Both the position numbers and the translations under genes were made by a program. Positions 1 through 64,000 of a stretch of DNA of 64,000 nucleotides are shown here, piece by piece. This DNA comes from Octopus vulgaris (taxonomy: Eukaryota), in NCBI GenBank assembly GCA_951406725.2, contig OX597825.1, positions 36,952,001 to 37,016,000 on the forward strand, in the 5' to 3' direction. The notes beneath the pieces are model-generated. The model made no database searches. It had not been told where the DNA came from and saw only the letters and a program-made list of their open reading frames with translations. Position 1 is the first letter of the stretch. Each line of letters begins with the position of its first letter.

Positions 1-129
1 CATTACGCTTTTTCTGCAAATCGTGAATACATAAAGATTTAAAAATATCCTCGTCTGTTGGTATCCCTTTTCTTCGTGGAACCATCGTAATTGTCAAATT
101 AATAATTATGATAAAGGAAAAATCTCAGC

Positions 130-131
130 TG

Positions 132-201
<70 letters not shown>

Positions 202-212
202 TGATGATGATG

Positions 213-269
<57 letters not shown>

Positions 270-277
270 TATTATTG

Positions 278-336
<59 letters not shown>
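130..336. repeat. (TAA)n/(TGA)n microsatellite
   Basis: Direct reading; similar arrays at 1412-1545, 10604-10670, 12180-12405, 19700-19775, 29918-29990. Confidence 0.97.
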
Positions 337-337
<1 letters not shown>

Positions 338-840
338 CTGCCCTGATGCAATACCAGACAGTGGCTCCCGTGGCTTCTGATCTTAACTGATTGGAAGTGT
401 TATCATGTACGTTGTTTTGTCTTGGCATAAAAAATAGGCTACAGCAAATATTCTGCTCACTACCACAGATTTGCTTGTCGGTTGTTGACCGTAACTATTT
501 GAGCATGTCCCTTAGTGGCTGACAATATGTGCATCTCTGATCACGAGCAGAAGTAGTGGGGGAGCATCAAATGTGTGTTTCGTTCAACATCCTTAAACAA
601 TCCTTATTCAGGGACCTTTTGAGCGGGATGGACTACTCGACTTGAATAAAATTGTAACTGGGCTCCACCTGCAAGGTCATGTGCTGTTTATCTTGATATG
701 AGATCACCATGTCGCGCAGATATGGTTGTGATGCATGTGCCTGGTGTACCCTTATCAGACAGGTAGTCATGATGGGTATATTGGGCTTCGTATATTTTAC
801 CCCAGTGTCACTTTGATGGCATGAACTCCTCTCTCACTCA
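337..840. mobile_element. ~500 bp non-coding interspersed repeat embedded in (TAA)n, copy 1 of a tandem pair
   Basis: Near-identical to 909-1412. A partial copy lies at ~7590-7817. Flanked by TAA arrays. Confidence 0.75.
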
Positions 841-874
841 ATGATAATAATAATAAAAATATTATTATTATTAT

Positions 875-908
<34 letters not shown>

Positions 909-909
<1 letters not shown>

Positions 910-1411
910 CTGCCCTGATGCAATACCAGACAGTGGCTCCCGTGGCTTCTGATCTTAACTGATTGGAAGTGTTATCATGTACGTTGTTTTGTCTTGGCAT
1001 AAAAAATAGGCTACAGCAAATATTCTGCTCACTACCACAGATTTGCTTGTCGGTTGTTGACCTTAACTATTTGAGCATGTCCCTTAGTGGCTGACAATAT
1101 GTGCATCTCTGATCACGAGCAGAAGAAGTGGGGGAGCATCAAATGTGTGTTTCGTTCAACATCCTTAAACAATCCTTATTCAGGGACCTTTTGAGCGGGA
1201 TGGGCTACTCGACTTGAATAAAATTTTAACTGGGCCTCTCCTGCAAGGTCACGTGCTGTTTATCTTGATATGAGATCACCATGTCGCGCAGATATGGTTG
1301 TGATGCATGTGCCTGGTGTACCCTTATCAGACAGGTAGTCATGATGGGTATATTGGGCTTCGTATATTTTACCCCAGTGTCACTTTGATGGCATGCACTG
1401 CTCTCTCACTC

Positions 1412-1412
<1 letters not shown>
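909..1412. mobile_element. ~500 bp non-coding interspersed repeat, copy 2 of the tandem pair
   Basis: 572 bp offset from copy 1, few substitutions, followed by (TAA)n/(CAA)n. Confidence 0.75.
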
Positions 1413-1461
<49 letters not shown>

Positions 1462-1494
1462 TAATAATGATAATAATGATAACACCACCACCAC

Positions 1495-1526
<32 letters not shown>

Positions 1527-1542
1527 ATAATAATAATAATAA

Positions 1543-1760
1543 TCAAAGACAACAGTTATTCCTGTAGTGAGTGGTGCACTTAGCACAACATAGAAAATCT
1601 CACCTAAAAGATTGAAAGAGACTTAAAGTGAAACTCGCATTGTCGACCTCCAGAAAAATACCATTCTATATTCTGTATGAATGCTAAGAAAGATTTTTGA
1701 AATCTGAGAAGACTTGTTGCCATCAGATATCAGAATGAAATACCTGTTCACTGAAATAAT
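1543..1760 (+). mobile_element. R4/Dong-clade LINE, extreme C-terminal fragment
   Basis: Translates KTTVIPVVSGALSTT..VDLQKNTILYS..LRKIFEI*, the end of an RLE-type ORF. Confidence 0.6.
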
Positions 1761-2022
1761 GTATAGTTAAAATGCCGAGAGAGAACTGACAAGAGTTTTA
1801 TAACCGAAATGGTGCATAGCCTCCGATCACAAACAAGAGTATTCCTAAAAACAGCCGAGATCAAGGATTCTTATAAGCTTGTATTGGCGCAAAAACTAAA
1901 ATAGTTTCCTTATTTGTAAGTGATTATCAAACCGACGCTAAATACGATTGGTTGCAAAATACACGAGCAGACGTGATGTTCAGGGATGTAACATAGGTAA
2001 TGTCAATTGTAAGCGAGTTTAA

Positions 2023-2548
2023 CCCCTTGACGCCGGTATTACCCGAAGCATGCGAGACACTGCTCCGGTTTCTTTTTTACCTAATGAGGCAACACAAACA
2101 CACAAGTGTCAACGAGCTCGCGTCTATTCACTTTCACCGTTACAATAACATAGCGTCGTATATTTACGTCTACCGGTTTATGAAAACGGACCATGTGAAA
2201 CTATTTATCATAATTTGATATGCACGAGTTATTTCCGCTCAAGTTAAAAAAGTAGCTTGCGTGTGGTACAACTCAAAACATGGTATTATGCATGTAAAGT
2301 ATCCGCACATCATTGGTCTACTGCTAGTCACATGACTTGAACGTATCCTAAAATAGCTAAGATAATGCACGGGACGGCGAGCAGGCGCACCTCAAGAGAT
2401 AAAATACACGATAGCGAACGTAAACATACGTCACCCGCTAAAAAGTCCGTGATAGATGTAAGGCAGCTCTACATTATATATTTCACGTTAACCGCGAGTA
2501 GGCAAGCAAAAGCGTGATCGCATATTTGCGTCAACCGTTGTCAAGGGG
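2023..2548. mobile_element. piggyBac-type non-autonomous element (MITE)
   Basis: TTAA at 2019-2022 and 2549-2552. Terminal inverted repeats CCCCTTGACGCCGGT / ACCGTTGTCAAGGGG (13/15 match). Confidence 0.85.
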
Positions 2549-3161
2549 TTAACTGCAGACAAGGATGCTGAAAGCTCAAATCTGCTACCTGCTACACATA
2601 GATACATGCATGCATACATACATACATACATACATACATACATACATACATACATACATACATACATACAAACATACATTCATACATACATACATACAAA
2701 TTGACAAACAGAAAGACATATACACATATACTCACGTGGATTCTCAAGCATGTTCAATCACACACATACATATATGTATATGCTTATGTGTGCATATTTG
2801 TTTGTATGTTATGATCATACATGTGTTTTCTGTAGAAGTCGGAAAGCGGAAGGATTGATAAATAGGAACAAGAAGTTATGGAGGTTATCTTTTTCCCCCA
2901 AGAACTTTTACAGTGAAAAGAAAGTGCAACGGAAATTTGTCCATTGATGTAAATCGAAACTATGCCACGAGGAGTGAATTCCTTTTGAACTTAACCAGCA
3001 CTTTTTTCTCTTTCTCCCTTTATTTTTTTACATAGATCTTTTCTACACATCACATCTAAAGAAAGAACTTTTTCGTTAATGTAGCCCTACATACACAAAG
3101 AATGAAATGCTGAAATTCTTTTAAAGTTAGGTCTGACCACCGAAACAACAATAGCAACAGT

Positions 3162-3360
3162 GGAGGCGCAGTGGCCCAGTGGTTAGGGCAGAGGACTTGC
3201 GGTCGTAAGAACGCGGTTTCAATTCCCAGACCAGGCATTGTGAGTGTTTATTGAGCAAAAACAACTAAACTCCACGATGCTCCGGCGGGGGTGGGGGTGT
3301 TTGGTGCACCATGCTGTACTCTTTCACCACAACTTTCTCTCACTCTTTCTTCCTAGTTCT
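3162..3360 (+). mobile_element. tRNA-derived SINE (family A)
   Basis: A box TGGCCCAGTGG, B box GGTTTCAATTCC; body homologous to 27143-27425. Confidence 0.8.
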
Positions 3361-4248
3361 GCCACAAAGCAGAGGAACAATGGTGTAACCCACTATGGTA
3401 TGGTAAACTAGTCTAGATTGCGAATCCTCTGTACCCCAGGATAACAACGTAGCTTTCGCGCCCGTTCAACCGCCAGTCTATCGCGTGTGGTGGGTGGATC
3501 TTCAAGTTGCCTCACAGTTTCTTAGTAGCTTAGAGTAGGCTCAAATTAGAGATTATTCTTTGTGGCTAATGGCGTGAGTCTTGACTGGAAGAAGAAGACA
3601 ACAGCAGTAGCAGCAGCAACAACAACAACTACAACAAGAAAAACAACAACGACGACGACGACGACGAAGATAAATATGAGATAGATACGACCGGAATGCG
3701 TTTGAACATGAGTCTGTTCAATTAGGGCTAACACGGGCGAAACAACAGTTACAACAATGACGAGCGTAGTGGAGGCAGGAGCAGGGCTGCAACAACTGTT
3801 ATAATAAAAGAATAGCAACAATGGCAAAACAACAGCAAGCAACTCGCTTCATATTTAATGCATGAAGACAAAAACGAAATTGTTTTACGTGAATCTCTTC
3901 TCTACTTCCGGAAATTGCTATGAAAAGAAGACAATGAATTAGAATACATAGTTTTGATAATGGTAATACTGGTAGAGTCATAGTCAATAGATTTAGATTC
4001 ATAACTCGAATATGTTCTGGTAAACATGAAAGGAAGATATGATTAAAAAATCCCATCAATCCCCCCCGCCCACCAAAAAGAAAAAAAAGGCTAAACAAAA
4101 ACAGAACGAAGAAATGCAAGATCAAAAAATAAAACAAGAAACAAAGCAAAACAAAAAAAAACATCCGCTTCTTTGCAATAAAGCATCGTAGCATGAGGGT
4201 TGAATTGATATTCATTATGAATATATACATAAATATATATTTATAATA

Positions 4249-4329
<81 letters not shown>

Positions 4330-4997
4330 ATGTACACACACATATATCGTTGCCATTAGGTAAAAGTGTCGTAAGTCCAAAGCGATTTTCAGTAAAAGAA
4401 AAAATAGCTTCACCATTCCATAACAAAACCACTTTAATACAATTTGGCAAATTTTGATATCTTGGCATCTGAAGCAGCTGGAGATACGATAGTTTGACCA
4501 AAAGAACTGGCTATTTCCAGCAAAAATAAATATTGCAAAAAAAAAAATGCATTTGACCAAATTTGGACATACGACAGTTTAATATAATACCAACGTTATA
4601 TACTTCTAATGTGTGGCTCATAAAACATTTTTAACGCTTGGGTGGTGAATTGACGGAACCTTAGAAATATCTTACCGGATACCTTGTGTTGTTTGTTCTA
4701 CCCCTTGCGTTCTGCCTCAGCGTTCAAACCCTGCTATGGCCTACTTAGGTAGCAGACTCAGTCGATCAACTGGTTTAATACTCGAGGGGTCAGGTGCTGA
4801 CATTAGAAGTATAAGTCTTACTACTTAAATAAGGTCTAAATGCTAGCGTTGGTCTGGTCTCTGGTTTGAGGATACCTTCCTTGCCCCCACCAGCCTCGGA
4901 GGGCCTGTGATGTTCCATAAGCACTGGCTGCTCGCCTGGCTAAAATACAACATCAACACCAGCAGCAACAACAACAACAACTTCTAATTATAGTAAT

Positions 4998-5212
4998 CTT
5001 TCCTACTATAGCCACAAGGCCTGGAATTTTGGGGGAGGGTGATAGTCAATTACGTCAACCCCAGTGCGTAACTAGTACTTATTTTATTGAGCCTGAATGG
5101 ATGAAAGGCGAAGTTGATTTGGGTGGAATTTGGACTCAGAATGTAAAGACAGACAAAATACCGCTTAGCATTTTTGCCCGGGGTGCTAATGATTCTGTCA
5201 GCTCGCCGCCTG
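4998..5212 (-). mobile_element. tRNA-derived SINE (family B, Nin/Deu-domain-like core)
   Basis: Minus strand begins GGCGGCGAGCTGACAGAATC.. with core GCCTTTCATCC..ATAAAATAAGTAC. Homologous copies at ~5325-5440, 7905-8033+9521-9553, 9605-9798, 12410-12618, 41655-41845. Confidence 0.8.
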
Positions 5213-6199
5213 AATAACAACAACAACAACAACAGCAGCAGCAGCAGCAACAACAGCAACAATAACAGCAATAACAACAACAACAACAACAACAACAACA
5301 ATAATAATAATAATGATAACAACACTGGTACTTAATTTATCGGCCCCGAAGGAATGAAAGGCAAAGTCGACCTCAGCGGAATTTGAAGTCAGAATGTAAA
5401 GACAGGTGAAATGCTGCAAGACGTGCTAACGATTCTACCAGAGAAGTTGATCACTTCAGGTGTCGTGAGATTGGTTCCAGTGACCACCTTCCACAGAGTT
5501 TTTGTTATCCATTTCTCTTTACAAAGCTTATGGTCCACTCGAGACTACAATAAAAGACATTTGTGCAAGGTGCCACAGAATAGATCGAACCCGGAATGAG
5601 TAAGATGCGAAACAATGCTTCTTATGCACACAGTCTTCCTTGCGACTAACCTTTTAACCAGAGTGCTATGTCTGATACAATGCTTGAAAACATTCAATGC
5701 CAACAACATTTATTTAAGTTTTGTAATAATATAGAGCAAGTATAACCCTCATACATAGTCTGTCCCTAGCTCTTTAATAGTTTTAAAAGTGTTATTGAGA
5801 TAACCAACAATGTTACAGAATTTTCTAAAAATCAAAGCTAATCTAATATGTTGTCCGACTACGATATAATGTCAAAAAGAGGCTATAAAATAAGTTACAA
5901 GCAGACATCAAACAATCAGGCAATATCAACGGAGTTTATATTATTAATCCTTTCATCACCACCCAATGGACTCGGTACGAAGAAGTTATCACTGACAAAA
6001 CAAGAAATATGTATCAAATATACACACACACACTCTCTCTTTCTGTCTATCCCCTTCTATCTATCCGTCTCTCTCTCTCTTCCCCCCTCCCTCTCTCACA
6101 AACACAGAGTCACAAACGTAATTATAAGCAACATAAGCCTACGCTACGAGTAAAGCAATCGCCAATGCTCTCTTTGTGCAAGCGATAAAAACTTGCTTC

Positions 6200-6347
6200 T
6201 GCCTCTGGTAGTGGTGAAGGTGGTAGTGGTAGTGCTGCCACCACCACAACCACCACCACAACCATACTCCTCCTCTTCATCCTTCACCTCCTCCTCCTCC
6301 TCCTCCTCCTCCTCCTCCTACTACTACTGCTACTACTACTGCTGCTG

Positions 6348-6425
<78 letters not shown>
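6200..6425. repeat. Compound trinucleotide microsatellite (GGT/CCA/TCC/TAC)
   Basis: Direct reading. Confidence 0.95.
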
Positions 6426-6426
<1 letters not shown>

Positions 6427-6545
6427 ACACGTTTATTTATGCATAAACATGTATACACACATGTATACGTATGCATACATATATATACGCATAAACACGG
6501 CCACAGGCAAATGACTGAAACAAGTAAAAGAGTAAAAGAGTGTAA

Positions 6546-6578
<33 letters not shown>

Positions 6579-7055
6579 AATATATATATATATGTATATA
6601 CACACACATACATGCACATATATATAGTGTAAGTACAATGAACAATAAAAAAGATAGACTGCACAACGGGGACAGTGTTTAGCAAATACGGTGTTAACTT
6701 AACGTTTTAATGGAAATGGATTCGACCTCGGAACTTCAACTTTGAACTCTTCATTGGATTACCGCCCAGACTACTTTGGATATATATTTTTACTACACAC
6801 ACGCGCGCGAACACACACACATGCACACATGCACGCATGCACGAATATATGCGATTATAATTTTTCGTAAATAATCGTTAAAGATGAAAAACCTTTGAAT
6901 AACATGTACATTACGTTTCGATCGATTTTTGATCTGCAAATTTCCTACAAAGATCTTATTCCAATTCATTCTATGTGGGTTGATTTAAACTACCCCACTC
7001 CGATAAAATAAAAAACAAACAAACAAAAAAAAATCCAAAACTAAGATCGACTCAC

Positions 7056-7094
7056 AAACACAGTTTGAAGTGCTCGATGTCTATCTCCTTCCAT
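7056..7094 (-). CDS. Possible first coding exon segment of a host gene (MEGDRHRALQTVF)
   Basis: Non-repetitive sequence, GCCATGG Kozak context, GTGAGT donor at 7055-7050, upstream acceptors ttttcag (7172) or ttttgttttcatatag (~7195). No homology recognised. Confidence 0.25.
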
Positions 7095-7589
7095 GGCAAC
7101 TGACAAAACACTGGCGACATATTGAATCACGTGTTATGCCTTCTTCATTCTCGAATTGCCACGAATGTTCACTGAAAATCACTGTCCAAATTCCTATATG
7201 AAAACAAAATAACGTTATACAGAAGTGACCCCAAGCAAGATATACATACATACATACATACATACATACATACATACATACATACATGAAAATAATATGT
7301 TCTGCTGCGGAAATCAGCCGCCCTCTGTACACCAATGTGGTTAAAAAATACAGGAGAAAAGATATCTTTGGGCCATTGATAAGGAGTTAGTAAATCCGGT
7401 ACTCAAAGTGCACTTTCGACTTCATACCTATTATTATTGGAGCAACGTCCGGAGCAAAGTATGCCTGAAATTAGATTCCTGAGGGTGAAAAAATATGCAG
7501 CCAGATCTTTGAAATATTCAAGTCATGAGATAATGCATAATTAATTCAAAACAATATAAATAAATAAGCGTTAAACAACCTTTATACTG

Positions 7590-7813
7590 GGAATTTTTGA
7601 GCGGGAGGGGATACTTGACCTGAAGAAAACTCTGACTTGGTCCTACCTGCAATGTCATGCGCTGTTTATCTTGATATGAGGTCACCATTATGCGCACATA
7701 TGGTTGTGATGCATGTGCCTGGTGTACCCTTATCAGACAGATAGTCATGATGGGTATACTGGCTTTCGTATATTTGTACCCCAGAGTCTCTTTAATGGCA
7801 TGCACCGCTCTCT

Positions 7814-7817
<4 letters not shown>
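7590..7817. mobile_element. Truncated copy of the 337/909 repeat
   Basis: Shares the right-hand ~230 bp (..gcatgtgcctggtgtacccttatcagac..ctctctcact), followed by (ACT)n/(AAT)n. Confidence 0.75.
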
Positions 7818-7875
<58 letters not shown>

Positions 7876-8033
7876 ATAATAATAATAATAATAGTAATAA
7901 AAATTTTGGCACAAGGCCAGCAATTTCTGGTACATACTGACTCCGAGAGGATGAAAGGCAAAGTCAGTTTCGGCGGCAATTGAACACAGAACGTGAAGAT
8001 GGACAAAATCTCGTCAGGCATTTTACTCGGCAT

Positions 8034-9520
8034 TAGGGTGAAGCAAAAAATGTAACTTTCGAAATTGGTAACCAAGATTCGAATTGTTGCGAATTAGAAT
8101 TAAAAGAAAGGTGAATTAAAAGAACTTGGCGGTTTTTTACGTTCCGCAAATGAAAATTTTTAAAATCGTTATTTTTTGTGGAATTATGGATTTCATGGAT
8201 TATAAGCCGTAACAAATGCATATTTCTACATAGCAGAATGCAAAACAGTAAATATAATATCCTTAAGAGGCTGCATATCTAGTTTCAATATCTTGAGGTT
8301 CCGCATTGACTATAAAGAGAACTTTGCGTGTGGACGTACGTGATACGTGTGTGAAGTTTTCTGCTTTATACCTTGACTAAAGGCCAGTGTATTAAAATTA
8401 ATGACCGCGTTAAATTTAGTGTTGTTTACATTTAGTGATGACTCATAAGCCAATAACATGTAATGATACTGAACACCCAATATTTGGTGCTCCATGTGAT
8501 CTTAGCGTGAGAGTTTTGCCAACTTACAATGACGTACAAAAATGTGTTTTATTTGAACGAAAAAAGAAAAGAATGTAAAGAAAGATCCTTCAATTAAACA
8601 AATTGTCAAGATTGTAGCAGAAAATATCATTCTTCTTTACCAAAAGGTATCCATCCCTTGTGTTACGACTGAGTCATTTAAACCAACAATCTTAAACTTT
8701 TATCTAAAGTACCAAGCATTACTAAAATCTGTGAAAAATAGAAAAAATATGCCATCATTTCAAACAAAGTGTTATGTGTTTAAAAACAATGCAACAAATG
8801 ATTTATTTAACATTTCCTGTTGGAAGTGCAACTCCCTTAAAAAATATAGTTGCAGTAGAGACAAAAAGTACCACAGGGAGAAGATCTTTTACCGGACATA
8901 TCGAAAAATGATCATTGGCGGAATAGATCCAGCAGAACGTTCATCACAGTCGCCCTTCTACGTCAGCAAAGGAAAGATTAAGATTTTCGGATTAACTGAC
9001 TCAATCGTAACACAAGGGACGGATGTCTTTTGCCAAAGAAGAATTAACTTTTCTGCCACAATATTGACAATTTGTTTAATTTATTTTAATGTGTGTATAA
9101 TCTAGACCTCATGTAACACATATATATTAGATGGCCTAGTATTAGAAATAATAAAGAAAACGAAGTCGAAAAGTCTATTTTTTCACATAATTTCGAAATT
9201 TCAATTTCAGTGCGAAACCTAAAGATATAAATTTTAGAGCTTGGAGATTTTAACACTTTTGTTTTTAAACATTTTAGCAGAAGAAAATCAATGAATGTAA
9301 CAATGTATGTAAAATATAGAATGAGGAATGTCAAAGTGTTATAAATTGATTTTTCGTTCATTATTCAAAATTCCAAGGGGGGCTGCGGAGCCTGAAATTG
9401 TAAATTTAAGAACTTCAGATTTTAATACAGTTATTTCTAAAACGTTTTGCAATAAATAATATATTCTTAAATACATATTTCGAAAATTTGTGTAAAAAGT
9501 ACCTTTTTCGCTTCACCTTA
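8034..9520. mobile_element. hAT-superfamily DNA transposon (non-autonomous or decayed) inserted into a SINE
   Basis: TIRs TAGGGTGAAGCAAAAAATGTAACT / AGTACCTTTTTCGCTTCACCTTA. 8-bp TSD CTCGGCAT (8026-8033) / CTCGACAT (9521-9528). SINE B sequence resumes after it. Confidence 0.85.
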
Positions 9521-9557
9521 CTCGACATTCTAACGATTTTGTCAGCTCGCCTTCATC

Positions 9558-9604
<47 letters not shown>

Positions 9605-9798
9605 AAGGCTTGACATTTTGCGAGATGGGATTAGTCGATTACATTGACACCAGTACTTCACTGGTACTTAATTTATCGATCCCGAAAGGAGGAAAGGAAA
9701 AGTCGATCTCGGAGAAATTTGAAATCAGAACGTAGCGACAGGCGAAATACTGCTAAGCATTTCGATGGCGTGCGAACGTTTCTGTCAGCTCGCCGTCT
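9605..9798 (-). mobile_element. SINE family B copy
   Basis: Homologous to 4998-5212. Confidence 0.8.
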
Positions 9799-9854
9799 TA
9801 ACAATAATAATAATAAGCGTCTATGATGTATTGGCTAAAGAAAATAGTCTAACA

Positions 9855-10601
9855 GAGACTTAAGGATTTTTAATTGCAGCACAAGACCAAAGCCAGAAAT
9901 TACCAAAAACATATAATGAAAAGAAACATAACAAGTAACTGCAGAATATGTGGAGATGGACAAGAAACAAGAAATCATATTATCTCTGGCTGCCCAGTCC
10001 TGGCTAAGAATGAATATATTCACAGACACAACAGAGTTGGGACCTACATACACTGGAAGCTATGCCAACATTATGGAATAACAACAGAAAAAGATGGTAT
10101 ACGCACACACCAGAAAAGGTCACAGAAAACGAGAAAGCAACCATACTCTGGGATATGCCAATACACACAGATAGAGAAATTAAGGCCAATAGGCCAGATA
10201 TAGTTGTCAGAGATCACGAAGAAAAATTGCTTTTTAATTCATATATCAATACCAGCAGATGACAACGTTTCTCTAAAAGAAATGGAGAAACTTTCAAAAT
10301 ACAAAGACCTGGAAATAGAGGTAACTCGAATGTGGAATCTAAAAACAGAAACAATTCCTCTCATAGTAGGCGCATTAAGGTATGATAAAAAAATATTCAG
10401 ACAAATACATAACAAAAACACCAGTACTTACAAATATATACAACATACATAAAATTGCACTACTGGGCACTGCACACATCCTACGCAAAACACTTTCAAT
10501 ACAGTAACCATAAGAGCATCACAGCAAACCACAGCACATACGCAAGGCACACAGAGCTGCGCTCGGTACTGAAGTGAAAGTACGCTATAAAAATAAAACT
10601 A

Positions 10602-10652
<51 letters not shown>

Positions 10653-10670
10653 TAATAATAATAATAATAA
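9855..10670 (+). mobile_element. R4/Dong-clade LINE 3' fragment (CCHC knuckle + restriction-like endonuclease), (TAA)n tail
   Basis: GFLIAAQDQ, CRICGDGQETRNHIISGC, RHNRV, ILWDMPIHTDREIKANRPDIVV, EKLSKYKDL, IPLIVGAL; frameshifted. Confidence 0.9.
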
Positions 10671-11091
10671 AGGTGATAATGATGATGGTGATAAAAGAAA
10701 AACTGTAGTTTGCTTGTTTGCTATGTTTGCTAGTTTAGGCTTAGTATTGATAAATTTCTGATTAAAGGGAAGTAATTAGATTATTCTGAGTCATTGTGCT
10801 TACGCATGCATGTGTGTGTGTGTGTGTGTGTGTGCATGGTATACAAATATGTTATATTATTTAGTCCTTTTAATCTGTCACACCACCTATGCAGTACATT
10901 TATTTCCTGTAGCTAAAACACTCTCAACCGATAGATTGCAAGGTTGATAACAGTATTAATAATATATTTGTACACCTCGCATATTTCCAATGAGTAAAAC
11001 TCGACTAGCGTCAACTGCGCGAAAACTTTACGTAGGAGGAAATAATCAGATTGATTGAAGGCCAGTTATATATATATATATATATATATAT

Positions 11092-12139
11092 ATGCTCGTT
11101 GCTTGGTTTTTCTTGGAGGGCTGGCCGTGATCTAGTAATCTCAAGATTAATCAGCCGAAATTACTACGATGATCCGGTTCTTGACTGAAGACTGAGGGTT
11201 TCGAATGTCCTGTCCGTGTTTATTGTGTCGTCTTCTAAGAGTTATACGTTCTTGTCCATGTTGTATTTTTCTACATACCTTAACATATATTCCAGGCGCC
11301 CCGTACCCCCCTTAACATTTATGTGAGCACATATTCTTAATAATTGGTACGACTCTCTGTTTGTCTCTCTCTCTCTCTCATTTTTACTTGATCTGTCCCC
11401 CTCTCTCTCTTTTCTCTCTACTCATCCTCTTTTTCTCTTCTCTTTCCTCTGATTCTTTGGTCTAGTCTTCCACTACCCTCCTATTTCTTTGTCTCGCTCT
11501 GCACTCACAGGTCATTCTTCGACACCCATCCCTTCTCCTCTCTGATTCCTTCTTTCTCTCTCTTCTCTCTCTTTGTTGCGTTTGTCCCTCCTCTCTCTCT
11601 CTCCTCTCTCTCTCTCTCCTTTGCTTCTCTTTCTTTTCTTTTCCCTCTTCTCTGTCACGTGACTGTTGGCCGAAATCTGCCTTTCAGCTTCTGACCCTCG
11701 TCGTGTTAACATCGCTGTTTTCGTCCGCCACTATAAAGGCTTTTTCCATTGCGCCAGAGAAAAAATTTGTTTGCTTGTTATCAGTCGTAAGACACTGTTG
11801 TTTTCACCGTTAATGCTTCTGTATTTCATGTTTCTGTATTCCATTATTGTTTTTTGTTTTTTTATATCTGTCCCTTTTGCTGTCCTGGTGTTCGTATGCA
11901 TTCGATCCTTCTTCCAGGAAATCTACGCTTCCAGCTTAGTTTTTCTAATGCTCGTTGCTTGGTTTTTCTTGGAGGGCTGGCCGTGATCTAGTAATCTCAA
12001 GATTAATCAGCCGAAATTACTACGATGATCCGGTTCTTGACTGAAGACTGAGGGTTTCGAATGTCCTGTCCGTGTTTATTGTGTCGTCTTCTAAGAGTTA
12101 TACGTTCTTGTCCATGTTGTATTTTTCTACATACCTTAA
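11092..12139. mobile_element. 1.05 kb non-coding element with 192-bp direct terminal repeats in a (TA)n site
   Basis: 11092-11283 and 11948-12139 appear identical by eye. The interior is CT-rich with no credible ORF. Confidence 0.7.
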
Positions 12140-12196
12140 TATATATATATACACACACACAAATACACACATATGAATATAATAATAATAATTATG

Positions 12197-12272
<76 letters not shown>

Positions 12273-12304
12273 TGATGATGATGATGATGATAATAATAAT
12301 AATG

Positions 12305-12392
<88 letters not shown>

Positions 12393-12409
12393 TAATAATA
12401 ATAAGCCTT

Positions 12410-12618
12410 TCTTTTATAGGCACATGGCTTGAAATTTTGCGAGATGGGGAAAGTCGATCACATTGACGCCAGTACTTCACTGGTACTTAATTTATCGACC
12501 CCGAAAGGATGAAAGGAAAAGTCGACCTTCGGGAAATTTGAAATCAGAACGTAGCGAGGGCGAAATACCACCAAGCATTTCGCCTGGCGTGTTAACATTT
12601 CTAGCAGCTCGCCGTCTT
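12410..12618 (-). mobile_element. SINE family B copy
   Basis: Homologous to 4998-5212 and 9605-9798. Confidence 0.8.
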
Positions 12619-12714
12619 AACAATAATAATAATAAACGTCCACCATGTATTGGCTAAAGAAAATAGTCTAATATTTGGGTATAGAAGCCCTCGACAGAGA
12701 ATAAAAAGTGGGCT

Positions 12715-12788
12715 TTAGTTCCCGAAGGAATCGAACCCACATCTCTTATATTCGCGGTAAGCGTGCTACCGATTAAGCCAACCTACCA
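12715..12788 (-). pseudogene. tRNA-like sequence (tRNA pseudogene or SINE head)
   Basis: Minus strand GGTAGGTTGGCTTAATCGGTAGCAC..GGGTTCGATTCC has A and B boxes, but the acceptor stem does not pair. Confidence 0.5.
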
Positions 12789-13054
12789 ACCAAATTCTAA
12801 TTAGATAGTGCTGTGTAAACAAAGAAACGTGCGTATTCTGCGTTAAATGAAGAAACGTTCACTAGTAAAAATTCTGTAAAGAACCATAATACTTATAAGC
12901 TTCAAGTTTATAAGTGTTCACTATGTAATGGCTTAAGAAAATAGTTTTATGTTGATGCATTACAGTATTTCCCTCGACGGAAAAAAAGTACGTGTAGTAC
13001 AAGTGGGAATCAAACCCACACCTTACAGGGTGTATATATATATATATATATGTA

Positions 13055-13270
13055 TAAAGAAGTCTGTCGTATATATACATGTATATGTTTGTGTGTGTGT
13101 GTGTGTGTGCCTGTCCGTGTTTACGTCTCCGTAACTTAGCGGCTCGGCAAAAGAGTACGATCGAATAAATACTAGATTTACAAAGTATAAGTTCTGGAGT
13201 CAATTTCTTCGATTAAAACCCTTTAAGACGATGCTCCAGCATGGCTGCAGTCAAATGACTGAGACAATTA
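13055..13270 (+). mobile_element. SINE family C, 3' half
   Basis: ..TAACTTAGCGGCTCGGCAAAAGAG..GCTCCAGCATGGCTGCAGTCAAATGACTGA matches the reverse complement of 23630-23800. Confidence 0.75.
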
Positions 13271-13684
13271 AATATATATATATATATATATATATACATA
13301 CCCATACACACCATGTGATTATGTCTGACTTCGCTTTCTAGACATATGGCGTAAGAAAATTGATTCGCCATACGCGCTGTTTTGATAATTTCAGCCTTAT
13401 ATCGGCTATCTCTCAACAATGGAACACCATCTCATATTATATAGTAAGTTATAAGAGCTATTGTGGTATTCATTCGATGCAACGTAATGTTATTTTAAAT
13501 ATGCGGCAATACAAAATTTGGAGTAAACATATTGGGAGCCTTAGCTGTTTTGTTACTCTGATTATCAGTTTCAAAAATAGCGGTGTTTTAGCAAAATCGT
13601 CAGGACGATGTAAAAAATTCTTAGAGAAATATATACAAAAATAGGTAAAATATACATAAACAAAAATAGGTAAGATATACATAA

Positions 13685-14238
13685 AAAATAAGGTATAAAA
13701 TGTACCAGCTTTGCTAGTCAACACTCCAAAGCCACAAATTTCTCACCATAAATAAACACGTAGGTTAATGTAGCGCATATAAGAAAAAAATAGCCCTTAC
13801 CATTGCAAAAATACAAAGTAAAGTGCAGACATTTCAATATCAATTGATTTCACCTTTTGTGCTAAAAACACTTAGGATCATCAGCTGAGTTTACCGATAA
13901 GCTATTTTTCAAAATATATTCACTACAACGTGTGCGTCGGTTTAGTTGAATGCCAAAGAGACATTAAAAAAAACAAAACAAAAAAACGACGCGTACGGTG
14001 TAGCGAATAGATTTTGAAAAATAGTTTATCAGTAATCTCAGCTGATGGTCCTAAGTGTTTTTAAGCACAAAAGGTGAAATAAATTGATACTGAAATGTTT
14101 GTACTTTTCTTTGTAGTTTTGTAAAGGTAAGGGCTATTTTTATTAACCGTGCGTGTTTATTTATAGTGAGAAATTTGTGGCTTTGGAGTGTTGAGTCCTC
14201 TTTCTAGCAAAGCTTGTACATTTGCTACCCTAATTTTT
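13685..14238. repeat. Long inverted repeat (~255 bp arms, ~40 bp spacer) with a hammerhead-like motif in each arm
   Basis: 13685-13943 is the diverged reverse complement of 13984-14238. Confidence 0.85.
13834..13888 (-). ncRNA. Hammerhead ribozyme-like motif (type I, palindromic stem III)
   Basis: TCAG CTGATGA TCCTAAGTGTTTTTAGCACAAAAGGT GAAA TCAATTGA TA TTGA. Confidence 0.65.
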
Positions 14239-14974
14239 ACTTATCTAAATATACATGCATACATACATGTGTGTGTGTATATGTGTGTGCGTGCGTATAG
14301 ACGTATAAAAGTAGCACTTAGCACGTATTGTTGGAATCGTATTTATTAACTCGTTGGTTTAGCTTCTCTTGTAACTTAAAGTTTCGTGGACCTAAAATGT
14401 CGTCTGTCTCTTCGGACATTCGAACTGAGTGCCAGTTTAACTATTACAGTGTGCAATATCTTCTACTGAAGGTCCTCCTAGACTAGGCCATTCTATGCAT
14501 GATGTCCATCGAGATTACCGCTCTTCATTCCTGTAATTCAATGATCCATCCAACACATTTGATACATCTGCGCCGAACATTTGACAACGGTGACTAAGAG
14601 GCATAAACATCCTGCTTGTGTCTTCACCTATCATCTGTTGTCACTAAAATAGACCATCGTACTTTCTCTCCGTTATACACAAGACATTTCTCAACACCAC
14701 ATGTTTTAGCCACTGATGTCGCTGACTCACCAAATCCTACAAATCGATGATTGAGTGACATCACTACCCCACTTGATTTAACATGTGGGGATATTTCATC
14801 CAGTATCTGTTGTCACTGAGTAATCAGTAAACCAACATGACTCGAACCGAAAAATGCAGTTTAGTTGTCTTTGTAATAAAGAAGCCACCTTGAATTTCTT
14901 TGCTACAAATTGTAAAGGAAATGGACATCCTTTTACGTTTATGAAGCTTAACATGAGGAGTCAAGTCAACCTGT

Positions 14975-15322
14975 CACTCACTCACTCACTCAACTCACTC
15001 ACTCACTCACTCACTCACTCACTCACTCACTCAACTCACTCACTCACTCACTCACTCACTCACTCATTCACTCACTCACTCACTTACTCACTCACTCACT
15101 CTTTCACTCACTCACTCACTCACTTACTCACTCACTCACTCACTCACTCATCAACTCACTCATTCACTCACTCACTCACTCACTCACTCACTCACTCACT
15201 CACTCACTCACTCACTCACTCACTCACTCACTCACTCACTCACTCACTCACTCACTCACTCACTCACTCACTCACTCACTCACTCACTCACTCACTCACT
15301 CACTCACTCACTCACTCACTCA
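14975..15322. repeat. (CACT)n microsatellite, ~350 bp
   Basis: Direct reading. Confidence 0.97.
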
Positions 15323-15421
15323 ATGTATGTATGTGTATGTATATATATACATACATGCATATATACATACACAAACACACACGCACACAGACACACAAAT
15401 ATACACACATACGTGCATGCA

Positions 15422-15806
15422 TCTCTCTATATATAAACGGCAGTTTGTCTGTGCGTGTTTCTGTGTGTCTGTTTGCTTGTACCCTCACCCTGACCACGGC
15501 TTTCAACCGATTCTGATGAAACTTGACACACACATAGCCCAATGTCATAATTCAAAACTAACGCAGCCAAAATTTTGAAAAGTTCCCCCAGTTCTGAAAA
15601 AAATCGATAAATTCGACATGGGGTCGAGAATTAGAAACACGAACCACAAACTGTCTAGGGGACGCAACTCCATCCTTTTTTAACTCTCAAAAAAAATTTA
15701 CCATCATTTTTTTCCATTTTTTTGCTATTTTTTTGCTATAACTCTCTAAAAATGCTTTATAGTTATTTCCCTTACAAACCTGAGCAACGCCGGGCGATAC
15801 TGCTAG
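15422..15806 (+). mobile_element. Non-autonomous Helitron
   Basis: A|TC 5' end (TCTCTCTATATATAAA), subterminal hairpin CCTGAGCAACGCCGGG, 3' CTAG|T, no TSD. Confidence 0.8.
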
Positions 15807-15986
15807 TATACATATAATTCCAGTACATAGTCTTTCATTTATTCTTCTAATGAGAATGATCGGCGTTTGTGGGATAAATGTTCTTCCGGAGTTTTGAAAC
15901 AGCTGGAAAGATTAGGCGTGTGTGTGCGCATGTGTATGCATGCGCGGCGCGTGTGTGTAGTTGCGTGTGTTCGTATGTATAAATGC

Positions 15987-16052
<66 letters not shown>

Positions 16053-16084
16053 ACATATGTTATTATATATGTATATACAAATAT

Positions 16085-16162
<78 letters not shown>

Positions 16163-16559
16163 CAAAAGAATGGATGTATTTGCACGCAGGAAAAATCTAG
16201 GCAAATTTGTCTTTGAAAATGCACCTAAATTTGAAAAACTTGTAATTGCTTTCAAATAAATTTATTTACGTATATACCAAACTAGTTTCAACAATATTTT
16301 TTGTTTATCAATGGTAAAAGTTTAGAATTATGAATTAGAAAAACATTTAAAACTTTCAATATTGTCAAGCTCATAACAGTCAATAATATAAAAACTGTGG
16401 ATCATCTTGTTTAAATGCACAAAATTCAATAGTGTTAGTAGTGATCGACAAGAAATAAATATCAAAGTTTCAGTCATTCTGAGTTTAGAGGGAGAAAAAC
16501 AAGGGAGAAATGAAGATAGTGAGAAAAGGAGTTTGGTTTACAATTTCTGTGATTCTCAT

Positions 16560-18340
16560 TCCGTCGTGTGCGGGAACTTTCGCTTGTAACGGCGTTTATG
16601 GGAATCCGGTTTATTTATAATTTTTTCCGCGAACGGATCTGATTTTTGATTCCTTAACGTACTGGTGACGTCTTGTTTTTCTTGTTGGTTAAGTTTGTCG
16701 TTCTGCCTGTGGGGAACAGTTGTCAGCCGTTCCAGTTGGTTGATTTTCTTAAAGGGTCATTTTGTTGTATTTGCTGAAGTTCGGTTTTGGTCGGAGGTAA
16801 AATTTCATTGGTCTAGAGTTAGGTGACCTTAGCAACTGGTGTTTGTGTGGTGTTATTATATGGTGATTTGGAGTTGCGGTTTCCAAACCTGGGTGGAAGA
16901 CTGTTACTAAAGTTTTTAAGTGTTTGTTGTATCTGGTCGTTTTTTTTTGTGTGGAGAAATTGAGTCTCTTTTCCTTTTCCTTTTTAGTGTTTTGCCTTCA
17001 CTAAGATGTCCAGGAAGGGTAATTGTTTGTGGCTGTATTCCATAGTGAACTGGATACTGTGGTTAATGCTGTTGATTAAGTTTTTAAATTTTGAGGGTTA
17101 TTCAAGGTTATGTGGCCACAGAATGAAACAGTCATCCAGGTAGCGTTTGCAGTTGGTGAGTAAGTATTTTTGGAAGTTGTCTCCAAATTTCAGTCTAGCG
17201 TGCTCGTATATGTGGACTTCCAAGTATGCCATGACAAAGTTGGCAAAAATAGGGGCTACCTTCGTTCCAATAGCCGTGCCCGAGTTTTGTCTATAAGTGT
17301 TCTCATTGAAGTTAAAGAAGTTGTTCTGTAGGATGAATTTTATTCCTTCAACGATGAATTCTTTTCCGATTCTGTCAGTAATGTCATTTGGGAATTTTTC
17401 AGCCAGTACTGTATGGTTATTGTTCCGTATTCGTGAGGAATCGAGGTGTAGAGGTCTATTACATCGAATGAAACCTGAAGGGAGTCCTTGCTGGTTTTGT
17501 TCGGGAGATGGTTCAAAATGTCCAGATCATCCCTTATAAAGCTCGGTAAATGTTGGAGAATAGGTTTAAGGAGAACGTCCTTAAAGTTACTGAATCTGTG
17601 TCTCACACTAGGGACCATCCACAATTGGCCTCATTTTGAGATCTCTCGAGTGTGGAATATTTATGACTACAAAAGCTGATTTGTTACAGACTTCGTTTAT
17701 GGCGTCACTTCTGTGGATTTTAGGAAGTCCACAAAAATTGTTGGTTTTGCAGTCAAATCTAGTCAAGTAATCTCCCCTTTTCCGTTAAACATTGTTGGAG
17801 CTGGTGGATAAGGATAGAAGGTTTTGTCCTTATCTTGGATTGACTGTAGTTGTTGATTTTTTTCTTAGTATGTATTCTCTTGAAGGAGGATTATGATAGT
17901 GTTGATGTATTTTTCTGAGTTTATGATTACTACAGCACTCACTTTATCGGCTTCTTTTATGATTATATAATGATCCTCCTTGAGATATTTAATGATTTCC
18001 CATTCTTCTCGACTTGTATTTGTTTTAAATTTTCGAGTTGGGAGTAAATTATAGGGATAACTGGATACCAAATCACAAAAGTTATCCAGAGTTTGATTTC
18101 TTCCTTTTGTCGGACAATAGTTACTTTTATTAAGAGTGATCATAAGTTTCTTTATCCAACAGCTCTTCAGTGACTCAAGGTTATCTGCAGAATTCCTGGA
18201 TATCATTTTGTATATCATTTAGGTTCGACCTTTGTGGTGTTGGGGGGAATTTCAGTCCTTTTGCGAGAATTTTGAAAGGGTTTTATGTGAGAGATTTAAC
18301 ACATTCGGCATCTCACATTTGGTTGGTACCATCGAGTGTC
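16560..18340 (-). mobile_element. Degenerate Penelope/Poseidon-type retroelement RT
   Basis: Minus-strand motifs IIKEADK.SAVVI, GLPKIH, LLKPILQHLPSFIRD, SFDVIDLYTSIPH, YRQNSGTAIGTKVAPIFAN, RYLDDCFILW, IQFTMEYSHKQLPFLDI. Frameshifted. Confidence 0.88.
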
Positions 18341-18435
18341 CCGGTTTTGGCCCAATTTGGTATATATGTAAATAAATTTATTTAAAAACAATTACAACAT
18401 TTTCAAATTAAAGTGCATTTTCAACAACAGATTTG

Positions 18436-18488
<53 letters not shown>

Positions 18489-19285
18489 AAAGTTCAGCCC
18501 TGAATTTGTTTATTTTTATGTTTCTTGATTATGCCTGTACTGAAGATTAAAAAGTACATTTTTGTGGACTAATTATGAATTCATATGATCTGCGGCTGAA
18601 TCTGTTTTCAAAAAGTTCGCTTCGAGAGTTGCATTCCCTCACGTTCGATAAAATGTGATTGCAATAATAGTTTTGACTTTAAGAGTACCTCCTAGCGTGA
18701 GGCATTTATGTATATTAATGTCCTTAATATAAATAAATATATCTACATATAAGTAGTTAGGTAAATCCCAGCTGTTCCTCTTGAAGCACGTCTGTTCATT
18801 CCATTATTACAATCTAGTATGTAGTCCCAGTTGCGACTGAATGTAAGTACAAATACATATTAAAATTGAGAATTATAGAAATATTATTTGCACGTGTTTG
18901 ATTTACTAATAAGAATTGCTAAGTTTTACACGTTAGGTAGACAGGTAAGGAATTTCCTATTAGAAATTCTTCTGACAGGGAAATTAAATAATACAAGTCT
19001 TACATTTTGATGAACCGTTTATATTCAGTAACCAGGTGAGGGAAAAAGAGCAAATATATTTAGAGAAATAAAGAGAGTCATACACACACGCACACACATG
19101 CGTATATATATATATAATAATATAATAAGAAAATGGAGGAACAGATTCCTTTCAATCATCAACTTACAGATAATACCAATTCATATTATTTATTAACTAC
19201 TTAAATAGGAACATCCAAATCCAACAGAATAAAACAATATACATCAATAAGTAAGATAATACCATAAAAATAATACATATAAAAT

Positions 19286-19414
19286 GGATCTTACAGCTGT
19301 TTCAGCCTGTAGATAAAGGTATCTCATTGTGCCTATATTAGTCATATGTATTGAGGTAATATGCACTTAAAAATGAGTTACTTATATATATATCTCAAGG
19401 CCTCGTCAGAAGTT
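19286..19414 (-). ncRNA. Hammerhead ribozyme-like motif with ~100-nt stem II
   Basis: CTGACGA GGCCT..(AGATA/TATCT, CTCATT/AATGAG, GTGC/GCAC, ATATTA/TAATAT)..AGGCT GAAAC AGCT GTA; stem I weak. Confidence 0.6.
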
Positions 19415-19480
19415 ATAAAGTAGAATTATAAAAATATAAAATGCAAATGTAAATATGAAACAAAATACACATACACAAGA

Positions 19481-19523
<43 letters not shown>

Positions 19524-19697
19524 AGTGTATATACATATATATATATATATATACAAATATATATAAGTATATATATAATAATATACATACACGTAAGGTT
19601 ACTGATAATCAAATATATATACTGGAGTATACAAATACATCCACATCAATGGGTATATATACAAAGTCCAAAGTTCATTATATTAAATTACCAAAAC

Positions 19698-19770
<73 letters not shown>

Positions 19771-20353
19771 AATAATACCAATAATGGAATATGTGTATTC
19801 TGCTATTCACAATACATAGTAGATGGAAAATACCACATAAGATATAGTATAATATAATATAGTGTAATATAATATAATATGATATAATATATTGTATATT
19901 ACATATATGATATAGTATAACATAATATATAGACAGATGTTTATGGTAGATGCAAGGATATTAATTCAACCAATAATGCCATTATACTCATATATCATAC
20001 AGTCAAAATCGAAACTTCAGTCTTAATCTACATACATATACTCGTATATATACACACAGGTAACAAATACATGTATATGCATATACATACATGCGTAAAA
20101 ACATCAACTAATACATATACATATATAAAGAGATTTTATCCTTTTACATCATACAAAAGATATATGCGTGTACATACGTAGAGTTCACAGATCAAGAGGT
20201 AAGAGACAGGCCGTAACGGACTGTGCTTACGTTATTATCAATACAGTATTACAGTGGTTAAAAATCTTACGGGGGTAGGGGAGAGATTATTTACAATCTC
20301 AAGCTAACTGATATCCCATAGTGGGTTACACTCATAACCCCTATCTCACTTTG

Positions 20354-20393
<40 letters not shown>

Positions 20394-20401
<8 letters not shown>

Positions 20402-20638
20402 TAAATTAGAGACCACTATTAGGCAAATCATACAATGAATAACTTAAGCCAATACATAAGATTATTTAATTTATATTATTTAAATATATAACAAAATTAT
20501 TAAAAAAATATAATTATATTTTTTTAATAATTTTGTTATATATTTAAATAATATAAATTAAATAATCTTATGTATTGGCTTAAGTTTTTCATTGTATGAT
20601 TTGCCTAATAGTGGTTTTGTCTCTAATTTAATATAATA
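20394..20638. repeat. Near-perfect spacerless AT-rich palindrome (~120 bp arms)
   Basis: Axis at 20513/20514. Arms match apart from a 5-bp indel and about one substitution. Confidence 0.9.
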
Positions 20639-20718
20639 TAATATTTTACTATAAAATTGGATTCAATCCTAAATTTGATTTTTCCCTGTAAGTTTGGATT
20701 TATTCCCTAATATTTATT

Positions 20719-20771
<53 letters not shown>

Positions 20772-21204
20772 TCACAAATACACACATATATGCATATTCC
20801 CACGCCTGTACACACACATATACACACGTATTATGTATTATGCAACATAATGGGTACAATGCAAAACCATACAGGTACTGATTTAGATGTATATAAACAA
20901 ATTTAAGCTTGTATATTTTTACAAACACACATATATATGAACATATATATATATATGAATGTACTCTCACATACAGGTATACACACACGCACACATACAC
21001 ATGGACATATACACACACACATACCTATTTATCCATTTTTTCTCATTAACTATTCGATCGAACCTTGTGTTTCTTCTAGCCAACTCTAATGCTGTCGGAC
21101 TATCTTACTCTGATTAAGAAGTGGGAGTTTATGAATTCGATCAGTCCAAGCACTAATTCGCTGCTTATCTATTCTAAGTTTGTACTGGTATATTTTCACT
21201 CCAC

Positions 21205-21675
<471 letters not shown>

Positions 21676-22679
21676 GGGTGTGTTTTACGTATTAGGAGTT
21701 AAAATTCTGTGTGGATGGTTAACATATTTATATGATAACAGTATTAATAATATATTTGTACATCAATATATTTAGTGAACACTCGCCTCGTGTAAACACC
21801 TGCCTTCCTATATACATATATATCAACATGCCTATATACGCATATATGCAAATAGGTATTGTTATATGTATATATATATATATATATCTACGAGTGTGTA
21901 TGCACTTGTGAGCATGTTCTATGTATGCAAATGTACATATGCATATACATACCTATATATAAACACACACACACACACAAACACAAATGTAAATATTCAC
22001 TTGCTTACATACATTCATAACTCTACACTCACACATGCATATATATATACTGCACCGTTTGCCGCCCCCAATCATTATTGATCTAAAGATGTGACGAACA
22101 AACGTAAGGCAACACAACAAATACAGGCAAACAGGTATGAGAAAAATTCGCTATCAGAACGAGGTAATGAAATAACTAACGGAATTGATTTTCTTCTTTA
22201 CACGTTCAACTCTGCAGGGGTACTTTTCTTTGATATCAGGCGTTAGGGGAGGCTAGAACAATAATAATATATATATATACATATATATATACATACACAC
22301 ATATACATATATATGTATGTGTATATATGCGTGTGTATATATACATGTATATACATATATATGTGTGTATTTAATTACATACGTATACACATACATGTAT
22401 ATATATATATGTGTATATTTATATATGTAGGGAGAGGGAGAGAGGGAGAGAGAGGGAGAACGAGAGAGAGAGAGAGAGAGAGAGAGAAGAGAGAAGGAGA
22501 GAGAGAGAGAAAATACATATGAATAAAAATAAACTCCCATAGGGTCAGTGATGTAAATGAAGTGAAATGAAGTGGAAATAAATAAATAAGTAAATAAATA
22601 AATATTATTATTATTATAACATGAATAATTACAATAGAAAACATGATGAAATCGATGCGAAAATATAACAACAACAACG

Positions 22680-22750
<71 letters not shown>

Positions 22751-23629
22751 AAGTAATATCAACAATATTTTTTCACTTAATGCCAAAAATAATAATCATG
22801 TTAATAATTTTAGATCGAACCCAGACGTGTATTATTTGAATAAAGACGTGTTACATTGTGAACGGATATTAATTTTCGACTAAGGGAGAGAGAAAGAGAG
22901 AGAGAGAGTGAAAGCAGCGGGTAAGAGTGAAATTGTAGATATGATTGTGGACAAGGCTGTAAAACACCAGTAATGAACGATTTACGATATTTTGGTTCAT
23001 TCTCTCGAGTTCAAATCTTGCAGGCACGACCTTGTTTTGCATCGCTCTGACCAGGGCTGTCATTATAGCATTATAGACCCCAGAGCACTGGGGCCTATAA
23101 TAGTTATTTATTGACAGTAAGCCAAAGAATACGGAGATCAGAATTGGGCCCCGAAACCCGTGAGGCCACTAGACCATAAATGTCTCTAGGTAACTGCCCA
23201 ATGCATATGTCTTCAGACGGCTCTGGTTCTGTCGTCGATTAAATAAGTGCAAATAAGTTAGTAAAACATAATTCACTTAACCCAGTCAAAAGCTCAGTAC
23301 AAAATCAGTTACTGTATCTAATTAAATTATATTTTGTCAAATTTGATACGCACTGATGCCCACCCTAATAATACATTATCGATCTATACATGGCAGTATA
23401 TTGGTTCCGGGTTACTGCGGTTGATTTTAAACTTCATCGAGGTTAACCTTGATTTTATCGTTTCCGGATCGATAAATAAAATGCCTCTCCAAGAGTAGAT
23501 TCTTTTATTCTCTCTTTTTGGAAGAAAGAGATAGGCTCTACTAGATATATGATATCGTATATGATATCGGTGCCTCCGTTACGGCTCAAGTTACAGGCTC
23601 AAGGAAGTAAGGTTCAACCCATCGATCCC

Positions 23630-23831
23630 TTTCACTCTTTTTCTTGTTTAAATCATTTGACTGCTGCCTTGCTGGAGCACCGCCTTTTAGGGTTTGTCGA
23701 GCAAATCGACCTCAATACTTATTTTTCTAAAGTCAGACCCTTGTTCTATCAGTCACTTTTGCCGGACCACTCCGTTGCAAGAATAAACAAACCGACACCT
23801 GTTGTTAAGTAACGGGGTGGAAATACAAACG

Positions 23832-23928
<97 letters not shown>

Positions 23929-24090
23929 CGTACTAACACGCTGTTTCCGTTTACCAAGTTCAAAGACAAAGCATTGGTCGGTTCAGAGCTGTAGAAGAAG
24001 ACACTTGCCCAAAGTGTTGCGCTGTGGAACTAAAGTCGGAGCTCACTTGGTTATGAAGTAAACATCTTAACTGTACAGCCATGCCTGCAC
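23630..24090 (-). mobile_element. tRNA-derived SINE (family C) with internal (TG)n
   Basis: Homologous to plus-strand head at 29996-30165 and tail at 13055-13270. Fragments also at ~5490-5645, 56850-56910, 61810-61965. Confidence 0.75.
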
Positions 24091-24313
24091 CTACCTACCT
24101 ACCTACCTACCTACCTACCTACCTACCTACCTACCTACCTACCTACCTACCTACCTACCTATCTACCTACCTACCTACCTACCTACCTACCTACCTACCT
24201 ACCTACCTACCTACCTATCTACTTACCTACCTACCTACCTACCTACCTACCTACCTACCTACCTACCTACCTACCTACCTACCTACCTACCTACCTACCT
24301 ACCTGCCTGCCTA

Positions 24314-24369
<56 letters not shown>

Positions 24370-24391
24370 ATATCTATCTATCTATCTATCT
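24090..24391. repeat. (CCTA)n grading into (TCTA)n
   Basis: Direct reading. Confidence 0.97.
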
Positions 24392-25794
24392 GTGTTCTGT
24401 TTTTCTAGCGCAAAAGGTTTCAAATCTAGATTACGAAATCGAGTTCGGATTCTATTCTAGGCGTCTGCGTTCTATCATTAGACAAAATACTTAGTTCAGT
24501 TATTTTATTTATCTTAACAAGATATGAATTCCTCTTAATGACTGATAAAATAGCAAAGTAACAGAAATATCCTTTCTTAAGACACCAGAGACAACATCCT
24601 TACCCTTATCTTACTGTCCATACGTATAACTCACACATATTTCCTTGTAATTTCTGCAAACGTTAATTGTTACTGCTCTGCGCTTCGAAAACATTAGTTT
24701 CCACGCAGGCATGCCGCAATATGTAGCAGAGTGACGACGATGACGGCGACGAAGGTTAATGATGATGGTGATGACAATGATAATGGTATTGTTGACGATG
24801 CTGATGATCCTGGTGATGTTGATGATCATGATAATGACGATGATATTGACAATGGGAATGGTGCTGAGTTTTATCGCAACACAGATAACAGACTTAACAC
24901 TGAAACGAAATTGGTGATGGTAATGTTCAGAATGATGCTGATGACGACAATGACGATGATGATAATACTACTGCTGCTACTGATGATGATGAGGATGATA
25001 ATGAAGCGGATGATAATGAAGATAAGATGGTTATAATAATGACGATAATGTTGATTGTGGTGGCGGTGGTGGTAGTTAATTTTTAATATCTATTTCGTGT
25101 AGTTACTGCATTATTCTTAAGTACCAGACATTATTTCATAGCTCAAATGAATATGTAAGTAAAACACCCAAACACAAAATTTAACGTTAGTTCTTAATAG
25201 TAAACCCTGTTTATATTACATTACCGGAGTGTGTTTGTCTTTATAATTCAATATAGTTTAATTCATTTCAGTTCAGTTCATTTAAGTCCAGTTCGATTAA
25301 ATTTTTGATTTCATTTTAATAAAACAACCAAATAAAAACAAAAATAATACAAACAGATATTAAATGTCTGAACAGAGTTGTTAATAAGATTAGAATTTTT
25401 CGGTTTAGTGACCTCATCTTTAGTGATGAAAATTTTTTATTAATATTTTAATATAACATAATATTTTAATATTACAAACTATTTTAATATTTAATATTTA
25501 AATCTATACAAAAATGAACAAGAGGATATTAAAGCAAATTTTTCTCCAAAGATCACGTTAATGGTCTGAAAAATTAAATCATATTAACAAAAAATATATT
25601 ATGTTACAACGTATATACATACATATACATACATACTACATATATACATACATATGTATCATATATATTCATATATATATATACACATATAAATATACAT
25701 ACACTTACATAGTAATATATATATCTATATATGTGTGCGTGTGTGTGTGTGCATACCTTATAAAGTAGTGTTTATATGTGAACTGTAACGTTTG

Positions 25795-26040
25795 AGGAGA
25801 TGCGTGGCCTACTTGTTAGTATGTGGCACTTATGATCGTAAGACTGTGGTTTCGATTCCTGTACCGGACAATGCGTTTTGTTCTTTAGCAAAACACTTCA
25901 TTTCACGTTGCTTCTGTACACTCATTTGGCTGAAATGAGTAATCCTGCGGGGGCTGATGTCCCTTCCAGTGATGCGGGGAATATATACAACCCAGAATCC
26001 ACGAAACCAGCCTTATGAGCCCATGGCTCAAAAAGAACTG
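25795..26040 (+). mobile_element. tRNA-derived SINE, diverged
   Basis: A-box-like TGGCCTACTTG, B box GGTTTCGATTCC, head similar to family A. Confidence 0.65.
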
Positions 26041-26369
26041 TGATCTTTATTTGTTTCTGATATAGCTTACTGGACCGTTAGAGGTGGAGTGGAGTCTCAC
26101 TGAAAACTTTCTGTCCATGTAATGTATATGGATCATGTCAGCATAGCGGAACCAGTCTCGTTATATTCACAAGAGATGTTCAACTCAGCAACACAAACGA
26201 GTGGAACAATCATGAATACTAAAGGTTCCACTGTGCTATAAAACGACGTGTTGTTCATATTGTGCAATACCTGTTATATCATAAACAATATGACAGTGAG
26301 AAAAATAACTAGGAGGAGTGTTGTGTATAATTAATATACAAATGATAGGGTCAATCGTATGTAATGTAA

Positions 26370-27050
26370 TTGTTGAGGCTTCTCGTTCTGATACAAAGCT
26401 GCTAGTTGCAGTGAAACAAAACATTCCGGAGAAATAAGTTCTCCATAAAAATGGCCAGTTACGAAGATAGTGGGTAGGGAAAGGAGAAACACCTGTACCC
26501 CAGGATAAAGAAAGTCTTCACTCACATAAAGTGTTGTTAACTGTTTGGTGGGATATGAAAGGTTTTGTCCACTTTGAAATTTTAAACCCCAACCAAACAA
26601 TAACAAAGATCTACTGCGAGTAGGTTGAATGGCTTAAGTCAGTGCTAGAGGAAAAACGACCATCTTTGGTTTCAAGACGAAAGATGTTCTTCCACCAAGA
26701 TAATGTTCAGCCACATACAACGAGGATGACATTCTAAAGGATGACATTCCACCTACCATATTTGCCGGGCATTATTCCATCTGATTATCATTTATTCCGT
26801 AGTCTTCAAAATCATTTGAACGGAAAAAATAGGAAATCTGTAGACGAGGTCAGTATAGTACTGGAAAAGCATTTTTCGTCACGGACAAGGGAATTTTGGA
26901 AGAGGGACCTTGAAAGCCTACCTGATATATGGAAGAGCATTGTAGAAAATTAAGGCGAGTATATGTTAGTTAAAAAAAGAACTTTGCTTACCTTTATTTT
27001 GAAAAATAAAAGTATAAAAACAGCATTATTTATGAGATGATCCAATATTT
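26370..27050 (+). mobile_element. Mariner transposase relic (catalytic domain)
   Basis: KVLLTVWWDMKG, HQDNVQPH, HLPYLPGIIPSDYHLFRSLQNHLNGK, W..IVEN.GEY; several stops. Confidence 0.85.
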
Positions 27051-27086
27051 GTATTTGTACGCGCGCGCACATGCACAACAACACAC

Positions 27087-27142
<56 letters not shown>

Positions 27143-27144
<2 letters not shown>

Positions 27145-27425
27145 AGGCGCAATAGCCCAGTGGTTAGGGCAGCGGACTCGCGGTTTCGATTTCTAGACCG
27201 GGCATTGTGAGTGTTTATTGAGCGAAAACACCTAAAGCTCCACGAGGCTCCGGCAGGGGATGGTGGTGATCCCTGCTGTACTCCCTCGCCACAACTTTCT
27301 CTGACTCTTTCTTCTATTGGCCTGATCGCTTAGCCAGAGGGGTGGCGTTATTTGAAGGCTAAAAAAACAATGCGAAGCTCATTGTGACCAGCGATGTGTA
27401 GCAACATCTGATAGCCTGGTCGGCT
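27143..27425 (+). mobile_element. tRNA-derived SINE (family A) in a (TA)n tract
   Basis: Same head and body as 3162-3360, with an internal deletion in the tRNA part. Confidence 0.8.
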
Positions 27426-27839
27426 ATGTATATATCTGATCAAATGAATATTAACAAACGATGGATAATTGTTAGCTCATTGCAGCTCATTACGTAATCT
27501 TTTAACATCATAATAAAAGAGCGTAAATTATCAGATGAGAAGTAATTTTTACAAAGCAATGGAATATTCCAAGAATACAGCCAGTAAGTGACTAGGGTCT
27601 GTTGAAGCCAACTGTTGACTACGGTCTTTTATTATAATGTAGTGTTATTCTTCTATTAAATGGTTACATAAGAAACAGCTATAATGAGCTGACAATTATC
27701 CATCATTTGTTATCATTCATTTGATTATAGTACACCAAGGGAACTTAAGACTTGTCGCACACCCTAGAGTACACCAACAATGTACTAATTAACTCGTGAT
27801 TTGGACCAACCCATTAGGCACTAAATACTCATAGGGTTG

Positions 27840-28086
27840 TTCTGTTGCGTCTGGGGAAAGTCATTTTCTTTTTGTGCCTTATAATGCAACGCACTCACCG
27901 GTAAAATTTCTACTTTTTTCTTATTTTTATTTTTATTTTCCTAAAATTTTCGTTGCGTCTTGCAATCTTTTCAATAGTATTGACTCTGTCCGGAAATAAA
28001 AATAAGAAAAAAGTGGAAATTTTACAAGTGAGTGTGTTACATTATAAGGCACAAAAAGAAAATGACTCTCCTCAAACACAACAGAA
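27840..28086. repeat. Inverted repeat (~90 bp arms) with hammerhead-like spacer
   Basis: 27840-27935 is the reverse complement of ~27995-28086. AAATACTCATAGGGTT is directly repeated at ~27823 and 28141. Confidence 0.8.
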
Positions 28087-28337
28087 TATGCTTCAACGCA
28101 CGAACTCATATAAGTATCTTGCAAACCAAATCCCAAAACGAAATACTCATAGGGTTAGTTTTCTCTGTGTACACAACCGAAATATCGTATTTGTTATTTC
28201 GACTCTCACCAACCATAAGCCTGAATCACAGAGATTACCCAACCCTATCTGGTGCATACCTTTTCTTGTACCTGATTCTCTCTTAATCCTCATCTGATAT
28301 ATAAATTTTTTTTCGTAAGATATTTAAGAAAATATGT

Positions 28338-28426
28338 AATCTGATGAAACCTCATTATATTTAAGACGATATTTTATTATTCTTGGAAAGCATGTTTTAA
28401 TTAACGATGTAGAAATAGCTGTAATT
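28338..28426 (+). ncRNA. Hammerhead ribozyme-like motif with extended stem II
   Basis: AAT CTGATGA (28341-47) ..imperfect 64-nt hairpin.. GAAA (28412-15) TAGCT GTA ATT. Confidence 0.5.
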
Positions 28427-28532
28427 TAATAGATGTGTCATTTGCTGCCGTAAAATAATATAATTGAATCGAATTTATCATTTAACAATTAAATTATTTA
28501 ATCATTCAATTTTCTTTTGGCTTCTATTTCTA

Positions 28533-28580
<48 letters not shown>

Positions 28581-28962
28581 AAATAAATAAATACATAAAT
28601 AAATACACGTATATATATTTTTTTATATATTTATATATATATATATATATGTATACATATGTATATGTATTGAGAAGAAAAGTCGTCAGAATTTTGGAAA
28701 AAATCTTCCTATTTCTTCAATATTATTAGCGCTTTCGTTCTTTTCTCGAACTTGTCAAATAAAATTGTGTGAATGTATACACATCTTGTTAATTTATATA
28801 AAACAGATGTTTTTTTTGGGTTTTGTTTAGGAGAAGAGAATATTGTTTTTGTTTTTTTGGGGGGTGAGGTTCCATGACAATGGAGATAGATAGATAGAAA
28901 TACAGGTAGGTAGATAGGCTAATAGATAGATAGATAGATAGTCAGACAGATAGATAGGTAGT

Positions 28963-28994
<32 letters not shown>

Positions 28995-29115
28995 AGGGGG
29001 ATCCTCCTTTGTATTCACCATTCATTTATTTATTTAGTCATTTACTATTGTATTGGAATGGGTTTAAGGATGGTGATCCCATAAAAGCAAAAACAAGTGC
29101 GGTGTGGTCATTACT

Positions 29116-29154
<39 letters not shown>

Positions 29155-29559
29155 CGCACACACACATATCATATAAATTAGTGTTACGTTTTTATACTCA
29201 TAAGCGGTGACCTTTAACAGGACACCTTACATGCTGGAAAGGGAAGTGAAAGCCTAAACCACGAATAAGAGTAATTTCAAAGGGAATGAAAAATAAAAGC
29301 ATTTCAAGTGTTACCCTTATACTCGAGTTTTTGCACCAATATACAATTAAATTTATTTGCCATCCGTGCTTCTTCAGTAAGGGCGCTAAAATTAATGCAT
29401 ATTTATGCAACACTGAAGACACACGTGTTCCATCCATATACATTACAATTTTTCAAATCCACCGCGCAAGTGCAGCTACAATCGGCAGCGAATAATAATA
29501 AGAATTAAAACTGCGTACCAAAGGTCTTCAAAATTACGAAAAGTTTATTATGAAAATAA

Positions 29560-29914
29560 TAAGGGTAGAAACTATAGAGAAATAGTCTACCGGTGGCCAG
29601 CATGCGTAATAATGTCAACAGACAACATATTTTTCATATAAATTTGTACGTTTTTACACAAAAAAGAGGTGACCTTTAACAAGACATCTTACATGCTGGA
29701 AAGAGCAGTTAAAGCCCAAACCATGAATAAGGGTAATTTCAAAGGGAATTCGTGGTTTGGGATTTAACAGCCCTTTCCGGCATGTAAGGTGTCCTGTTAA
29801 AGGTCACCACTTTTGTGTATAAAAACGTACCCTAATTTATACGAAAAATATGTTGTCTATCGACTTTATTACGCATGCTGGCCACCGGTAGAATATTTCA
29901 CTAAATTTTCTACC

Positions 29915-29918
<4 letters not shown>
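29560..29918. repeat. Inverted repeat (~165 bp arms) plus upstream direct copy at 29203-29287
   Basis: GGTGACCTTTAACA(G/A)GACA..CATGCTGGAAA occurs forward at 29205 and 29669 and inverted at ~29775-29808. Confidence 0.85.
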
Positions 29919-29994
<76 letters not shown>

Positions 29995-29995
29995 C

Positions 29996-30165
29996 AAGCG
30001 CCCAAGTGGCTGTGTGGTAAGAAGCTTGCTTTCCAACCACAGGGTTGCGGGTTCAGTCCCACTGCGTGGGTCCTTGGCCAAGTGTCTTCTACTACAACCT
30101 CGGGTCAACCAGGGTCTTGTGAGTGGATTTGGTTGAGGAAACTGAAAGAAGCCTGTCATATATGT
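29996..30165 (+). mobile_element. SINE family C, 5' half
   Basis: A box TGGCTGTGTGG, B box GGTTCAGTCCC, followed by conserved body. Confidence 0.78.
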
Positions 30166-30199
30166 ATATAGGAGTGTGTTTGAGTGCGTGTGCGACAAT

Positions 30200-30481
30200 T
30201 CCAACCGAACGAATGTGTGTTTTATATGTTTGCTGTGTCACTGTGTTATCTGCTTGAACCGTATGCAATTATCGTGTATTTCTTTGCTGTTCTTTTGGTT
30301 CTTTGCTGTTCTTTTGGTTGACGTTTTGCGGAGACTGGTAGGTTTGCCCCATTTGGGGTGACCTACAAATAACAGATCTGATGGACAAACCAACTTGCTT
30401 CAATGAGCGACCCACCGACGTTAGTGTGGAATTCAAACTAATGGACAACAATGCTCATTCATTGAGGCTTTCTCGCCTCTC

Positions 30482-30544
<63 letters not shown>

Positions 30545-32660
30545 GAGGGAGAGGGAGAGAGAGGAGAAAAACTCAAATGATACAAAGCAAACTACAAGTA
30601 GTTTGAATTCCACCACCAACAAAAACAATGACTTACAACCAAAAACTACAAGAAATGAAAGTCGGGGCTTCGCGTCCGCAGCCGAAATCAATCAAGAACC
30701 TATAAACCTGGACATGGAGGACTTATAAAATTCAAACGTCTGTTACAGAGAGATGGCACGGACATAAACCTAACGCCAGCGAGATAATGCAACAAACGAT
30801 AAGGGGAAAACTATAATTTTTAAAACTCTGTCACTAAAAAAAAAAAAAATGCATTGAACACATGCCAAAAGAAAGTATCGGAAAAGGGCTACAACCCATA
30901 TGGCATAAAACAACTTATGTAGCAAGGTGGAAAATACGGTACTGTGGAAGTAAGGTTCGCTTCTGAAGAAGAAGCAAAGGAAGACTCCACAGTGTCTTTG
31001 AAGACAAACGAGTTGGTGTTACTACCAATGTACATGGGTCGACAGTGCCACAGAAATCGACGTGATGTAGCTTGTGGAAGCCGTACTGCTGAACCTGGAG
31101 GATAGAGCACTATCCCTCAGGCCACCAGCAGAAAGTCTGACATTAATAATCCAGGTCACCCAGAAGGGATTGGAACTAAATACCAGAGTAAGTAATGCAA
31201 CCGGACAAAATCATATTAAGTGTTATGGTAGAGGGAAGAAGTCCAAGGCGCTTTAAGTGTGGGAAAAAGGGCCACATGAAATCCATGTACCCACAGGTCC
31301 TACAACCTGAAGCACCCGCTCGACCTAGCAACTCTACAGTCTGATGACCCGAAAGAAACCAAGGGGGAGCCAACCAGCATCGTGACAAAACAATCCATTA
31401 ACACACCACCAACTATCAGCCCCAAGGAAGACAGAAGAAAGTCAATGAGCACCACAATAGAACAACCCACCAACCTAACACAGACTGGCAACCTGAAAAA
31501 AGAAAAAAGAAATCGACCAACACTACGACAAAGCAGCCTGCATCAAAGGTGTCACAGAGGGAAGTGCCGAAAACTAAGAAGGACACCCCAAAGGAACCAC
31601 AACCAACCTTGTTCGAGGAGAGCGACGACGGATGGACAATTGTAAAAAAGAAACGGAAAAGGAAAGGTACGACCCTCGCACTCATAAAAAGACCAGCAAA
31701 AGACAACCAAAAACCCGCATCCACAACATACACACACAGACCACAAACATTATACTTTATTACCCCGAACAAAGAAGCCATCGAAAACAAAGGCAACCAA
31801 AAACCCGCTCTCATACCATGCATACACAAAACACAAACATCCTTCTCATTTTTCCCAAACAAAGCCACATATAAGAGATACAACAAAAGAGATACAACCA
31901 CCAGCAACAGACGGAAAAAATAAACCACCTTAGCTAAACATACATACAGAAATTCACGTGTTACCCCATAATTAGCCGATCCACACCCGAACTCAAAAGC
32001 CAACGCAATGTTCTTTTTCATAAATTGCTACACGTCATCCAATCACATGTTGATTCAACCCATTTTGTCTGTAAATGAAGAGTGTATGCCTTGCTACATG
32101 TGTAAGCAAGGTGACTGAATGTGAATACCTATGATCCTAAAAGAAGCTCAAAAGACAATGCAACATTTCCTTTTCACCAAGTGTTATATGTTATCTAATC
32201 ACATGTTGCTCCAACCCATTTTGTCTGTCCAGATTTTTGAATGAAGAGAGTATGCCTCGTTTAATGTGTGAGAAAACTTGAACCTAAGTACCAGTAATTC
32301 TAAAAGAAGATCAGTGATGATGCTTGGTTTGTGTGTCCCCGTATTTATCACTCCATTTTCATCATTTCCACCCTTTCATCATCCATACGCTATTTTAACC
32401 CGCATGTTTTGTCTGTCTTGTATTGTCCCTCTATGTCGGCCTAATGGCTAATAAAGAATTCAATTTCCGCCGAACCGACGTGTGTTTTTGCTCGCTGTGA
32501 CACTGTGTTATCCGCCTGTAATTCTTGTGCTTTTTTAGGCTGTTCCTTTTAATTCAGTCACGCTTAGCGGTTGATGCTTCATGGTTAGCCCCATTGGGGG
32601 CGATCTACAAACAATAGATCTGATGGATAGACTTCAATAAGCAACCCGCCGACGTTAATA
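30200..32660 (+). mobile_element. Decayed Tx1/L1-like ORF1-only retroelement with 5' sequence repeated after its 3' end
   Basis: GKYGTVEVRFASEEEAK (RRM-like), VEGRSPR[R]FKCGKKGHMKSM[Y]P (degenerate CCHC), DDGWTIVKKKRKRK, AATAAA at ~32450. 30200-30425 is similar to 32465-32660. No RT seen. Confidence 0.6.
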
Positions 32661-32711
32661 TTCTTTTCTACTCTAGGCACAAGGTCTTAACCACTAAGTC
32701 ATGCGTCTTCA

Positions 32712-33160
<449 letters not shown>

Positions 33161-33899
33161 TATATTTATGTGTGCTTGTGTGGATGTATAAGGAAAGATA
33201 GGAGGTGGGCGAGCAATAATGAAAGAAATAGAGAGGAAGATATAAAGTGTGATTGAGTGAAAGAGCACTGAACAGAAGCTGGCTGATTTTATATTTAAAG
33301 CCATAGGTGGAGCGTGACTGCCTAATGGCTATTGTCCAAGTTTTTCATACTTTATGAGTATAAATTGCTAGAAGTATTTTCTCATAACCGTTGCTCATTA
33401 GTACTGAGAAAATATTGAAATGATTTCGAGGAGAAAATTGATTTCTTTTGATTTTTGGTAGATAAATTGAAGTGATTTGTTAAGATCTAATGAAAACGTT
33501 GATGTTTTCGTAGGCCAGAAACGATTGCATGATTCAACGAAACATATGTACTCTTATATTTGTAACTAATGTCAACAGATTAATGTTGTAGATGGAGACG
33601 GTGTGTCAATAAATCTTATATGAGAGCGAGGCATAGTGGATACATGATCAAAAGATAAAATAAAGATATTGTAAGTTCAGTCACACACATATACACCCAC
33701 GCACACAAATAAAATATTCTTTTATTAATTTCCTGGTAACAAGTATTGGGCACTAGCCATACTGGCGCGCCGCCTTTAAGGGTTTAGTACTTTTGTTAAA
33801 ACTGGTATTTATTTTGTTGTTTTCTGTTTTCTGAACCTTTAAGTTTACACAGCAGTTCTAAACGGCATTTACATAAAATCATACATACATACATATTCA

Positions 33900-33912
33900 A
33901 GTGCGCACACGC

Positions 33913-34004
<92 letters not shown>

Positions 34005-34092
34005 GCACACACTAACACACACACATATCTGCATTCGCACACACAAACACACACGCACATACATACACACACATACACACACGCACACACAT

Positions 34093-34129
<37 letters not shown>

Positions 34130-34205
34130 TGCACACACTAACACACACACATATCTGCATTCGCACACACAAACACACACGCACACACATACATATATAC
34201 ATACA
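33900..34205. repeat. (CA)n array with internal ~130 bp duplication
   Basis: CACTAACACACACACATATCTGCATTCGCACACACAAAC occurs twice (~34010 and ~34136). Confidence 0.9.
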
Positions 34206-35656
34206 CAGGATGCGAGAGATATTTGAGGACATATTGAGTTAATTTTAATAAAAATATTGTGCACATTTTCTCCATACCCTTTCTTATAGCATATCTCCAA
34301 TGACTGCTTCTATACGGGACCAGAATCGTTAATATACCTGCACTAAATAGTTAGTCTTTATTAATTTTGGTGATTAATTGGACAATGGCGATTTCAGTGA
34401 AGCGTTGATATAGTGAGAATGTCAACCAACCTGTCTCACTTTCAACAAACGTAGTAGTCCATGGAATTTAAATCAGTCGAGGTTGGAGGCCGCAAGTTTG
34501 ATTTTACATATTGTAATGATTGCTCGACATCAATTCTGGGTTACATGTAGATTGTTATACCAAGTGAGGAATGAAATCGGTTTAGTAGCCCAAAAAAAGT
34601 AATAAGGGATATTAATATCAGAATTAAAGATACTACTATGTTACTGCAATGGGATAATAGCAGCTCTGTAATAAGTCGGTTTAAGAATTTAAAGGATAAG
34701 AAGAGGACCAGATTTTGAGAGTTTGATATGATAGATTTTTATCCCTCAAAATCAAGATCGCCACTTGATAAAGTAATTGAGTTCGCTAAAACATATCTTG
34801 ATATAGACCATATATACCGCGGGTATCGTATGATGTACCGAGATGATCGTATGATAGTGCAGACATCTGCGTTCTTGTAGGTATCTTTATATTAAATACA
34901 TTAAGACCCAAGTTCTCTTTATATTAAATACACTGAGTTCTAAACCGATACAGATGAATTGGTTGATGTACAAAGGGGGTGATCGTATGATAGTGCAGAT
35001 ACCTGCGATCTTTTAGATATCTTTATATTAAATGGCGACCTGGCAGCTGGAGTCTTAGAGTAGCTGTCCACCGAAGTTCCATATAATATGGGAATGAAAA
35101 AGGAAAAGGAGGAAAATACAATGTTACTAAAACAAAGACACATTCACAAGTAGACAAACAAATGGTTTGATTAGGGTATAATCAATTTGGCGAGGAAACT
35201 AAAGAGAAAATATTACGACGATGACCACCACAGATCTACAATGGAAGAATTCACCACGTGTAGTTGAGGGTAAAAGAAATCGTTGAACGACAGTAAGTAC
35301 GTCCAAAATTTATAAAGCAGTGACATACATACATACATAGATACTTGTAGCACACATGTATATACGTGCAGAGTGAAAATAAATCACACTATTTAATGTG
35401 ACGGACTACACTGCAAAAAAATCAAAAATTTCATTTCTGTTTACAAACTTTCTCCGTGTCTATACGCACAAATACTTTTATGTATACACACGCAATATTT
35501 AAGAAAAAAAGGAATATACACAAAAAAGAACGAAACATGTGTATATACACACACAATATTTAAGAACAAGGAATATACACAAAAAAGAACGAATCAAAAC
35601 AAATATTTTATATTTTACTTTTATCGTATTGTTGTTTACATTTTCTGTCTCTACGG

Positions 35657-36049
35657 ATGACCAGAACCAACAGAATCGCCATGGTGAAATCCATAGCGGC
35701 GTGCGATAAGACTGGTCGCTGCTCTAAAATAGAACACTGCCCAGAAAATCACACCTGCCACATCTGTACGGAACCCGAAAATACGTTCCGTAATCGCTGG
35801 GTCGAATGTGGGACATGTCTCATCTCTGTCTGCCTCCAATGTGCCACGGACTTTCAGAAGATCCCAGGCCAAAAAAAGAGCCATCATAATGCTATGATGG
35901 ATAGACTCTGGAAGATGGTTCAGCTTAAATCTTGGACTTTTCAGTGTCAGGCCTGCGTGCCTCCACAACCGACGATTGTGTCTCCCCTGCCACTCCCGTG
36001 GAGGAGGCGGAACAGCAACAGCAGCAACAACAAAATCAACCACAACCAG

Positions 36050-36082
<33 letters not shown>

Positions 36083-36867
36083 TAGAGCAGCAGCAACAAC
36101 AAAATCAACCACAACCAGAGCAGCAGCAACAACAAAATCAACCACAACCAGAGCAGCAGCAACAACAACATCAACAACAACAACAGCAACAACAAAATCA
36201 ACCACAACCAGAGCAACAGCAGCAACAACAACAACACCAATTGACCAGTGCGGTTCTTGCAGAACTGCAACAATCGATCTGTGCTTTAAAAGGGGAAGTA
36301 GCAGGAATAAAAGCAACCATTCAGGTTGGACTCCACAATGAGGGGTCTTATCGGAATGCTCTGCTAAAGAACCTCCCTGTACCTGTACCTCTTGTCGCAT
36401 TTAAGACCGCGGATTCTGCCACCCATGAAGTCATTGCCATTGGGGTGCCAGAAGACATGGCTGATCTTCAGGCTTTTGCTGCCAACTCAGCCAAAGACCT
36501 AGGCTGCGTTCCCCCAACGGGTGCTATCCGCCTTGGACGACCTGGCCCAAAACCTAGGCTCATCAAGTTGTCTTTTACGGACCCCACTGAGGCAACCTCT
36601 TACCATCTGGCCTCAGTTAAAGCTGGGCGGGAAAATCGGACCACCTTCCGAACACGCCCAGGCTTACCGTCCGATGTACGTCCGAAGCTACGTGTAGTGG
36701 CTTCCCTGAATAGGAACTCAGCTCTACAGGAAAGCTTCAGTCTTCGGGAAGATGGACAAATCTGGAGATTTGTCAAGACTGCTGAAACGTGGAAGAGAGA
36801 TACCAGCTGGTCTGAGTGCTCTCTACCCACAATAACTAAAAAGACTACAGCAACTCAGGGAAACTAA
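35657..36867 (+). CDS. LINE ORF1 protein (PHD finger, polyQ/QPQPE repeats, coiled coil, RRM-like domain), split by one frameshift near 35950-35990
   Basis: ORF 35657-36085 gives CHIC..WVECGTC..VCLQC..FQCQAC (PHD-like). Overlapping -1 frame ORF 35932-36867 gives polyQ, LAELQQSICALKGEVAGIK, then IGVPE..RLG..KPRLIKLSF, typical of CR1/L2 ORF1. Ends CAG GGA AAC TAA. Confidence 0.8.
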
Positions 36868-39689
36868 GCCAGAACAACCTGCCATCCTCTACACACCATC
36901 ATAAACTGCGAGCAGGGTACAAATTGTTGTCCTTAAATGCTCGCAGTTTATGCAACAAAATACATTTGTTCAACGCCTACGTCAGAAGTGTTGACCCTGA
37001 CTTCATCACTGTCACGGAAACATGGGCGCATTCCTTACTCTGTGATGGGGTTTTCAACATTACGGGGTACAACCTCTTCCGTAAGGACCGCACTAACCGC
37101 CGTGGTGGTGGTGTGATGGTCTACGTTCGTTCAAATTTTTTGGTAATTCCTTGTGCCGATTTGAACGAATCACAAGAAGAAGTTTTTTTCTGTGACGTGC
37201 GTATGACCATGTCAACACTCCTGCTTGGCGTTGTTTATCGTCCCCCAAGTTACCATCGGGACACACAGCTTTGCAATGTCCTCCGAGCTGCTGCCAGGAA
37301 AACAGCCACTTATGTGTTTATTGCAGGCGATTTCAATCATCCTGAGATCGATTGGGAGACCTTCCATTGGCCACAGAGTGCAAACGATTTTGTTGAGCTT
37401 GTGCTGGACTCAAACTGGTCACAAGTAGTCACCTCTCCAACAAGAGGCGACAACACCTTGGACCTGCTCTTCACCACAACTCCTGAAGCAGTTATCAATT
37501 GCACTACGGAGGAACCTCTAGGTGACTCTGATCATGCTATGATCATCGCCAATCTGGCTCTTGCGGGCAACAAAAACCTGAACCATCTCCAATCTGCTTC
37601 CTTCGATTGGAAGAGAGCAGATTGGAACCTGTACCACACTGAACTACAGCACCCAAACTGGCGTGAATTCTACAACTCTGGAGATGTGAATACTATACTC
37701 CAGAGTATCCTGGACTCAATATGGGCAGCATGTGCAGCATCAGTGCCACGTAAACAAAAAAAGAAGAACCGCCCCAAAAGGGCAATTTGGGAAACTTCAG
37801 CGGTCCGACTTGCCAGGAGGGAACGTCGGACTGCTGAACGGGAATACAGGTTGCATAAATCAGACACCAACAGGAAGAAGCGGAATAAATCCTCCAACCA
37901 TCTCAAGCAAGTGACAAAAAAAGCAGTGCTTGAATTTGAACAGTGCATAGCAGCCAATCCTGACAGCAAGGTTTTCTGGAAATATGTGCACTCAAAGCAG
38001 AGACCTCACTCTCCAGTGGGCCCTCTTCGCAACCCTCACACAAACCAGATCACTGACGACCCCAAGGAATGCGCAGAACTCATTGCCGAGTGCTATGCAA
38101 ACATATTCACTGTTGAAAGTCAAAATGTACCATCTTCACCATCACTAACAGCAAACTCCATAACAACTATGGAATTTACACCTGCAATGCTGCGACGTCA
38201 CCTTCAAAATAAGCGCAACTATGCCTCCCCTGGTCTCGATGGAGTTACATACCTGCTTCTCAAACGTGGCAGGCACTTCCTTTTACACCAGCTTTCTATT
38301 TTCTTCCAGTACTGTCTCAACAATGGTGCTACTCCGGAGCAGTGGAAAACTGCCAGTGTCATTCCTCTGTTCAAAAAGGGCGACCGCACATCACCTGTCA
38401 ACTATCGCCCAGTCAGTCTCACTAGCTGTATTGCAAAACTGATGGAATCGTGTGTCAGAGAAACACTCTGGAACTTCTGGAGCTCTCACAGTCTCATCCG
38501 ACCCTCACAATATGGATTTGTCCCTAACTCCAGCTGCAGTGACCAGCTTGTCGAGTTCCTTGAGGACATTACTCAGATTACTGACAGTGGCTCATGGGTG
38601 GATGTTGTCTACCTTGACTTTGCTAAGGCTTTCAACTCTGTGCCACACAAAAGGCTTATGGTGAAACTCTCTGCAATGGGTGTGGGGGATGACCTTTTTA
38701 ACTGGTTGAAATCCTTCATCCTCAGCCGAAAGGAGGTAGTCACAGTTCTAGGACAGCACTCTACACCATATGAGATGTCATCGGGTGTACCACAGGGATC
38801 TGTCCTTGGTCCCCTCTTGTTTGTGGCATACATTAACGACATAGATGCCAATTTAAAGAATGCCACAGTATTGAAATATGCAGACGACATCAAGCTGTAC
38901 CTTGAAATCAAGAGGACAGATCCTGATGTCTACAACTCTTTCCTGCAATCAGACCTAGACACAATGCAGCAATGGATCACAGACTGGCAACTGAAACTGG
39001 CTGTGGACAAGTGTACCACCATGCATTTTGGGAGAAAAAACCCTGCGTTCACATACTCCCTCCACAACACTGATATCAAGAAATCCTCTTGTGAGCGTGA
39101 CCTAGGCATCACTGTCAGCAGTGATTTGCGTTGGTCAAAGCATATCTCTAAGATTGTCAGGAAGGCCGAGGGTGTCTTGGCATCACTCAGCAGGTCTTTT
39201 GTTAGCCGCTCTCCAGCCATCTATTTAAAACTGTATACAGCTATGGTACGACCACACTTGGAATTCGCATCATCAGTTTGGAACCCCTATCTTGCACAGA
39301 ACATTGACCTCCTGGAATCTGTCCAGAGACGTGCAACCAAACGCATACCCTCCATCAGACACCTACCATATTCTGAGCGCCTTGTTTCCCTGGGCATGGA
39401 TTCACTGAAGCTCCGGCGTTTGGCGACGGACTTGGTAAACACCCACAAAGTTATCAACCACCTCACCAACAACAACACTGAACACCTTTTTGATCTCCAT
39501 GTGTCTAACACACGTGGACATGCCTACAAAGTCAGAAAACAATACAGCTCCCATGACTTTCGGAAACATTTTTTCACGCTCAGAGTTGCTGAAGCATGGA
39601 ATAAACTGCCTGCGTCAGTTGTTGACTGCCATGACACTGCATCTTTTAAGGCCCTCATGCTTTCCGAAATCCGCCGAAACTACATCTGA
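36840..39689 (+). CDS. LINE ORF2: AP endonuclease + reverse transcriptase (CR1-type); no ATG start
   Basis: Frame is open from 36840 (after TAA 36837-36839) to 39689. APE motifs SLNARS, VTETW, GDFN, TRGDNTLDL, SDH. RT motifs NYRPVSLTS, YLDFAKAF, GVPQGSVLGP, YADD, ERDLG. CR1-like C-terminus TRGH..K..RKHFF..RV..WNKLP. Confidence 0.95.
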   Translation, partial: KDYSNSGKLSQNNLPSSTHHHKLRAGYKLLSLNARSLCNKIHLFNAYVRSVDPDFITVTETWAHSLLCDGVFNITGYNLFRKDRTNRRGGGVMVYVRSNFLVIPCADLNESQEEVFFCDVRMTMSTLLLGVVYRPPSYHRDTQLCNVLRAAARKTATYVFIAGDFNHPEIDWETFHWPQSANDFVELVLDSNWSQVVTSPTRGDNTLDLLFTTTPEAVINCTTEEPLGDSDHAMIIANLALAGNKNLNHLQSASFDWKRADWNLYHTELQHPNWREFYNSGDVNTILQSILDSIWAACAASVPRKQKKKNRPKRAIWETSAVRLARRERRTAEREYRLHKSDTNRKKRNKSSNHLKQVTKKAVLEFEQCIAANPDSKVFWKYVHSKQRPHSPVGPLRNPHTNQITDDPKECAELIAECYANIFTVESQNVPSSPSLTANSITTMEFTPAMLRRHLQNKRNYASPGLDGVTYLLLKRGRHFLLHQLSIFFQYCLNNGATPEQWKTASVIPLFKKGDRTSPVNYRPVSLTSCIAKLMESCVRETLWNFWSSHSLIRPSQYGFVPNSSCSDQLVEFLEDITQITDSGSWVDVVYLDFAKAFNSVPHKRLMVKLSAMGVGDDLFNWLKSFILSRKEVVTVLGQHSTPYEMSSGVPQGSVLGPLLFVAYINDIDANLKNATVLKYADDIKLYLEIKRTDPDVYNSFLQSDLDTMQQWITDWQLKLAVDKCTTMHFGRKNPAFTYSLHNTDIKKSSCERDLGITVSSDLRWSKHISKIVRKAEGVLASLSRSFVSRSPAIYLKLYTAMVRPHLEFASSVWNPYLAQNIDLLESVQRRATKRIPSIRHLPYSERLVSLGMDSLKLRRLATDLVNTHKVINHLTNNNTEHLFDLHVSNTRGHAYKVRKQYSSHDFRKHFFTLRVAEAWNKLPASVVDCHDTASFKALMLSEIRRNYI
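36858..36864 (+). promoter_or_regulatory. Candidate -1 ribosomal frameshift slippery heptamer G_GGA_AAC
   Basis: X_XXY_YYZ in ORF1 phase (CAG GGA AAC TAA). A -1 slip enters the ORF2 frame (GGG AAA CTA AGC...). Confidence 0.65.
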
Positions 39690-41654
39690 TTATATATACA
39701 CTTTAGATGAGTTGTAGTGCACCTGAGCACTGTACACAATTATTATTATTATTATTATTATTATTTTAAATACACTGAGACACAAGTTCCCATCCTGTGA
39801 TGTTGGTCTGAATCGGAACGATGGGTTAGGAATATCTCATGGCTGGGATGGTCAAACTCTTGATAAATTTAGGAAAAACTCATTAATATATTCAGTTAAT
39901 TAGGCCTCAAAATCACCGCGTATACTAATTTGCCAAAGGTCAATATTTTGAATGTTTCCTCAGATCTAAACTCCCACTCTTATAACCGTACCATAAGAAA
40001 TATTACAACCCTTCAAGTAAAAATATGAATCATAAAAATAGATCTAAAAATACAGCTAAGAAAAGAATATGGTCACTTTTTCCCTAAATACTAAAACTAA
40101 CGTAGGTACAAATACAGGAAGATTTTTAACAGACGCTCGAGAAGGACATAATCACTCGTGAGCGTCACCTAGAGCTCACTCCCAGTTGTAACTGTCGAAA
40201 CCCTCAAATCTGCCAACTTAACCAGGTATGTATGATAAGCTCCGTCATATATGGAGCAAAAGTCACAGCAACGTTACAAGATAACCTAATAGGAATGAAA
40301 AATTAAATTGGGTTATGAGAAGGCGATTTCAAAAGACGTTATACAAACCTCTTATCTTCTTTCCGGTACATAGGCAAAAGAAACTCACTAAGTTGGGTAC
40401 CAACGTATGGAGTTTGTAGGCTAACAGCACACCTCATACAATCAAGTGAAGAATTGTAGAGAAATCCATGCTATATGTTAATTGACCTAAGAAATGTAAC
40501 TTATGCGTAGCTGAAAGACCGCATATTCTTTTTATATATCTAAGAATTTCACCGCACTACTAAATTCCAGATCAGAAATTTTCAGTAAATGCAAACATAT
40601 GGACAACTTCTTTTGGCGAACTGCAGGACGCCACCCTCTCCGAATCGAGCAGCTGTCTTGCAGACGTTGGAACACGGGGTTGAATTACTTTAAAAGAAGT
40701 AGCTTAATTATGGCTTTAAAGTCAATGAGGACATAACCCTAATTTTTCTTTCATTTTCCTTTTTTTGTTTCTATTCATCCTTCGAATCTTTGCATATATC
40801 TTCTCGTTGTTTTCTCCTGATTTCTCCTGATTTATAAATTGAATAGACCTCACAGCCTGAGATTGGTTGGAGATGAAAAGTGTGCTATAAAAAGCTGTCT
40901 AGACCAACGTTTCCAAAGCAAAAAACTATTAGCAGCTCGTATCTTTATACGGTGTACATTAAATAATATTTACCTCTATTTGGATTGAGTACATTTTGTT
41001 GATCCTATCTTAACGGAACAGTAAACTATATATATATATGTGTGTATATATATATACATACACGCATATACATACATATACGCACGAACTTACATACATG
41101 CACATACGCACATGCACACACACATATTAAATCATTGGAGGGTATTTTATTTTATCAAACACTGTAAGAGAAAACATAAAGTAGATACAGACGCACTTGA
41201 CAGTAATACAACGAAATATTTCAATGAATTTTTGTTTACCGCACCGATTCCGCCATCGTGCGCTGATAGACACACATGCACACACACACGTACACACATT
41301 TAATGCTCATTTGCAAAGCAACTGTGCGTGTGTGCAGAGGCTATGTAGAATACAAGTAATATGCATATGCTTAGTCTCACTGTGAAAGTAGACATAGATA
41401 AACGTAATAGGCTTCGGAAAGTTGAGATGATAACCAAAACGACGATTTTAATGACTCATCAGAGATCGCTTATCTCGCTTTACCAGATAATTACTTAAAA
41501 TTAAAATGAAAAAAAACCTGACATTCCGCGTATATACTCTGAAGAATGGGAAGAATGGCGTTCCCTTTATAAGAATAATTATACATTAAAAAAAAATTAT
41601 ATTCGAAAGACATTAACAGCAACAACAACCACAACAGTGATAATAATAATTCTT

Positions 41655-41845
41655 TCTACTATAGGCACAAGGCCTGAAATCTGAGAAGGGGAAATAATCG
41701 ATTACATCGACTCCAGTGCGTAACAGGTACATATTTTATCGACCCCGAAGGGATGAAAGGCTGAATTTACACTCAGAGCGTAAGGACGGAGGGAATGCTG
41801 CTAAGCATTGTGCCCGGCGTGCTGACGATTCTTCCAGCTCGCCGC
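41655..41845 (-). mobile_element. SINE family B copy with internal deletion
   Basis: Homologous to 4998-5212. Confidence 0.78.
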
Positions 41846-41870
41846 CAATAATAATAATAATAATAATAAC

Positions 41871-41906
<36 letters not shown>

Positions 41907-41907
<1 letters not shown>

Positions 41908-43760
41908 GCAATCTGTCTCAGGAGAAGGAATACTCTGATTTCAAAACCGGTATAGATAGAACCCCTTAGTCACAGTAGTCAAGCTCTACTCCTACAGGAG
42001 AAGTTTGGGAAGAGGCGAGTATTTGGCGCCTCCAAATAACCAGTGCTCCGGTTAGGCTGTACTCGTTAACCTTGGTAGGCAGCCTAGAAGAAGGAAAACT
42101 CCAAGCCCCAAACCAGGGGAGCAAGGACCCTGCGCCTTGACAGACTACCTTGATAGAGATGGTGTCTCGATAAAAATACCGGTTGGAAGTATCCGAAAAA
42201 TGCCTCACATTTGTGAGTGAAAATGCCAAGCAAAATAAATGACGATAACGGTGTGAACGGGACTAGAACCAATGGTGAAGGTACCGCACCCGGCAGTTAC
42301 CCCACTGTGTAGCAGGATGGGTCCAGTATTATTCAACACCTGCCAGCCATACTACAAAAACAGTCCTTGTACTGGCCTAATTATGCAACGTGCTTGAAAA
42401 CGCAAGTGGTCTGTTGAAATGAACCAAAGGACGATCCAGTGCCATGAACAAGCCTTGATAGACAAGAACAATGGCAAATGTAAAGCTGTTGGTAAAAGAT
42501 CATTAGAACTTTGGAACCAGCTGGGTGTGTTTCAGATTACTGAAAATGGACTTATGAATCAGATAAGAATAATTGGGAATAGAGGCTTTCTTAATGAATC
42601 CCAGATTCAGACAAACAGGAAAAGCCTCTGTAGTGGTCAGAATCTCGAGGAGAATAACGTAGGGGAAGATCAGTGAATGCGTAAGGCAAGGTTAAGTTGT
42701 GGAGGAGAGGCCGGCCAATCATTATAATGTAGAAAAGCCTGAAATAAGAGCGGATATGACTGAGGAACAGAGATGCCTCAGGAAAAGACTCCAGGATACA
42801 CGAATAACAAGAACAGAGACTAAACCGGTAAATCTAAGAAGCTTCGTCCATAACAATGTGACTCAAACGTGCGACCCAAAAAGTTAATGATATTCTGAAA
42901 CACATTCTGACAAAAGATCTACCAGAAACAAGAGACTTGATCAGATCCGCTTTAAGTTTAGTAGGTGAACTGGTTGGAAAGAAAGAGAGGAAAGTAGACG
43001 GACAGAAGTAGCCATGGTGGAAGCGAAGAACTGAAGGCAATATTCTAACTTTGCATAAAGATCTGAGCCGCATAGAACAGTGGTCAAAAATGCAATGGAA
43101 AAATGGAAAAGAAAGTGTAAGGGTATATCTTGACGTGAAGTACTAAATACAAAAGAAAGGGTTCAAAATTGTCATCAAAACCCTAAACGCGTGCAGCGTT
43201 ACACTGATCGCATATCGCAATTCCAGCAAAGCCGGTTATTCTCAAATAACCAGGGGCAGTTTTTAAGGGCTAAGGTGGATATACAGAAGATAATACACCT
43301 GAAGCAGAAGAAACCCGCCAATTTTGGAATAAAAATTGGGGCGGGGGGGGAGAAGTTTTGCACAACCACAGTGCTGAGTGGATTCACTCCGTGCGATCGG
43401 AACTCCGTTGCCAAACGGAGTGAGAATGGAAGCCCCGGATGATGATGGGTACAAGTACCTTGGGATCCTGGAGCTGGACAATATCTTGCACGGAGAAATG
43501 AAAGACAAGATCATCACTGCATATTTCAAGCGCCTCAAATTTCTCTGGAAATCAAACCCCAACTCAAGGAACCTTGTGACTACCATCAACATATGGGCTG
43601 TTGCTGTAGTCCACTATAGTACACCCATCCTGAGAAGGACAGGAGCGGAGATTGAACAACTCGATCGCATTACCCGAAAGGCAATGGCAATGCATGGTAC
43701 CCTCCACCCCAAGGCAAATGTACACAGGCTTTACATGAAGAGAGGTAAAGGTGGACAAAA
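41907..43760 (+). mobile_element. R4/Dong-clade LINE, internally deleted, starting in (TAA)n
   Basis: N-terminal RKWSVEMN..LMNQIRII, PWWKRR, RYTDRISQFQQSRLF, joined to post-RT GYKYLGILE..INIWAV..LHPKANVHRLYMKRGKGG. Confidence 0.8.
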
Positions 43761-44368
43761 TGAGAACCCAGGTTCGAAATTTCCCCAAGACACCTGATGA
43801 AGGCTGTGTTAACAACAAACAAGATGAGGACAAATATCCGTCAAATGTAAATAATGTACATAATTCTTCATCTCTTAAATATAGAACAGCTCATATTTTG
43901 TTTTTACAAGTGGATAGTGTAGAGACATAAATTCCATGTACTGTTCATTCAAAGGGGTCTTGTGGTGTGAATGAAATTTTGAGAATGTACTTGTAGGGGT
44001 AAGTAGACAAAGAGAAGATAATAGATATGTATGTTTGGAGGAGAATGGTAGTAGTCAAAAGGAATAGGGGAAAAAGAAAGAAAAAGGATTACTAGATGGT
44101 GGTCAAGATATTGTGAGCGGGTGGAAGAAGAGAGCTATCAGGATAAAAGGAATAGGGGAGGGATAGAAAGAAGAGATAAGCATGTAAGGAAGGAATATGT
44201 GTGAGAAGTGGGAGGTGGAGGTGATATGTTTGAATGGCACTAAGGTGGGGGATAGGTTCTGGTGTCTAAGTTTATTTAACACACACACATACACTCGCAC
44301 ACACACACACACGCACACACATGCACACACGCACACACATGCACACACGCACACACACATATATATAT

Positions 44369-45602
44369 ACGGGGTGCCCCACCAAATGTATTCATACTTT
44401 AAATAATTGTAAAGTAGGTGTTTATTAAAATACATTTCATTTTCAAAATTTAATAGAGTCTACAGACATTATTTTATTGTTTTGTCAATCCCTTTCAAAC
44501 TGACATCAGTTCTGGTCCAGGCACTGCTGACCAGGCGAAGCAATAGAGTCGCAAACATCACAGAACAATTCGTTTGGTATTTGTGTGCATTCTCGTTCAA
44601 TGGCCGCTCTCAAATCAGCGACTGTTGCAGGTTCCATATCATAGACTTTCTCTTTTAGGTATCCCCATAAAAAAGCCTAGTGGTGTGAGATCTGGTGAAC
44701 TCAGAGGGTATTCAACGAAATTCCTTCGTCCAGTCTACCTGTTTGGCAAATCTCATTAAGGAAGGGGCAAACATCGCGATGGTAGTGTGGGATTGTCCCA
44801 TCTTGCTGAAAATAAAACTCCTCATCTTCAAAGCATTCTCTAATGCTTGGCATGACAAACTGTTGCAGCAAGTTCAAGTAAACCGGACCAGTCACAATAA
44901 CCTAAAAAAAAAAAATGGTCCAATTAATCCCCTTCATGATAAACCACACCTTATTGTAACTCCTGGTAAATTAAAATGGTGTTCCACCATAACATGCGGA
45001 TTCTCAGGTTCTCAGTAGATGCAATTGTGGCAGTTAAATGAACCATTTAATTTGTATATGGCCTCATCACTCCACACAATCTTTCTTGGAAAGTGTGCAT
45101 CTTCTACACATCGTGCCAAGTACCACTCGCAATACTGTACTCTGGTCTGGATCATCATCATTAATAGCATGGACTAATCTTGGAACGTAACTTTTCCTTT
45201 GACAACGCTTCAACATGCGTTGGACAGACGATTTTGAAATACCTACCTCACGACTCGCTTGCCGCACAGATTTTCTTGGACTTTAATGATACGTTCCCAG
45301 CACTCCTGCTTGCTTTGTGGGGTTGTCGATGTTCGTAGTCTTCCGGAACGCTTCTGGTGGACATTCTGAACAGTTCCATCGGCTTCAAACTTATCTCTAA
45401 TTCGAGTAATGATAAGCGGCGTTGATGAAACCTTCCTCCTAAACTGTCTTTGCTCTTCAGTTGCGTTTTCACACTTCCAGTAGTATTTCAGAATGAATTT
45501 CCTTTGTTCCAAGCTTAGTCTGACTGCCATCATTAATGCCAATGGGTTTAATGTAGAAAGAAAAAAACATCAATTGAGTTATCAGCTGCTAAAGTGTGTA
45601 CA
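44369..45602 (-). mobile_element. Tc1/mariner-superfamily transposon, decayed
   Basis: MAVRLSLEQRKFILKYY..KFEADGTV..RSGR (paired-like HTH), FQQDG..PH, SPDLTPL; frameshifted. One TIR-like end TA|CGGGGTGCCCCACCAAA. Confidence 0.85.
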
Positions 45603-45679
45603 CACACACACATGTATACAGACACATATGTACACACACACTCACACACACACACTCGCGCGCGTACACACACATATAT

Positions 45680-46862
45680 AAGGCCGAAATTCTACCTGTC
45701 AAGCACATCTAGAGTTACTCCTCTCTTGGCAATGATTTTCTCAATCCTGTTCCTGACTGAACCAGAAGTTTTCTTAAGGAATTCCACATTAATGTCTTCA
45801 TCCTATGTCTTATGGATGGAATTTTTGAGGGTTTGTAGGTTACTGTGGTGCTTCTCACAAACTTTTCTGACCAGTTAATTCCAGATGCTTAAGTCGGAAG
45901 GGTTCAAACCAGGTGACGAAGGAGGCCTGGTGTCCTTATCTCCAAACCTGTTCCCAAACTGAACCCTGGGAAATTTTGGAGCCACTGCACTTGTGTGACA
46001 AGGAACTCAATCTCGCTGGAATGTAAACTTGAAGTTCTTAGCGATCTTGTTGGGGTTTCCCTCGTCTCTTACCCCCGGATATGCAGAAAGAATTCAGGAT
46101 TCTACATCTTTCAAAACCCAAACATAACATACTCCTGTCAGTCTCTAGTCTTCTCAAAGATGATCAATGGCATTTTGCTAACACATCATCTTGGCAAGGT
46201 TTTGACTCCCTCATGAGTGTGTGAAACCAGAACGCAGCTATTGCGGCTGTTTGTGTGCGTATCTGGCGTAAAATTCTTCTCATCTGTGTAAATGATCATT
46301 GCAGGATTATGTTTCAGCTTGTTCAAGATGATCATTACCATCTCCAGTCTTCTAACTTTTGGAGTAACAAGGTGCTTCTCAGGTCTCAGTAAGATTTCAT
46401 TTTCAAGTCTTCTGTCGTCGCTCTTGGAACTTTCATAGCTGAAACTTCTCTCTTACGTGCCAAACGTCTTATTGATTGATTTGGGTCTCTTCTTAAGCTC
46501 CAAATTGAAATGATGATTCCTTTGGTGGTTATGACGTCCTAATGCAGTTTTCCTTTCCACCATTTCCTCTTTCTCAAGCTTATTTACGACTCACTTGATA
46601 GTTCTTGAATGGACTTTGAAGATGGAAGCCAGAGAATGAATGTTGGTACTATTACTTAGCTCTCTCAAAATTGCTAATTTGGGAAGACATGATGAGGCTG
46701 GTCCAAAACGATTTCAGCCTGTTTACTTTCTAAATAAATGTCTCAATGGCTATTCCACTGATTCTTACAAAAACTGGTGTCAGTATGACCAGGTGTCTTA
46801 TCTGGAAAAATTGCAAATCGATAAAGATTTGTGAGCGTGACAATTTTGCGGTCTACTTTTTA
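45680..46862 (-). mobile_element. Tc1/mariner (maT/DD37D-like) relic
   Basis: Minus strand PPSSPGLNPSDLSIWN (SPDLNPLDYSIW-like); rest heavily decayed. Confidence 0.55.
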
Positions 46863-46969
46863 CATACACACACACACACACGTACGCACACACACACGCA
46901 CAAACACATACACACACACGCACACACAAACACACACACACACACACACACAACACACACACACACGCA

Positions 46970-47390
46970 TAGTCTGATCAATAAATATCCGAAATATTGC
47001 TATAGTAACGAAACTAAAGCACACAGAGTAAAGCTGCTTGGCACAGATTGACCTTGAACTCCGCCGTGCATGTGCACGAAGTTTTAACGTTCTAGCTCAC
47101 TTTCGCTGTTTACAGCAGTGCTTAGAAGGAGGGTGTGTAGCGTGTGATCGTCGCATTGACAATGGTAAAGTTGAGCAGAGAATCTGCATCAAATTTTGCC
47201 AAAAGATACCTGCTCAGAGGCCTATGCAAAGTTTTCAAGAATTTTTCATCGTTGTCGATACAATGAAGATCTTGTGCAACTGAAACCCAAGTGTCTTTCT
47301 GGTCAGCTGGAAACAGTTTTGGCACAAACTTGGCAGATAACCGTCCCATACCTAAATCTTCAGTGATAATGGACTGAACTGAAGCGTAAC
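46970..47390. mobile_element. Rearranged mariner fragments
   Basis: Plus-strand EQRICIKFC (transposase N-terminus) abuts minus-strand LSAKFVPKL..DQK (WVPHEL-like motif). Confidence 0.65.
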
Positions 47391-47787
47391 TAATTTGGTA
47401 TTGATACTGTTACTTAGCCCCAAGAAACATCATCTACGGCTTAATAAATCTCGTTCAGAGATTTATTATGTCAGTGATATGTGTCACTTTGAAAATTATG
47501 CATTTCGAACACGAGTTTGATGGCACCATCTCTAGCCGAGCAGTTATTCTGTGCTGAGGAAGGGGAAAAAACTCAGAAATCATTGGTACGCAGATGTTGC
47601 TTTGAACTGAGTTAGAACACTTGACTCGCTTGTTCGAAAATATAAAGACGCAGATAGTACGTCGTATAGCCAGCTGGGGACGATGTTACCTGGGGCTAAA
47701 TAACAGTAACTACCACATTATGTTGGTAAATGATCTTTTCTACACAGTACTGTTACCGAATGTCTCTCATTCAGAGATTTAGAAATA

Positions 47788-47880
<93 letters not shown>

Positions 47881-48190
47881 GTGTGTGTGTGTGTATGTAA
47901 ATCTAAAATAATAAGGGTGAAAAATTGAATATTAATTCAATTAATATCAATTTAAAACCAGTGGCCTAGCATATTGAAAAAGCTGAAGATTCAGAAAAGT
48001 TATATCACATACATATAAGACGGATGACCACTAAGTGGACATCCGTTATGTTAGAAGTAGACCCCCTATGGTCTTACCACTAAGAAAAGATTGTTTCCAA
48101 GAAAATTCAGCAAAAAAGAACTCGGAAGGTTGGGTCTACAACCAGGTCATTCGCGAGACCCTTAAAGTCAGGAACTTTTCAGCACCGCTG

Positions 48191-48191
<1 letters not shown>

Positions 48192-48221
<30 letters not shown>

Positions 48222-48440
48222 TGTATGTATGTATGTATGTATGTATGTATGTATGTATGTATGTATGTATGTATGTGTGTATGTGTGTGTGTGTGTGTCT
48301 GTCTGTCTGTCTGTCTGTCTGTATGTATGTATGTATGTATGTATGTATGTATGTATGTATGTATGTATGTATGTATGTATGTGTGTGTGTGTCTGTGTGT
48401 GTGTGTGTGTATGAGTGTGTGTGCGTGTGTGTGTGTGTGT
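48192..48440. repeat. (TATG)n/(TG)n/(TCTG)n compound microsatellite
   Basis: Direct reading. Confidence 0.95.
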
Positions 48441-48699
48441 AGCACAAAAGCAGAAATAGTAGAAGTATTTCTGTGGGCATTGCATAGGATCAGTTGTTGA
48501 GAGAGGATGAAGTGTTTTCTGGTCTTGATGAGAAAAGATTAATGTTTGGGATGTAGTCTTTTTTATTTTTGTGCCACAACTTATTAGGGGTGAGTATACA
48601 CAACCAAATTATACAACACAATGAGGTTCATAATAGCTAACAAAGAATAGGGAAACAAAAAGCACAAAAATAATTCTATAGACCTGACACAGCAATTCT

Positions 48700-50690
48700 A
48701 GCAAAGATTTTACCAAGGCAGTCAAAACCGATAGTCAGTGAAAAACTGTCGGAATGGATGAAATCGATGTGAAAGTATATAATATGTATACATGAAATTT
48801 TACGTCATCCAAGAGATGGCGAAATGATATTAATTCCTTTAACTATAAAAACTAAGAACTATAAAAGCTACAGACCTGTTTACCAACAATGTGTAAATAC
48901 TTGATATCTATATTCTCCATCTGGCTGCTCATCTAGAAGATAATAAATATATTATCAGAACAGCAGGAATAGTGTCAGAGGGCGATGTATAGATGTAAAG
49001 AGCAAATATTGGGAAATCGAGCAGTTACTGAAGACAGCAAATAAAGAAACATAAATCTTAGCATGTCATGGATTGATTATCGAAAAGCCTAAGATATACC
49101 ACATTTCATACCATACTTCAGTATGTTATTGAAAATCCTTCGACATCATTTCACATTTATGGATATTGGAAAAACTGCACATAAACAAAGCGGCTTGATA
49201 TACTAAGGGAATAAATATATCAACCATGCCATGTCAAAATGGAAATTATCTAAACGGAAAGCAAACAAACTTAATCATAGAGAGAAAATGATAAAATACA
49301 GCCATATTCCCATAACAGGAATGTTTCATGTGAACTCCTTACTCCTTACCGCAAATTCTCTACTATTTAGCCCTTGGCTTTACTAAAACCTAAATCCCTT
49401 ATATATATATCTTGAGGTTGTTACAAATGACATGAACAAGCTATAAACCTTACACTTATATGAATGATTTAATCCACATGGGCAAACCTATTGAAATATG
49501 TACATAGATTATAAATGTGACATAAAAATGAGTGTTGGATCAGGGCCAAAAGTGCTTGAGGTGTTCTGACAAGCAAATAAATTTGAAGTCAGATTTAGAC
49601 GCTAGAATCATGATATAAGCAATCTTCCAAGTACTTAGGAGTAACGGAAAGTGATAAGATAAAGTACAAAATCTAAACGAGAAAATTAGAGGAAAATAGC
49701 AGAGAAGAGTTCGAATTATGCAAGTAAAAGTTGTAAAGTATAACCTCAATATAAGAAGGCCAACAGCAAATTGAGGAGTATATTATGTAGGGAAAATGCA
49801 CGATAGAAGTGTCAGACAAGTATTTAAAAATCGTACATAATACTAGTGATAAAAGTATAGGTATAAATACAGGAGCCTATATATGGAGCCCGCCATACGA
49901 AAGCTGATATTAACCGGTTGCACTTGAAGACAGACCAGAGTGAAATGAGTTTAATTGCTCTGGAACAGTGTGTATAGATGGAAGAAAAAATCCAACTAGA
50001 ATATTTACTAAATTAAACCACAGTTTGAATAAATGAATGAAACACTTTATGGTATTTTGATTTACCAGAAGATTCAAGTCACTCGGATATCTTCAGGAAA
50101 AACGGGATGGTTATAAATGGGAACATATTTGATAATATGTAGCTCAGCTCTCTAGCTAACCCAACCCTAATTGGGTCAGCTGGAGGGGTAAACTACATTA
50201 GGATCTGTTTCAGTAGAAGAGGCCTAAATGGAAATAACTACTTAGTTTTGGGCAAGAAAGAGCAGATTCATTAAATAATAAGAGAATATAGCAACGCAAA
50301 CCAAAATAAGTTCTCGAACTATAAGGGTACAACAAGGTAATAATTATAATCAAAATATTAATGAGAAAAACAATTTCAGATAAGAACGAAGCAATAGAAA
50401 ACGTTAAAAAAGATGCAAATGATAACCGAACTAGCAGAATAATGGTAACAATTGTAGAGAAAAACTTCTCCAGTGTTAATAACCTGCCAAACTGGACTGA
50501 GAGGAAGTGAAATTATATAAAATCTAACTATTACTAAAAAAAAAAAAATCAGGAGCGGAAGGTCTGATTTTTTAGCAACACAAGATCAATGTCTAACCAC
50601 AAACACTAGAAAAGAAATCAATAAAGCAAGTAGTTGACGTCAATCAAAATAAAAAGCTAATTGTACATATAATTTCCGGCGCCTCAGTCC
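48700..50690 (+). mobile_element. Highly decayed R4-like LINE RT/RLE region
   Basis: Remnants YRP..LPTM.K, SWIDYRKA, DINRLHLK, EG..FLATQDQCLTT. Confidence 0.55.
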
Positions 50691-50776
50691 CTCGCAATGA
50701 TACACACACAAGACACAGACACACATATACATACACACTCATATACACACAAACTCTCACACACAAACTCACACAC

Positions 50777-50820
<44 letters not shown>

Positions 50821-51385
50821 TTATATTTATATGCATATACATACACACACACATACATATATTATCTATGTGTAAGTGTGCACGTGTCTTCTGTTGTGCA
50901 TCCACAGAGATGACAATATAGATATTTATATCCATTAGGTAATATAAGAACACATCGGCAACACAAGTGAGATTAAATGGTGTATGTATACACAAAATCC
51001 GGCAAATAATAGTGAAATGATTATGCTAGACTGGATCATGCATGCTTGGACTTATTAGAACTTTATAGGAAAACACTGGCAAAATCTGCATGATACAACC
51101 AATACCTGCAGCATGTATTGAATGCATCTTCAGGTGCAACTAATACCCAAACACTTTCATCTGGTGTTGTAAGCTCTATGATTTCTCCAAGTTCTTTGGC
51201 TATTGCTAGTATCAGGCTTGATCTTTGTAGAGTGGAACGTTGGTTGTTACCTTTGCAACGGGTCATTCTATGTAGGTCGACATTAGCACGAATTCTTGTG
51301 AATTAATGTAGTTAAAACTCTGCGCACCTCTTGTTCACAGTGACAGAATGTCATGTGCACTGTGGTAACAACAACAACAACGACG

Positions 51386-51419
<34 letters not shown>

Positions 51420-52260
51420 AACCAAATTAATTATGGGATATAGGCTCAATCGAAAAAACAAGATCAGGACAATGAACACACGGGATATTTCCTTAATGCG
51501 ATATGGTGTTGTTAGGCGGACAAAGAACGAACCTGAGGAAATGGTCAGGGAAACTAGAAATGTGATGACAGTTAACAAGGAACTACATCCCCAAATCGAT
51601 AATGTCAGACTGTATGTGACTAGAAACAGGGGAAGAAGAGGCCTCATAGGATGCAAGAGTTGTATCGTCAACTAGAGGAACAGTCTGGAATGGAACATCA
51701 AACAGCAGAGTGAATCCTTGCTTGCCGTTGTTAGAATTAACAATACAATACCCACCGAAAATGTGATGCACCCACAAACAATTAAGAAACAAGATGAAGA
51801 AAGAGTAAACAATTGGAAAATGAAATAACCGCATGGGCAATACCTTAGAGAAATTGAAAGAAAAGACAAGATCAACACTTGGAGATGGCTAAGAAAAAGT
51901 GATCTGAAAGGATCACTGAAGCATTGATGTACAACGCTCAAGAACAAGCCCTGAAAACTAATTACACAAAATTCTTAATAGATAAGAGTAGCGAATCGCC
52001 TCTTTGTAAGATGTGTGGCAGTAGAAACGAAACAATCTCACATATTATGGGTGAGTGTAGCAAGCTGACCCTAAAGCACTACAAAAGGAGGTACGACAAC
52101 GTGGCGAAGTTCGTCTATTGGAGTCTGTGTGGAAATTACAGTCTGAACAGAGCACAGAAATGGTACGAACATGAACCAGAAGGTGTCACGGGAACAAGGA
52201 ATGCAAGATGCCGTGGGATTTTACAATTCAGCGTGACTCCCTAATCGATGCTCGGAGACC
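51420..52260 (+). mobile_element. R4/Dong-clade LINE 3' fragment
   Basis: LHPQIDNVRLYVTRNRGRRGL, AQEQALKTNY, CKMCGSRNETISHIMGEC, YKRRYDNVAK, WYEHEPEGV. Confidence 0.82.
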
Positions 52261-52799
52261 ATGATGTTACTGGAAAGCAAGTTGTATGATGGTAATTGCT
52301 GGACAGTTAAGACCTTCCTATACACAGCTGATGTTACCCTTAAAGATAAAACCTGCAGTACTCGTGTTAAAGAAATTACTAAATAGAAGCAACCCAGGCG
52401 GATAACAAAATCTAAAAAAAAATATGAAGCGCCGCCATACTGCATAATTAACCTCGCGAATAATGAGAATAATGAGTTCACGACTCATTAGTTATTCTTA
52501 TGCAAAAAATAACAAACCTTTACGGTGATTTTTCACATTAAGTTCTCGAGAGAAGGTTAATTATTTTAAAGCATGAACTCAGACTGATGATCGAAAAATT
52601 TCGTTTTGTTTAAAAATATTCGAGCGAGCCAGTACAAATCACATGTTTCCAATCTACAAGCATAAACGCTTGTACAAGAAAAGGGGCAGAAGAATATTAC
52701 TGTTAAGAAAGATCCTTCTAAAAAAAGATCATGAATCATTCTGATCTAAGATCTACAACGATAGGAGAAATTTCAACCAGAATACATCGTGGTTAAATA

Positions 52800-54480
52800 C
52801 AGTTAGGTAAATACTGTACTGACATCCACCGTAAATCATACACAATTGGCTCTGAAACTTTCCCTTTAGCTGTAGGCAAACTACATAATGGGAAAGCATC
52901 TGCAAGAGACCTAATAGTTGGATACTGATGTAAGAGATTAGCCTTCTACAGAAAGCCATTAATATATTTATTTAAAAGAAACATGGAAGGACAAATTGAC
53001 ATGCCAAACTGGTTTGCTTTAGTATGGATGAATCGTGTAGCCAACAAAGGAATCACCGAGTTGGCAGAAAACTATAGTCTCCTTTTTGGCCTAAACATTA
53101 CGTATAAACTTTACATAGGCTGTTTTAACCATCATCTCGAGGATCATTGCGAGTCCAAAAGCTAAGTAACTGATGAGCAAGCAGGTGGAAAAAAGGGAGT
53201 GTGGGGATGTGCTGAACAACATTTGATAAACAAAGCTGTGCTGTCCGAAATGACAATCATGCAATCATTTTGTGACTCCATGGCCTGATTAAATGAAAGC
53301 ATTTGACTCATGGTTACTGAAACCACTCATGGTTGTTGGAGTCTCTGCATTTGGCAAAAGTACCTGCTAACTTAGTCGCTGCGATTGCGAGGTTCACATA
53401 GACCTGGGAAAGAATCCTCATGAAACTTAAAGCAAAACTATTGTCTCCGATGCCATAAATATTTCAAAGCGAATATCTCAAGAAGATAGTCTTCTTTGCT
53501 TCCGTTTATTTTGGCATTGGATCTGTTATAATTTCTTTTACAAAAATTCAGTTGTTACATGCTAGGGTCTGCAACTGCTAGAGATACCAATGTAACACAT
53601 TATTTCTTTTTGGATGACTTGAAAATCTATGATAAAAATGTTTACAATGCACCCCCCCCCCAAAAAAAAAAGAAACTATAAAAACCGCTGGAGTTAATGA
53701 CTACATTTAAAGCTGACGTAGGAATGGAATTTGACCACCTAAATATATGACCCTATTCGATTGTTGAACGTGAGGAATCAGTACCCCAAACTCAGAAGAT
53801 GCGAATCGATTGTCTCTTTCTCCCTCATCTGTTGATCACAAAGAATGCTACAAATACATAGGCATTGATGAAAACAAAAGATATGAAGGTGCTGTGAGTG
53901 AAGACAGAGTAACACGAGAATATTACATCCAGCTAAAAAAATATGGCAGTGGAAACTTTCCTCTTACAAGACAACATACCACAATGCATTCGCAGTACCA
54001 GTACTGATAATAGTATTTGGGATACTTGATTTGTTTGTACAGATAACCCGCTCCATAGACATTAAAACTTGCAAGATACTGGCATCAACTGGAATCTTTC
54101 GCAGAAACAGTGATATTGACAGGCTGTATCTAAGAAGAAATGAAAGAGGTCGAAACTCGAGATCAGTGCAGACATGTAGGCAACATTTGAATGTCGTATA
54201 GTATCTGCAAAAGCAACAGTAGCAAAAATAAATACATAAACCTTGTGCTGAAAAACGAAGAGAACAGCATCCTATGTGTCGGCAGTGAGCTCCTCTTTCC
54301 GACGTTTTCTAACAGAACCATCAAACAGTTGGACTAACATACACGAAAGAATGCCTGGATGTGATGTGAATTGTTCAGTATACCAAAAATAAAAAAAACC
54401 AACAAAAAACAAACAAAAAAAAAGCAAAATGTATGATATAGATGTTTCATGAAGACTTGAAGAAAACTTAACATCGATAT
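52800..54480 (+). mobile_element. Decayed R4-like LINE RT fragment
   Basis: EQAGGKKGVWGCAEQHLINKAVL, FLDDLKIY, YKYIGIDE, SDIDRLYLRR; same family as 62200-63880. Confidence 0.7.
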
Positions 54481-54559
54481 GAAGTTCAGTTTCTTCTGGT
54501 GGTTCCGCTGCAGACAAAAAGTGAAATTAAAAGTGCTATCATGAACGTTATCCAAGAAC

Positions 54560-55748
54560 TACCAGTGACGGAACAGGATATAAGAATGAAAGCTATAGGT
54601 GATGAGTATATTAACAAAATAAAAGAAGCTTTAAAAAATAAACAGAATAAAAATTCAGATGTCAATAGTTTTTAAGTTTGCGACGATATTCTGATGTATG
54701 CTCAAAGAGTGGTGGTTCCAACTACATTACACAAAGGTGTATTGCAACAATTTCACAGCGGACATCCAGGAATGTTGAGGATGAAGGCTCTGATGAGGAG
54801 TTATGTCTCTTGGCCGTCCATGGACGGAGGTATCGAAAATTTGGTGAGAACATGCCGAGGTTGCGCGCTCGCGGCCAAAGCCCCACCGGTAAAATATCAA
54901 TCGTGGTCAGAGACGGAGAACCCATGGTCTATATCATACATTGACTATGCCGGACCGGTAAACGGCACTTACTACCTAATCGAAGTAGATAGCTGTACTA
55001 AGTGGCTGGAGGTTTGCAGGTGTTATAGACCAACCCCTAAGACAACTATAAAATTTTCATACGAATTGTTTGCGCGATACAGTATCCATGATACGTTAAT
55101 TTCAGACAACGGAACGCAGTTCTCTGGGTATGAATTTAAGAACTTCTGTAAAAGCATGCGATAAAGCATATTTTCACTCCACCCTACCACCCGAAGTTAA
55201 ACGGGCATGTAGAAAGATTTGTGGACACCCTTAAGAGAGCGTTAAGAAAAGCGAGGAATGAATTAAGTAACGACGAAGCACTGACAAATTTCTTAAGATT
55301 ATACAGAGTAACCCCCCCCCCCCCACCCAATACAAGTACAAATTCAGGGAAGTCTTCTGCAGAATTGATGTTCGCAAGAAGAATAAAATCCATTTTTGAT
55401 TGCTGTTACCAGAGAAAAAAGTTGTAAAGGAAATACGAAAGAGTCACCGAAATATGTCGAGATAGGTAATAAAGTGCATTTCAAAACCTATAGAAGGCTG
55501 GAAGATGGCCTTGTCACCAGAAAAATTGGAACACTATAATGTATCTAATTAAAGGGTCACACGGTGAACATAAGAGGCATATATATTTTCTAAGGAAGAG
55601 GCATACCCAAGATCAGGGAGAAATTCCCAAGGAAGTATTCTGTGAAATATTCGATGTACCACTACCAAAAGTAATAGTCCTGTAGAACCAGGATGAGAAA
55701 AACAAACCGAATACCTTGAGATAGTGCCAAAACGAAAGAGGTACTAAT

Positions 55749-55794
<46 letters not shown>

Positions 55795-56115
55795 AAAATT
55801 CTTTATTCCTTTGGAACACGGAATCTCAAAAGGAACGATGTTGTGCGAGAGTACGACTACCTGTGGCGAGAATGGACTGGACCACTACATATAAATAGTA
55901 GCGGTCTGAATAAGTGAGGTAGTTCGTGCTAGGTCCACAGTTTGTGTGCTGATCGTTCAAAGCTGGAGTCCAATGTTCACAAGTTCACAGTTCGACTTAG
56001 CCTGTTGGATTGTTGGTTTTTAAAAGATTTTTGTTACGTTACGTGTGGTTACTGCCATTTGTTTCGTTTATATTGCTATTTCATTTTTGCAGCGTATTCG
56101 TTTATCCATAAGGAT

Positions 56116-56121
<6 letters not shown>
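54560..56121 (+). mobile_element. Gypsy/Ty3 LTR retrotransposon 3' part: integrase, PPT and 3' LTR (55839-56121)
   Basis: HHCC zinc finger (FHSGHPG..CRGC), DYAGP, ISDNGTQF, PYHP..NGHVERFV. Purine tract AAAAGGAACGA, then TGTTGT...GTAACA. Confidence 0.85.
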
Positions 56122-56154
<33 letters not shown>

Positions 56155-56174
56155 ACACATATATATATATGCAC

Positions 56175-56830
56175 ATGAGGAGTGTGTTCATTAAAGATTT
56201 CTCCTGACCCACTTCCGGTTACCGCAGGAAACGGAGCTTGTACAGATATAATACTACATATCTGTCGTGGTGGAATCCTGACACCCCTGTGGGATAACAA
56301 GTGAACTGTCCTGAACCTTGTAAAGGCGCGTGCATGCTGAAAGTGCGACCTACACTGTGGTGTCTGCAGTCGCATTTGTGACGGCAGTCATAGAAGTCGT
56401 TGAGAAGAGATATAAGTTTGTTACGTGTTTGTTACTGATTTAGTTTTTGTAGCGTTACTGTACTATTACAGTGTACTATATATCCAAATTCAAGGATATA
56501 AAAATATCTTTACATGTCACATTGTAAATTGCAGCTTTCCACTAGTATTCGTTTGTCTTTTACGGCTGCTGAAGTGGACTAAGATGTTATAATGGAGGCA
56601 GTTGAATGCAGATCAGTGATCAAGTTCTTATACTTGAAAGGTACACCAAAAGAGACTTTCGATGAGATGAAAGAAGTTTATGGTGACGATGCGCCATCAT
56701 AGGACGTAGTCTAGCATTGGTATCGTCAGTTCAAATATAGTCGGACATCAGTGGAAACTGCTCTTATTCCTGGACGGCCACATTCTGCCATTGATGATAA
56801 GATCCATAAAGTGTAAGCCACCATTTTCGG
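56175..56830 (+). mobile_element. Mariner 5' fragment
   Basis: MEAVECRSVIKFLYLKG..EMKEVYGDDAPS..W.RQFK..GRP from 56592; stops present. Confidence 0.75.
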
Positions 56831-57439
56831 CAACTAGATCAAGAAGTGAATAATGGCGGTGCTCCAGCATGGCCACACTCAAGTGACTGAAACAAAATAA
56901 AAGGATAAAAGATTACACACGCGCGCACATACACACACACGTTTATATATTGCTGTCAGTTTATATTTTACGAATTAAAATTTTTAGTAAATTTTGGGAT
57001 TGTTACGTCAAGTCATAATGTAGCTGATAAAAATGGTTTATTGGACTACTATAATTAATGTTATTACTGTATTATCTGGATAATAAAACTATATTTCATT
57101 TGGAAGGTGGACTTAATAGTAAGTTTAAAATCTTAAAAGCAGGAGATTGCTATGAAATGCTTAACGAATAAAAAGACAGGAAAGCCCTTGGCGTTCCAAG
57201 ATACAATCGAAAATGTCGACTATGTTACACTTTTGTGAAATACATCATAATCGAAAAGAACCGACAGTCTTGAAGTAAATATAAAAAGTCCACTTGCTTT
57301 TGAATACACACGTAAATAACAACACAGAAGGATAACGGTTGAACATTCTCATTAAGACTTGTAACAAACGTAAATTGAACAAATGTAAACTAACTTTAGA
57401 TTTATATTTGATGATTTTTTTGTGATTGTTTTTGGGGTT

Positions 57440-58137
57440 AATGAAAGTACTGTGAATTATCATTGTTAGTAAGATTTATTCGGTTACATGGTAATGATTA
57501 CGTGTTAAGGTTACGGGTTTATAAATTATAGGAATATTAGTGAGAATGATTATATTATTTTTTAAAAGTTTTGAATTAAAATGGGAATTGCGTTTACGAT
57601 TTATATTAATTTTTTGGTTTATGAGATTGAAATATTCGAAGATTGATTTTAGAGGGGTGAGAGAATTTATTATTTTTTAGATAAAATATCTAGGGTTTTA
57701 ATTTTATTAAGATTTTGGACGAGTGGTTTAATAATATTGTCAAGTTATGAGTCGGTGGAAAGAATGAATAATAAAGTGAGATTTTTTTTCTTGTGTATTA
57801 TGTTTTGTGGTGATTATTTTTTTGGCGGAGAATTTAATAATATTCTATTTATTTTTAAAAATCTCATTGATTCCTGCTTTGCTATTAATTTTAAGTTGGG
57901 GTTATGAACATGAGCGATTACAGGCTGGTATATATATGATGTTATATATATATATATATATGTTAGTTGTGTTTATTATTATTAGGTTATCGCGAGGGAT
58001 CTTATAGGATGGCTATTATTAATTTATTATTTATGGGAAATGTTAGTGTATATTGGGAGTTTTGTTTATTTTTGGCTTTTTAAGTAAAATTACCTATTTA
58101 TAATTTCATTTGTGGTTACCTAAAGCTCATGTAGAGG
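57440..58137 (+). pseudogene. ND4: Nuclear mitochondrial insertion (NUMT): end of ND4L and 5' part of ND4
   Basis: SLIP.LLLIL.WGY..ERLQAG.YMMLY (57864-57945) and KLP...FHLWLPKAHVE (58086-58137) are ND4 signatures. FIRLHGNDYV (~57475-57505) resembles the ND4L C-terminus. Strong T/G skew; frameshifts. Confidence 0.88.
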
Positions 58138-58221
58138 AGTTATGTTTGTTCGGGACGGATGAGAAGTGTATGTACCGTCATAGAGGTCATCTGCTTGACT
58201 GATGTAAATATATCTTCGAAA

Positions 58222-58286
<65 letters not shown>

Positions 58287-58333
58287 TAAAATAGATAGAG
58301 ATAAACTAGATAGATAGAGATAGATAGATATAT

Positions 58334-58365
<32 letters not shown>

Positions 58366-61300
58366 GGAAGATAACTACGAAAATTACTCCAGCTTCTATA
58401 TCCAGATTATGAATGGGTTTTTAGAAAAAGAAATGAAGCAAATAATACTCACAGTACTAATACATTCTGTAAGCGGAACAGAAAAAAATATGTAAATTCC
58501 TTTTCAAGTTCAAAATGTGGCGTTTTTTATCTTCATTTTAAAGACAAAACTTTGTGTCTTTGTAAGAAACCAACTCTTTTCTTTGAGGAAGATTTCAAAT
58601 AATTGTGCATACATACACATTCAGACACATACACACACATATATAAATGTTCTGCGTTCAATTCACACTGAAACCGATTTTACCTTTCATCCATCCGTAA
58701 CCGCTAAAAAGTATAAGTTATAACTTTGCATTTGGCACCCAATAAAAAGCAGAGGTTTGTCGAGAAGCATACTCAATGAATTTCATGTATGAAAGGAGAA
58801 ATTCCTCACAGCACAATGTAATACAAAATTATACCCACATACCCTGAAGAAACAATCATCCGAATGTCACACCGGAAATGTCGGTAAATGATCTTTTAAG
58901 TGAAAAGAGAGACTTCAATAGAAAACGCCAAGAAACACATATAGACTCTCAGAAGTAATACTATTTCACCTAAAACACTGATTCCAGCAACAGCAAATAA
59001 AAAACCCCAGAAAGAATACAATGAAGACAGCACCTATAAAACATGTGCAATTTCCAACCAAACTTAATCTATAAATACATCTACAATCAATTTCATACAA
59101 AAGAACGCATAAACGAAGTATATACAAACAAATACAAATGACAAAGAGACCATAAATTGTCTAGAAAATCAAATGGAATAAAATAAAAGAATTCAAGACA
59201 AAAAAATGTACTAAGATTGAGCAAACATGTCCAAAATAGAACTTACAAATGAGAACAAAGGAAAAATGCAAATAAAGCAATAGAACAAACCTACCACAAC
59301 TGAAAGGATGGAATAGATATAAGTTATACAAATCACATATTCTAAGTTATAGCTAATATAATATGCAAACAGTAAGGAGAAAAGGAGAAAATAATAGACA
59401 AAGAAAGCAGTAGCCAGACATTGAGGGAAATTAAAATAGAGAAACAAATTAACCCAAACAAAACAAAACAATGAAAAACTTATCAATACTAACATAATTA
59501 CAAAATCAGCAGAGCTTAATAATAGAGAAGAAATTAATAAAAACATATATAAGAAGCATAAAATTAAAGAATAATACAGACCTACCGGAAATTAGGGAAC
59601 ATCTAAAATAACTAATTATCGCAAAAGCCACCAGATCAGAGGATCTGAAAAGAGACAGAAACAATTGCAACAAAATAAAATGTTTTGTGAAACCAGAGAG
59701 AAGTTCGACAGAGAACTCAATCAGAAAACGAATATCGTAAATAAAACAGATTTCTGTAAAGAAGGAAATTGAAAAGTTCTGAACAGATATATGAGAATAA
59801 ATGAGAAAAAAAAACCCCGACAACCTTTAATAGAAAGAGGCCTAATGTACCATAAACCAAGAAACAACACAACTTTATAAATAACAAGGGGAAGCAATAA
59901 CAGCTAAAGACAGCAAAGACATTATTAATTGGCAAAGGAAACAGGAAAAGCCCAAGGAGTATCAAAAATTGAATATTCTTCCACATAGTTATGGTCATGT
60001 GATTAAGAAGCACGAATGGAAATCACATGATTACTGGTTCGATCTCACTGAGTGAGACTTGAATAAGTGTCTTTTACTAAAGTACTTGAGGGATCCAAGC
60101 TTTCTGCCTGAAATTTTCAGTGATTTCGTTTTGGAGGAAGAAGTACCCTTGACATTTACAGGCCCTCGGGAACCGGTGAAATTGATGTAGTTAATGAACC
60201 TCTTGTATAACTGCAATGTGACGGCTGCAGAAAAAAACGTAGGAAGCGAAGGGATTCTAGAGAACTGACACTCAAAAGAGAAAAGAGTGGGCTAAGTGGG
60301 TAGTGCGGTATGGTACAGAGGATACTATATGAGTAGCGAGAAGAGGAGAGAGGAGTAAGTTGGAATGACATGAGCAGAAATGGCACAGAGCCTATCAAAA
60401 AAATGATTGATCGGAATCTTTTGGGAAGCGATTTAGAATGTAAATATGTGCAGTAGCAGCATCGTCCTAGATCAGGGATCAATATTCTAGTGTGGGTCTC
60501 ACTTGAATTATGTATAGGGTTAGTATTTGTTGAGAGTGGAAATAGTTTTTGGTTCTGAAGAGTTGCTGATCTTTATGATATAGTTTTGTTAAGTAGAGAA
60601 TATGAGTTCGTTAGGATTGTCAAAAGAAATCATGAGTGCTAGTGAGGTCCAACTTTTGCAGTAAATTTGAAGGTTCGAGTTGAGTTTTGTTTATTGTTCT
60701 TAGGTACTTTTGAATATTTCTTTTACCGAACTGTGTAATGATTGTGTTTTTGTGTTGCTGAAAGACACGAAATTGACATGAACCCCTTGAGGAATGATTT
60801 CAAGATATATGTTCATGAAGCCATTACAGGCATTCGGAAGAAGTCGTTGGTAAGAGGATACTTCAGCATGAAATTACAGCATTTACAGCAGCAACGCAAA
60901 AACTAAATGAATGTGGAAGCTGCAATGTAGTCGATCGATTTTCAGTAAATTACACTGAAATCTTCTGCACGATCGTCTAAGAAAAGAATGAGCTGCATGA
61001 GGGTATGTCAAAATTCTTTGTCTAGAAGTGGCTTCTAGACTTAGATTGGATAGTTCCGAGTAAAGTAAAAATTCGAACATTAAAATTAATAATAAATGAT
61101 CCCAAGAAAATACCTGATTAATTAAAAGATGAACGGTATTGTTATAGAATAGTAATAAGACAGAAAACTTCAAAGAAATCCAGAATCATTAATACATTTA
61201 AACAACATGCAATAATGGAGAAAATAATTTATATCGAGTTAGGGGGAAACGAGAAGCCATAAATAGAGGAGAAAATGTTCAAAAATGTGCACGGCTTGAT

Positions 61301-61964
61301 ACTCAAAGCAATCAGGAAGAGAAAAATAAACTAACGTCGGCACGATACCTCTCATCTGATTAATTTAAAATCTTGGCTCTATAACATAAAAGAGCGAATT
61401 AATTTATTAGGTGCATTATAGGGAATAGAAAACAAATGGAACAAACGGATCCTACGCAAAGGCGAAAAATATCAGAAACTTAGTAATTTACTGTGATATT
61501 CTTCAAAATGATACATTGTCTCCTATACCGAATGGCACTTTCTCCCCTTAGCATCATGCATATTCCTAAATGAAAGTATACGCAGGAAGCCACCTATTCT
61601 ATATGGATGAACAATAATTTTTTTCTAAATGATGCATTCGTATATAATTATATGGAAAGATTACTTAAAACAGTGTAACTATTCAGTAAAGATGGAAAAC
61701 AATGAAATTTGGAACAGAATTTCTGCCAGAACGGCATACAAAAATGCAAAGTGTATAAAGTAGGATGTCTGATTTGCAAGAAAACAACTGTTTTAAAGCT
61801 TTGGTAAGACTAGAAGTAACACAGAAGCTTCGCGATAACATCGTTCCTATTTCCGTGTTCGATGCCATTGCATAATGATTCGAGCAAGTCTCTTCTACTG
61901 TAGCCTCGTGTCAACAAATCTCTAGTAAGTGGTAATCGGTATATGGTAACTGAGCGGAAGTTTG

Positions 61965-62000
<36 letters not shown>

Positions 62001-62199
62001 GTCAGGAGGGGCGGATGGGCAGTGCATATAGACCTTCGTAGGTACTTCAAGATTGGTGGAAGGTATCCTGAAACCGGAGACATAACCTGAATGCTTGCAA
62101 TAGAGTGGACCCTGTTAAAAGAGGCAGAAAAGATTAAATCACTTACCCATGTAGGTCAAAGCGTGATTTGAATTCAGAACATATTCATTTTGTAGAGTA

Positions 62200-63880
62200 C
62201 CTGGAACGTAAACAATACCACAATCGTGATGCAAAGTGAGCAAGTGAACTACGGAATGAGTATTGTGTAACTATTTGTCCCCAAACCTATAATATCAACA
62301 AAGAACCTTTCCTGACTGTTGTTGCAAAACTAATGAAAAGGGGGTTACTCGAAAGAGACTTGATAGTCGGTTATTGATACAAAAAGTTTATGTTCTACAT
62401 GGCGACCCCCGAAAGAATGCTCAACACTGAGCCCGACGTACCAGTGTGGTTGACAGTGGTACATACCGCATTAATCCCTAGGAACATATTCAAAATCTAC
62501 AGACCCACAGAATATCTGAATATCATGTATAAATTGTACGCAGGTTGCTTAAATGCTTTCCTTCAGGACCACCGTGAAACATATAATGTGGTGTCTGACG
62601 ATCAGACAGTAGGAAATAATGTCTGGGTATGTGGAGAACAACTCCTCATCAACAAAGCTGTTCTCAAGGAAGCGAAACAGTATCACTTAAACCCGTTAAC
62701 AATATGGCTAAACTATAAGAAGGTGTTTGACTCTGTTGCTTAATTATGGATATCAATTTGCCTTGTGAATACTATTAAAAGTGTGACAGCAATATGGTCC
62801 ACAGAACTATTAAAAAGAACAGAAACTACTACAGTAGTCACTAATAAAATTAGTGTGTCAACAGGAATATTACAGATGTCAGCTCGTCTAATGATTCCCA
62901 TAGTTGTAGTGAGCCCCTTGTGAGCCCTGTTAAAGAAATGTAATGGCTACAGGGGCTGCTGAGGATAGAAAAATTAAATTCACTTACGCATTTTTGTTGA
63001 CGACCTCAAGTAGCATCTGTGACACTAAGGGAAGACAATTAGAGCTGGTTGCAACATGCTCATGGGATATAAGAATGGAGTTAGTAAAACAAAGTAAGAT
63101 TGTCAGCCAGACAGAGAATATGAACATCTTTGGCTTGACTATCAGCGACGAATGCTACAGGTGTCTTGGAACTGACGAGAATATCGCATATATTGTCTAT
63201 GTAAGCAAAGCTAGAGTGACAAAAATACATTTCAGCAGACTACGGAAGATGTAGGAATCAAAGCTATCCACACCCAATAACATCATATCCCACAATGCTT
63301 TCGTTGTGCCTGTGCTAGTGTTAACATTTAGCATACTGGACTGGGCAAACGAAGAAATGTGTAGCCAAAGCATCAAAACAAGTGAAGTATTAATAACCAC
63401 TGGTAACTTTTTCATCAACAGTGATATCAACAAGATCTATGTAAAACGGAAGAATGAATGTAGAGGCATAAGACATGTCCAGACAGTCTTAAAGTGCCGT
63501 AAGGTTTCACTCAGACAACACTTATCGAATAGCAAAGAGAAGAAATATGTATATCGGATGTACACGCGAAGGCGAGTAACATTATGAGAGTAAGCAAAAA
63601 ATTCTTGAGTAGGTATTTTAAGTGTACAGATGTTCTATGCGAGGCTAAGGTCGCTGCATGGGCCTACACAAACAGAGACTTGGAGGAGAAATACTCATCA
63701 TACCAGCAGAAAGTAATGCTTGGATACATATCCAGTTGTTGGTATTATAAGTAAGCTTATAATACCAGCAACAGTTACAAAAGTAATAGTAGTCTCTCCT
63801 AGAGTTGAGATAAGTACATAATTTCTCATCTAAACAGGAACAGAAGACTGCCACTAAATACTTGATAAACAAAGAAGCGA
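62200..63880 (+). mobile_element. Decayed R4-like LINE RT fragment
   Basis: YRP..LNIMYKLY, EQLLINKAVLKEAK, IWLNYKKVFDSV, SDINKIYVKR..RG. Confidence 0.72.
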
Positions 63881-63908
63881 GCGAGAGAGAGGGAGAGAGA
63901 GAGAGAGA

Positions 63909-63982
<74 letters not shown>
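63878..63982. repeat. (GA)n microsatellite
   Basis: Direct reading; another at 58225-58365. Confidence 0.97.
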
Positions 63983-63985
<3 letters not shown>

Positions 63986-64000
63986 AAACCTCCAAACAGT

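Follow-up and report, generated by a model that had tools for sequence, protein, structure and literature searches.

How does a LINE make its reverse transcriptase when its second ORF has no early start codon? This question is raised by an element in the window, the whole stretch of 64,000 nucleotides of Octopus vulgaris DNA analyzed here, for which the first-pass annotation had suggested a retrovirus-style -1 frameshift. The features needed for the argument are as follows (all on the + strand).

35035..39765, near full-length CR1-type LINE copy of subfamily A; 5' end approximate, (ATT)n 3' tail
34924..34937, 14-bp direct repeat, likely left target-site duplication
39766..39779, 14-bp direct repeat, likely right target-site duplication
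39739..39765, 3'-terminal (ATT)n repeat, preceded by a short 3' UTR
35657..36867, ORF1: Cys/His-rich N-terminus, Q-rich linker, coiled coil, RRM and CTD, low-confidence tail ending G-N-stop
36840..39689, ORF2 frame, 949 aa: APE endonuclease and reverse transcriptase; first ATG at 37116 (residue 93)
36858..36864, slippery heptamer G_GGA_AAC, in X_XXY_YYZ phase with ORF1
36865..36867, ORF1 stop codon TAA, directly 3' of the heptamer (TAG in relative L151)

Anatomy of the element

Matches to other copies begin at ~35029-35050, which gives the shared 5' start of the element. The flanking 14-bp repeat pair (2 matches vs 0 in 100 shuffles) probably represents the target-site duplication; ~95 bp of other sequence lies between the left repeat and the shared 5' start. 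The short 3' UTR, the tail of microsatellite type and the probable target-site duplication are traits of the CR1 clade, and the element is labeled CR1, putatively, from such anatomy and from motifs. Among the matches listed for two patterns and two protein queries against its own genome, only subfamilies A and B and an intermediate, L034, were found, and a search for relatives among viral contigs found none. The family is abundant. It is also young, 14 of 40 scored matches having the top score.

Only RVT_1 (E 5e-37), Exo_endo_phos and Exo_endo_phos_2 (E 1e-13) exceeded the Pfam cut-off in ORF2, i.e., APE followed by reverse transcriptase and no RNase H. A start at ATG 37116 would cost residues 1-92, which align with the start of L1 ORF2p from L1 residue 14; the element Zorro3 is crippled by a point substitution at its first conserved Asn (PMC1965478). 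Because the family is young and about 45 of the best 150 matches listed keep the full 949-aa frame, ORF2 must be produced.

In the window copy, ORF1 is broken near 35984, where it differs from copy L009 by one base; of 30 copies examined, 9 have an ORF1 that is uninterrupted from its first Met onward (392-431 aa). ORF1 had no Pfam family at cut-off, no Pfam family was matched by more than one member, and a PDB sequence search gave no match; its PHD-like N-terminus was judged by eye, with no Pfam match at cut-off. When ORF1 of L009 was modeled, the top Foldseek matches were human L1ORF1p (E 1.5e-5), and the model supports an L1ORF1p-like RRM-CTD fold followed by a tail with pLDDT <50 that varies in length and sequence among copies. 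A CR1 ORF1 type has been described with an N-terminal PHD, then coiled coil, RRM and CTD; none of the ORF1 types is exclusive to CR1 as compared with L2 (PMC4120745).

The ORF1-ORF2 junction

ORF1 ends with CAG (36856), GGA (36859), AAC (36862) and TAA (36865). ORF2 is -1 relative to ORF1 and opens at 36840, after a TAA at 36837, so that the overlap is 28 nt including the stop codon. Its first ATG lies downstream of both the SLNARS and VTETW motifs, and no ATG overlaps the ORF1 stop. The observation made by the first-pass annotation was borne out. The -1 frame is open from the heptamer into the needed coding region of ORF2, and the window contains a single instance of the 10-mer GGGAAACTAA vs 0.10 expected. 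The junction letters were unchanged in contigs of 4/4 public runs, with no joint there in any of the four; since these contigs show no other letters, the junction is not an assembly error.

Conservation of the heptamer within the lineage

The site is not peculiar to one copy: of 63 copies that were selected by their APE domain and contain an ORF1 tail, 59 have the heptamer and TAA unaltered, the other four having single-base changes, but such identity among copies says little because most copies are very young. We also compared four DNA branches, and found that the heptamer persists in subfamily B (APE identity 77%), in L034 and in the metagenome relative L151 (58% aa identity, TAG stop). The flanks diverge around it: the upstream 20 nt match at 3-15 of 20 letters, and the downstream 20 nt match L151 at 6 of 20. 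ORF1 tails fall into length classes of 53, 59, 62 and 71 nt in A and 50 and 53 nt in B, in steps that are multiples of 3. In the family, conservation of the heptamer exceeds that of the sequence on either side. The family also stays -1 with no upstream ATG, rather than having a consensus with ORF1 and ORF2 in frame. The C-terminus of an ORF1 relative, P0033, is likewise G-N, and this dipeptide could be retained for protein reasons.

An ORF1 tail in frame with ORF2 was found in 18 copies, all of which (18/18) are chimeras missing most of ORF1. That these chimeras were amplified with ORF1 mostly missing counts against a fusion. In-frame ORF1-ORF2 proteins of this lineage were absent among 910 candidates, which is weak evidence, and single ORFs with PHD, APE and RT occur only in distant relatives.

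Slippery heptamers in distant CR1-like elements

Distant CR1-like loci formed 43 clusters, with 27 -1 overlaps, 3 +1 overlaps, 5 same-frame junctions and 8 unscored. Most survey loci are only distantly related to the window lineage (a path of 2.3 changes per column on a quick tree whose deep branches are unresolved), and profile comparison of its ORF1 with survey ORF1s gave a weak match (probability 15.8, E 0.0016). A strict X_XXY_YYZ heptamer was in phase in 34 of 57 -1 overlaps vs 5 and 8 out of phase, and was present in 14/239 and 16/274 control windows. PMC5009743 names G_GGA_AAC among the most shift-prone heptamers. The four that it gives as most shift-prone were in phase in 14 of 28 cluster representatives with -1 overlaps vs 0 and 1 out of phase; synonymous resampling gave a mean count of 1.4 and a maximum of 6 in 300 runs. 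Codon choice for individual dipeptides followed the same pattern. Slippery codons encoded K-N in 16/29 cases inside overlaps vs 2/74 in the ORF1 body, E-N in 19/24 vs 2/84, L-N in 6/9 vs 0/56 and G-N in 4/7 vs 0/13. ORF2 frames open up to ~190 nt ahead of the ORF1 stop, and the heptamer falls within the first quarter of 33 of the 40 long overlaps. No Met precedes the APE Asn in 37 of the 57 -1 overlaps; 6 of the 57 had no heptamer even under a widened rule. Figures for frame openness across the overlap were excluded as circular, the overlap being defined by openness. Distant CR1-like elements, many of them with the same layout, independently carry in-phase slippery heptamers leading into an AUG-poor ORF2.

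RNA structure around the junction

36900..36952, + strand, strong predicted hairpin with a 15-bp outer stem, starting 35 nt after the heptamer

The textbook -1 signal includes a 3' stimulator 5-9 nt downstream (PMC3542737). No stem-loop or pseudoknot was predicted at this distance in the window element (z 0.1), B (-0.2), L034 (0.0) or L036 (0.9), a crude pseudoknot scan found none in the family, and 51 relatives showed no average stimulator (mean z for local 3' structure -0.35 vs -0.19 in controls). Because no local 3' structure is predicted, we do not class the junction as a canonical two-part cassette. The modest hairpin proposed by the first-pass annotation (ACCTGC..GCAGGGT) proved weak (-6.0 kcal/mol, z 0.1), is not kept in subfamily B and competes with the much stronger predicted stem at 36900-36952 (z -6.25), which that annotation overlooked. 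The latter reaches its greatest strength in the youngest subfamily: for structure 3' of the stop, z is -5.2 in A, about -0.6 in B and -1.4 in L151, for which a folding window beginning at the stop gives -3.3. We rejected this stem as a classical stimulator, as 35 nt is too far and it is strong in subfamily A only. A role in holding a queued ribosome over the heptamer found no general support (no dip at +30 to +40 was shared in sliding profiles across 48 relatives), and long-range pairing of the post-stop region with ORF2 was rejected as well (best duplex -24.4, inside the range of 15 shuffles, -17.7 to -32.0). Long-range or protein stimulators may contribute to frameshifting.

Probable frameshifting and alternative explanations

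A slippery heptamer and stop at the end of ORF1, together with an ORF2 lacking an early start codon, make a fusion likely, and we think that programmed -1 frameshifting probably yields a predicted ORF1-ORF2 protein of ~1345 aa. A minority of ribosomes would slip -1 on G_GGA_AAC, by tandem tRNA slippage, rather than terminate at the ORF1 stop; the adjacent stop codon, not a 3' pseudoknot, would supply the pause. The junction would read ..TQGN-LSQNN.. or ..TQGK-LSQNN, and the low-confidence ORF1 tail and ~22 variable ORF2 codons may act as a linker. The Gag-Pol-like fusion proposed earlier is thus favored by layout, conservation and distant in-phase heptamers, and its production at a set ratio is unsupported.

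The best of the alternatives, which we regard as unlikely, is AUG-independent termination-reinitiation, a mechanism proposed for human L1 and related to SART1 coupling, in which ribosomes would stop at UAA, remain on the RNA and restart at a near-cognate codon to give a separate ORF2 protein. ORF2 of human L1 can do without its AUG and works with any sense codon instead (PMC1965478), so that a missing AUG alone does not force a fusion. Candidate restart codons (CUG 36879, CUG 36906, UUG 36924 or 36927) lie in frame ahead of the first APE motif, and CUG 36906 is common to A, B and L034; however, B has CAG in place of CUG 36879, and a CUG is missing from L151 at the position equivalent to 36906. 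The strong hairpin predicted in A would fit with reinitiation as in SART1, which requires downstream structure (PMC5972666), but subfamily B has only a weak form of it (z -0.58). The lack of a predicted local frameshift stimulator also favors reinitiation. Besides, there is no UAAUG or AUGA overlap or nearby in-frame AUG at the junction, and no UGGGA was seen by eye 40-90 nt before the stop (motif as defined in PMC3542737). Nor would reinitiation lead one to expect heptamers in one specific phase, a preference for slippery codons or ORF2 frames that are open for as much as ~190 nt ahead of the ORF1 stop.

Far less probable is that the heptamer is a by-product of a constrained G-N C-terminus or of recent shared descent, with ORF2 made from another RNA that is spliced, internally started or edited. 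The youth of most copies means that their identity says little, and distant heptamers do sit on conserved ORF1 motifs (KNL, ENF), but in the survey protein constraint is rejected as the only cause by the synonymous-level tests, and the ORF1 tail is of low confidence and variable. There is no in-frame ATA for A-to-I editing into an AUG-like codon, and frame-0 readthrough past the ORF1 stop meets the next stop after 22 codons. Finally, polymerase slippage adding one base in the G3A3 run, so that some RNAs carry both ORFs in frame, is the least credible explanation: the run can gain a base, because an extra G is fixed in the 18 chimeric copies, but the runs are of three bases only, strict reading-frame phase is not predicted, and +1 RNAs would be reverse-transcribed in frame, yet 0 of 83 scored non-chimeric copies has the extra G.

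Relation to known systems and implications

G_GGA_AAC serves as a -1 slip site in SRV-1, FIV and BWYV. Frameshifting would liken the element to retroviral and RNA-virus -1 cassettes, which share the X_XXY_YYZ arrangement and the fusion of an RNA-binding structural protein to reverse transcriptase; it differs in being non-LTR, with an immediate stop, no protease and no predicted stimulator at 5-9 nt. Human L1 and SART1 resemble it in their bicistronic RNA and in an ORF1 of L1ORF1p-like RRM-CTD fold. In contrast to its -1 overlap without an AUG, the two ORFs of L1 are separated by a spacer of 63 nt and ORF2 has an AUG, and SART1 has an overlapping stop-restart (PMC5972666). The earlier claim that the studied LINEs use reinitiation or UAAUG coupling was too strong. 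Dictyostelium TRE5-A and TRE3-A, APE-type LINEs of the L1 clade, likewise have two ORFs and are stated to require a -1 frameshift for ORF2, in passages of a review that cite descriptions from 1992 and 1998 and give no slip site (PMC5911963), although they belong to a different clade and host group. Frameshifting in LINEs is therefore not wholly new; our literature search found no report of such a -1 frameshift for CR1.

It seems somewhat more probable than the opposite that much of the CR1 group, which is among the most widespread groups of animal LINEs, makes its reverse transcriptase as a Gag-Pol-like fusion by recoding, with heptamers G_GGA_AAC, G_GAA_AAC, A_AAA_AAC, U_UUA_AAC and U_UUU_UUA interchanged and UGA-C readthrough in some lineages, the window element using a stop-adjacent heptamer without a 3' pseudoknot. 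Such interchange can be likened to that of frameshifting and readthrough among retroviruses. Natural heptamer contexts number in the dozens in the survey, and many of them lack a predicted 3' structure. On the basis of studies of L1 and SART1, the way in which LINEs produce their scarce ORF2 protein is generally taken to be reinitiation. If the frameshift reading is true, the annotated ORF2 starts of CR1-type elements are wrong; that of P0002, for instance, is placed at a Met only two residues ahead of the first Asn of the catalytic motifs. Slippage of ribosomes would then determine the ratio of ORF1 to reverse transcriptase, which would itself be anchored in assemblies of ORF1.

Organization of the element

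The element in the window, which we take to be of CR1 type from its anatomy and motifs rather than from a tree with named references, had the following features (forward strand):

~35035-39765: CR1-type LINE copy with an (ATT)n end and a 14-bp direct repeat on both flanks
36856-36867: 3' end of ORF1, CAG GGA AAC TAA
36840 onward: ORF2 frame, -1 relative to ORF1, 949 codons open, first ATG at 37116

The ORF1 end, the -1 ORF2 frame and its late first ATG were all as the first-pass annotation had described, and all 4 public runs compared (four organism labels) had contigs with unchanged junction letters. ORF2 contained APE endonuclease and reverse transcriptase domains. Its alignment to human L1 ORF2p began at query residue 31 (L1 residue 14). 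Initiation at residue 93 would thus lose the first endonuclease motifs. ORF1 of the window copy was broken near 35984; it was open from the first Met in 9 of 30 near-identical copies. One open ORF1 was modelled as a coiled coil together with RRM and CTD (mean pLDDT 55), for which the top Foldseek matches were human L1ORF1p, and the heptamer G_GGA_AAC (36858-36864) fell within the low-confidence tail of this model (residues 392-404). Elsewhere in the window, the sequence 5' of the element (34838-35035, around the left direct repeat) resembles a diverged ~90-bp local duplication, and an integrase-like fragment, by eye from an LTR retrotransposon, lies at 54676-55164.

Conservation of the junction in the octopus genome

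A search of the 2.8-Gb genome with the pattern heptamer-stop-gap-LNARS gave 240 matches versus 1 control match; an APE-only pattern gave 265. After removal of 25 duplicate loci, 125 copies were examined, 102 of which had the ORF1 tail. The 10-mer (heptamer plus TAA) was scored exact in 97 of these 102 and showed single-base changes in 4; L042, mis-anchored in scoring, also has it. The 23 copies without a tail anchor were mostly 5'-truncated or too diverged, and 7 still had the site. Alignment of other genomic copies, the check proposed at first pass, bore out conservation of heptamer and stop: even where APE similarity was the sole selection criterion, 59 of 63 copies were exact. Because most copies are very young, comparisons between branches are the informative ones. 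The 10-mer was kept in sister subfamily B (77% APE identity; subfamily A, the youngest, includes the window copy) and in the A/B intermediate L034. Across copies the two letters preceding it varied (CA, TT, TG, AT, GT, CT), and ORF1 tail lengths differed by multiples of three. The exceptions were two single copies and 18 copies carrying an extra G at the heptamer (L032, L058-L062, L067-L070, L072, L073, L075-L079 and L104, on many chromosomes). In all 18, an RTE-like reverse-transcriptase segment was joined to a 5'-truncated B copy and most of ORF1 was missing; as copies of one chimera, they provide no evidence of an in-frame family. The heptamer-stop junction is a real, conserved feature.

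Relatives of the element

In the metagenome relative L151 (58% APE identity, homologous ORF1), ORF1 ended CAG GGA AAC TAG, the ORF2 frame opened 9 nt upstream of the heptamer, and the sole Met lay two residues ahead of the first APE Asn; only 6 of the 20 letters 3' of the stop were common to A, B or L034. P0033, an ORF1 relative compared as protein (58% identity across the C-terminal half), also had a G-N C-terminus.

Distant elements were sought with an APE-based scan, from which the best 80 of 304 confirmed loci were taken together with 7 from genome bins. Identity to the query was mostly 30-41%, and clustering at 60% identity gave 43 clusters. ORF2 lay in a -1 overlap in 27 clusters and in the same frame in 5; 3 were scored +1, including L151, mis-binned because of an internal break in its ORF1, and in 8 ORF1 was not scorable. 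Within this set, a strict X_XXY_YYZ heptamer stood in phase in 34 of 57 -1 loci. The two other phases had 5 and 8, and control windows 14/239 and 16/274. With XXX = GGA also allowed, a rule added after the data were seen but counted as tolerated in PMC3542737, the figures were 51 of 57 in phase versus 7 and 13. To limit the effects of relatedness and of this after-the-fact choice, we let a single locus represent each cluster and restricted the count to the four heptamers that PMC5009743 names; these occurred in phase in 20/43 (70% clusters), 14/28 (60%) and 6/12 (50%), and 0-2 times out of phase. When synonymous codons of the 28 representatives were resampled, 1.4 were in phase on average and never more than 6, compared with the 14 observed. 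The survey heptamers coincided with conserved ORF1 motifs, whose dipeptides seldom used slippery codons in the ORF1 body (per-locus counts, not independent). The heptamer was within the first quarter of the overlap in 33 of 40 long overlaps. No Met preceded the APE Asn in 37 of 57 -1 loci, and in the other 20 the distances were scattered.

Six of the 57 had no heptamer even under the widened rule. Five -1 elements of this kind (L161, L180, L186, L189, L198) shared the ORF1 codons TCG GGG GA(A/C), at the overlap opening in 4 of the 5, possibly an atypical G-run slip site. In L183/L234, L184, L199 and L220, same-frame ORFs were separated by TGA then C, a leaky-stop context according to PMC3542737; these are a possible readthrough variant of the fusion. 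Among distant relatives, P0015, P0021, P0022, P0023 and P0027 had long single ORFs, with PHD finger, APE and RT together in P0015 and P0022. L231-L237, animal-type LINE sequences in prokaryote bins (most contigs 2-4 kb, one 530-kb), are probably contamination.

RNA structure

The downstream hairpin proposed at first pass (ACCTGC..GCAGGGT, ACAA..TTGT) found no support in structure prediction. No local stimulator was predicted 5-9 nt downstream in A, B or L034, or on average across 51 relatives. Mean z was -1.7 for the 9 relatives whose stop lay no more than 3 nt from the heptamer, and L151 had -3.3. A crude pseudoknot score was passed by 14/49 relatives versus 3/49 controls and by none of the window's own family. 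A strong, lineage-specific stem was predicted at 36900-36952, 35 nt from the heptamer. It is a 15-bp inverted repeat within ORF2 coding sequence (z -6.25), perfect in the youngest subfamily only.

Synthesis of ORF2

The best explanation of the sequence patterns is probably -1 slippage, in which ribosomes would shift at the heptamer and produce an ORF1-ORF2 fusion of about 404 + 941 aa. AUG-independent reinitiation has the precedent of L1, and both the missing stimulator and one CUG common to A, B and L034 speak for it; however, this CUG is absent from L151 and the phase-specific heptamers would be left unexplained. This route is unlikely. It is very improbable that the heptamer is a by-product or that ORF2 comes from an alternative RNA, and polymerase slippage is less probable still.

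Descriptions of CR1-clade elements from the 1990s reportedly mentioned overlapping ORFs, so the idea may already be in print. Among the titles and abstract openings listed in our searches of largely open-access, more recent literature, none described a slippery site where ORF1 and ORF2 of a CR1 element meet; PMC11835228 contains the terms, with no such site in its title or the start of its abstract. A -1 frameshift is stated for TRE5-A and TRE3-A (PMC5911963). For Paramecium elements, +1 frameshifting or reinitiation has been proposed, and PMC5009743 gives HeT-A gag as a non-LTR example of frameshifting. For this LINE family, the junction is most likely a programmed -1 frameshift that would operate without a canonical 3' stimulator.
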